A stretch of DNA of 32,000 nucleotides from Candidatus Nanobsidianus stetteri. Lineage in GTDB: Archaea; Nanobdellota; Nanobdellia; Nanobdellales; Nanobdellaceae. The stretch is from NCBI RefSeq assembly GCF_003086415.1, contig NZ_QEFP02000004.1:1-32000 (forward strand). Reading direction: 5' to 3'. A program made the position numbers and the translations under genes. The notes under the pieces were generated by a model. That model did not search any database and had not been told where the DNA came from. It saw nothing but the letters and a program-made list of their open reading frames with translations. This document shows, one piece after another, positions 1-32,000 of the stretch. The number at the start of each line of letters is the position of its first letter. Position 1 is the stretch's first letter.

Positions 1-64
1 GATCATCTATTTTTTCAGTTTTTGCTTCATGATTATAATAATTTTTATTATTATAAATTTCCAT
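1..64 (-). CDS. Hypothetical protein, 5' end only (runs off left edge)
   Basis: ATG at 64..62 on the minus strand opens the frame MEIYNNKNYYNHEAKTEKIDD..., which stays open to position 1. Only about 21 codons are visible and there is no recognisable motif. Confidence 0.25.
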   Translation of the reverse strand, partial: MEIYNNKNYYNHEAKTEKIDD

Positions 65-220
65 TCTTGGTATAGATTCTGCTATTCCATTTCCTTCTAT
101 TAAAGAGTCACATTTAGATATAATAATATTAAATAGTAACTTTGCTGAAAAATTAGAAAATACTGGAATAGGAAAAATAGTTAATTAAACTTATAAAATT
201 ATTTAATATAATTATCTTTA

Positions 221-535
221 ATGAAATTGCCAAAGATTGTTAACAAATATTGCCCATATTGTAGAAAAGTTACCGAACATAAAGTAATAATTATAAAAAG
301 TGTAAAAGCTAGGACTGGTTTGGTTTGGGGTTCTAGAAGAGCTAGAGAAGGAAAAAAAGGTAGAGGAAATAAAGGAAAATATAGTAAGAGACCTTTAACA
401 CAGAGAAAAAGAGGTGTCATAAAGACATCTAAAGGTGTTGATATAAGATTAGAATGTAATATATGTAAAAAACAAACTATATGGAGAATAGAAGGTAGAT
501 ACAAAAAAGTAGAGCTATCAACTTCTATAAAATGA
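221..535 (+). CDS. rpl44e: 50S ribosomal protein L44e (eL42)
   Basis: 104 aa. Two CxxC pairs (CPYC ... CNIC) form the L44e zinc ribbon, with a basic G/K/R-rich centre (KKGRGNKGKYSKRPLTQRKRG). It aligns by eye with archaeal L44e. Confidence 0.85.
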   Translation: MKLPKIVNKYCPYCRKVTEHKVIIIKSVKARTGLVWGSRRAREGKKGRGNKGKYSKRPLTQRKRGVIKTSKGVDIRLECNICKKQTIWRIEGRYKKVELSTSIK

Positions 536-1002
536 AGTCAAAGCTATATTTTGAAGCATTTTCTAATGATAAAGACAAATTAACAGAATTTTTAAATAAA
601 ACATTTGAGGCGATATCAAAATTCAAGAATTTCCAAGTAATAGATAAAAAAATTGCTGATCCTATAACAAAAGATATAAAAACCCCTGATGGAAAAACTA
701 TAAGTGGCTGGTCTTCTTATTTAGAAATATATGCAGATTTCAAAGACTTTGATTCATTAATAGATTTTATACTATTTTATACACCATCAAGAATCGATAT
801 AGAAGATATAAAAGAAATGAAAATTATAACAAAAGATAATGAAATAAAATATAACAAAGAGAAAATTAATTTATTATTAAATCAAATACCTCAAGCTATA
901 AATATGAAAGTATCTGCATTATTGAATATATATCTTGCTCAAGTTAAAAAGGATTCTAAAGGACCAGACAATCCAGCATTAACAAATTTAAAAATAAAAT
1001 AA
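532..1002 (+). CDS. Hypothetical protein (156 aa), translationally coupled to L44e
   Basis: Its ATG overlaps the L44e TGA (ATGA at 532-535). The K/E/I-rich composition matches the other cytosolic proteins here. It has no Cys and no motif I recognise. Confidence 0.5.
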   Translation: MKSKLYFEAFSNDKDKLTEFLNKTFEAISKFKNFQVIDKKIADPITKDIKTPDGKTISGWSSYLEIYADFKDFDSLIDFILFYTPSRIDIEDIKEMKIITKDNEIKYNKEKINLLLNQIPQAINMKVSALLNIYLAQVKKDSKGPDNPALTNLKIK

Positions 1003-1006
1003 AATT

Positions 1007-1804
1007 CTATCCATAATAATATCCAGAACTTTTTTCCCTCTTCATTTTTTCTTCCTCTAATTTCTTAATCATATTCAAATCTTTTTCTATTCTTTCTTTT
1101 AATTTCTTACCCTTTTCCTTTAAATCACTTGTATCAACCTGAAAATCATATAACTTACCCAAAATTTCCAATGCCTTTGAAGCACCAAAATATCCATTAA
1201 TTTGATTCGATAGATACGTTTCGACTAACAATAAATAAGCTGGTTTTTTGAATAGTTGAGAATAATATAAAAATAGTCCACTCATTCCAATAACATTATT
1301 TGATTTATATAAGTTTAGTTCCCCCAATTTTTCTTTTATCTTATTTATATCATAATATTTATTTAATGCAAATAAATAGTTTGGATTTTCTGGTTCTAAT
1401 TGATGTGAACCTATTCCACCAATTATACTTATCTCTAATAAATTAAACTTACTTATTATTCTAAACAGTCTATTCATAAATTTATATCTAAAGTATAAAG
1501 ATAATCCAGGATCTTCTAGAATCATTATTTGAAAATCTCCATATAATACTAGAAAATTATAATTACCAATTGGAACAGAATACAATTTATAACTTATATT
1601 ATCAGATATATATCCATCTTTATTTATTCTAACTACATCTGGAAAGAAATCTGTAATTATTCTTCCAACAACTTTTCCTTTATAAGTATCTATTAACTTT
1701 TTTCCAACTATTTTTGACAAATTTCCATATCCCCCGCCTATTGAATAAAGAAAAACTATGTTATTCATATTTTTTATTTTCTCTTTATCAATTATGAATT
1801 CCAT
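1007..1804 (-). CDS. PAC2-family protein (proteasome assembly chaperone / PbaA-PbaB-like)
   Basis: 265 aa with the PAC2/COG1938-like pattern (FLYSIGGGYGNLSKIVG..., IIGGIGS..., GMSGLFLYY..., LLVETY). A coiled-coil tail ends in ...SSGYYYG, which fits a C-terminal HbYX (hydrophobic-Tyr-X) motif. It lies directly downstream of aIF2-alpha and Nop10. Confidence 0.5.
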   Translation of the reverse strand: MEFIIDKEKIKNMNNIVFLYSIGGGYGNLSKIVGKKLIDTYKGKVVGRIITDFFPDVVRINKDGYISDNISYKLYSVPIGNYNFLVLYGDFQIMILEDPGLSLYFRYKFMNRLFRIISKFNLLEISIIGGIGSHQLEPENPNYLFALNKYYDINKIKEKLGELNLYKSNNVIGMSGLFLYYSQLFKKPAYLLLVETYLSNQINGYFGASKALEILGKLYDFQVDTSDLKEKGKKLKERIEKDLNMIKKLEEEKMKREKSSGYYYG

Positions 1805-1810
1805 AATATA

Positions 1811-1987
1811 TTATAATATATTATTTTTATATAAAGTTTCTTTTTTCATTTTTCTTCTATAATCACCCCACTTATCATCTGGAGAAAATTTTGGGGGTAT
1901 TATTCTAGATGTTTTATTACCGCAAATTGGACAGATTTCTTTAAATGTATATATTTTACAATTTTTACATTTTCTAATCTCCTTCAT
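1811..1987 (-). CDS. nop10: H/ACA RNP protein Nop10 (58 aa; absent from the supplied ORF track)
   Basis: My own translation gives MKEIRKCKNCKIYTFKEICPICGNKTSRIIPPKFSPDDKWGDYRRKMKKETLYKNNIL*. It has the Nop10 zinc ribbon (CxxC...CxxC) and the PxFSPxDK(Y/W)xxYRR signature. Its ATG (1987..1985) lies 14 nt inside the 3' end of aIF2-alpha in another frame. Confidence 0.85.
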   Translation of the reverse strand: MKEIRKCKNCKIYTFKEICPICGNKTSRIIPPKFSPDDKWGDYRRKMKKETLYKNNIL

Positions 1988-2750
1988 ATTTATTTATTTC
2001 ATAAACTATATTATAATTTTTAGCTTCTTTACTTATTAATTCTAACATTTCTTTTTCCTTTTTTTGTAGATCAGATGGGCTCGTAGTAACATATTTTAAC
2101 ATATAAGTAGGTGATCCCAAATATTTAATCATTATATTTAGATCCTTTATTTTTTTAAGAAATTCCTTTATTTTATATATTCCATCTCCATCTAAACAAT
2201 ATGCCTGCATTATATATGTAAACTCATATTTTGGTGGATTTAAATATTCAATTATATATTTATATAGTAAATCAGAATATTTTTTACTTATTTTATATTT
2301 ATCTAAAACGCTTTTTCCATTTATATAAGTTTCCAAAAATACACTATAAAGTTTATTTTCTGGAACGATTTTAAATATTATATCTTTTTCCAATTTACTC
2401 ATATCTATATTTTCCTTCTCACTCATTATTTTCAATATATTATAAGCAACCATCTCTCTTTTATATTCGAAAATCTTTGCTTTTTGTTTATTTTTGTCAA
2501 CTCTCTTTAAAGATAAAGTAACCAATCTATTTTGCTCATCTACATCAAGTACTAAACATACAATCTTTTTACCTTCTCTAACCAAAATCCTAGGATTTGT
2601 AATTCTTTTATTCGATAATTCATCTATTGGAATTATTCCATTAAAATTTTCATATTCGTCTAAGCTAACTTTTACATCTACATCCGATATATTTTTTACA
2701 GTACATATGACATAATCATTCACCTTTGGAGAATCTTTCCTCTTATACAT
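1974..2750 (-). CDS. eif2a: Translation initiation factor aIF2 alpha subunit
   Basis: 258 aa. The N-terminal S1/OB domain (PKVNDYVICTVKNISDVDVKVSLDEYENFNGIIPIDELS) is followed by helical and alpha-beta domains of the right length for aIF2-alpha. Nop10 lies immediately downstream, as in many archaea. Confidence 0.85.
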   Translation of the reverse strand: MYKRKDSPKVNDYVICTVKNISDVDVKVSLDEYENFNGIIPIDELSNKRITNPRILVREGKKIVCLVLDVDEQNRLVTLSLKRVDKNKQKAKIFEYKREMVAYNILKIMSEKENIDMSKLEKDIIFKIVPENKLYSVFLETYINGKSVLDKYKISKKYSDLLYKYIIEYLNPPKYEFTYIMQAYCLDGDGIYKIKEFLKKIKDLNIMIKYLGSPTYMLKYVTTSPSDLQKKEKEMLELISKEAKNYNIVYEINKYEGD

Positions 2751-2794
2751 TTTTTAAAATATATTAAAAATACTTATTAAATTTATATACTGCT

Positions 2795-3769
2795 CTAGGT
2801 TTTTGTTACTGGAATATTATATATATCTTCTTCATAACAGTTATATGAAAGATTCATTAAAACATATGCTTGTAATTCTAAATTTGAATTTAGTATATTT
2901 TGAATTTCTGGATTATTTTGTGCTAATTGTTGAATATTTATACTACATGATATTGTAGATGAATTTATTGGAACATTTTGTGTTGGTGTACATGAAAAAC
3001 CTTCCTCTCCATTTGGTATATTTATTTTATTTGCTGCAATAATATCTAATTCTGCATTTACATTAAATGTAGCCTGATTATTGGAATATACATTACTGAA
3101 GCATCCAACAGAATCTTGGAAAGCTATTGAAAAATATACATTTCCATTAGTTTCATTCACATTAATATTAGAATATTCTGGTGTTATTGGGGATGATGAA
3201 TAATATACAGGTTCAGTTAATGTTATCTGACTATTAGAATAATTTAATTGTAATGGAATTAATATATTAGTAACAACATTTGATATATTATATTCTACAA
3301 CTATTGGTATTTGAGTTGGTACTGCTTGAAGACCTGGACTCAGAGAAACTTCAATATTTCCAATGGTAGAATTTGAAGGAATAAGTTGATTAGAAGAAGA
3401 ATTATAAATTGCTGGTTCTGCATTAAAATTACCTGAGTAAGGAGAAGATAAAGCATAACTATAAATATAATATGAAACTTCTAATTGGGAATTTGACATT
3501 GTATAAATATTGTTAACATAAATAATGGGTAATTCATAATTTAAACCATTTGATTCACTATAATTTAATGAGGAAGGAGCTTGAACATATAAATATATAT
3601 TTCCAGGTTGATTTAATGCCCAGGAAGGTTGGTATAAATTAGAATTTCCACTATTAAAGAATCCAGAATTTCCAGATCCAATATTACCAATTGGACATGT
3701 AGAAAAATAAAATAGAGTAGTACCTGCAAATAATATTGGTAACATATATATAAATCTTCCAGACTTCAT
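2795..3769 (-). CDS. Exported/surface protein, N/S/Y-rich, many N-x-S/T sequons (function unknown)
   Basis: The N-terminus MKSGRFIYMLPILFAGTTLFYFSTC is a short basic head, a hydrophobic core and then a Cys (possible lipobox-like FSTC). The mature part is almost free of Lys/Arg and carries sequons NYS, NSS, NST, NIS, NET, NLS. It has 5 Cys. Confidence 0.6.
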   Translation of the reverse strand: MKSGRFIYMLPILFAGTTLFYFSTCPIGNIGSGNSGFFNSGNSNLYQPSWALNQPGNIYLYVQAPSSLNYSESNGLNYELPIIYVNNIYTMSNSQLEVSYYIYSYALSSPYSGNFNAEPAIYNSSSNQLIPSNSTIGNIEVSLSPGLQAVPTQIPIVVEYNISNVVTNILIPLQLNYSNSQITLTEPVYYSSSPITPEYSNINVNETNGNVYFSIAFQDSVGCFSNVYSNNQATFNVNAELDIIAANKINIPNGEEGFSCTPTQNVPINSSTISCSINIQQLAQNNPEIQNILNSNLELQAYVLMNLSYNCYEEDIYNIPVTKT

Positions 3770-3813
3770 TAATTATATATTTATTTTATCAATTAAAAAT
3801 TTTTGTGATAATA

Positions 3814-4086
3814 TTAACTTGATGTATTTGTATTATTTTGATTACTAGATGTATTTGTATTATTTAAGTTAATATTTCCATTTAATGCATTTTGAACAGT
3901 ATTATAGGCTTGCTGACTTTCATTGATAAATTGCATTGTACTATTTTTGATATTTTGAAAAATTGTATTATTTTCTAAATATCCAAGGATTTGATTGTGA
4001 TATAAATAGGCTACTACTATTAAAATTATTAGAATTAATAAAAAGATCACCCCACTTCCAGAGCTTTTAACTCCTCTCTTCTTCAT
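3814..4086 (-). CDS. Small membrane-anchored/exported protein with an Asn/Thr/Ser-rich tail
   Basis: 90 aa. MKKRGVKSSGSGVIFLLILIILIVVAYLY is a basic head plus one hydrophobic helix. The C-terminus carries sequons (NNT, NST, NES) and a duplicated NNTNTSS unit. Confidence 0.5.
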   Translation of the reverse strand: MKKRGVKSSGSGVIFLLILIILIVVAYLYHNQILGYLENNTIFQNIKNSTMQFINESQQAYNTVQNALNGNINLNNTNTSSNQNNTNTSS

Positions 4087-4118
4087 AAAGCAATTATAAA
4101 TTTCTTTATTTATAAATT

Positions 4119-5171
4119 TTAAGATATTTGTAAATAATCTATCTCAAGATAATTATCTGTCTTTATTTCTAATAGATTCTCTGGCAATAGACAATTATAT
4201 ATATTTATTGCATAAGCACCTACGGATGAACTTATATTGTATATGCAATTATTATTTAGTATAACTTCTCCAGATCCTTGACCAACTATAATATCTAATA
4301 TATAATTTGTTAAATTATTTGGAAATGCTATATAAAATATGTTACTCTTTGATTCTATATATAGATTATTTATATTAACTGGATATGATGATACTAAACT
4401 AATACTATTTTCTCCAACATTTAAATATGGAGTTAAATAAAATAAACCAGAACAAGAAGATAAAGGAATTGATAACCCATTTACAATTAATTCTACATTT
4501 TGAGGAGAATATGGACAAAAATCATAAAACATATATACATCTCCAGATATATAATAATAATTAAAATTTAATGATGAAAACTTTAGATAATTTACATTTA
4601 TATTATTCAATACACCATTTCCATTGAATATTATACTAGATGGGGAAAATTCTATTTTTAACTCATTATCACCATTATATAGATAATTTGGAGGGACAAA
4701 AATACTTATTTCACCATTTTGACATCCAGAATATAATTCATAATTATTTACGTATATATTAAAGTTTCCATTGTTACATGTAGAATAAGCAGTAATATTT
4801 ATTCCGTTATAATTATTGGAATAATAAAAATATAATGTCTTACTAACTGTTCCATAAAATATATTTGTTTCAAAATTTAAAGTTCCTAAATTAATATAAT
4901 ATACTGGCGTATAGATTCCTATTGTATAATTACTTGCTATATAATAATAATTTTGGCTTTTTGATAATTGTATATTTTGAAAAACATATTGATTACTAAT
5001 ATTTGTATATGAAGAATTTGAAGAAGAAGACAATGTTATATTAGTTCCATTAATTAATTGTTGTATTAAATATTGTTTATATTGATATGGAAGAATTGCC
5101 CAGTATACAAAAATTATTATACCCAGTAATATGAAGAATATACCCAAACCTGTTGTTTGCAATTTTTTCAT
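4119..5171 (-). CDS. Exported/surface protein, N/S/Y-rich, many N-x-S/T sequons (function unknown)
   Basis: 350 aa. The N-terminus is MKKLQTTGLGIFFILLGIIIFVYWAIL. I see no Arg at all and few Lys. Sequons include NGT, NIT, NSS, NIS, NYT, NLT. It has 6 Cys. The composition is completely unlike the K/E-rich cytosolic proteins nearby. Confidence 0.6.
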   Translation of the reverse strand: MKKLQTTGLGIFFILLGIIIFVYWAILPYQYKQYLIQQLINGTNITLSSSSNSSYTNISNQYVFQNIQLSKSQNYYYIASNYTIGIYTPVYYINLGTLNFETNIFYGTVSKTLYFYYSNNYNGINITAYSTCNNGNFNIYVNNYELYSGCQNGEISIFVPPNYLYNGDNELKIEFSPSSIIFNGNGVLNNINVNYLKFSSLNFNYYYISGDVYMFYDFCPYSPQNVELIVNGLSIPLSSCSGLFYLTPYLNVGENSISLVSSYPVNINNLYIESKSNIFYIAFPNNLTNYILDIIVGQGSGEVILNNNCIYNISSSVGAYAINIYNCLLPENLLEIKTDNYLEIDYLQIS

Positions 5172-5195
5172 ATTTTAATAAGATATCTTTAATAT

Positions 5196-6212
5196 TTATA
5201 TTTTATACCTTAATTTTCCAACAATACAAAATCTATCAATTAATTCGAAATTATTGACATTATTATTAACAAAATATATTTCCGCATCTATTTTATCAAG
5301 AATATTAAATAAATTTATAATTTTATCAATATTATTTTCTTCTTTCATTTTTTTAAAGCATTCTTCAGAAATTAAAACATATTCTATATTATTATACATT
5401 GCATTATTATATACATCATCATATCCAAATGCTACCATGTTTTTTTGTATTAAATATAATATTTCTTCAATTAATTTATTTATTTCTAAAATTTCTAAAT
5501 TTTTTAATGTTTCATAATATTCTGTTCTCCTAACAAATTCATATATACCATTTACACCTCCGTTAGACACTTTATATATTTTTATATTTTTTATATTTAA
5601 TTTATCCTTTATATAATCATAAAATTCTTCAGGATAAAATAATGGACCAATTATACATAGAAATTTAATATTATAATCTCTTAATGCATTTAAAAATTCT
5701 GAAAATATTTTATATAATTTTGCTTTTTCTTCTGGGTCTCCCTTATTTATCTTATAATATTCTTCTTTTATAATTTTTATCCCATTATTTATTATACCTA
5801 AAGCTATTTCATTACTATCTATAGATATTACAAAAATATCTTCCTTTTTTCTAGAAGATTTTTCCAATATCTTTTCTTCATATTTCTTTATCTCTTCCTT
5901 TTTATATAATGTAAATTCTGTAGATATTCTTATATCAAATGTATGATAATGGCCAATAGAATCTTTATCATTTGAATCAATTATTTTTCCAGAAATCCTT
6001 AGCGAATCTCTATATTCGGAAAATTTAATATTTTCAACTTCTATTTTTATCCTTATTTTTTTCTTTTCTTTCTCATTCTCAAATTTTAATGTTCTATAAT
6101 CATATCCTTCTATTATATCCCCAACATTAACTATTTTATACAAATATAATAAATCTACTTCATCTTCCACCCTAATTTTTATTGTTTTCTTATCTATTAT
6201 TTCATATTTCAT
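5196..6212 (-). CDS. pelA: Pelota (Dom34-like mRNA surveillance / ribosome rescue factor)
   Basis: 338 aa. The N-terminal Sm-like domain (MKYEIIDKKTIKIRVEDEVDLLYLYKIVNVGDII) is followed by aRF1-like central and C-terminal domains (GGVNGIYE...). It aligns by eye with archaeal Pelota. Confidence 0.8.
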   Translation of the reverse strand: MKYEIIDKKTIKIRVEDEVDLLYLYKIVNVGDIIEGYDYRTLKFENEKEKKKIRIKIEVENIKFSEYRDSLRISGKIIDSNDKDSIGHYHTFDIRISTEFTLYKKEEIKKYEEKILEKSSRKKEDIFVISIDSNEIALGIINNGIKIIKEEYYKINKGDPEEKAKLYKIFSEFLNALRDYNIKFLCIIGPLFYPEEFYDYIKDKLNIKNIKIYKVSNGGVNGIYEFVRRTEYYETLKNLEILEINKLIEEILYLIQKNMVAFGYDDVYNNAMYNNIEYVLISEECFKKMKEENNIDKIINLFNILDKIDAEIYFVNNNVNNFELIDRFCIVGKLRYKI

Positions 6213-7192
6213 ATTAGTAATAATATTAAAGAAAGAAATATTGGAGGAATAAATGGCGCCCCTTCCTTTACTTTTACTTTTATATCATTATATTCTCCCA
6301 ATTTTTTTAATATATTTATTTCTTCTTTTGAAAGACCAAATCTTCCAATAAACAATTTATTCTGGAATATATGATAAAATATTATGATAAATGGCATAGA
6401 ATAATAAAAGAAAATTTCATTTAAAAAATAAAATATCAATGGTAGAATTACAATAAATAAGATAATAATAGAATTTATTAATTTATTATTGCTCTTAAAT
6501 TTCAATATATACTTATTTTCATTTTCAAAAATATCAAAATATTTTATCAATATTTCTTTATCTTCCTTTTTTATATTATTAACTTCTATTCCATCTTCTA
6601 TCCAATCTCCCTCAACCAATTCATTTACATTTCTTATAAATGTTAGTTTTTCTTCCAGATCTTTTGATATATATCTAAATAGAAAATATGGTATATATAC
6701 AAAAATTAGAGAAATTAATAGATAATAAATGTTAAAATATAATATGAAAAGGTTGATAAAATATATAGAGATCAATATTAATACAATATTAAAGATAGAA
6801 ATATAATATTTTTTTCTATTTTCTTTATATATTTTGATAGCCTCTATATTGTGAAATATAAATCCAAATAATACTAGATAAAATAAAAATAATAACATCT
6901 TATATGGAGAAAAAAATGATAATAGAAAGAATATTGAAAAGAAAATATACAAATCTCCAATGGCCAATAATCTAAATAAATATAGTAATACAAAAAATAA
7001 AAGAATAAGATATGAAAATATAAGATTTTCTGAGTAAATATTTTGAATAATTAAGTATAAAAAATAAAATACATTAAATATTAATAAAATATATATTATT
7101 ATATCATCTACAGATTTGTATTTTATATCCTGGTACGATGAATATAATAATATTATCATATCAAATATCAATAAAGGGAGTATTTCATTCAT
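6209..7192 (-). CDS. A24-family aspartic membrane protease (prepilin/preflagellin peptidase-like) with extra domains
   Basis: A polytopic membrane protein. It has the first catalytic-Asp motif YQDIKYKSVDD near the N-terminus, the second GxGD-like motif LLAIGDLYIF, and a C-terminal EGAPFIPP resembling the PFGP motif of PilD/FlaK. Its stop overlaps the pelota start (ATGA at 6209-6212). Confidence 0.6.
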   Translation of the reverse strand: MNEILPLLIFDMIILLYSSYQDIKYKSVDDIIIYILLIFNVFYFLYLIIQNIYSENLIFSYLILLFFVLLYLFRLLAIGDLYIFFSIFFLLSFFSPYKMLLFLFYLVLFGFIFHNIEAIKIYKENRKKYYISIFNIVLILISIYFINLFILYFNIYYLLISLIFVYIPYFLFRYISKDLEEKLTFIRNVNELVEGDWIEDGIEVNNIKKEDKEILIKYFDIFENENKYILKFKSNNKLINSIIILFIVILPLIFYFLNEIFFYYSMPFIIIFYHIFQNKLFIGRFGLSKEEINILKKLGEYNDIKVKVKEGAPFIPPIFLSLILLLI

Positions 7193-7230
7193 ATAAAAAA
7201 TAAAAAATAGAATTCTTATAAATAATTATT

Positions 7231-7280
7231 ATGATGATGTGGACACAATCTGAATTAATGATGAAAGGAGTAGCTACTGA
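7231..7280 (+). ncRNA. C/D box sRNA (2'-O-methylation guide)
   Basis: The archaeal architecture is exact: C box ATGATGA (7231-7237), 12-nt guide TGTGGACACAAT, D' box CTGA (7250-7253), 4-nt spacer, C' box ATGATGA (7258-7264), 12-nt guide AAGGAGTAGCTA, D box CTGA (7277-7280), then TTTTT. It is intergenic and locally more G+C-rich than its flanks. Confidence 0.8.
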
Positions 7281-7310
7281 TTTTTAAATTTCCATATATT
7301 AATATTTATT

Positions 7311-7667
7311 ATGCCATTAATAATACCATCTCCAGAATATGCTAAAAGAAGGAAAATATTACAGATTAATAACAAAATTAAAAAATTGGAAAAAGATAGG
7401 ACTGGAAAGATAACTTTAGTATTAAAAAAGGAAATAGATCTAAACAATCTCAATGAATCATTAAAATTTATATCTATGTTAAAAGAATTGGAGGGAAGAA
7501 ATTTCTTTGACGAATTATATATTGTTAAATCCGATAGAGTATTTGATTATTTAGATATAGAAAGAGGATTAGACCAAAAAAGTATAGAAAAAGAAAAATT
7601 AATAAAATTGTATAATATAATAAGTAGGTTCTCAAATATAATAGATAAAATTAAAAAAATCTATTAG
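7311..7667 (+). CDS. Hypothetical protein (118 aa)
   Basis: An isolated plus-strand ORF inside a long minus-strand block, with K/E/I-rich composition and no recognisable motif. Its 3' end overlaps the convergent coiled-coil gene by 4 nt. Confidence 0.45.
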   Translation: MPLIIPSPEYAKRRKILQINNKIKKLEKDRTGKITLVLKKEIDLNNLNESLKFISMLKELEGRNFFDELYIVKSDRVFDYLDIERGLDQKSIEKEKLIKLYNIISRFSNIIDKIKKIY

Positions 7668-8827
7668 TATTTATATTCTTTTTCTACTTTTATATTTTTA
7701 GATAATAATAATCTCTTTATATTTTCTATATCATTCTCTATTATTTTTATTTTTTCTATTTCATTTATTATATATTCAAAGTTGGTCAAATCAATAAAAT
7801 TCTCTATTTTCTTTATTTTATTCATTAAATTTTCATAATCTGATAATACAGATTCCAATATATCTTTAGAATCATATAATTCTACTTTTATCTTTCTAAT
7901 TTCTTCTTTAATATTATTTAGACCTTCCTCCAATTTGTTATATTTTTCATTAAGCTCTTCTATTTTATCTATATCATTTACTTTTGATCTTAAATCTACA
8001 ACCAAATTATTTAATTCTTCAAATAATGCATATATACTATTTAATCTATTTTCGAAATTTACATATTTGTTATATAATTCTTCATAAGCCTTAAATTGTT
8101 TTATATTTTTAATATCATCGTTTGTTAATTGTAATAAGTAATTCATATTACTTATTTTATTATTAATTTCAGAATATTTTTCTTCATATTTCTTTTCTAT
8201 CTCTTCCAATTTACTATTAACATTATATAGATCTTTTTCCCTTATCTCGCTTATCATTTCAGATATTTTATTGTACTGTAATAGATCTTTAGATAAATTA
8301 TCTAGTGTTTTGGATAATAAATTTGTTAAATTATCTACTTTTAGTTTTAAATCATTAAAATCATTAATATTTTTATACGAATCTTCTATTTTATTTAACT
8401 TATCAGTTAAATCTTCTATTTTATTTCTTAAATCTTTTACGCTATTTATAACATCTTCATATTTTGTTATTTTATTACTTAAAGAATTTATATCGAGCTC
8501 TAATTTATTTATCTTTGATTTTACATTTACTATAGCAGAATAATCAACAAAATTTTTCTGATTATTTTCTAATACATCTACTCTTAGTTTTAAATCGTTT
8601 AAATATCTTACTTTATCCAATAAATCTTCATTTAATATTTCCTTATAATTATTTAATATTTTTTCTACATTTTCTAATTCTTCTTTCAAAGCTTTTAATT
8701 GATTATTGAATTCTTCCCTACTTACAAAATTATTCAAGTTTCTTTTTATTTCTAATATCTTATTGTTAAAATTTTTTACATATGAAAAAAATTCATCTAT
8801 TATATCTACATTTTTATTTAAATCCAT
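7664..8827 (-). CDS. Long coiled-coil protein (387 aa), function unknown
   Basis: Heptad-like N/K/E/L/I sequence runs throughout, with no TM segment and no Walker motifs. It has internal repeats (NDLKLRVDVLEN / NDLKLKVDNLTN; NKIEDLTDKLNKIEDS) that are also visible as DNA repeats. Confidence 0.6.
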   Translation of the reverse strand: MDLNKNVDIIDEFFSYVKNFNNKILEIKRNLNNFVSREEFNNQLKALKEELENVEKILNNYKEILNEDLLDKVRYLNDLKLRVDVLENNQKNFVDYSAIVNVKSKINKLELDINSLSNKITKYEDVINSVKDLRNKIEDLTDKLNKIEDSYKNINDFNDLKLKVDNLTNLLSKTLDNLSKDLLQYNKISEMISEIREKDLYNVNSKLEEIEKKYEEKYSEINNKISNMNYLLQLTNDDIKNIKQFKAYEELYNKYVNFENRLNSIYALFEELNNLVVDLRSKVNDIDKIEELNEKYNKLEEGLNNIKEEIRKIKVELYDSKDILESVLSDYENLMNKIKKIENFIDLTNFEYIINEIEKIKIIENDIENIKRLLLSKNIKVEKEYKY

Positions 8828-8858
8828 AAACTATTATTTATAATAAATTTTATTAAAC

Positions 8859-9179
8859 TTACCAAATACTTTTTAATAATTCCTTTCTTATGTCATCAAT
8901 TTCTTTCTTTATCATATCATATTTTAATTCTAAATTATATAACCTCTTTTTAATATCATCTATGTCTTTGAGTTTTAAGTTTATTTCTAATAAAATTATT
9001 TTTAATTCATCCAATAATTTATTGTATTCATTATTTTTATCAAAAATATTTTTTAATTTTAAATATTTATCATAAATCTCTTCTTTTATTTTTTTATTTT
9101 TTTCCAATTCTTCTTTTAAATTCTTAATTTTATTTTCTAGATCTTCTATAATTTTTTCATATTCGCTTATTTCATCCAT
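8859..9179 (-). CDS. Small coiled-coil protein (106 aa), translationally coupled to PolB
   Basis: Its ATG at 9179..9177 lies within AATGGATGA, where the PolB frame reads AAT GGA TGA (an 8-nt overlap). The sequence is entirely heptad-like (IEDLENKIKNLKEELEKNKKIKEEI...). Confidence 0.55.
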   Translation of the reverse strand: MDEISEYEKIIEDLENKIKNLKEELEKNKKIKEEIYDKYLKLKNIFDKNNEYNKLLDELKIILLEINLKLKDIDDIKKRLYNLELKYDMIKKEIDDIRKELLKSIW

Positions 9180-11592
9180 TTTTAAAAAATGATAATATAT
9201 CTTTTTGAGCTTTTCCTATATTTTCTATAGATATATTTAATGCCCTTAGTATTGGTTCTATAGCCGGTAAGACTTGTTTATATATATAATATTCGGGATC
9301 ATATTCATTATCTTTAACTTCATCTAATATCCTAACTTTATCAGAAATTTTTTCCCCACCTTTTGCTATAATATATTCGACTATAAATCCTCTTCTAACA
9401 TCATAGCCCCTTTCCTTATATTTTTTTGCTGCTATAATATGAGGAGCAGTAACTTCATATTCTGATGGATCTTTTCTTAATTGTTCTCTTAATATAAATT
9501 TCTCTTTGGGATAAACATGATATCTTATATTTTTAATAACTTCAGACAAATAATTATTTATTTCTTTTATTTTTCCTTCTAATGCTAATTTAATTACCTT
9601 TTCCTGAACCTCTCCAGCAATTTCTGACCAATCCCTTCTAACAACTTCAAAACCTCTCAATTTAATATTTCCATTTTCAGATAATAATGCATATTTTTTT
9701 CTAGCACCACCTTCTCCAGATCTTTTTTCTACAAATATTCCTGATATATAATAATCTTCAAATTCCATTTCCAATGGTTTTGGTAAAATATTATTTATTT
9801 TATTTAATAAATTTAGAGCATTTTCTTTATTATCTACAATAACAAATATAGAATCTGTATCTCCATATAATATTTTATATCCATTTTTTTCAATAAAATC
9901 TTTTACTTCTAATATATGTTTTCTACCTAGAGCAGTTACTGAAGCTGCACATTCTAAACAATACCATCTAGAATTTGGAAATCCCAAATAACCATATGTA
10001 GAATTTATTATATATTTTAATGCTGTTTGCCTACTATCAATTATTTTATATTCTTCAGAATTCTTATCTAAACCTTTTAAAGCTTTCTTTAAATTTGCCC
10101 TTTCTTCAAACACTTTTTCTAATACTGTAGATATAAATCCTTTTTTCTTTTTACAATACCATACTTCAGATTTTCCTAGACTTGTTTCAATATTTATTTT
10201 ATCCTTCATACATTCTTCATGTTCACATTTCAATGTATCTGGAGAAATATTATATCTAATTATTATTGATGGATATAGAGATCTAAAATCAAAAACCGCA
10301 ATATTTTTATACAAACCCGGTTTTGGTTCTAGTACAATAGCACCAGTGTATGTTACTCTTTTTCTATTATTTACTTCATTTGGATCCGGTCTGTTTGGTA
10401 TTATTTCATTAAATTCTTTTGCCCTTTTTATTAGATAATTTTCTACAAGAATTCCATATGTACTTCCTGATAATTCATATAAAGTAATTCCAACCAATCT
10501 CGCCAATTCTAATAAAATTCCTTCAAAATGTTTATATAATCTATAAGTTAATTCTACATCTTTTCTATTATATTCTATTAGATAATTGAAATCTTTTTTA
10601 TTATAAATTATATCTGACATTTTATCCAAATTCATGTCCAATTTTCCTTCTCCCAATATTTCCATAGCAACTTCATCTAAAGAATATGTTTCAGAATTTA
10701 ACTGAGGTGCAAATATTGTTGTAACAATATCATATAAATCTACATTTTGTATTCCAACTATTCTATATTTTTTATCTTCTTCTCTTTTTTTAGTATATAT
10801 TATTCCTTTTCCATCCCATCCAAAATCAAAATTAAATCCCAATCTTTTTGCTTTCTCATATAAAAAATATAAATCAAAATTATTAGAATTATATCCAACA
10901 ATTACATCTGGATCTAAACTTTTAACTATTTCATTAAATTTTTTTAATAATTCTAATTCACTATTTACTTTTATTCCATCATTTGCTTCTCCTCCCCAAT
11001 ATATTGAATAATATTTTTGCCCATCATATATTGAGATAATATAAATATTTGCCTTTTCTGGTGATATTATGGATTTATTAGAAGCTGTTTCTATATCAAA
11101 TGCTATAACCTTTAATTTATATTTATTTTCAACAATTCCGTTATTTTTCTTTAATTTGTAATAATCTATATTATCTCCTTTCTTTATTAATTCTAATTCC
11201 AAATCATATGTATATAACGGATATATATCATTATCTATTTGAAACTTTTTTATTATACTAATATCCCCCTCTTTTTTTCCAATTATTTTTCCTTCCTCCT
11301 TCAATTTATCAGCAAAGTTTTTTATTTTATCATAATCATCCTGATTCAAATAAACTTTTATTACATTATATTCTTTTCCTATAAAATTTTTCTTTGAAAT
11401 TTCAAAATTTTTTACATATTTTTCATCTTTCAATTTATTCTTTATTTCTTCTAAATATTTTTCGTCCTTTAATATTAAATATACATAAAATGGTTGATCA
11501 TATTCTATTCTTACTTTTTTTCCATTTTCATCCCTCCCATAAATATAAATTTTTTCTTTATCATGATCAAAATCTAATACAAATATTTTCAT
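9172..11592 (-). CDS. polB: Family B DNA polymerase (contiguous, no intein)
   Basis: 806 aa. Exonuclease motifs are present (AFDIETA; YNSNNFDLYFL; YNRKDVELTY) along with polymerase motifs A DFRSLYPSII, B KYIINSTYGYLG and C YGDTDS. The C-terminus QKDILSFF is a canonical PIP box (QxxIxxFF). Confidence 0.95.
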   Translation of the reverse strand: MKIFVLDFDHDKEKIYIYGRDENGKKVRIEYDQPFYVYLILKDEKYLEEIKNKLKDEKYVKNFEISKKNFIGKEYNVIKVYLNQDDYDKIKNFADKLKEEGKIIGKKEGDISIIKKFQIDNDIYPLYTYDLELELIKKGDNIDYYKLKKNNGIVENKYKLKVIAFDIETASNKSIISPEKANIYIISIYDGQKYYSIYWGGEANDGIKVNSELELLKKFNEIVKSLDPDVIVGYNSNNFDLYFLYEKAKRLGFNFDFGWDGKGIIYTKKREEDKKYRIVGIQNVDLYDIVTTIFAPQLNSETYSLDEVAMEILGEGKLDMNLDKMSDIIYNKKDFNYLIEYNRKDVELTYRLYKHFEGILLELARLVGITLYELSGSTYGILVENYLIKRAKEFNEIIPNRPDPNEVNNRKRVTYTGAIVLEPKPGLYKNIAVFDFRSLYPSIIIRYNISPDTLKCEHEECMKDKINIETSLGKSEVWYCKKKKGFISTVLEKVFEERANLKKALKGLDKNSEEYKIIDSRQTALKYIINSTYGYLGFPNSRWYCLECAASVTALGRKHILEVKDFIEKNGYKILYGDTDSIFVIVDNKENALNLLNKINNILPKPLEMEFEDYYISGIFVEKRSGEGGARKKYALLSENGNIKLRGFEVVRRDWSEIAGEVQEKVIKLALEGKIKEINNYLSEVIKNIRYHVYPKEKFILREQLRKDPSEYEVTAPHIIAAKKYKERGYDVRRGFIVEYIIAKGGEKISDKVRILDEVKDNEYDPEYYIYKQVLPAIEPILRALNISIENIGKAQKDILSFFKNG

Positions 11593-11622
11593 AAAAAATT
11601 ATTGTAAAATATTAATTAAAGT

Positions 11623-13065
11623 TTAACCTTTTATAACTGCTATTGGTCTTAATCTTACAACCATTTTAGATATACCCAATTCATCAGTTACTTTTACAAC
11701 TTCATCAACATTTTTATAAGCTTCAGGTACTTCTTCAACTACACCTTCTTTTGTTGTAGATTTTACATATATTCCCCTTTCTTCTAAATTTTTAATTACT
11801 TCATTATAATTAAATGATCTTCTCGCAGCAGCTCTTGACATATTTCTTCCTGCACCATGTGCTGAGGATCCAAAAGATAATTCCATAGATTTTTCAGATC
11901 CTATTAATACATATGATGCAGTTCCCATTGAACCTGGGATTAATACTGGTTGTCCAATACTTCTATAATCTTCAACCAATTCTTCTGAACCTGGCGGAAA
12001 TGCTCTAGTAGCACCTTTTCTATGAACAACTAATTTTTTCTTTTTACCATCAACCTTATGTTCTTCAATTTTTGCAATATTATGGGCAACATCATATATA
12101 ACATTTAATCCAATATCCTCTACTGGATGATTATATACTTTTTGGAAAGATTTTCTGATAAAATATGTTATTATTTGTCTATTATTCCATGCAAAATTTG
12201 CTGCAGCACTCATTGACTTCCAATAATTATTTCCATCTTCGGATTGAAATGGTAAATATACTAATTCTTTATCTGGTAATTTATTTATTTCTTCTCTATA
12301 TTTTTTCAATCCTAGATCTATATAATCTGATGCAATTTGATGTCCAAAACCTCTAGAACCTGTATGAATTAATATTGTTACCTGCCCTTCTTCATATATT
12401 CCCAATTTATTTGCTATATCTTTATCAAATATTTTATCAACTATCTGTATTTCTATAAAATGATTTCCGGATCCTATAGTTCCCAATTGATCTATTCCTC
12501 TTCTAATTGCTAAATCTGATACATGTTCTATCGAAGCATCTTTTAATCTACCATAAGATTCTACATGCTCTAAATCCTCTTTCCATGCATAACCTTCTCT
12601 ATAACTCCATTCTAAACCTTCTTCTACTACATCTTTAAATTGTCCTGGAGATAAAACAATTTTTCCAGTTTCTCCAACTCCAGCAGGTACATTTCTAAAT
12701 ATTTCATTAACAATTTCCTTTAATTTTGGTTTTATCTCTTCATATTTTAAATTTGTTCTTAATAACCTTACCCCACAATTTATATCATATCCTATCCCAC
12801 CTGGAGATATTATTCCTTCATTTATATCAAATGCTGCAACTCCTCCAACTGGAAATCCGTAACCTTCATGACCATCTGGCATTACAATAGAATATTTTTG
12901 TATTCCTGGTAAACTAGCAACATTTTTTCCCTGTATTAATGTTTTATCTTCTCTCATCTTCTCTATTAACTTATCATTTGCATATACTCTAACTGGAACA
13001 TTCATTCCTTTTTCTTGTGGTATTTCATATATATTTTCAGATATTTTTCTTAACTTTATATCCAT
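11623..13065 (-). CDS. rtcB: RNA-splicing ligase RtcB
   Basis: 480 aa with RtcB signatures GGIGYDINCGVRLL, GSGNHFIEIQ, HTGSRGFGHQ, GSMGTASY and SSAHGAGR. Confidence 0.95.
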   Translation of the reverse strand: MDIKLRKISENIYEIPQEKGMNVPVRVYANDKLIEKMREDKTLIQGKNVASLPGIQKYSIVMPDGHEGYGFPVGGVAAFDINEGIISPGGIGYDINCGVRLLRTNLKYEEIKPKLKEIVNEIFRNVPAGVGETGKIVLSPGQFKDVVEEGLEWSYREGYAWKEDLEHVESYGRLKDASIEHVSDLAIRRGIDQLGTIGSGNHFIEIQIVDKIFDKDIANKLGIYEEGQVTILIHTGSRGFGHQIASDYIDLGLKKYREEINKLPDKELVYLPFQSEDGNNYWKSMSAAANFAWNNRQIITYFIRKSFQKVYNHPVEDIGLNVIYDVAHNIAKIEEHKVDGKKKKLVVHRKGATRAFPPGSEELVEDYRSIGQPVLIPGSMGTASYVLIGSEKSMELSFGSSAHGAGRNMSRAAARRSFNYNEVIKNLEERGIYVKSTTKEGVVEEVPEAYKNVDEVVKVTDELGISKMVVRLRPIAVIKG

Positions 13066-13071
13066 AAAATA

Positions 13072-14241
13072 TTATTGATTATAATTCTTTAAAACATGAT
13101 TTAAGAAAAAGAAAGAAATTCCTAAAATGATAAATGACAAAAACAATCCATATTGAACTGAAATATAATAAAGTAATAAAGATCCTATTGTACCACCCAA
13201 ATTTCTAAATAAATATATATTTCCAAATTTTTGTGGATAATTTAATATTATATAATTATCAAAGAAATATTGAAACATTGTCCATGAAAATGCGGCTAAT
13301 ATAAATAATATTAATAGTATTATAGCATTATATATTTTTGATAAAGATAATATTAGGGACAATAATATTATGATACCTATTAAAAATCTAGAAAGTATTC
13401 CTATTTTTATTTTTCTAAAATCAATTTCCCTTTTATATATCTTATATAATATTGATGTATATAATCCATTTATAAATAATAAAAATGGAAAAATTATAGA
13501 TAAAGAAAATATATTTACGGAATAAACTAAAGATGTCCAGACTAATGAAAATCCAATCAAGACAAATAAATTATATAATTCTAAATATCCTATTCTCAAC
13601 TTTTTTATATTCAGTGGAAATATTAAACCTTCAAATATAGGATATAGAGCCCCAAATCTATCTATATTATTTTCTGCAACTGAAAACATTTTATCAATTT
13701 TTTCCAATAAATTTAATTCATATGCTGATGAGAATAAGAATAAATATAATTTCCTATACATTATAACTATTATGGACAATAATAAAATAATGGAAACTAT
13801 ATATATGTTATAAATTATGGAAAGAAAAAGAAGAGAAATTTGTGGTATTATTTCTCCAAAAGTCCAATAAATATTAAAATGAAAATTTAAACTCACATCC
13901 TTATAATATAATAAAAATGAAAAGTATGTAGATGAATATGTAATAGTAAATAATAAAAATGATAATATTAATAGATAAATATTTGGATAAAATAATAATA
14001 TAGAAGATAAAAGAGGTCCTATTACGCCAATCATAGCAATATTAATATAATTTTTCTCATTTATTTTAATATTTCCAAATATTGCAGAACTTATTATTGA
14101 TCCTATATAAGATATAGCAACTAAAGAATAATATACACTAGATGAAAAATTAAAATAATATGGATAAACAAAAAATAAACTATTTAACATTCCTCCAACT
14201 AAATTATTACTAATTATAATAATTTTTTCTTTATAGTTCAT
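13072..14241 (-). CDS. Polytopic membrane protein (possibly MFS-like transporter)
   Basis: 389 aa with roughly 10-12 hydrophobic segments. The resemblance to MFS topology is only loose and I found no clean signature motif. Confidence 0.4.
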   Translation of the reverse strand: MNYKEKIIIISNNLVGGMLNSLFFVYPYYFNFSSSVYYSLVAISYIGSIISSAIFGNIKINEKNYINIAMIGVIGPLLSSILLFYPNIYLLILSFLLFTITYSSTYFSFLLYYKDVSLNFHFNIYWTFGEIIPQISLLFLSIIYNIYIVSIILLLSIIVIMYRKLYLFLFSSAYELNLLEKIDKMFSVAENNIDRFGALYPIFEGLIFPLNIKKLRIGYLELYNLFVLIGFSLVWTSLVYSVNIFSLSIIFPFLLFINGLYTSILYKIYKREIDFRKIKIGILSRFLIGIIILLSLILSLSKIYNAIILLILFILAAFSWTMFQYFFDNYIILNYPQKFGNIYLFRNLGGTIGSLLLYYISVQYGLFLSFIILGISFFFLNHVLKNYNQ

Positions 14242-14858
14242 TTTATTATTTCTCTAATTTTTTCTTTTAATATATCTCCTAATGCTATACCTATAGCAAT
14301 TGAAATAGATATAACTATTCCGCCAAAAAGTATTATGAACATATAGAGAAGAACTGGAGATAGTATATTTAAATAACTAAGCGTTAACACTAATATAAAA
14401 AATAAAACAATAAATCTTATTGAACCTAATATAAAGTTTACATACTTAAAATTCTGGATTGCTGGATATAAAAAAGATCTCAATATAAATTCCATCATTG
14501 CATACGAAATTATTATTACTATTATTATTATTAGTAAACTGTTTAATATATTAAAAATAATAGTTCCTATATTACTAACATACGGAATTATATAAAATGA
14601 AAATCCAATAAAATAAAAGTATATAAAGAACTTAGTTATATTTACTATTAGATCTGTAAGAGAATATGTTGTCATTATTTGTTTATCATGCAACCATCTA
14701 TCGAGACCAAGAACTTTTTTCAATATTATTTTAAGTATTAATGCTATAAGTTTTCCTATAAAGTATCCAATTATTATAATAGAAATAGAAATTAATATTA
14801 TTTTTAATATATTATAGTTAAATATTTGAAGTATTTGATTGGTAATATTTTCCAGCAT
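14238..14858 (-). CDS. Membrane protein with TM-helix repeats (MscS-N-terminal-like), function unknown
   Basis: 206 aa with several TM segments. The pattern GYFIGKLIALILKIILKKVLGLDRWL and the C-terminal GIALGDILKEKIREI resemble the conserved TM helix repeat. Its stop overlaps the downstream start (ATGA at 14238-14241). Confidence 0.4.
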   Translation of the reverse strand: MLENITNQILQIFNYNILKIILISISIIIIGYFIGKLIALILKIILKKVLGLDRWLHDKQIMTTYSLTDLIVNITKFFIYFYFIGFSFYIIPYVSNIGTIIFNILNSLLIIIIVIIISYAMMEFILRSFLYPAIQNFKYVNFILGSIRFIVLFFILVLTLSYLNILSPVLLYMFIILFGGIVISISIAIGIALGDILKEKIREIIK

Positions 14859-14986
14859 AATATTATCTAAAAAAATGGTAATTTATAAATTCATAGTCCT
14901 ATTAAAATTGATATAACTTTTAAATAGTAAAATAATTTTACTGCTAGAGAGATCTTCAAAATATTTTTATGTTACCTAAATTTAGA

Positions 14987-15059
14987 TAGCCCCGCGGGGA
15001 TTCGAACCCCGGTCTCAGGGACCAAAACCCTGAATCCTAGACCACTAGACGACGGGGCT
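14987..15059 (-). tRNA. tRNA-Gln (anticodon UUG)
   Basis: The reverse complement AGCCCCGTCGTCTAGTGGTCTAGGATTCAGGGTTTTGGTCCCTGAGACCGGGGTTCGAATCCCCGCGGGGCTA folds as a cloverleaf. The acceptor is AGCCCCG/CGGGGCT. The anticodon stem CAGGG/CCCTG has loop TT-TTG-GT. The T arm is CGGGG-TTCGAAT-CCCCG. CCA is not encoded. Confidence 0.9.
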
Positions 15060-15071
15060 ATATAGCATATC

Positions 15072-16130
15072 ATGTTCTTTAAATTTAATAATATTTTTAT
15101 TAAACAATTTTATATGAATGATACTGAAATGCTTAATTTTTTTAAATTAAAAGATAATCCTTTTAAATTAGAGGTAATTCTAGAAACTTTTGTTGGATAT
15201 AATTTAGAAAGAACAAAATTATTAAATTCTATAAATAATAAAGAAAAAATTATTTTAGTTTCAGGTCCTACTGGAGCAGGAAAAACAACATTATTATTAT
15301 GGATATATAATAATCTTAAAACAAAGAATAAAGTATATATTTATAGACCCTTTGAAAAAATGGAAGAATTTGAAAAATATTTTATTGATAAATTATCTTT
15401 CTTTGAAAGAATAATATATAAATTTAAGAAATTCAACATAGTAGAATATTTAAATAAGAAAAATCTAATAATATTTTTAGATGAAGCCACATTTTGCGAT
15501 GATAATATCTTAGAATGGATAAAAGTAATATCGGATCAAACAAATTGTACATTTATATTAGCTGGCTTGCCAGAACTTGAAGAAAGATTATTAAAACAAC
15601 ATAGGACATTATATGAAAGAATTGTAACAAAAATATATTTAAAATCTCTTGACCCTGAAAGCGGTAAATTATTAATTAAAAAAAGGTTAGAACTTGCAGG
15701 TAATCCAAATTTATTTACAGAAGATGCAATAGAAGAAATATACAATTTATCAGGTGGCTTACCAAGGGAAATATTAAAATATTCTTATGAAGCATTATTA
15801 ATTGCATATAGAGAAAAGAAAAATATTATTGATAAAGATATTGTAGAAAAGATATATGAAGCAAAGAAACCACCAACAGATTTATTAAAATTAACAGAAA
15901 AACAAAGATACATAGTAGAATTAATAACAAAATATGGTCCAAAAACAGTTAATGAATTATTAAAATTGTTTAAAGAAAGATATTCGGACACAACAATTCA
16001 TGCAATATCAAATATATTAAAAAGAATGACTGAAAGTAAAATATTAATTAGGACAAAAGTAAAGGGTAAATTTGTATATGATGTTGTACCTGCAATAAAG
16101 GATTATTTCATAAGAGAAATAAATAAATGA
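15072..16130 (+). CDS. AAA+ ATPase (AAA_22/ExeA- and ORC-like) with C-terminal winged-helix domain
   Basis: Walker A is VSGPTGAGKTTLL and Walker B is IIFLDEATF. An ExeA-like N-terminal FFKLKDNPF and GGLPREILKY are present. The C-terminal wHTH-like segment is LTEKQRYIVELITKYGPKTVNELL...ILKRMTESKILIR. The true start may be the ATG at 15114, because 15072 lies only 12 nt from the divergent tRNA-Gln. Confidence 0.65.
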   Translation: MFFKFNNIFIKQFYMNDTEMLNFFKLKDNPFKLEVILETFVGYNLERTKLLNSINNKEKIILVSGPTGAGKTTLLLWIYNNLKTKNKVYIYRPFEKMEEFEKYFIDKLSFFERIIYKFKKFNIVEYLNKKNLIIFLDEATFCDDNILEWIKVISDQTNCTFILAGLPELEERLLKQHRTLYERIVTKIYLKSLDPESGKLLIKKRLELAGNPNLFTEDAIEEIYNLSGGLPREILKYSYEALLIAYREKKNIIDKDIVEKIYEAKKPPTDLLKLTEKQRYIVELITKYGPKTVNELLKLFKERYSDTTIHAISNILKRMTESKILIRTKVKGKFVYDVVPAIKDYFIREINK

Positions 16131-17047
16131 AGTGTAGTTTTTGTAATAATAATGCAATATATAAAGATATTGATGGAAATTATTATTGTAAAGATCATTT
16201 TATAAAATATTTTGAAGAAAAAACAATAAATACAATTGAAAAGTATAAATTGATAAAACCTGGAGAAAGAATTGGCGTTGGAGTTTCTGGAGGAAAAGAT
16301 TCAAATGCATTGTTGTTTTTCTTAAATAAATATAAAGAATATTTTAATATTGAAGTTTTTGGAATTCATATTGATGAAGGAATAAAAGGTTATAGAGATA
16401 AGGATACAGAAAAGTTATTGGAAATTTCAAAAAAATATAATTTAAATGTAAAAATATATAGATTCACAGAATATTTTAATATTAGATTAGATGAAGCAGT
16501 AAAAATATCAAAAGAATATAAATCATGTACAATTTGTGGTGTATGGAGGAGATGGTTAATGTGGAAAGCTGCAAAAGATTTGAATTTGGATAAATTTGCA
16601 ACTGCACATAATTTAAATGATGAAGTTCAAACAATTCTAATGAATATTTTTGAAGGAAATTTAAAAGATTTATTAAAAGAAGGACCATATGTAGGAATAG
16701 TTGAAGGAGATTTTATTCCTAGAATTAAACCTTTCTATTTCAATACAGAAAAAGAAAATCTACTATATTCAATATTGAATAATTTAGAACCACCTTTTGG
16801 AGAATGTCCCTTTATTGTTGGAGAATTTAGGGATATAATTAGATCAAAATTATATAAGTTAGAAGATAAATATCCTGGATTTCATAGAAATTTCTTAAGA
16901 AATATTTTAGAAATAATATATAAAGCTAAAATCGATTATAAAATGAAGAATAATATAAAATTAAGAAAATGTAAAATTTGTGGATACCCAACTACTAGAG
17001 AAATATGTAGAGCTTGTGAAATAAAGTTAAAAATAAACAATATTTAA
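16127..17047 (+). CDS. PP-loop ATPase, TtuA/Ncs6-type tRNA 2-thiolation enzyme
   Basis: The N-terminal zinc finger is CSFC...CKDH and the PP-loop is GVSGGKDS. Fe-S type cysteines are SCTICG ... GECPF and the C-terminal zinc finger is CKICG...CRAC. Its start overlaps the upstream stop (ATGA at 16127-16130). Confidence 0.75.
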   Translation: MKCSFCNNNAIYKDIDGNYYCKDHFIKYFEEKTINTIEKYKLIKPGERIGVGVSGGKDSNALLFFLNKYKEYFNIEVFGIHIDEGIKGYRDKDTEKLLEISKKYNLNVKIYRFTEYFNIRLDEAVKISKEYKSCTICGVWRRWLMWKAAKDLNLDKFATAHNLNDEVQTILMNIFEGNLKDLLKEGPYVGIVEGDFIPRIKPFYFNTEKENLLYSILNNLEPPFGECPFIVGEFRDIIRSKLYKLEDKYPGFHRNFLRNILEIIYKAKIDYKMKNNIKLRKCKICGYPTTREICRACEIKLKINNI

Positions 17048-17071
17048 AAATATTTAATTATTTTTATATCC

Positions 17072-18385
17072 ATGCGCAATTATATGTCTTGTCTAGATGA
17101 AAAAAGTTATGATGATTATTTTCAATGTATTAGAAATTGTGTAAATTATAAGAATTCATTTGAAGGAGCTTCATATATTATAAAAACTAATTCAGGAACG
17201 GAAGCAATAAAAAAAGAGGAAATATTTTATAGCATTTATGGACCTATAATATTAAACTATCACAGTTTAGCATTTCTTAGTAAAACTTATAGATTAAAAT
17301 TAGAATATCCTTATTTACCAGAAAATTCACAACTTATAGTATCATTAAAGAAGAAAAATAAAACTGTAGAATATATTATAGATATCGGAAAAAGAAGAGA
17401 AGATATACATTTCGATGCTGATTTGAGAACAAAACTCCCTGAATCTATTTTATTAACAAATTTAGAAGATCCTGAAGATATTAAAAAATTGATAGAAGCC
17501 AGACCATATGGTTTTAAAACAAAAAGAGATATAGAAAAATTAAAGAATGCTTTAGCTAAAAGATATATCGATATTTTTTATGCTCCATTATCTTTATCAC
17601 TAATATTACCACTTAAAAATCAAGAATATTTTCCAAATATATATTATATAAGTAAACCTTATACAATAAGTACTCCTTATGTATTTGAAATATTACTTGG
17701 AACTTGGGATATTATCAAGGTACCTAAAAAATTATATACTTATAAGTTGAATTTTCTTTCAATTATAGGATTTGAGAGATCTCCTACAATGGTGCCTCAT
17801 TTAGTAGATCTGAATCCTTACTTTGAATTGAATCGAAAAAATCTCAATAAATTTGAAATACAAATAAAGTATGATGAGTTTCAAAATAGATTTTATAATT
17901 TTATGACTGAAACTCTAAAAGTAATTTCGATTTTAAAGTTTTCTCCAGCGGATATAGGACCACAACAGATGGTAATGAAGAACGGTAGGGTTATATTTAT
18001 AGATATTGCATCCGGAAATGATATAGCAATAAGTCAAAAAGGATTAGAAAAAATCATAGTTGAAGCTACTAAAGATATCATAGAAGGAATTGAAAACTCT
18101 CCATTATTAAAACATTGTATAAAGAAAGAAAATTATGTTATTTGTAATGAAAAAATAAAAGAGTCTGAATTGTCTAAAATGTTAGTTGCAGATATAAGAA
18201 GATCTTTAATAGAAAATCTTAATTATAATAGAACTTATAACTTAGATAATTTACTTAAGAATATTAAAATTGGTGATCATAGATTAGATGATATAATTAT
18301 ACAATATAAAGATGATGAATTTGAAGAAAATAGAGAAATTGTATTAGGAGCATTAAAATTATACTTAGGAAGTCTTACTAATTAG
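17072..18385 (+). CDS. Hypothetical protein (437 aa), weak protein-kinase-like motif
   Basis: I recognise no clear family. The segment FSPADIGPQQMVMKNGRVIFIDIASG loosely resembles a kinase catalytic loop plus metal-binding IDxx motif (HxDLxPxN ... IDF). Confidence 0.5.
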   Translation: MRNYMSCLDEKSYDDYFQCIRNCVNYKNSFEGASYIIKTNSGTEAIKKEEIFYSIYGPIILNYHSLAFLSKTYRLKLEYPYLPENSQLIVSLKKKNKTVEYIIDIGKRREDIHFDADLRTKLPESILLTNLEDPEDIKKLIEARPYGFKTKRDIEKLKNALAKRYIDIFYAPLSLSLILPLKNQEYFPNIYYISKPYTISTPYVFEILLGTWDIIKVPKKLYTYKLNFLSIIGFERSPTMVPHLVDLNPYFELNRKNLNKFEIQIKYDEFQNRFYNFMTETLKVISILKFSPADIGPQQMVMKNGRVIFIDIASGNDIAISQKGLEKIIVEATKDIIEGIENSPLLKHCIKKENYVICNEKIKESELSKMLVADIRRSLIENLNYNRTYNLDNLLKNIKIGDHRLDDIIIQYKDDEFEENREIVLGALKLYLGSLTN

Positions 18386-18415
18386 TTTTTAAATTTTTCT
18401 ATAATTCAAAAAAAT

Positions 18416-18832
18416 ATGAATAATATAGATATAATAAAGGAATTTTTGTATACTCTTTTACTATTATTTTCTGTAGAAACATTTTTAGACTTAATATCAT
18501 TTATTATATATCCATCAATTTTTCCAAATTATGTTAATATTTCTGTTGAAATTTTCTTATTTATAATTTTTTTATTATCAATATTTTCAATTTATTTAAT
18601 AAGAGAAGATAATTTATATGGTTATATAATTTCATTATTTATATCAATATTAATTTTGTTTTCGGCTTTTACATTAAATTCTAATAATATAATAGATATA
18701 GCAGTAAGAAATGTAGCATCTAATTATGGTATATATCCAAATCCAATAATATTGTTTTTCGGTATTTCAATATTTTTAATAAGTATAAGAAAAATAATTC
18801 AATTAAGAAAAACTAAAATTTCTTCAACTTAG
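18416..18832 (+). CDS. Small integral membrane protein (138 aa)
   Basis: About four hydrophobic segments and no recognisable motif. The last 20 nt overlap the 3' end of convergent rpoN. Confidence 0.45.
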
Positions 18833-19010
18833 CAATTATTTCTATTTGTTGAACGTGTCCTAGAAATACCTGTCTGCAACAAGCTCTTTCCAATCCCAAT
18901 TCATCTAAAGCCTCTTTCATTGTTTTACCTTCATTTAATAATTTAATATATCTTTCATATAAATGTCCAATTGGTTTTCCACATGTAAAACATCTAATAG
19001 GTATTATCAT
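18813..19010 (-). CDS. rpoN: DNA-directed RNA polymerase subunit N (Rpo10)
   Basis: 65 aa. [21 protein letters not shown]...[14 protein letters not shown] matches the RpoN/RPB10 zinc-bundle signature (CxxC ... CC). Confidence 0.9.
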
Positions 19011-19042
19011 AGTATTAGAATTTTTACAACATTTTTATAAAT

Positions 19043-20245
19043 CTATGCATTTGCAACTATTTGAATCACATCTCTATGTTTTAATATATAATCCTTTCCT
19101 AAGAATTTTCTTGTCCTAACATCTATAGCTCTTACAAAATTCTTTGCTAAATCAGAATGTATTTTATTTGCAAAATCTATTACAGTACTCCCTGGAGGCA
19201 TTAAAAAACAATCTGGCAATATTCTTCCTTCCTTATCTGCTAAAGAATCTACACCCCCAGGAAATACTGCTACATATTTTAGAACATCAAATACAGTTAT
19301 ATCTAAAATATTTTGAACACCAGTACTTCCAAATTCTTTAAATATATAATTTTCAATAAATTCTAAAGCTTTCTTTTCTTTATCATTTAAATCCCCTTTA
19401 ATTTCAAAATAACTTTCTCCAGGTATATAAAATATCTTTCCCTGTTTATCCAATTCTTTTAATATTAATTCTGCATAACCTGAAGTAGGTATTATAACTT
19501 TATCTGGATATTCTTTCTTTAACCTTTCTAAATTTTTCTTTGCAATATCTATATTTATATCTATCCTATTTGCTGCAATAACAATTGGTTTTGATATTTT
19601 CCTAATTTTAGATGCAAGCTCAAATAATTTTTTATCATCATTTATTATATCATACTCATCTTGATTAATTTTCAATTCTTTAAATGCTTTTGATACATGT
19701 TCTTCTTTAACATTTAATCCAGAAATTAATTTTGCCAATTCTTTATCTAATTCCAAATGTTCATTTTTTATTTTTCTTATATTTTTTTCCAAATTTTTCT
19801 TTATTACACTATAAAACCACCAGTCTATTTCTTCTTCATACCATTTTACATCTTTTATTGGATCATAATTTCCAGGACCAATATATTGTCCCTCTTCATT
19901 TGTTGAACCTGAAATATCTATTACATGTATCAAGGCATCTGCCTGTCTTACATCATCTAAAAATTTATTACCTAAACCCCTACCTTCATGTGCACCAGGA
20001 ACTAATCCAGCTATATCTAATATTTCTATTGGAACAAATCTATATTTTCCCTTTATAAAACCATATCTTGGATTTGATTTAACATTAAATTCTGGTCCAA
20101 CATCTTCTACTCTAACATATCCATAGCCCTTATTTGGTTCTATTGTGGTAAATGGATAATTCGCAATTGCAACATCTTGTAATGTTATTGCTTTAAACAT
20201 AGTAGACTTTCCAACATTTGGTTTTCCAGTAATACCTATTTGCAT
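19043..20245 (-). CDS. Obg/YchF-family GTPase with C-terminal TGS domain
   Basis: G1 is GKPNVGKST, G2 is YPFTTIEPN and G3 is DIAGLVPGA. An inserted helical domain is followed by a C-terminal TGS-like segment (GKDYILKHRDVIQIV). Confidence 0.8.
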   Translation of the reverse strand: MQIGITGKPNVGKSTMFKAITLQDVAIANYPFTTIEPNKGYGYVRVEDVGPEFNVKSNPRYGFIKGKYRFVPIEILDIAGLVPGAHEGRGLGNKFLDDVRQADALIHVIDISGSTNEEGQYIGPGNYDPIKDVKWYEEEIDWWFYSVIKKNLEKNIRKIKNEHLELDKELAKLISGLNVKEEHVSKAFKELKINQDEYDIINDDKKLFELASKIRKISKPIVIAANRIDINIDIAKKNLERLKKEYPDKVIIPTSGYAELILKELDKQGKIFYIPGESYFEIKGDLNDKEKKALEFIENYIFKEFGSTGVQNILDITVFDVLKYVAVFPGGVDSLADKEGRILPDCFLMPPGSTVIDFANKIHSDLAKNFVRAIDVRTRKFLGKDYILKHRDVIQIVANA

Positions 20246-20279
20246 TATAATTTAATAAATAGAATCTTTTTAAAATAAA

Positions 20280-20354
20280 TAGCGGGGGGAGGATTTGAAC
20301 CTCCGACCTGGGGGTTATGAGCCCCCCGGGCACTCCTGGCTGCCCTACCCCGCT
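20280..20354 (-). tRNA. Initiator tRNA-Met (anticodon CAU)
   Basis: The reverse complement is AGCGGGGTAGGGCAGCCAGGAGTGCCCGGGGGGCTCATAACCCCCAGGTCGGAGGTTCAAATCCTCCCCCCGCTA. It has the A1:U72 acceptor end and a G-C-only anticodon stem (GGGGG/CCCCC) around CTCATAA, both archaeal initiator hallmarks. I count about 68% G+C (51/75). Confidence 0.9.
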
Positions 20355-20391
20355 ATATTAAATAAATAATTATCAAAAAATATAAAAAAGA

Positions 20392-20682
20392 TTACTGTTT
20401 TTTAACAAGTACAATTTCTATACTTGATATCCTTCTCTTTTTACCACTTTGATCTACTTGCCTTTCTTCAGAATCTATACTTATACTCTTTATATCGACT
20501 TGTCCTGCCATAAATTTCTTCCTTACAACTTCTGCTACATCTACTGCTCTAGATATATATCTTCCCCTTGCCTTTATTACAACTTCTTTTGCATCCTGGC
20601 TTGTAAATTGCATTGCTACAGCTGTTACATAGTTCATAAATGGCTTATTTCCTATATATATTATTGTTTGTTCTGCCATCAT
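20392..20682 (-). CDS. albA: Chromatin protein Alba (Sac10b family)
   Basis: 96 aa. IYIGNKPFMNYVTAV...VVIKARGRYISRAVDVAEVVRKKF...ISSIEIVL aligns closely by eye with Sso10b/Alba. Its ATG overlaps the S17e TGA. Confidence 0.9.
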   Translation of the reverse strand: MMAEQTIIYIGNKPFMNYVTAVAMQFTSQDAKEVVIKARGRYISRAVDVAEVVRKKFMAGQVDIKSISIDSEERQVDQSGKKRRISSIEIVLVKKQ

Positions 20683-20873
20683 GAGCTTTGTAATTTCTTA
20701 ATTTGCCTTGTTATATATCCAGCCAACATATTTCTTAATCTTTTTGATGGAACTTCAGCCACAACTTCTAATATTTTTACATTTTTCTTATAATCCGTAG
20801 TAAATAGATTGGAATATTTTTCTAATATTTTATCAGCCTCTCTTCTAAATTTACCATGAAGTATTCTGCCCAT
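20679..20873 (-). CDS. rps17e: 30S ribosomal protein S17e
   Basis: 64 aa. MGRI...ILEKYSNLFTTDYKKN...SKRLRNMLAGYITR matches the S17e signature. Confidence 0.85.
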   Translation of the reverse strand: MGRILHGKFRREADKILEKYSNLFTTDYKKNVKILEVVAEVPSKRLRNMLAGYITRQIKKLQSS

Positions 20874-20926
20874 AATTCTTTATTATAAAAAATAAATTTA
20901 TAAAAAGATAGTAAACTATAATAAAA

Positions 20927-21442
20927 ATGAAGGCTGGAAAACAACCTCCAGAGGATATAAATGTATTCATAGAAATACCAAAGGGTAGCAATATAAAATA
21001 TGAATTCGATGAAGAAGAGAAAGTAATAAAGGTAGATAGAATATTATATACAGCAATGTTTTATCCATTTAATTATGGATTTATACCAGAAACTTTGGAA
21101 GAAGATGGTGATCCATTAGATGCTTTAGTTATTACATATGAATCATTCATTCCTGGAGTATTAATAAGGGCAAGACCAATTGGTGTATTAATAACAGAAG
21201 ATGAAGAAGGAATTGATAGAAAGATAATTGCAGTACCACATGAAAAAATAGATCCAAGATTTTCAAATATAAAGGATATAAAAGATTTGCCAGAAGCAAT
21301 ATTAAATCAAATAAAACATTTCTATGAACATTATAAAGAATTGGAACCTGGAAAATTTGTTAAAGTTAAAGAATTCAAAGGAAAGGAAGAAGCATTAAAG
21401 ATAATTAATGAGGCTATAGATAGGTTTAAAAATAAGAAATAA
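20927..21442 (+). CDS. ppa: Inorganic pyrophosphatase (family I)
   Basis: 171 aa. [16 protein letters not shown]...[32 protein letters not shown] is the classic family I PPase active-site region. Confidence 0.9.
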
Positions 21443-21455
21443 TAAATATTTTTTA

Positions 21456-21504
21456 GTGAGGAAGCATTACGCTTCTGAAAAATGATGAAAAAATATTTTT
21501 CTGA
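21456..21504 (+). ncRNA. Candidate C/D box sRNA (variant C box)
   Basis: The layout is GTGAGGA (C box with one mismatch, 21456-21462), 12-nt AGCATTACGCTT, CTGA (21475-21478), AAA, ATGATGA (21482-21488), 12-nt AAAAAATATTTT-type A/T guide, then CTGA (21501-21504). The spacing is exactly canonical. However, the first guide is self-complementary (GAAGC-ATTAC-GCTTC), the second guide is low complexity, and the D box overlaps the ATG of the next gene. Confidence 0.45.
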
Positions 21505-22574
21505 TGATAATTAAAAAGAGTTTTGAAGAACATTTCAAAGAATTATTGGGAGATAAATATGAATTGTTTTTGGAATGGTCTTTTAAATTATTAAAGAAAT
21601 CTATAAGAATAAATACAATAAAAGTAAAGGATAATATAAATTTTGAAAACTTAAAAGAAATATTATTATCAAAACAAGATCATTTAAAAGAGAAAGAATT
21701 GGAAGAAATATCTGAAAAAATTGATAATTTATATAATTTAAAGCAAAATCCTTTTAATTTAAATATAAATGCAAAAGAAATATTATCAAGATTAAAAGAA
21801 TATGGATGGGAGATTGAAAGGATACCTTTTTATAAATATGGATTTTGGATAAAGGGAGAAAGAAGAGATATTGGAAATACTATAGAATTTCAATTGGGAT
21901 ATTATTATCCACAGGAAGCTGCATCAATGATACCACCTTTAGCATTGGATTTAAAAAAAGATGATTTGGTTTTAGATGTAGCAGCAGCACCTGGTTCTAA
22001 AACAACACAAATTGCAATGCATATGGAAAATGAAGGATTAATAATTGCAAATGATGTATCAATTGATAGAATTAAAGCATTAAGTGAAAATTTACAAAAG
22101 ATGGGTGTAATAAATACAATTGTAACAATGATGGATGGAAGAAAATTATATAAGTTAAATTTAAAATTTGATAAAATTTTATTAGATGCTCCATGTTCTG
22201 GAACTGGTGCAATAAGAAAATCATATAAAACATTAAAGATATGGAATGAAGATACAATAAATAGATTAGCAAATTTACAAAAGAAATTATTATTAACTGC
22301 ATTTGATTTATTAAAGGATAATGGAATTTTAGTTTATTCTACATGTTCTGTTGAACCATTAGAAAATGAATTTGTAATAGATTATTTATTATCTAAAAGA
22401 GAAAATGCTAAAATTGAGAAAATAGAAATATCAAACTTAAAGAAATCTGAAATAATTTCTGAATATAATGGATATAAATTGGAACATGAAGAAGAAATAA
22501 AAAATACAATAAGATTATGGCCTTGGGATAATGATACAGAAGGTTTTTATATTGCAAAGATAAGAAAAACATAA
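21504..22574 (+). CDS. NOL1/NOP2/Sun-family RNA cytosine-C5 methyltransferase
   Basis: The SAM motif is DVAAAPGSKTT. The catalytic motifs are DAPCSGTG and YSTCS. WPWDNDTEGFYIAK is a typical C-terminus for the family. Confidence 0.85.
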   Translation: MIIKKSFEEHFKELLGDKYELFLEWSFKLLKKSIRINTIKVKDNINFENLKEILLSKQDHLKEKELEEISEKIDNLYNLKQNPFNLNINAKEILSRLKEYGWEIERIPFYKYGFWIKGERRDIGNTIEFQLGYYYPQEAASMIPPLALDLKKDDLVLDVAAAPGSKTTQIAMHMENEGLIIANDVSIDRIKALSENLQKMGVINTIVTMMDGRKLYKLNLKFDKILLDAPCSGTGAIRKSYKTLKIWNEDTINRLANLQKKLLLTAFDLLKDNGILVYSTCSVEPLENEFVIDYLLSKRENAKIEKIEISNLKKSEIISEYNGYKLEHEEEIKNTIRLWPWDNDTEGFYIAKIRKT

Positions 22575-22581
22575 TTTTAAA

Positions 22582-22656
22582 TGCCCCCGAGGGGATTCGA
22601 ACCCCCGATCTCCAGGACCGAAGCCCGGAATGTTGTCCTGGCTACACTACGGGGGC
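22582..22656 (-). tRNA. tRNA-Arg (anticodon UCG)
   Basis: The reverse complement is GCCCCCGTAGTGTAGCCAGGACAACATTCCGGGCTTCGGTCCTGGAGATCGGGGGTTCGAATCCCCTCGGGGGCA. The acceptor is GCCCCCG/CGGGGGC, the anticodon loop is CT-TCG-GT and the T loop is TTCGAAT. Its first 15 nt overlap the 3' end of the upstream CDS. Confidence 0.9.
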
Positions 22657-24168
22657 TTTATTACATATTATTTTTTTATATGAATTAAAATATTCATCAA
22701 AATATTGATCAAATGTATAATTTATATTATATTTCTTTGCTATTTTATTATATATATCTATTAATCTTTTTGGATAATTTTTATCCGGAATTGAATTAGT
22801 CAATTTATGATATTCAAATATCTTAGAAAATCTTTTTTCTCTTTTTACATTTAATCCAATATTTTCAACATTATCTACATTATTTACTTCATAAGTTGAT
22901 TCAAATTTTCCAAAATTAAATCCCGAATATTCAACTGGATTCATTACATTCATTAAATAATCTGAAAAATATTTATCATATATTAAATTTGGTAAAAACA
23001 ATCCTAAAGAAATATATGGATTAAATACTGCAGAACTTTTATTATTAAATGGAATATAAACTGAGATATCATTTAAATCAAATAAATTAGAAATATATCT
23101 TATATCTTTTCCCAATATTGATAATTCTCCATATGCATCTTTTTCTATTAAATATTTTGCAATATTATAATTTATTTCTGAAGATTTATCTAAATTATTA
23201 AAATCAAATAATGATTTATTTAAATCTTTAATTGATATTTTTCCAATATATAACCCTTCTAGAATTATTCCTAAAATATATCCTAAATATAATGTATCTA
23301 AACCATATCTATTTGATAATTCAATTAAATCTCTTATATATTCCTCATTTAATATTCCCAAAAATGGTCCTAAAATATTAAAAGGTTCATATGGGTATTC
23401 TTTCTTTAAATTATTAACTAAAGGGTAAATATAATCATCAAATATCTTCTCATTTTCTTCCTCAGATAAATATATATTTTTATAATTTAAAATTGGAATT
23501 TTATCTGGTATAGATTGATAAAAATCCCTTATTGATTCTCTTCCTTCTTCTATTAATTCTATATCTAATCTTTTATTTTCAATTTTATTATCTCCTCCAA
23601 TTGATAAACCAGATATATTATGATATCTATATAATACAGATCCAATTCCACCTTTTGTAACTTTTATTTTATTATTTTCAAATATAATTAAATTTCCATA
23701 TATTGTAAATTTTGATCCCAATCCATTTAATAAAATAATAAAATCTTTTCCACCATATATATCTTTTAAAGTATTGTATAACTCTTCTTTTCTTTTATAT
23801 ATATCTTCAGATATATCGTTTTCTAAAAATATAACATTATCATTTTCTATAATTAGAAAATATTTTTTATCAGATTTTCCATATAAAACTATTATATCAT
23901 TACCCGTTAATTTAATATACTTACCAAAAGAGGATAAATTAATATCTAGAGAACCTGTTATTGGAGATCTATAAATAATTAATGAATTTATATTATCTTT
24001 ATTTTTTTGATGTCCAACAGAAAATATTGTTAAATTGTTTTCAAATGGTTCCTTTTCATATGTTTTATAATCAAAATGTAAATCAATTGAATGATCCAAT
24101 GTTTTTGAATCAGTTACATAATTTCTTGATTCTTTTTTATACAAATCTATAAACAATACCCTAATCAT
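22642..24168 (-). CDS. Aldehyde:ferredoxin oxidoreductase (AOR)-family homologue lacking the Fe-S cysteines; function unknown
   Basis: 508 aa. Aligned by eye to Pyrococcus AOR: [9 protein letters not shown] vs [36 protein letters not shown] vs [50 protein letters not shown] vs RGGVGAVMGSKNLKAIAVEG, and [15 protein letters not shown]...LSNRYGLDT vs PEYESVWALGANLGI...CDELGLDT. The CxxCxxxC cluster motif is absent, and the only Cys is six residues from the C-terminus. Confidence 0.55.
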   Translation of the reverse strand: [508 protein letters not shown]

Positions 24169-24204
24169 ATAAGATAAATAATTCTTTAAACTATATTAAA
24201 TTAT

Positions 24205-24287
24205 GGACCCGTGCCCGAGTGGACAAAGGGGATCGGTTCAGGTCCGATTGGAGAGATCCTTCCGGGGTTCGAATCCCCGCGGGTCCA
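24205..24287 (+). tRNA. tRNA-Leu (anticodon CAG), class II
   Basis: The sequence is GGACCCGTGCCCGAGTGGACAAAGGGGATCGGTTCAGGTCCGATTGGAGAGATCCTTCCGGGGTTCGAATCCCCGCGGGTCCA. The acceptor is GGACCCG/CGGGTCC and the anticodon loop is TT-CAG-GT. It has a long variable arm and no encoded CCA. Confidence 0.9.
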
Positions 24288-24388
24288 TTAATATTCAATT
24301 TTATCTTACTAATATTAGTACAAAACTAATATAATATAAAATATTGTAAAGTTAAATATAATCTATAACTAAATTATAAAAAATATAA

Positions 24389-24982
24389 TTATTTATTTAA
24401 TCTACTTTCCTTTAATTTATTTAAAAATTCTGCAAATTTTTTTGCAGCTTCTTCTAATAATCCTTCTTCATTATTTATTACTTCTACTATTGTTCCATAT
24501 TCAAACATAAATATTGTAGTAAAATATATTGTCAAATTTTGCTGAATTTCAATTCTTTTTAAATTTTCTATATCCCTTCCTCTTATTTGAATATCTTTTA
24601 ATCTTCTAACAAAAATTTTATCTGGATCTGATATTATTACTGCAATTCCATCTGGTCTTAAAATTTCTGCATACTCTCTTAACATACCTGGAATATATCC
24701 TTCATATGATTCTATTACTAAGTGTGTATCCAAAATTATATCACTTTCCTTTTCCATTTCTTTTATTCTCTTAATTGCTTCCTTTTGTATTTCTTTTTGT
24801 TGTTCGAATGTTAATTTCTTTCTTATTTCATCTCTGTTATTTATATTATATTTTTCTTTTGCTAATTCAAACATGATATCTCCAGTATTTACAACTTTAA
24901 ATTCGTATTTTAAATATTTTCTAGCTTCATTAATTACTGAAGTTTTTCCAACACCTGGTACTCCTACAACAATTACTATCAT
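24389..24982 (-). CDS. adkA: Adenylate kinase, archaeal type
   Basis: 197 aa. The P-loop is VVGVPGVGKTSV, followed by VVNTGDIMFELA and DTHLVIE. Length and pattern match archaeal AdkA. Confidence 0.85.
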   Translation of the reverse strand: MIVIVVGVPGVGKTSVINEARKYLKYEFKVVNTGDIMFELAKEKYNINNRDEIRKKLTFEQQKEIQKEAIKRIKEMEKESDIILDTHLVIESYEGYIPGMLREYAEILRPDGIAVIISDPDKIFVRRLKDIQIRGRDIENLKRIEIQQNLTIYFTTIFMFEYGTIVEVINNEEGLLEEAAKKFAEFLNKLKESRLNK

Positions 24983-25086
24983 AAACTAAATAAATACTAT
25001 GAAAAATAAAAATTTATTGAAAAGATAATGATAATTTTTTTATAACAATCTAAAGTAATTTCCAATATTCTGAATTATAAAGAATA

Positions 25087-25170
25087 TAATTTTAAATGCG
25101 GCGGAGGGGATTTGAACCCCTGGCGGATCTTATCCAATCGGACCTCAACCGACCCCCTTTGGCCTCTCGG
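25087..25170 (-). tRNA. tRNA-Leu (anticodon GAG), class II
   Basis: The reverse complement is GCGGCGGTGCCCGAGAGGCCAAAGGGGGTCGGTTGAGGTCCGATTGGATAAGATCCGCCAGGGGTTCAAATCCCCTCCGCCGCA. The acceptor is GCGGCGG/CCGCCGC and the anticodon loop is TT-GAG-GT. It has a long variable arm. Confidence 0.9.
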
Positions 25171-25315
25171 GCACCGCCGCGTATTTTATTTTATATCTTC
25201 TAAAATTTTAAAATATAAGAAATCATATTTACAAACAAATAAATAATTGTAACATAAAATCCTTTTTATATATTAAATTAATTAAATTTTGGAGAAATAT
25301 ATAATATTAGCATTA

Positions 25316-25822
25316 TCAACGACAGTATGAATCTTCTTTATTATTTTTTGAAATCTTTAACTTTTTAATATCTTTTCTTTTATTTAATCCTAACAAAAAT
25401 ATTAAATTAACCATAAATAAAATATCACTGACAATTAATAGAATTTCTCCAAATTCAAATATATTTAACCCTAATATTGGGGCAAGTGTTGCAACTATAA
25501 TAGCAAAGTAACCTGTACTACATCCAACCAAACATGCCTGAAATCCAGCAAAACCAAATATTGCAGAAATAAAAGATAAAATATTTCCTGCATAAAATTT
25601 CCTATAATTAATTATCATAAAAGAAATTAAAGCAAAATTTAAAGAAAATAAAATTACATATAAGCATGCAAGAATTTTTATATAAATTGATGCTAATAAC
25701 AAACCTAAATATATTGATTTAATATAAAAATAACCAATTATAAAAAATGTTATAATTAAAATAATTCCAATTTTGCTTTTTATCATATCCTTAAAAATAT
25801 TATTCATTTTTATAATATTCAA
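25316..25822 (-). CDS. Integral membrane protein (168 aa), function unknown
   Basis: Four to five hydrophobic segments, a Cys pair in a TM region (FQACLVGCSTG) and a basic C-terminal tail. Confidence 0.45.
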   Translation of the reverse strand: MNIIKMNNIFKDMIKSKIGIILIITFFIIGYFYIKSIYLGLLLASIYIKILACLYVILFSLNFALISFMIINYRKFYAGNILSFISAIFGFAGFQACLVGCSTGYFAIIVATLAPILGLNIFEFGEILLIVSDILFMVNLIFLLGLNKRKDIKKLKISKNNKEDSYCR

Positions 25823-25853
25823 AATATCTTTTTAAATATATTTTTATAATTAT

Positions 25854-27299
25854 TTGAAATGGATGCCAATCGGTGTAATTTATATATATAATACGCTAAC
25901 GAAGAAAAAAGAAATATTCGAGCCAATAGAATATCCTTTTGTAAAAATATATCATTGTGGGATAACACCATACGATACATCACATATAGGTCATTTAAGG
26001 TCAGAAATTTCTTTAGATATTATAAGAAGAATATTCAGATATTTTGGATATATAGATATAGCAATTAGCAATTTTACAGATATAGATGATAAAATAATAA
26101 AAAGGGCAAGAGAGTTAAATTTATTAAATGATTGGCAAAAAATACCTGAAGAATATATAAAATATCATTTAGAACAAATAAAAAGATTAAATAATTTACC
26201 ATTTTATATAAATCCAAGGGTTACAACACATATTAATGATATTGTAGACTTTATAAAAGATTTAATAAATAAAGGATATGCATACAAAGGAAAATATAGT
26301 ATATATTATGATATAGATAAATATCCATATTATGGACAATTGTCTGGAACAAAAAAAGAACAATGGGAACAAGAAACAGAATTCTTAGAAGATAAAAAAC
26401 ATCCATATGATTTTGCATTATGGAAATTTAAAAAAGAAGATGAGCCATATTGGAATACAGAAATTGGAGAGGGAAGACCTGGTTGGCATATTGAATGTTC
26501 TACAATGTCATCAAAATATTTGGGCCCACAATTTGATATACATTCAGGAGGTCAGGATTTAATATTTCCACATCATGAAAATGAAATTGCACAATCGGAA
26601 GCTAGATTTAATACACATCCTTGGGTAAAATATTGGTTACACTTTGGATTTATAAAAATTAAAGGAGAAAAAATGAGTAAGAGTTTGGGAAATATAATAC
26701 CTGCAAAAGAATTTTTAGATAAATATGGAGAAGATATTACAAGATTTTATATTGGATCTTATCATTATAGAGAACCAATTGATATAAATGAAGAAAGTAT
26801 AAACCAAGCAAAAGAAAATTATAGATATATAACTTCAACAATCAAAACAATTGTAAATGAAATAAATAGTTTGGATAGAACATTTTATTTAGATGATAAT
26901 AAAATAAAAATATGGAAAGAATTATTAAATTATGAAAAAGAATTTATAAATAGTATAAAGGATGATTTTAATACAAGAGAGGCTACAAGAATATTATTAG
27001 AAGCGACAAATTATATAAATAAAAATGTTATTGGATCTGAAACATTTACATTATATATTACTTCATATAATTTCTATAATATTGCTTCAAGGATTTATGG
27101 ATTATGGGAAGATATATTTTATGGAAAAGAAAGTAAAGAAAATTTAACAAATATTTTACTAAATATAATAATAGATGTTAGAAATGAATTAAGAAAGAAT
27201 AAAAATTATGAATTATCCGATAAAATAAGGGAAGAACTTAGAAAAATTGGTATAGATTTATTAGATCAAGGAAATAAAACAATATATAGATTTATATAA
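25854..27299 (+). CDS. cysS: Cysteinyl-tRNA synthetase
   Basis: The class I HIGH motif is TSHIGHLRS and KMSKS is present. Zinc/Cys-binding region motifs are CGITPYD, WHIECS and HHENE. The track start at 25854 is TTG; the ATG at 25863 is the more likely start. Confidence 0.9.
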   Translation: MKWMPIGVIYIYNTLTKKKEIFEPIEYPFVKIYHCGITPYDTSHIGHLRSEISLDIIRRIFRYFGYIDIAISNFTDIDDKIIKRARELNLLNDWQKIPEEYIKYHLEQIKRLNNLPFYINPRVTTHINDIVDFIKDLINKGYAYKGKYSIYYDIDKYPYYGQLSGTKKEQWEQETEFLEDKKHPYDFALWKFKKEDEPYWNTEIGEGRPGWHIECSTMSSKYLGPQFDIHSGGQDLIFPHHENEIAQSEARFNTHPWVKYWLHFGFIKIKGEKMSKSLGNIIPAKEFLDKYGEDITRFYIGSYHYREPIDINEESINQAKENYRYITSTIKTIVNEINSLDRTFYLDDNKIKIWKELLNYEKEFINSIKDDFNTREATRILLEATNYINKNVIGSETFTLYITSYNFYNIASRIYGLWEDIFYGKESKENLTNILLNIIIDVRNELRKNKNYELSDKIREELRKIGIDLLDQGNKTIYRFI

Positions 27300-27338
27300 A
27301 AATTATTATTTTTTAACTTTTTTATTAAAAATAAGTGA

Positions 27339-28538
27339 ATGGATGATATAATATATCCTGATCTATCGATAATAATATTAGGACATGTTGATCATGGAAA
27401 AACAACATTGGCAAAATCATTAACGGGTCAATGGTTATCTAAACATTCTGAAGAAATAAAAAGAGGATTAACAATAAAATTAGGATATGCAGATTTTACA
27501 ATATATAAATGTGAAGAACATGGATATTTTACAGAAAAAATATGTCCAATATGTAATAAAGAAAATAAACCAATTAGAAAAATATCTATTGTAGATGCAC
27601 CTGGACATGAAAGTTTATTAATGGTAATGTTAACTGGTGCTGCGATTGTTGATGCTGCTATATTAGTTATTGCCGCTAATGAACCAGTACCACAGCCACA
27701 AACATTAGAACATTTAGTAGCATTTAAATATTTGGGAAATAAACCATTAATAATTGTGCAAAATAAAATTGATCTAGTAACAAAAGAGGAAGCAATGAAA
27801 AATTATCAAGAAATATTAAATTTACTAGATAAATTAAATATTGATAAAAATAAAGTAAAAATTATCCCAATATCCGCAATAAATAATGTAAATATAAATT
27901 ATTTACTAGAAGAATTGGTTAATTTACCAAAACCTGAAAAAGACGAAAATTCAGATCCAATATTTTTAATATCAAGATCTTTTGATGTAAATAAACCTGG
28001 TACAGATATAGAAAAATTGGTTGGAGGAGTTTTGGGAGGAAGTTTACTAAAGGGTAAGTTAAAATTAAATGATGAAATAGAAATAAGGCCAGGATTATTT
28101 ATTAATAATAAGTGGATTCCTATAAAAACAAAAATAGTTTCATTAAAACAAGGTAATCATGATATAGAAGAAATATTACCAAGGGGAACTGCTGGAATTG
28201 GAACAACTTTAGATCCTTCAGTTACAAAAGATGATACATTAGCAGGTCAAATTGCAGGATATACAAATAAATTACCTCCACAATATGATGAAATAAAGGT
28301 AAAGTATGATGTAATAAAAGAATTGTTTAATGAAAATGAGAAAATTCAAAAGGGTGAAACAGTAATTGTAGGGTTATATAATATAATTTCTGATGGAATT
28401 GTAAAAAACATAGAAAAAGGAAATATAATTACTATAAAATTAAATAAACCAGTTTTAGGATATAAAGATGATAAAGTAATAATATTGAGAAATATTAATA
28501 AAAGATGGAAGATATTTGCAATTGGTAAACTATTATGA
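27339..28538 (+). CDS. eif2g: Translation initiation factor aIF2 gamma subunit
   Basis: G1 is GHVDHGKTTL, G3 is DAPGHE and G4 is NKID. A zinc-knuckle insert (CEEHG...CPIC) is followed by EF-Tu-like domains II and III. Confidence 0.95.
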   Translation: MDDIIYPDLSIIILGHVDHGKTTLAKSLTGQWLSKHSEEIKRGLTIKLGYADFTIYKCEEHGYFTEKICPICNKENKPIRKISIVDAPGHESLLMVMLTGAAIVDAAILVIAANEPVPQPQTLEHLVAFKYLGNKPLIIVQNKIDLVTKEEAMKNYQEILNLLDKLNIDKNKVKIIPISAINNVNINYLLEELVNLPKPEKDENSDPIFLISRSFDVNKPGTDIEKLVGGVLGGSLLKGKLKLNDEIEIRPGLFINNKWIPIKTKIVSLKQGNHDIEEILPRGTAGIGTTLDPSVTKDDTLAGQIAGYTNKLPPQYDEIKVKYDVIKELFNENEKIQKGETVIVGLYNIISDGIVKNIEKGNIITIKLNKPVLGYKDDKVIILRNINKRWKIFAIGKLL

Positions 28539-28942
28539 AATATAAAATATTAATTGATACAAACATATTTTTTATCCCCTTTTATGAAAACTTTGATGTA
28601 ATAAATGAATTAAAGGATTTTTTAATGAAAAATAATATTGAACATGAAGGTTTTTATACATTAAGAAAAAATATTATTGAAATTGAAAATAAGATAAATA
28701 GTTCAAAATCAGAAAAGTGGAAAAAGATATATAATCTAGTATTAGAATATATAAAAAAGAATAATATAAATATTATAGAGACAAAGGAAAATTATGAAAA
28801 AACAGATAGACTTATAATAAAAACTGCATTATCCGATAAATTCATTGTTTGTACATTAGATAAAAATTTAAGGATGATATTAAAGAAATTACATATACCA
28901 GTAATTTTTTATTCAAATAGGAGATTACATATAATATGGTAA
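28535..28942 (+). CDS. PIN-domain protein, Fcf1/Utp24-like (COG1412-type)
   Basis: The N-terminal motif is ILIDTN, with TDRLII and VCTLDKNLRMILKKLHIPVIF further on. It is coupled to aIF2-gamma by an ATGA overlap, an association conserved in archaea. Confidence 0.65.
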   Translation: MKYKILIDTNIFFIPFYENFDVINELKDFLMKNNIEHEGFYTLRKNIIEIENKINSSKSEKWKKIYNLVLEYIKKNNINIIETKENYEKTDRLIIKTALSDKFIVCTLDKNLRMILKKLHIPVIFYSNRRLHIIW

Positions 28943-29784
28943 CAAATGCTGGGGCAGAATTTTATGCTGCCAAAGAAAAATATGAAAATGCTAAAACTCC
29001 TGAAGAAAAATTAAAATATTTATATGAAATGTTAAGAACTGCCCCAAAACATAAAGGATCTGAACATTTAATTGCATGGATAAATAAAAAAATATCTGAA
29101 TATGAAAAGATAATTGAAGAGGGTAAATATAAAAAAGGTGGAGGTAGTATAAAATTAATAGAAAAATCTGGTGATATTTTAATAGGTATATTGGGAATAG
29201 AAAATTCTGGAAAAAGTTATTTTTTAAGGAAATTTACAAATGCAAATGTTGAAGTAAGTGAAATACCCTTTTCTACAATAAACCCCGCAATTGGTACTAT
29301 ATTTTATAATTGTGTATATTATCAATTTGTTGAAATTCCATCTACATTTGAAAGAAAATTTAGATCAATTTTATCATTATCTGATTACTATATATTAATA
29401 TTAGATGAAAAAAGAGATATAAAAGAACAATTGGAAAGAATAAATAAATTTTCTGAAGGAATAATTGAATTTAGTACAATTCTAAATAATAAATATAAAA
29501 TAATATATAATAAATTTGATGATTTTAAAGATGTAAATTTACAAGAAATATTGGAAAATATAATTAAAGATTTAGATTTAATAAGGATAAAACCAGTAGA
29601 TTCTGATCATTGTGTAATATTAAATAAAGAATCTACTGTAAAAGATTTTATTGAAAAAATAAATAAAAAATGGATAGATAAATTTAGATATGCAAAGATA
29701 ATTAGAGAAAATAAAGTTATAAGAGCTGGATTAAATTATAAATTAGAAGATAAAGATATTATTGAATTAAAATTAAAAATATAA
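28936..29784 (+). CDS. DRG/Rbg1-family GTPase homologue, shortened, with degenerate G3 motif and C-terminal TGS domain
   Basis: Compared by eye with a DRG-family consensus recalled from memory: the N-terminal helix is PKHKGSEHLIAWINKKI, G1 is GIENSGKS and G2 is PFSTINP. Where DRG has LLDxPGII the sequence reads FVEIPSTF. G4 is NKFD. The TGS-like C-terminus is VKDFIEKINKKWIDKFRYAKII...LEDKDIIEL. Confidence 0.7.
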   Translation: MVTNAGAEFYAAKEKYENAKTPEEKLKYLYEMLRTAPKHKGSEHLIAWINKKISEYEKIIEEGKYKKGGGSIKLIEKSGDILIGILGIENSGKSYFLRKFTNANVEVSEIPFSTINPAIGTIFYNCVYYQFVEIPSTFERKFRSILSLSDYYILILDEKRDIKEQLERINKFSEGIIEFSTILNNKYKIIYNKFDDFKDVNLQEILENIIKDLDLIRIKPVDSDHCVILNKESTVKDFIEKINKKWIDKFRYAKIIRENKVIRAGLNYKLEDKDIIELKLKI

Positions 29785-30045
29785 TTATTTCTTCTTTTCA
29801 AGCTTTTCCTTTAATTCTATTATATCCTTTCTAGTATATTCTATTAATATTGCAATTATAGATAACCATAACACTCCTAACCATGTAAATAAAGATGCTA
29901 TAACTACAGCAGCTGAACTTTGCAATCCAAGTGGTAGTTCTATGCTCTTAAATAATAAAAGATATCCTAATATCATATTAATAAAAAATCCTACCAGCAA
30001 TATTATTTCCAACAAATTTGGCGTTTTGTAATCAAAGTTAACCAT
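29785..30045 (-). CDS. Small two-TM membrane protein (86 aa)
   Basis: Two hydrophobic helices followed by a K/E-rich tail. It abuts the DRG stop with no gap. Confidence 0.4.
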   Translation of the reverse strand: MVNFDYKTPNLLEIILLVGFFINMILGYLLLFKSIELPLGLQSSAAVVIASLFTWLGVLWLSIIAILIEYTRKDIIELKEKLEKKK

Positions 30046-30081
30046 TATTAATTTTTAAATTAAATACTTATATATATTTCT

Positions 30082-30555
30082 ATGAAAAGTTTAGATAAAA
30101 AATCAAGAAAAAATTTAATTGAGATATTAAAAAACAATTATAAAATAGAATGTGAAAAATTAAAAAACGAAAACATTTTTTTAGATGAAGAAAATAATAT
30201 TTACATATATAATAATATTCCAATAGCATTTATAAAAGATAATAAAATATATCCAACAATATTTTTGATAAATGAATGTGAAACAAATATGAATTATATT
30301 AAAGTAAATATTGGAGCAAAAGAAAAAATATTAAATGGTGCAGATGTATTTAGACCCGGAATAATTGAATTTTCGGATTTTAAAAAAGATGAAATAATAT
30401 TAATAATATCTGAAGATAATAAATTATTGGCAATTGGAAGAGCATTATATGATAGTAATGATGCTATAAAGATGGAGAAAGGGAAAATAATAGAAAATAT
30501 ACATTATTATGGGGATAAAATAACAAAATATTATTTAAATAAAATTAAAAATTGA
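30082..30555 (+). CDS. PUA-domain RNA-binding protein (MCT-1/Tma20-like, COG2016-type)
   Basis: The C-terminal PUA pattern is NGADVFRPGIIEFSD...IILIISEDNKLLAIGRALYDSNDAIKMEKGKIIENIHYYGD. Confidence 0.7.
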   Translation: MKSLDKKSRKNLIEILKNNYKIECEKLKNENIFLDEENNIYIYNNIPIAFIKDNKIYPTIFLINECETNMNYIKVNIGAKEKILNGADVFRPGIIEFSDFKKDEIILIISEDNKLLAIGRALYDSNDAIKMEKGKIIENIHYYGDKITKYYLNKIKN

Positions 30556-31680
30556 TTTCTGCTTTAATAAATTGCTATATTTTTTCAATTTATATACAGA
30601 AACATTATATTTATTCATAAATTTATTATTTAAATATGATATTAGTTCATTATAATTATTGAATTTTTCTACTAAATTATTTAGCATATACTTTGTCCCT
30701 TCTCTAACAACCCAAACACCCAAAGGAACTTTATATTCTCTTGTTACAAATCTAAATACAACCAAATTTCCAACCATTTTATAATTTCTCATAAATTCTG
30801 CAAAAGATAATTTTAGAGCACTATAACCCCCAGATTCATCATCTCTACCAATTATACTATATTTAGAGTTTAAATTATATATAGAACCTGGTATTAATGT
30901 TTCTATTAATTCACAATTTCCATTACCTGGAAAAAATACTCCATAAAAATCATTTCCATATAAAGAATAATAGAATAAATAATATTTATCATTAATTTTA
31001 GAATAATCTTTTATTTCTTCCTTTATTTTTCTCTCTAAGATTTCATGAACTGCAGTTATTGCCCACTTACTAGGAACCAATTTTCTATTTATCTTATATC
31101 CAAAAAATCCCATTGAAAACAATCTTGATAAATAATAATCGGACATTCCAGATTTATATAAATAGTATATGGAATCTTCAGCCTTCATTTCTTCTACTTT
31201 ATATATTTCTTTTGGTATTTTTGGATTTTCATTTATTTTTATTTTATCTATTATTCCAGAATATCCATATAAACCAATTATCTTAGAAATTCTCATATTT
31301 TCACTTATTTTATTAAAATATATTTCCAAATTTATTGATTTAACTGATAACATCGAATCTAAAACTTCATTATATAATTTATCATTTTTTCTTGGTAAAT
31401 TTGCATCTACAACTTTCTTTGCATTTATTAAACTTATTCTACTCTTTATAATTTCTTCAACATCTATATTATTCTTTGCCCAATATATTGGATTATCATA
31501 TAATTCTATTTTTTCATTATAAGATGTCAATATACCTAAAGATAGTTTTGGATAATTGATTGGACTAATTAAATTTGATGGAGGAGTATAACCATTTATA
31601 TCCTTTTTTAATATTATAGATTTTCCATATAATTTCTTGTATTTTTCTGCAAGTTTTTTTGCATTTATAACATCTATCAT
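30535..31680 (-). CDS. Nre-family protein (archaeal DNA repair-associated, DUF650/DUF651-like)
   Basis: 381 aa. The N-terminal TPPSNLISPINYPKLSLGIL resembles the Nre PSVFVGRxGYPKVxVGP motif. The extreme C-terminus QKSIFNFI fits a PIP box (QxxIxxFI), as described for Nre proteins. Confidence 0.55.
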   Translation of the reverse strand: MIDVINAKKLAEKYKKLYGKSIILKKDINGYTPPSNLISPINYPKLSLGILTSYNEKIELYDNPIYWAKNNIDVEEIIKSRISLINAKKVVDANLPRKNDKLYNEVLDSMLSVKSINLEIYFNKISENMRISKIIGLYGYSGIIDKIKINENPKIPKEIYKVEEMKAEDSIYYLYKSGMSDYYLSRLFSMGFFGYKINRKLVPSKWAITAVHEILERKIKEEIKDYSKINDKYYLFYYSLYGNDFYGVFFPGNGNCELIETLIPGSIYNLNSKYSIIGRDDESGGYSALKLSFAEFMRNYKMVGNLVVFRFVTREYKVPLGVWVVREGTKYMLNNLVEKFNNYNELISYLNNKFMNKYNVSVYKLKKYSNLLKQKSIFNFI

Positions 31681-31714
31681 TAGATTTTTATTTATTTTTT
31701 AAATTATAAGTTTG

Positions 31715-32000
31715 ATGGATATAATAAATATACCAACAAAATATAAATTGAAAGAAATTAAAAATTTGGATGAATTGAAAAAATATTTACCAAAAAAATT
31801 TGCCCTTGTATCTTTAACACAATATTCTGAATATGCTAAAAAAATATATGAAATATTAAAGAATGATTATGAAATAATATTAAAAGAGGGATTATATGGG
31901 ATAAATGTTTTGGGATGTTATTCAGAACCTGCAAATATAAATGATATAGATACGGTATTATTAATTGGAAATGGAAAATTTCATGCAGAAAATATTATAA
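31715..32000 (+). CDS. dph2: Diphthamide synthase Dph2-like, N-terminal part (runs off right edge)
   Basis: The ATG at 31715 gives MDIINIPTKYKLKEIKNLDE...FALVSLTQYSEYAKKIYEIL...YGINVLGCYSEPANINDIDTVLLIGNGKFHAENII. This aligns by eye with domain 1 of archaeal Dph2 (conserved Cys, then the hLhhGxGxFH strand). Confidence 0.5.
   Translation, partial: MDIINIPTKYKLKEIKNLDELKKYLPKKFALVSLTQYSEYAKKIYEILKNDYEIILKEGLYGINVLGCYSEPANINDIDTVLLIGNGKFHAENII

Follow-up and report, generated by a model that had tools for sequence, protein, structure and literature searches.

The DNA analysed here (the window) comprises 32,000 nucleotides of Candidatus Nanobsidianus stetteri, a tiny symbiotic archaeon of hot springs, in which three consecutive minus-strand ORFs of 350, 90 and 324 aa, hereafter A350, B90 and C324, lie between the genes for pelota and aIF2-alpha (Table 1). 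Their coordinates, basic heads and hydrophobic N-termini, described in an earlier sequence-only reading, were confirmed, as was the housekeeping character of their neighbours, which include an A24-like peptidase, pelota, aIF2-alpha, Nop10 and PAC2. The intergenic gaps around the block measure 44, 44, 32 and 24 nt and all contain TATA-like strings, which are expected at 22 % G+C, and the gene for the 327-aa A24-like peptidase runs 4 nt into the start of pelota. Between A350 and its counterpart in Ca. Nanobsidianus stetteri Nst1 the identity is 96 %, and the N. acidilobi orthologues of the block are the published "uncharacterized" genes Nps_02065-02075.

Table 1. Features of the three-gene block and its boundaries (positions in the window)
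Feature	Position	Strand	Remarks
A24-like (prepilin-type) membrane peptidase	6209..7192	-	Peptidase_A24 E 2.7e-4, below Pfam cut-off
pelota, upstream boundary of the cassette	5196..6212	-	eRF1_1 E 2.9e-20
Gene A (A350)	4119..5171	-	350 aa; predicted bitopic surface protein, conserved core of the cassette
A350 residues 1-28, MKKLQ head and conserved membrane helix	5088..5171	-	invariant columns; helix 2-26 in model
A350 residues 41-59, sequon-rich disordered stalk (NGTNITLSSSSNSSYTNIS)	4995..5051	-	pLDDT <50 for 42-57
A350 residues 60-350, all-beta ectodomain, three jelly-roll-like repeats	4122..4994	-	DSSP on model
Gene B (B90)	3814..4086	-	90 aa; membrane helix and ~60-residue sequon-rich tail
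Gene C (C324)	2795..3769	-	324 aa; predicted exported, all-beta body, lipobox-derived N-terminus
C324 residues 1-25, signal peptide MKSGRFIYMLPILFAGTTLFYFSTC ending in Cys25	3695..3769	-	Cys25 codon 3695-3697
C324 residues 26-47, G/S/N-rich flexible linker	3629..3694	-	pLDDT <50 for residues 1-44
aIF2-alpha, downstream boundary of the cassette	1974..2750	-	EIF_2_alpha E 4.8e-17

The block stands out by its amino acid composition. Among the 34 ORFs of the window, A350, B90 and C324 have the lowest K+R content (1.2-5.6 %), compared with 12-31 % in soluble proteins and 5.8-10 % in polytopic membrane proteins, in agreement with the contrast to cytosolic proteins drawn earlier. A350 contains 2.6 % K, 14.9 % N, 10.6 % S, 12.0 % Y and 12.6 % I, C324 contains 0.9 % K, 0.3 % R, 14.8 % N and 13.3 % S, and B90 reaches 5.6 % K+R and 20 % N with no Cys; the reported absence of Arg from the 350-aa protein (0.0 %) and the 6 and 5 Cys of the two large proteins were both borne out by counting. 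The cytosolic proteins of this A+T-rich genome are K/E-rich, and base composition alone is therefore not the source of the low-K/R profile. The three proteins also show the highest sequon density of the 34 ORFs (2.3-7.8 per 100 aa versus 0-1.7), with 8 sequons in A350, 7 in B90 and 8 in C324, all located behind the membrane or signal segment. The description of the block as sequon-dense is correct in this respect, but only the B90 count exceeds the expectation on shuffling (3.2 +/- 1.4), those of A350 (7.5 +/- 2.4 expected) and C324 (8.4 +/- 2.5 expected) being not in excess. Several sequons are nevertheless kept in position, namely N41 and N81 in 8/8 and N44 and N125 in 7/8 A homologues, and N161 and N306 in 19/19 C homologues. 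The surface location and glycosylation proposed earlier are, for all three proteins, very probable.

In the predicted ectodomains, K+R amounts to about 2 % here (1.3-4 % near the window) and to 9-13 % in distant homologues, a comparison from which the charge depletion emerges as specific to this lineage. The earlier view that a low-basic composition is typical of acidophile envelopes can thus be retained in the form of a lineage-specific adaptation, with a link to acidity that we infer; all three proteins would carry N-glycans and would have shed charged residues as an adaptation to hot acid. Charge-poor, N-glycosylated envelope proteins are found in other thermoacidophiles, such as the S-layer proteins of Sulfolobales and Nps760, which the block resembles in being very poor in K/R, rich in N/S/T and in sequons, and invisible to tryptic proteomics. 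The block proteins were also considered as the S-layer protein itself and rejected, as they are much smaller (324-350 aa for the two large ones), are predicted to have a direct anchor in or at the membrane, and have orthologues distinct from the predicted N. acidilobi S-layer gene Nps760, which is sited elsewhere. N. acidilobi cells bind the WGA lectin, and their K/R-poor S-layer protein escaped tryptic proteomics (PMC4935971). Likewise, Nps_02065-02075 were undetected in the N. acidilobi proteome, which is uninformative because C324 and B90 yield no tryptic peptides of 7-30 aa. Additionally, an elevated density of non-synonymous SNPs was reported for 'hypothetical external' nanoarchaeal proteins (PMC6142677).

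Full-length homologues of A350 numbered 14 at E<1e-30 among 1.84 billion representatives, and a profile search of a 5.8-billion-protein collection with a broad A alignment added just one new member (the genome scan was run with a narrower A alignment, the alignment of ten or more sequences being too diverse). Conservation within the protein is among the highest at the N-terminal helix: a hydrophobic window at residue 3 and an uninterrupted hydrophobic helix at residues 8-27 (GLGIFFILLGIIIFVYWAIL) coincide with residues Q5, G10, F12, F13, G17, Y23, W24, L27 and P28, which are invariant in 8 A homologues. The AF2 model has a mean pLDDT of 83, rising to about 90 in the all-beta region. Its three repeats are related to each other by hhalign (E 3e-5 for 1 versus 2, 4e-4 for 2 versus 3), share the sequence logic x-I-x-V-N-G ... 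I ... Y-L-x-x-G-x-N-x-I, and each contain one conserved Cys pair (C132/C150, C219/C240 and C309/C327; Cys codons checked). A350 would place its N-terminus in the cytoplasm, use the conserved pilin-like N-terminal helix as an anchor, and expose, on top of a glycosylated stalk, three jelly-roll repeats that are each stapled by a disulfide. The modelled repeats would share the fold class of glycoside-hydrolase-associated or galactose-binding-like jelly rolls, such as the GH35 beta-galactosidase C-terminal domain, alpha-L-rhamnosidase, BcsB and the SIDT ectodomain, and Foldseek retrieved glycoside-hydrolase-associated and BcsB jelly rolls at E 4e-6 to 1e-3. These fold matches are generic (TM-scores <=0.25), and A350 differs from the known jelly rolls in having no significant sequence homology to them and no catalytic partner domain, in the Cys pair that would staple each repeat, and in its N-terminal membrane-helix anchor. 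A paralogous relationship between A and C, both all-beta in their models, was ruled out (BLASTP E = 1).

C324, for which 34 homologues were found, is orthologous to the C320 protein of locus L015 (E 1e-18), which in turn matches the C318 protein of locus L020 (E 1e-11). Its AF2 model is all-beta, with pLDDT values mostly of about 90 or higher between residues 51 and 324 and a pTM of 0.75. In the signal peptide, L10, P11, G16, T17, L19-S23, C25 and P26 are invariant in 19 C sequences, C25 being kept down to 44 % identity, and the signal-peptide motif occurs in 30/34 homologues. In a metagenome DNA-pattern scan for GTTLFYFS[ST]C, 39 loci were retrieved and all 37 readable ones are C324 orthologues, which indicates that the motif is specific to this family; the idea of a general lineage-specific sorting signal was dropped, the pattern being too specific for that broader proposal. 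Besides Cys25, C324 has four invariant Cys able to pair. Like the archaeal lipobox proteins of haloarchaea and other euryarchaea, whose lipidation is AliA/AliB-dependent (PMC12462473), C324 combines a basic n-region, a hydrophobic h-region and a Cys directly after it with a flexible G/S/N linker and a folded ectodomain. The differences are that its family box reads F-S-T-C or F-S-S-C and that the signal peptide is unusually invariant throughout. A canonical LAGC is present in 4/5 C/D/E proteins of the relatives L018 and L020, that is, in orthologues and cassette neighbours of C324, with FAGC also seen there, whereas the C324 sequence F-S-T-C fails the strict lipobox [LVI][ASTVI][GAS]C at -3 and -1. 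C324 would be exported via Sec, processed and probably lipid-anchored at the invariant Cys25, presumably a remnant of the LAGC lipobox, followed by the flexible linker and the beta-sandwich body. Since the strict pattern fails, signal peptidase I cleavage or an uncleaved anchor is also possible. We know of no nanoarchaeon in which lipidation has been shown. Lipobox proteins are predicted to be common in DPANN, where AliA is predicted 'with some gaps' (PMC12462473).

The gene order A24-like peptidase, pelota, A, B, C, (D, E), aIF2-alpha, Nop10, PAC2 is conserved in relatives, and a larger version of the block occurs at the same site in L013, L014, L015, L018 and L020. Across these syntenic relatives pelota identity falls from 68 through 49 and 47 to 37 %, and at the 37 % level B is a protein of 408-449 aa and D/E are present. 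The short B of our window belongs to the same family: B90 matches an HMM of the N-terminal region of the long B proteins at E 2.3e-9 (next best ORF of the window, 0.057), and is, by this match and by alignment, a truncated orthologue of the 408-449 aa ectoprotein that has kept the membrane helix and the stalk. Within this clade the length of B is 90-124 aa, and D is absent from this lineage; YN1 has a B of 168 aa and lacks both C and D. A remote A homologue also adjoins pelota in L016, and no B homologue was found beside the remote A homologues of L016 and L017. The position of the cassette is therefore conserved, with B truncated and D lost in this lineage, and the block, which had been described as inserted between pelota and aIF2-alpha, is ancestral here and, by this comparison of loci, undergoing reduction rather than gain. 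We favour the reading that the three ORFs are the reduced form of an ancestral four-to-five-gene envelope cassette (A, B, C, D and sometimes E), which is probably confined to Nanopusillaceae and to nanoarchaeal relatives syntenic with them, and which has always lain between pelota and aIF2-alpha.

Two other histories deserve consideration. A recently acquired foreign or viral insertion encoding virion or mobile-element glycoproteins would account for a composition sharply unlike that of the flanking genes, and viral capsid and tail proteins often have jelly-roll folds; BFVD matches have E values down to 4e-7. However, the TM-scores of these matches are <=0.24, no significant PHROG match was obtained (the sole hit is the B90 membrane helix, E 0.004), the block has the same G+C as the rest of the window (0.22-0.25), and its borders contain no integrase, repeats or tRNA. 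Relatives whose pelota is as little as 37 % identical carry the same genes at this site, a remote A homologue adjoins pelota in L016, and A has diverged in step with the housekeeping genes around it. Synteny thus rules out a viral or mobile insertion, and we regard this origin as hardly credible. The genes could instead be decaying or dispensable leftovers of genome reduction, whose composition reflects drift under A+T pressure and not adaptation. The shortening of B, the losses of D and, in YN1, of C, the low-complexity N/T/S tail at the end of B90 and the faster evolution of A, B and C relative to their neighbours all fit such a process. Yet dN/dS against five relatives is 0.10-0.21 for A350, 0.21-0.41 for B90 and 0.14-0.34 for C324, well below 1 in all cases if higher than the 0.03-0.18 of neighbouring genes, and ORFs are intact at every locus examined; Cys, sequons and signal peptide are invariant, the structure models are confident, and drift under A+T pressure sits poorly with the K/E-rich cytosolic proteins noted above. 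All three genes are real and under purifying selection, and decay is highly improbable as an explanation for the block.

As to function, the N-terminus of A350 raises the question of a type IV pilin-like protein with a class III signal, cleaved before Gln5 by the A24/EppA-like peptidase, whose gene lies two genes upstream. Every A homologue with a complete N-terminus has a [KR]-x-Q head that leads straight into a hydrophobic helix of ~21 residues, including the distant ones, where Q5, equivalent to the +1 Gln, is likewise invariant and the head position reads KGQ, RGQ or RAQ. In Methanococcus, EppA requires the +1 Gln for processing (PMC4390842), and the EppA-processed pilins of Methanococcus maripaludis resemble A350 in the short basic head, the Gln, the helix and, in remote homologues, the KGQ; here too, an A24-family peptidase gene lies nearby. 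The A24-like peptidase is located upstream of pelota in all syntenic loci, its D30 and I78-G79-D80 are invariant in 4 orthologues, and Arc_PepC_II is weakly matched by those orthologues. Additionally, two T4P systems and an archaellum were reported in Nanoarchaeota (PMC6142677). On this proposal, the conserved helix would allow A350 to assemble into or cap a pilus-like or bindosome-like structure, and the cassette would be a filament-tip or pseudopilus adhesin module instead of a group of proteins that are merely anchored. A large globular domain following the class III-signal helix, as in A350, is a feature of the bindosome substrate-binding proteins, among them the sugar-binding proteins of Sulfolobus. 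On the other side, the FlaFind-type pattern ([KRDE][GA][ALIFQMVED][ILMVTAS][ILMVTAS]) is absent from A350 (K-L|Q-T-T), B90, C324 and all nanoarchaeal A homologues, which carry L, Y, S, N, T or H at -1, where the pattern calls for Gly or Ala, and is matched in 2/4 of the most distant homologues (P0057 and P0059, KGQAA). No PilB/ArlI or PilC/ArlJ genes were found in the cassette or its flanks, T2SSE is matched just once in the window, weakly and by a generic AAA ATPase, and A350 has no DUF361/Flp-type Pfam match at cut-off. The peptidase match lies below the Pfam cut-off, a PDB sequence search with this protein gave no match, and its linkage to pelota may be mere inherited synteny. Furthermore, in the A350 model a disordered, putatively glycosylated stalk parts the helix from the globular domain, with no packing between them, unlike in class III-signal proteins. 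Weighing these points, we consider pilin-like processing unlikely though plausible enough to keep in view, and the same holds for a filament-tip role. A further alternative, that A350 and C324 act as carbohydrate-active enzymes or as accessory modules of such enzymes, either secreted or bound to the surface, for attacking or harvesting host envelope glycans, draws on the jelly rolls of beta-galactosidases, alpha-L-rhamnosidase and BcsB as best fold matches, on a weak NCBIfam rhamnoside_JR match of the distant A homologue P0057, and on non-significant profile matches to fucosidase and malectin-like domains (E 0.19-0.5). Every one of these matches is weak or below cut-off, the proteins contain accessory-type beta-sandwiches and no catalytic domain, and the A ectodomain has no invariant Asp, Glu or His across 16 homologues, its invariant residues being Gly, Cys, Pro, Tyr, Phe and Asn. 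We take this alternative to be very unlikely.

The three proteins belong to no recognised family, as the sequence-only reading had held: neither they nor the long B/C/D/E orthologues matched Pfam, NCBIfam or PHROGs at or near cut-off, and no significant hit came from searching PDB sequence profiles with the alignments of A and C. A, B and C would together make up a module without enzymatic activity, structural or adhesive in nature, that occupies the space separating the membrane from the S-layer and in which the B90 helix is presumably a partner of A in the membrane. Because the modelled jelly rolls of A are of the glycoside-hydrolase type, glycan binding, either to the cell's own envelope or to the host surface, would be the most likely activity. 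A function in envelope structure or adhesion is thus a proposal, and one in host contact is speculation; on present evidence, the cassette consists of predicted lineage-specific envelope glycoproteins, an ordinary class and not a new kind of system. A bolder model, which we regard as a long shot, is that A is pilin-derived and cut before the invariant Gln by a divergent, co-localised A24/EppA-like peptidase with relaxed -1 specificity, that a membrane complex containing the B helix and Cys-anchored C/D/E is built around it beneath the S-layer, and that the loss or truncation of B/C/D tracks host switching. If true, the cassette would be an unrecognised, DPANN-rooted surface machine and a determinant of host recognition or docking in nanoarchaeal ectosymbiosis.

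The wider question behind the cassette is by what means nanoarchaea recognise their hosts, hold on to them and feed on them, and the study of conserved predicted membrane proteins in nanoarchaea has been called for (PMC4935971). In this regard, three anonymous ORFs become a defined family-level cassette, with a universally retained core A and variable accessory proteins B-E, for which a concrete topology and processing model can be proposed and whose invisibility to standard tryptic proteomics is explained. The loci with a full cassette, with A, a B stub and C, and with A and a B stub only provide a natural comparative series. Finally, the LAGC lipoboxes of the relatives are sequence-level evidence for Cys-anchored proteins in the nanoarchaeal envelope, and the C324 family would exemplify a lipobox drifting from the canonical pattern.

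The gene order A24-like peptidase, pelota, A, B, C, aIF2-alpha, Nop10 and PAC2, in which A, B and C are the surface-protein genes (A350, B90 and C324 in the window), is the same in all Nanopusillus loci, and a larger cassette is found in the more distant syntenic relatives. The loci L014, L015 and L020, with pelota proteins 68, 49 and 47% identical to that of the window, carry genes A to D (A349, B408, C327 and D292; A349, B416, C320 and D288; and A346, B414, C318 and D285, respectively, the figures being lengths in aa). L018 (pelota 37% identical) also carries a gene E (A356, B449, C343, D311 and E352), and in YN1, where pelota identity is again 68%, the cassette amounts to A347 and a B of 168 aa. 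Because the cassette recurs at the same site in relatives, and is larger there, the block is ancestral at the pelota/aIF2-alpha site and the window represents a reduced state. The sequence-only reading had the block inserted between pelota and aIF2-alpha, which is contradicted by the shared order, by the larger cassettes and by a G+C content (~22% in the window) that is uniform across the block; neither mobile-element features nor viral families were associated with it.

Coordinates of the features discussed, in the window and in related loci
Feature	Locus	Coordinates	Strand	Length or description
A350	window	4119-5171	-	ORF, 350 aa
B90	window	3814-4086	-	ORF, 90 aa
C324	window	2795-3769	-	ORF, 324 aa
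A24-like prepilin-type peptidase	window	6209-7192	-	7 predicted membrane segments
aIF2-alpha/Nop10 overlap	window	1974-1987		14 nt
Coiled-coil protein (predicted)	window	7664-8827	-	387 aa
Polytopic membrane protein	window	13072-14241	-	389 aa
Polytopic membrane protein	window	14238-14858	-	206 aa
Soluble protein	window	17072-18385	+	437 aa, 5 Cys
Membrane protein	window	18416-18832	+	138 aa, 4 membrane segments
Possible AFOR-like protein	window	22642-24168	-	508 aa
B of YN1	L004	11046-11552		168 aa
C of Nanopusillaceae KM4331-08	L014	8308-9291		327 aa
D of Nanopusillaceae KM4331-08	L014	9281-10159		292 aa
Region with the remote A homologue	L016	6879-9179		392 aa

A profile search run exhaustively over 1.84 billion representatives returned 14 full-length homologues of A (E<1e-30) and a further four that are remote, with 389-392 aa and E 9e-8 to 9e-5. 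One of the remote homologues, in L016, adjoins pelota divergently and lies two genes from PAC2; it has a canonical KGQ class III-like head (the archaeal type IV pilin-like signal) and comes from an archaeal lineage with 26% G+C, in which pelota has just 27% identity to that of the window. The linkage of A to pelota may thus be much older than Nanopusillaceae, but the homologue in L017 follows topoisomerase VI instead.

Among the 34 window ORFs, A350, B90 and C324 have the lowest K+R content (1.2-5.6%, vs 12-31% in soluble and 5.8-10% in polytopic membrane proteins) and the highest density of sequons (2.3-7.8 vs 0-1.7 per 100 residues). Shuffling showed that the sequon numbers of A350 and C324 equal the expectation from their own composition, B90 alone being enriched, and homologue alignments show several sequons conserved in position down to 44-58% identity. 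The A ectodomain has 1.3-4.2% K+R and 5-7% D+E in the clade of the window and the relatives closest to it, vs 9-13% and 8-12% in distant members, and the B, C and D families follow the same trend. Since distant members are K/R-normal and the same genome encodes K/E-rich cytosolic proteins, the profile is specific to the exported proteins of this lineage and not an effect of base composition. It is in keeping with the biology of N. acidilobi, which grows at pH 3.6 and 82 °C and has surface glycans that a lectin detects (PMC4935971). The N-termini, the Cys counts (6, 0 and 5), the lack of Arg in A350 and the N/S/Y/I-rich make-up claimed by the sequence-only reading were all exact on recount; the insertion it proposed is wrong, what it says of surface location, glycosylation and acid adaptation can reasonably be inferred, and the role in host contact that it suggests is speculative.

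Against five relatives, dN/dS is 0.10-0.21 for A, 0.14-0.34 for C and 0.21-0.41 for B, and 0.03-0.18 for pelota, aIF2-alpha, PAC2, PolB, Nop10 and the A24-like peptidase. A, B and C are functional genes that evolve somewhat faster than their neighbors, and even B90 is still under purifying selection. Gaps of 24-44 nt separate the three genes from one another and from pelota and aIF2-alpha, and such an A+T-rich gap lies upstream of each. The aIF2-alpha/Nop10 overlap and the 4-nt overlap of the peptidase gene with the pelota start codon indicate that the flanking housekeeping genes, unlike the surface-protein genes, are tightly packed.

Few parts of the A family are as conserved as the N-terminal 28 residues of A350 (MKKLQ, then GLGIFFILLGIIIFVYWAILP). 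The AlphaFold2 model of A350 (mean pLDDT 83) is helical over residues 2-42 and disordered over residues 42-57, the sequon-rich stalk; an all-beta region with pLDDT around 90 follows. Profile-profile comparison resolves the protein into internal repeats, three in number (E 3e-5 and 4e-4), and one conserved Cys pair lies in each (132/150, 219/240 and 309/327). Foldseek matches the model to jelly-roll domains of GH35 beta-galactosidases, alpha-L-rhamnosidase, BcsB and the SIDT ectodomain, with E 4e-6 to 1e-3 but TM-scores <=0.25, and one remote A homologue matches NCBIfam rhamnoside_JR below the threshold. The homologue alignment contains no invariant Asp, Glu or His in the A ectodomain, which makes an enzymatic role of A350 unlikely.

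In every A homologue with a complete N-terminus, [KR]-x-Q directly precedes the helix; in the remote homologues this head is KGQ, RGQ or RAQ, with a match to the FlaFind-type class III pattern in two of them. Our main reading is that the helix, derived from a pilin, would act as a signal anchor. Alternatively, A would be cut before the Gln by the A24-like peptidase, whose gene lies two genes upstream of A350 and accompanies pelota at all syntenic loci. The residues D30 and G79-D80 of this peptidase are invariant, its orthologues show a weak Arc_PepC_II domain, and in Methanococcus processing by EppA requires a Gln at +1 (PMC4390842). Taken with the head motif, these features make a pilin ancestry of A plausible. 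However, the -1 residue in all nanoarchaeal A members (L, Y, S, N, T or H) breaks the known rule, no assembly genes are linked to the cassette, and the stalk in the A350 model is unlike pilin head-helix packing. We therefore hold cleavage as a rival only, and an improbable one, and favor the uncleaved signal anchor. The peptidase also has a ~45-residue hydrophobic insertion that is missing from its L018 and L020 orthologues.

When all window ORFs are compared with an HMM of the long B proteins that covers their first ~90 aligned residues, B90 stands out (E 2.3e-9; next best 0.057). In the alignment, B90 and the YN1 B both stop just past a shared motif, without the ~330-residue Cys-rich globular part of long B, and L014 retains the full protein. 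The shortening looks parallel in YN1 and the Nanopusillus/Nanobsidianus clade, B having been truncated twice if L014 is nearer to either clade than the YN1 and window clades are to each other; a parallel reduction would imply that the stub is functional by itself. The YN1 B is cut to a membrane helix and short stalk at the same point as B90, and its ORF has an odd Tyr-rich N-terminal extension that may reflect a mis-called start.

The first 25 residues of C324 end in an invariant Cys, the last position of the motif LPILFxGTTLFYFS[ST]C, which is conserved to an unusual degree and occurs in 30/34 homologues. C324 is linked to L020_C318 through L015_C320 (E 1e-18 and 1e-11), and the equivalent site reads canonical LAGC, a lipobox (lipoprotein Cys signal), in L020_C318 and in the D/E proteins of L018 and L020, and FAGC in L018_C343. 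The box of C324, which fails the strict lipobox pattern, has drifted to FSTC. Lipobox proteins and a candidate lipidation enzyme, AliA, have been predicted in DPANN (PMC12462473). Cys25 is followed by a G/S/N linker, disordered in the model, and by a confident all-beta body with weak fold matches to tandem Ig-like sandwiches; the other four Cys are invariant and can form two disulfides. In L014, C and D have near-identical signal peptides (LPIFLLGTTLFYFSSC) and mature parts with no detected similarity, which suggests that the whole signal segment is recognized or that gene conversion has occurred.

A350 shares 96% identity with a Candidatus Nanobsidianus stetteri Nst1 protein and 83-93% with proteins from Nanopusillus MAGs. 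The N. acidilobi orthologues Nps_02075, Nps_02070 and Nps_02065 (Nst1_411, 410 and 409) are tabulated as uncharacterized (secreted or membrane), with one membrane segment, no arCOG and no proteomic signal. This missing signal carries no weight, because in-silico digestion yields no tryptic peptide of 7-30 residues from C324 or B90 and three from A350, including the membrane helix; the N. acidilobi authors made the same argument for its S-layer protein (PMC4935971).

Collectively, we regard A, B and C, with somewhat better than even confidence, as a reduced nanoarchaeal envelope cassette. A would be a helix-anchored triple jelly-roll glycoprotein, B the membrane stub left from a lost ectoprotein and C a Cys-anchored beta-sandwich glycoprotein, together forming a module at the S-layer or beneath it that serves structure or adhesion and may bind glycans. 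Their value lies in providing candidate proteins for the study of nanoarchaeon-host attachment.

Elsewhere in the window, the predicted coiled-coil protein (Asn 15%, charged residues 36%, Gly 0.3%) has only spurious coiled-coil matches in Pfam, and its N. acidilobi orthologue is annotated as a 'chromosome segregation ATPase' and was detected in the proteome. The overlapping 389- and 206-aa membrane proteins, without Pfam match, are kept beside RtcB in both Nanopusillus and YN1. Both appear as uncharacterized membrane proteins in the N. acidilobi table, the first with 12 segments and the second, marked as conserved, with 5 (arCOG01572). The 437- and 138-aa proteins likewise have no Pfam match. 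The 508-aa protein matches aldehyde:ferredoxin oxidoreductase (AFOR) only weakly and over part of the domains, with E 1e-7 for the N-terminal and 3.5e-5 for the C-terminal one. As the genome has almost no energy metabolism, this may be an AFOR-like protein that has degenerated or been repurposed.

Follow-up and report, generated by a model that had tools for sequence, protein, structure and literature searches.

A conserved pair of coiled-coil genes behind polB in hot-spring Nanobdellales as possible subunits of a structural fibre

Two small genes situated behind the gene of the replicative DNA polymerase in Candidatus Nanobsidianus stetteri, a tiny symbiotic archaeon of hot springs, named here cc106 and cc387, encode coiled-coil proteins of helical, segmented architecture, with a motif and a register that match a known structural element. 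There is about an even chance that the two proteins are subunits of a lineage-specific structural coiled-coil fibre or scaffold located in the cytoplasm. The lineages concerned are hot-spring Nanobdellales, formerly placed in the Nanoarchaeota (Nanopusillus, Nanobdella and Nanoclepta-like organisms). The larger protein would be an abundant 46-kDa rod made of helical segments, with conserved discontinuities of 9 or 6 residues where one segment meets the next. The best of these discontinuities carry putative beta-layer residues, which makes a parallel homotrimeric alpha/beta coiled coil the most likely form of the rod, with a predicted length of several tens of nanometres. A conserved C-terminal block would provide a docking surface, while the smaller protein, a single predicted helix of 15 nm, would need as partner either another copy of itself or some part of cc387. 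We infer in this way a trimeric state, the formation of fibres, a partnership of cc106 with cc387 and a cellular role for the pair.

The window is the whole stretch of DNA that was analysed, 32,000 nucleotides of contig NZ_QEFP02000004.1. The two genes belong to a co-directional string on the reverse strand, headed by the RNA ligase gene rtcB (11623-13065), whose product is listed as RtcB in the N. acidilobi protein table. It is followed by polB (9172-11592, reverse strand), which encodes a family-B replicative DNA polymerase of 806 amino acids (Pfam DNA_pol_B, 6.4e-73, plus exonuclease domains) with a dN/dS of 0.076 against genome G004; polB is the upstream neighbour and lies outside the coiled-coil system. 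As described earlier, PolB ends in a PIP box, QKDILSFF, which a regular expression for this motif places from residue 796. The next gene, cc106 (8859-9179, reverse strand; 106 amino acids, 13.1 kDa, acidic), begins inside polB. The junction reads AAAAATGGATGAAATA, with the ATG of cc106 at 9179 and the TGA of polB at 9174-9172, so that the two genes share the 8 nt ATGGATGA (9172-9179, reverse strand), read directly from the sequence. A spacer of 31 nt (8828-8858, reverse strand) then leads to cc387 (7664-8827, reverse strand; 387 amino acids, 46.4 kDa, acidic), an arrangement on which coordinates and sequence agree with the earlier note. A block TTTAATAA within this spacer, at about -30 to -23 relative to the ATG of cc387, is a possible internal TATA box for that gene, a reading left unproven by genera g3 and g4, where overlaps or gaps of 4 nt replace the spacer. 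On the opposite strand, the convergent orf118 (7311-7667, forward strand) encodes a basic protein of 118 amino acids (pI 9.6) and its stop codon overlaps that of cc387 by 4 nt. It is conserved (dN/dS 0.07-0.20) and matches no family in Pfam or NCBIfam; it is taken as a neighbour of the pair only. DNA repeats reported inside the large reading frame do occur but are weak, 8325-8363 resembling 8568-8606 at 74% over 39 nt, with a further internal copy at 8382-8424.

Both cc106 and cc387 are real, constrained genes, and the orthologue of cc387 is expressed and abundant. Purifying selection, whose lack the earlier note would have counted as a refutation, is evident for both reading frames, with dN/dS values of 0.05-0.16, far below 1 (0.11-0.16 for cc387, 0.05-0.11 for cc106). 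Full-length collinear orthologues of cc387 persist down to 19-25% identity across two families of the order, and cc106 has orthologues in 12 of the 12 other genomes of the genus, as well as in genera g2-g4 and in G019. Cysteine, histidine and proline are absent from the two proteins, cc387 contains one glycine, and the only tryptophan of the pair is the last residue of cc106. A scan of hydropathy (maximum KD19 of 0.81 and 0.47 for the pair), a scan for the Walker A motif and the composition agree with the earlier statement that neither protein has a TM segment, a nucleotide-binding motif or a cysteine.

The region has a G+C content of 18-19%, which alone predicts sequences rich in K, N, I and E, and the coiled-coil appearance could on this ground be attributed to extreme A+T content in spurious or decaying reading frames. 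This explanation is already refuted, its probability being practically nil: besides the selection and the orthologues, peptides were detected by proteomics in N. acidilobi, and neighbours of equal composition lack both the G/P/A depletion and the heptad periodicity. The depletion in the pair far exceeds that in polB, rtcB and pelota nearby, and A+T bias alone therefore does not account for the composition. In the N. acidilobi proteome (Wurch et al. 2016, PMC4935971, Suppl. Data 1), the orthologue of cc387 is Nps_02095, which accounts for 0.55% of spectra and ranks 44th by spectral counts, PolB being 95th; the same table gives it no TM segment and no signal peptide. The cc106 protein was not detected in that published proteome (PMC4935971). 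The gene order there is RtcB, PolB, a small ORF, Nps_02095, an uncharacterised protein, a 7-TM protein and eRF1/pelota.

Of the 20 other genomes of the order, 18 gave a member of the protein family, namely G019 of taxonomic family f2 and 17 out of 18 genomes of family f1. The protein family was not found in G013, which is 76% complete, nor in the complete N. equitans-like genome G020, and 280 other genomes of the class gave no full-length match. A profile search among 1.84 billion representatives returned about six full-length clusters, followed by a cliff to long generic coiled coils. By these sequence comparisons, the family appears confined to hot-spring Nanobdellales. A word-based protein search recovered relatives of at least 83% identity only. 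One divergent member, P0016, is carried on an ENA contig of 26.6 kb. A search for related loci with P0016 returned nothing in genome or metagenome contigs, and one with the G019 protein just a spurious coiled coil from Elusimicrobia. The earlier note had recognised no family, and no curated one was matched. Matches in Pfam and NCBIfam were all sub-threshold coiled-coil ones that disagreed with each other, and those to ATG17_like, NPV_P10, DUF1664, Rad50, SMC, ASRP and arcadin-4 were rejected as compositional. The PDB sequence search with profiles gave designed coiled coils, HA2, spike HR1 and sigma-1 only, with no homology. The highest score in the ESM Atlas, 0.88, went to unnamed clusters and lay below the useful range. 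The names carried by these genes in public annotation, 'chromosome segregation ATPase' (arCOG00371) and 'ribosomal protein S11', are both wrong and should not be propagated.

The two proteins had been described as uninterrupted heptad sequences, which is true of cc106 but not of cc387. In cc106 the heptad pattern is coherent (period-3.5 z = 5.0) and AlphaFold2 predicts one helix spanning residues 2-105 (pLDDT 88.8), about 15 nm long. In prefoldin, a central beta-hairpin connects two coiled-coil helices. No such hairpin interrupts the single helix of cc106, the Prefoldin_2 score of 13.2 bits is below the Pfam cut-off of 27.6, and a prefoldin was rejected. A profile comparison of cc106 with cc387 (72% over 70 columns) was too weak to make the former a duplicated piece of the latter. 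In cc387, there is no coherent global heptad phase (z = 1.1), and AlphaFold2 gives 8-9 helices in a poor model (pLDDT 64, pTM 0.28). The breaks fall at residues 32-36, 60-66, 89-96, 151-154, 227-243, 283-285 and 348-349, and these sites are conserved. One of them coincides with a conserved non-heptad linker, YL..I[ST].[ED]DIKNIK (residues 228-245; 8093-8146, reverse strand), recognised from the alignment and the AlphaFold2 model, where a coil or short helix is predicted and where L231 and D238 are invariant. The most conserved block, seen in the alignment and translation, comprises residues 316-375 (7703-7882, reverse strand), with the pattern E..D.KDI ... KIKKIEN.I.L.N.EYI..IEKIK.LE.DIENIKR; D319, D322, E342 and E364 are invariant even when the G019 orthologue is included. 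This block is likely to be an interaction surface.

Three of the discontinuities of cc387 resemble internal beta-layers. Conserved hydrophobic columns define spacings of 9 residues at 31-40, 9 at 90-99 and 6 at 151-157, in a register assigned by hand from an alignment of 16 sequences and moderately reliable. Site 1 (LNNFVSREEF, residues 31-40; 8708-8737, reverse strand) is a nonad, a31 to a40 being 9 residues apart, followed by a hendecad. Site 2 (QKNFVDYSAI, residues 90-99; 8531-8560, reverse strand) has a conserved 9-residue spacing from a90 to a99, its residues being less canonical and N92 invariant, and site 3 (YKNINDF, residues 151-157; 8357-8377, reverse strand) is a hexad. The insertions into the heptad register at the motif sites are thus of the 2- or 6-residue kind. 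In alpha/beta coiled coils, the backbone departs from the helix over three residues and makes beta contacts between the chains of a parallel homotrimer. In MPN010 (PDB 2BA2), an internal beta-layer solved by crystallography has the sequence LKNFVTKTEF in the register abc-βββ-efg-a. The rules established for such layers call for a hydrophobic residue at β1, D, N, T or S at β3 (the N-cap), K or R at e, D, E or Q at g, and then a hydrophobic a. At site 1, F-V-S-R-E-E-F of cc387 corresponds to F-V-T-K-T-E-F of MPN010. DSSP assigns 'EE' at residues 34-35 and 94-95, within the two NFV motifs, on the AlphaFold2 monomer, a low-confidence model in which the helix is interrupted there. The site 1 motif occupies the same column in 9 of 16 family members, and its family form, [FY]V[ES][KR]xE[FY], was observed 13 times against 2.7 expected (maximum of 8 in 500 shuffles), an enrichment that reflects two or three conserved sites in related sequences and not independent events.

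Only site 1 is fully canonical in this species, sites 2 and 3 being partly so; in relatives, site 3 takes the canonical form YVNKEEF or YTKKEEF. Many relatives have Glu at β3. The linker at residues 228-245 was rejected as a fourth beta-layer, its hydrophobic spacing being 5 and not 6. Hartmann et al. (2016, eLife, PMC4786415), who found internal beta-layers in just a few proteins of known structure, caution that patterns of this kind are common among coiled coils. Together, motif and register suggest that cc387 is a parallel trimeric alpha/beta coiled coil.

The overlap with polB had led to the proposal that the pair is a replisome-, chromosome- or division-associated tether. In a related form, a pair translationally coupled to PolB would be a replisome or chromosome-segregation scaffold, which might offset the absence of a canonical SMC. 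Several observations speak for such a role. The start of cc106 overlaps the polB stop by 8 nt, and three genera share the order polB-cc106-cc387, which is kept in g1, g3 and g4 with overlaps or gaps of at most 18 nt. Order and tight junctions persist while PolB identity to this window drops to 57-59%, which leaves some room for a functional link. Genes for orc1/cdc6 and GINS lie in the N. acidilobi region as well; PF02463, in the complete genomes searched, finds only a Rad50 of 751-755 amino acids beside Mre11 and no long SMC; and public annotation names a chromosome segregation ATPase. Overlaps are however routine in this genome. By a crude ORF model, some 30% of adjacent genes on the same strand overlap, with a median gap of 31 nt, and in nine pairs, polB/cc106 among them, the overlap is exactly 8 nt. 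The functionally unrelated rtcB is joined to polB as tightly as cc106, so tight packing here brings unrelated functions together.

The synteny with polB on which the earlier proposal depended is seen in three genera but does not extend to the level of family and order, where the refuting condition named in the note applies. In the two earliest-branching lineages of a well-supported PolB tree, namely G019, from a different family, and G016, whose genus branches first in the family of this window, the pair is not beside polB but stands head-to-head with an archaellin gene. The adjacency to polB is therefore derived, and looks like a rearrangement and a late accident of gene order. The proteins themselves have no ATPase head, hinge or basic patch, and their pI values are 5.0 and 5.4. 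The expression Qxx[LIVM]xx[FY][FY], which describes the usually terminal PIP box of PCNA-interacting replisome partners and detects that of PolB, finds none in cc106 or cc387. The orthologue of cc387 stands above PolB in abundance in N. acidilobi. A long SMC was equally not seen in the N. equitans-like genome, which nevertheless has no homologue of the pair, and a substitute for SMC was rejected on this basis. The 'ATPase' name rests on coiled-coil similarity alone: scores are 26-38 bits against cut-offs of 300-1087, those of the NCBIfam SMC and Rad50 models being 567-1087, PF02463 has no match at the cc106/cc387 locus in any genome searched, and no hinge domain is among the Pfam matches listed for cc387. 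A role at the replisome or chromosome is thus improbable. Under the structural-fibre reading, the pair would probably be co-transcribed with rtcB-polB in this genus as a result of one rearrangement that put it behind polB and of genome compaction that then closed the gap, and not because of a role at the replication fork.

The ancestral neighbour raises another explanation, in which the pair is a cytoplasmic scaffold, polar-cap or motor-associated, for an archaellum or type-IV filament, and ancestrally shared a promoter region with the gene of the major archaellin. This is unlikely, although it deserves more credit than the replisome. The head-to-head arrangement in G019 and G016, with a spacer of about 50 nt in G016, is ancestral by the PolB tree, and in G004, G001 and G014 a distance of 14-17 kb still separates the pair from archaellin genes on the same strand, which fits one inversion. 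A class-III signal peptidase-like gene and pilin-like N-termini are encoded just downstream, and weak matches to FlaC_arch occur. The family co-occurs with archaellin genes in f1 and f2, and the N. equitans-like genome yielded neither. However, the arrangement is seen in two lineages only, the co-occurrence rests on three related clades, and the archaellum genes of these genomes are scattered, so that neighbourhood carries little weight. The FlaC_arch scores, 15.3 bits for cc106 and 14-20 bits for cc387 orthologues, are under the cut-off of 27.8 bits, and Arch_fla_DE has no match at the locus. A true ArlC-ArlD/E fusion lies elsewhere (G004:171286-171780; 43 and 69 bits). This fusion adjoins ArlI and ArlH, and the ArlC-D/E slot is therefore already filled; once such fusions had been found, the pair was rejected as an ArlCDE/ArlX substitute. 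In N. acidilobi, ArlI, ArlH, ArlD/E and both archaellins have no abundance values, whereas the cc387 orthologue ranks 44th.

A structural fibre or scaffold may have a counterpart in cells already imaged. In cultured hot-spring Nanobdellota, cryoET has revealed bundles of 6.6-nm cytoplasmic filaments (YN1, PMC11420986; Nanobdella aerobiophila, PMC11104419) and an 'attachment organelle' that bridges symbiont and host through an intercellular filament or tube of about 7 nm and a gate. The proteins of these filaments and of the organelle are explicitly stated to be unknown (PMC11420986, PMC11104419). There is a small chance that the pair is a building block of one of these structures: the larger protein is abundant in a cultured relative, fibre-like and devoid of TM segment and signal peptide, and the family is limited to lineages related to those in which the structures were seen and was not found in the N. 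equitans-like genome. In genomes of 0.5-0.8 Mb, few genes are retained without a strong reason, and about 1.5 kb is spent on this pair, whose larger protein ranks in the top 50 by abundance in a cultured relative. The replisome story, attractive but not supported, gives way to a concrete prediction of structure, namely a trimeric alpha/beta coiled coil containing internal beta-layers, and the cell biology of DPANN symbionts gains a few testable candidates for filaments and parts of attachment organelles.

Comparison with known systems shows partial likenesses. SMC, Rad50 and archaea-specific SMC-related proteins have in common with cc387 only a long coiled-coil character, which gives rise to the sub-threshold profile matches. 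At 387 amino acids, cc387 is a third of the length of an SMC (about 900-1200) and has no halves of an ABC ATPase head, no hinge or zinc hook and no cysteine; the real Rad50 of this genome is encoded elsewhere, adjoining Mre11. ArlC/D/E and ArlX share with the pair a cytoplasmic coiled-coil content, and the pair is ancestrally beside archaellin in two lineages. Unlike ArlX, the pair has no N-terminal TM helix and lies outside the arlI/arlH cluster; unlike ArlC/D/E, it reaches FlaC_arch only below threshold and lacks an Arch_fla_DE domain. The intermediate filament-like, coiled-coil-rich cytoskeletal proteins of bacteria and archaea, such as crescentin, FilP and Scy, are marked by assembly into filaments in vitro without cofactors; intermediate filament-like proteins are dimers with heptad rods and stutters. 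They resemble cc387 in size (300-430 amino acids), in a segmented rod with linkers, in the lack of an enzymatic domain, in high abundance and in a plausible scaffold role; cc387 has no sequence relation to them, and its 9- and 6-residue discontinuities with putative beta-layer residues point to trimers.

In the case of MPN010, the resemblance is local. Both are long, head-less coiled coils of unknown function from genome-reduced or prokaryotic cells. KNFVTKTEF of MPN010 and NNFVSREEF of cc387 are nearly identical, with the same abc-βββ-efg-a nonad followed by a hendecad, and the N-cap, e and g residues of cc387 obey the published rules for beta-layers as those of MPN010 do. Sequence homology is absent, the local motif alone being common to both: DUF16, the family of MPN010, is not among the Pfam matches listed for whole cc387 or its residues 1-110 and 1-245 (E up to 10), nor is DUF3782 among those listed for cc387. 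Finally, the solved fragments are much shorter than cc387, which also possesses a conserved block at its C-terminus and is accompanied by a small partner gene.

Artefactual ORFs are excluded by conservation, dN/dS and proteomics of an orthologue for the pair of coiled-coil genes downstream of polB, which encode proteins of 106 amino acids (cc106; 8859-9179, minus strand) and 387 amino acids (cc387; 7664-8827, minus strand). Each of the 12 other genomes of the window's genus (g1) has collinear, full-length orthologues of both, as do the other genera of its family (f1). Comparison with close species gives Nei-Gojobori dN/dS values of 0.11-0.16 (cc387) and 0.05-0.11 (cc106), compared with 0.076 for polB. 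In one close species, the cc387 orthologue (G002:C3:18438-19598, 94% identity) shows an in-frame TAA within the match, which could reflect an error in sequencing or assembly or else mark a recent pseudogene. Genome G004 of the same genus, where cc387 is 88% identical, has gene for gene the order tabulated for N. acidilobi by Wurch et al. 2016. In the N. acidilobi proteome, the cc387 orthologue Nps_02095 accounts for 0.55% of spectra (rank 44), PolB (Nps_02105) is at rank 95 and the cc106 orthologue Nps_02100 is undetected (PMC4935971, Supplementary Data 1).

Both proteins are devoid of TM segment, Walker A nucleotide-binding motif and Cys, as already noticed from the sequence, and also of His and Pro; cc387 has a single Gly, and the sole Trp of the pair is the final residue of cc106. 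Both are acidic (pI 5.4 and 5.0 for the pair), and their residue depletion far exceeds that of neighbouring genes with equal base composition. The orthologues bear misleading names: Nps_02095 is called ‘Chromosome segregation ATPase’ (arCOG00371), which JGI also uses for protein P0006, and Nps_02100 ‘ribosomal protein S11’. These names are errors, because the cc387 orthologue has no ATPase and the cc106 orthologue is a single-helix coiled coil. An SMC-like identity of cc387 was rejected, with ATPase head, hinge and hook all absent, and SMC/Rad50 profile scores lie more than one order of magnitude under the cut-offs. A real, short Rad50 (751 aa) is encoded on contig 9 beside Mre11 (379 aa), with a 4-nt overlap (locus L047, G000:C9, 1165-4556, minus strand), and a long canonical SMC was not among the PF02463 matches of the genus's three complete genomes or of an N. 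equitans-like genome.

The pair belongs to a co-directional string on the minus strand, in which rtcB (11623-13065) and polB (9172-11592) precede cc106 and cc387. The earlier note's reading of the junctions is borne out: PolB ends in the PIP box QKDILSFF, the cc106 ATG at 9179 lies 8 nt within polB (junction AAAAATGGATGAAATA), and a 31-nt gap precedes cc387; the DNA repeats it reported exist but are weak (72-76% identity). The spacer (8828-8858) contains TTTAATAA, centred ~26 nt upstream of the cc387 ATG. This spacing suits an archaeal TATA box of a leaderless mRNA, and chance could easily produce such a sequence at 18% G+C; if real, the box could account for cc387 being more abundant than PolB. 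Convergent with cc387 is orf118 (7311-7667, plus strand), with an A24 peptidase-like gene and then pelota beyond. The 118-aa product is basic (pI 9.6), begins MPLIIPSPEY and has no family match, and its stop codon overlaps that of cc387 by 4 nt. This ORF is present in every genus of f1, does not adjoin the pair in G019, a genome of a second family (f2), and is under purifying selection (Nei-Gojobori dN/dS 0.07-0.20 against close species).

From the polB overlap, a filament or tether of the replisome, chromosome or division apparatus had been proposed. The proposal is not supported: overlaps are routine, the adjacency is derived, cc106 and cc387 contain no PIP box, and cc387 outnumbers PolB in the N. 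acidilobi spectra (rank 44 versus 95). The assembly comprises 20 contigs (449 kb, 66% completeness), and the window is very A+T-rich (18-30% G+C). In a crude ORF model of the entire assembly (ORFs ≥100 aa, taken from the first start codon), 30% of 284 same-strand neighbour pairs overlap and the median gap is 31 nt; the overlaps include 4 nt (35 pairs), 1 nt (12) and 8 nt (9). The functionally unrelated rtcB and polB are joined equally tightly, and in G017 and G018 they overlap by 1 nt. The polB/cc106 junction is accordingly a typical one for this genome.

Genera g1, g3 and g4 keep the order polB-cc106-cc387, but the basal G016 (g2) and G019 do not. What is conserved in these three genera is the unit rtcB-polB-cc106-cc387-orf118-A24-pelota, and not the polB-cc junction specifically. 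In G016, a membrane protein gene follows polB and the pair lies ~50 nt from a divergent archaellin gene. The pair is likewise divergent to an archaellin gene in G019, where polB is next to a convergent 593-aa secretion ATPase of T2SSE/ArlI-PilB type (locus L032, G019:C10, 2978-4759, minus strand), the end of which overlaps the polB stop region. With four class-level outgroups as the root, the maximum-likelihood PolB tree is (G019,(G016,((g3),(g4,g1)))), with support of 100/99 at key nodes. Since both of the earliest branches show the archaellin-adjacent state, adjacency to polB arose as one derived change in the crown group. Archaellins lie 14-17 kb from the pair in G004, G001 and G014, on the same strand, and cc106 is at the end farther from them. 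A single inversion that broke between archaellin and cc106 would give this layout.

This ancestral archaellin neighbourhood, the A24 peptidase nearby and the phyletic range common to the pair and the archaellum make an archaellum accessory an attractive identity for the pair, but the window's genus has a bona fide ArlC-ArlD/E fusion beside ArlI and ArlH, the N. acidilobi table gives ArlI, ArlH, ArlD/E and archaellins no abundance values against rank 44 for cc387, and reviews describe the arl genes of these genomes as scattered. The fusion is one ORF of 215-261 aa, found beside ArlI/ArlH in N. acidilobi, that combines FlaC_arch and Arch_fla_DE domains (43 and 69 bits at G004:C1:171286-171780; also G001:496745-497242, G014:C1:190986-191477 and G019:C13:27-530). 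By this domain content, these nanoarchaea possess an archaellum switch protein of euryarchaeal type. In the window, two ORFs downstream of pelota (3814-5171, minus strand), two genes away from the A24 peptidase-like gene, start with MKKLQTTGLGIFFILLG and MKKRGVKSSGSGVIFLL, whose short basic stretch and hydrophobic helix resemble class-III (pilin-type) signal peptides. On the other side of the string, a tRNA gene (14987-15059, minus strand) lies beside a divergent 352-aa AAA+/winged-helix gene (15072-16130), the N. acidilobi counterpart of which is probably the orc1/cdc6 gene Nps_02130. Gene strand switches at 14858-16130 and the cumulative GC skew dips to a local minimum at ~14-15 kb; the region, which lies a few kb upstream of rtcB-polB, may be a replication origin.

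The family is narrow. Searched with a profile, 1.84 billion representative proteins yielded ~6 full-length cc387 clusters at 200-468 bits, followed by a cliff to generic long coiled coils matched piecewise at ≤93 bits. Within the order Nanobdellales, cc387 matches are found in 17 of 18 other f1 genomes and in G019 (collinear, with C-terminal motifs in common; first-profile E = 3e-22). No cc387 match was found in G020, a complete N. equitans-like genome of the order, and only partial ~30-bit matches, to the generic middle region, in 280 other genomes of the class. PolB is split between two distant genes in G020, which is among the hallmarks of Nanoarchaeum equitans.

The description of both proteins as uninterrupted heptads suits cc106 (period-3.5 signal 5 SD over shuffles) but not cc387, which has no global phase (z = 1.1). 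AlphaFold2 models cc106 (12-sequence alignment) as a single continuous helix over residues 2-105 (pLDDT 88.8), not a hairpin or prefoldin. For cc387 (16 sequences), it gives 8-9 helices (pLDDT 64, pTM 0.28) with breaks at 32-36, 60-66, 89-96, 151-154, 227-243, 283-285 and 348-349; in this low-confidence model, DSSP assigns ‘EE’ to residues 34-35 and 94-95, inside both NFV motifs. Hydrophobic columns of the family alignment keep a regular 3-4 spacing except at discontinuities, which with the register set by hand measure 9 residues (a31 to a40, a90 to a99) or 6 (151 to 157). The most conserved regions, the non-heptad linker 228-245 (L231 and D238 are invariant) and the C-terminal block 316-375, are likely interaction surfaces. 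Orthologues of g2, g3, g4 and f2 (G019) carry an extra C-terminal helix, LE..IKKLYE.QN.IL (~25-40 aa), which the window's genus has lost.

Our best explanation, with about even confidence, is that the pair forms an abundant structural fibre or scaffold that is cytoplasmic and specific to this lineage. Its rods would be cc387, probably as trimeric alpha/beta coiled coils, and cc106 would be their short coiled-coil partner, the pair probably being co-transcribed with rtcB-polB solely because rearrangement and compaction of the genome brought them together. In cultured relatives, cryoET shows 6.6-nm cytoplasmic filament bundles in 11 of 31 YN1 cells (PMC11420986) and an elaborate attachment organelle with a ~7-nm filament or tube (PMC11420986; PMC11104419). 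The pair is a natural candidate component of either, but of low probability, because they are linked only by abundance, shape, lineage and the lack of a signal peptide or TM segment.

The trimeric arrangement is suggested by the work of Hartmann et al. (eLife 2016, PMC4786415), in which insertions of 2 or 6 residues give a coiled coil a local beta-layer and every structure is a homotrimer. The cc387 discontinuities of 9 and 6 residues amount to such insertions and match the rule at three sites (residues 31-40, 90-99 and 151-157). A relaxed beta-layer motif gives 13 matches in the family against 2.7 expected (maximum of 8 in 500 shuffles), counted over related members and not independent sequences, and the matches cluster at residues 34 and 151. 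The second and third sites are less canonical in the window's species, β3 is Glu in many relatives, and such patterns are common among coiled coils (PMC4786415); given this and the kinship, a trimeric alpha/beta coiled coil counts as a well-motivated prediction rather than a result. The first site, L-N-N-F-V-S-R-E-E-F (AVTKEEF in the G019 orthologue), fits the residue rules, with S at β3, R at e and E at g. Its closest known parallel is MPN010 of Mycoplasma pneumoniae (PDB 2BA2), whose solved internal beta-layer, L-K-N-F-V-T-K-T-E-F, has the register abc-βββ-efg-a and then hendecads (PMC4786415 Table 2); cc387 has the identical register and after it a single hendecad (a40, e44, h47, a51).
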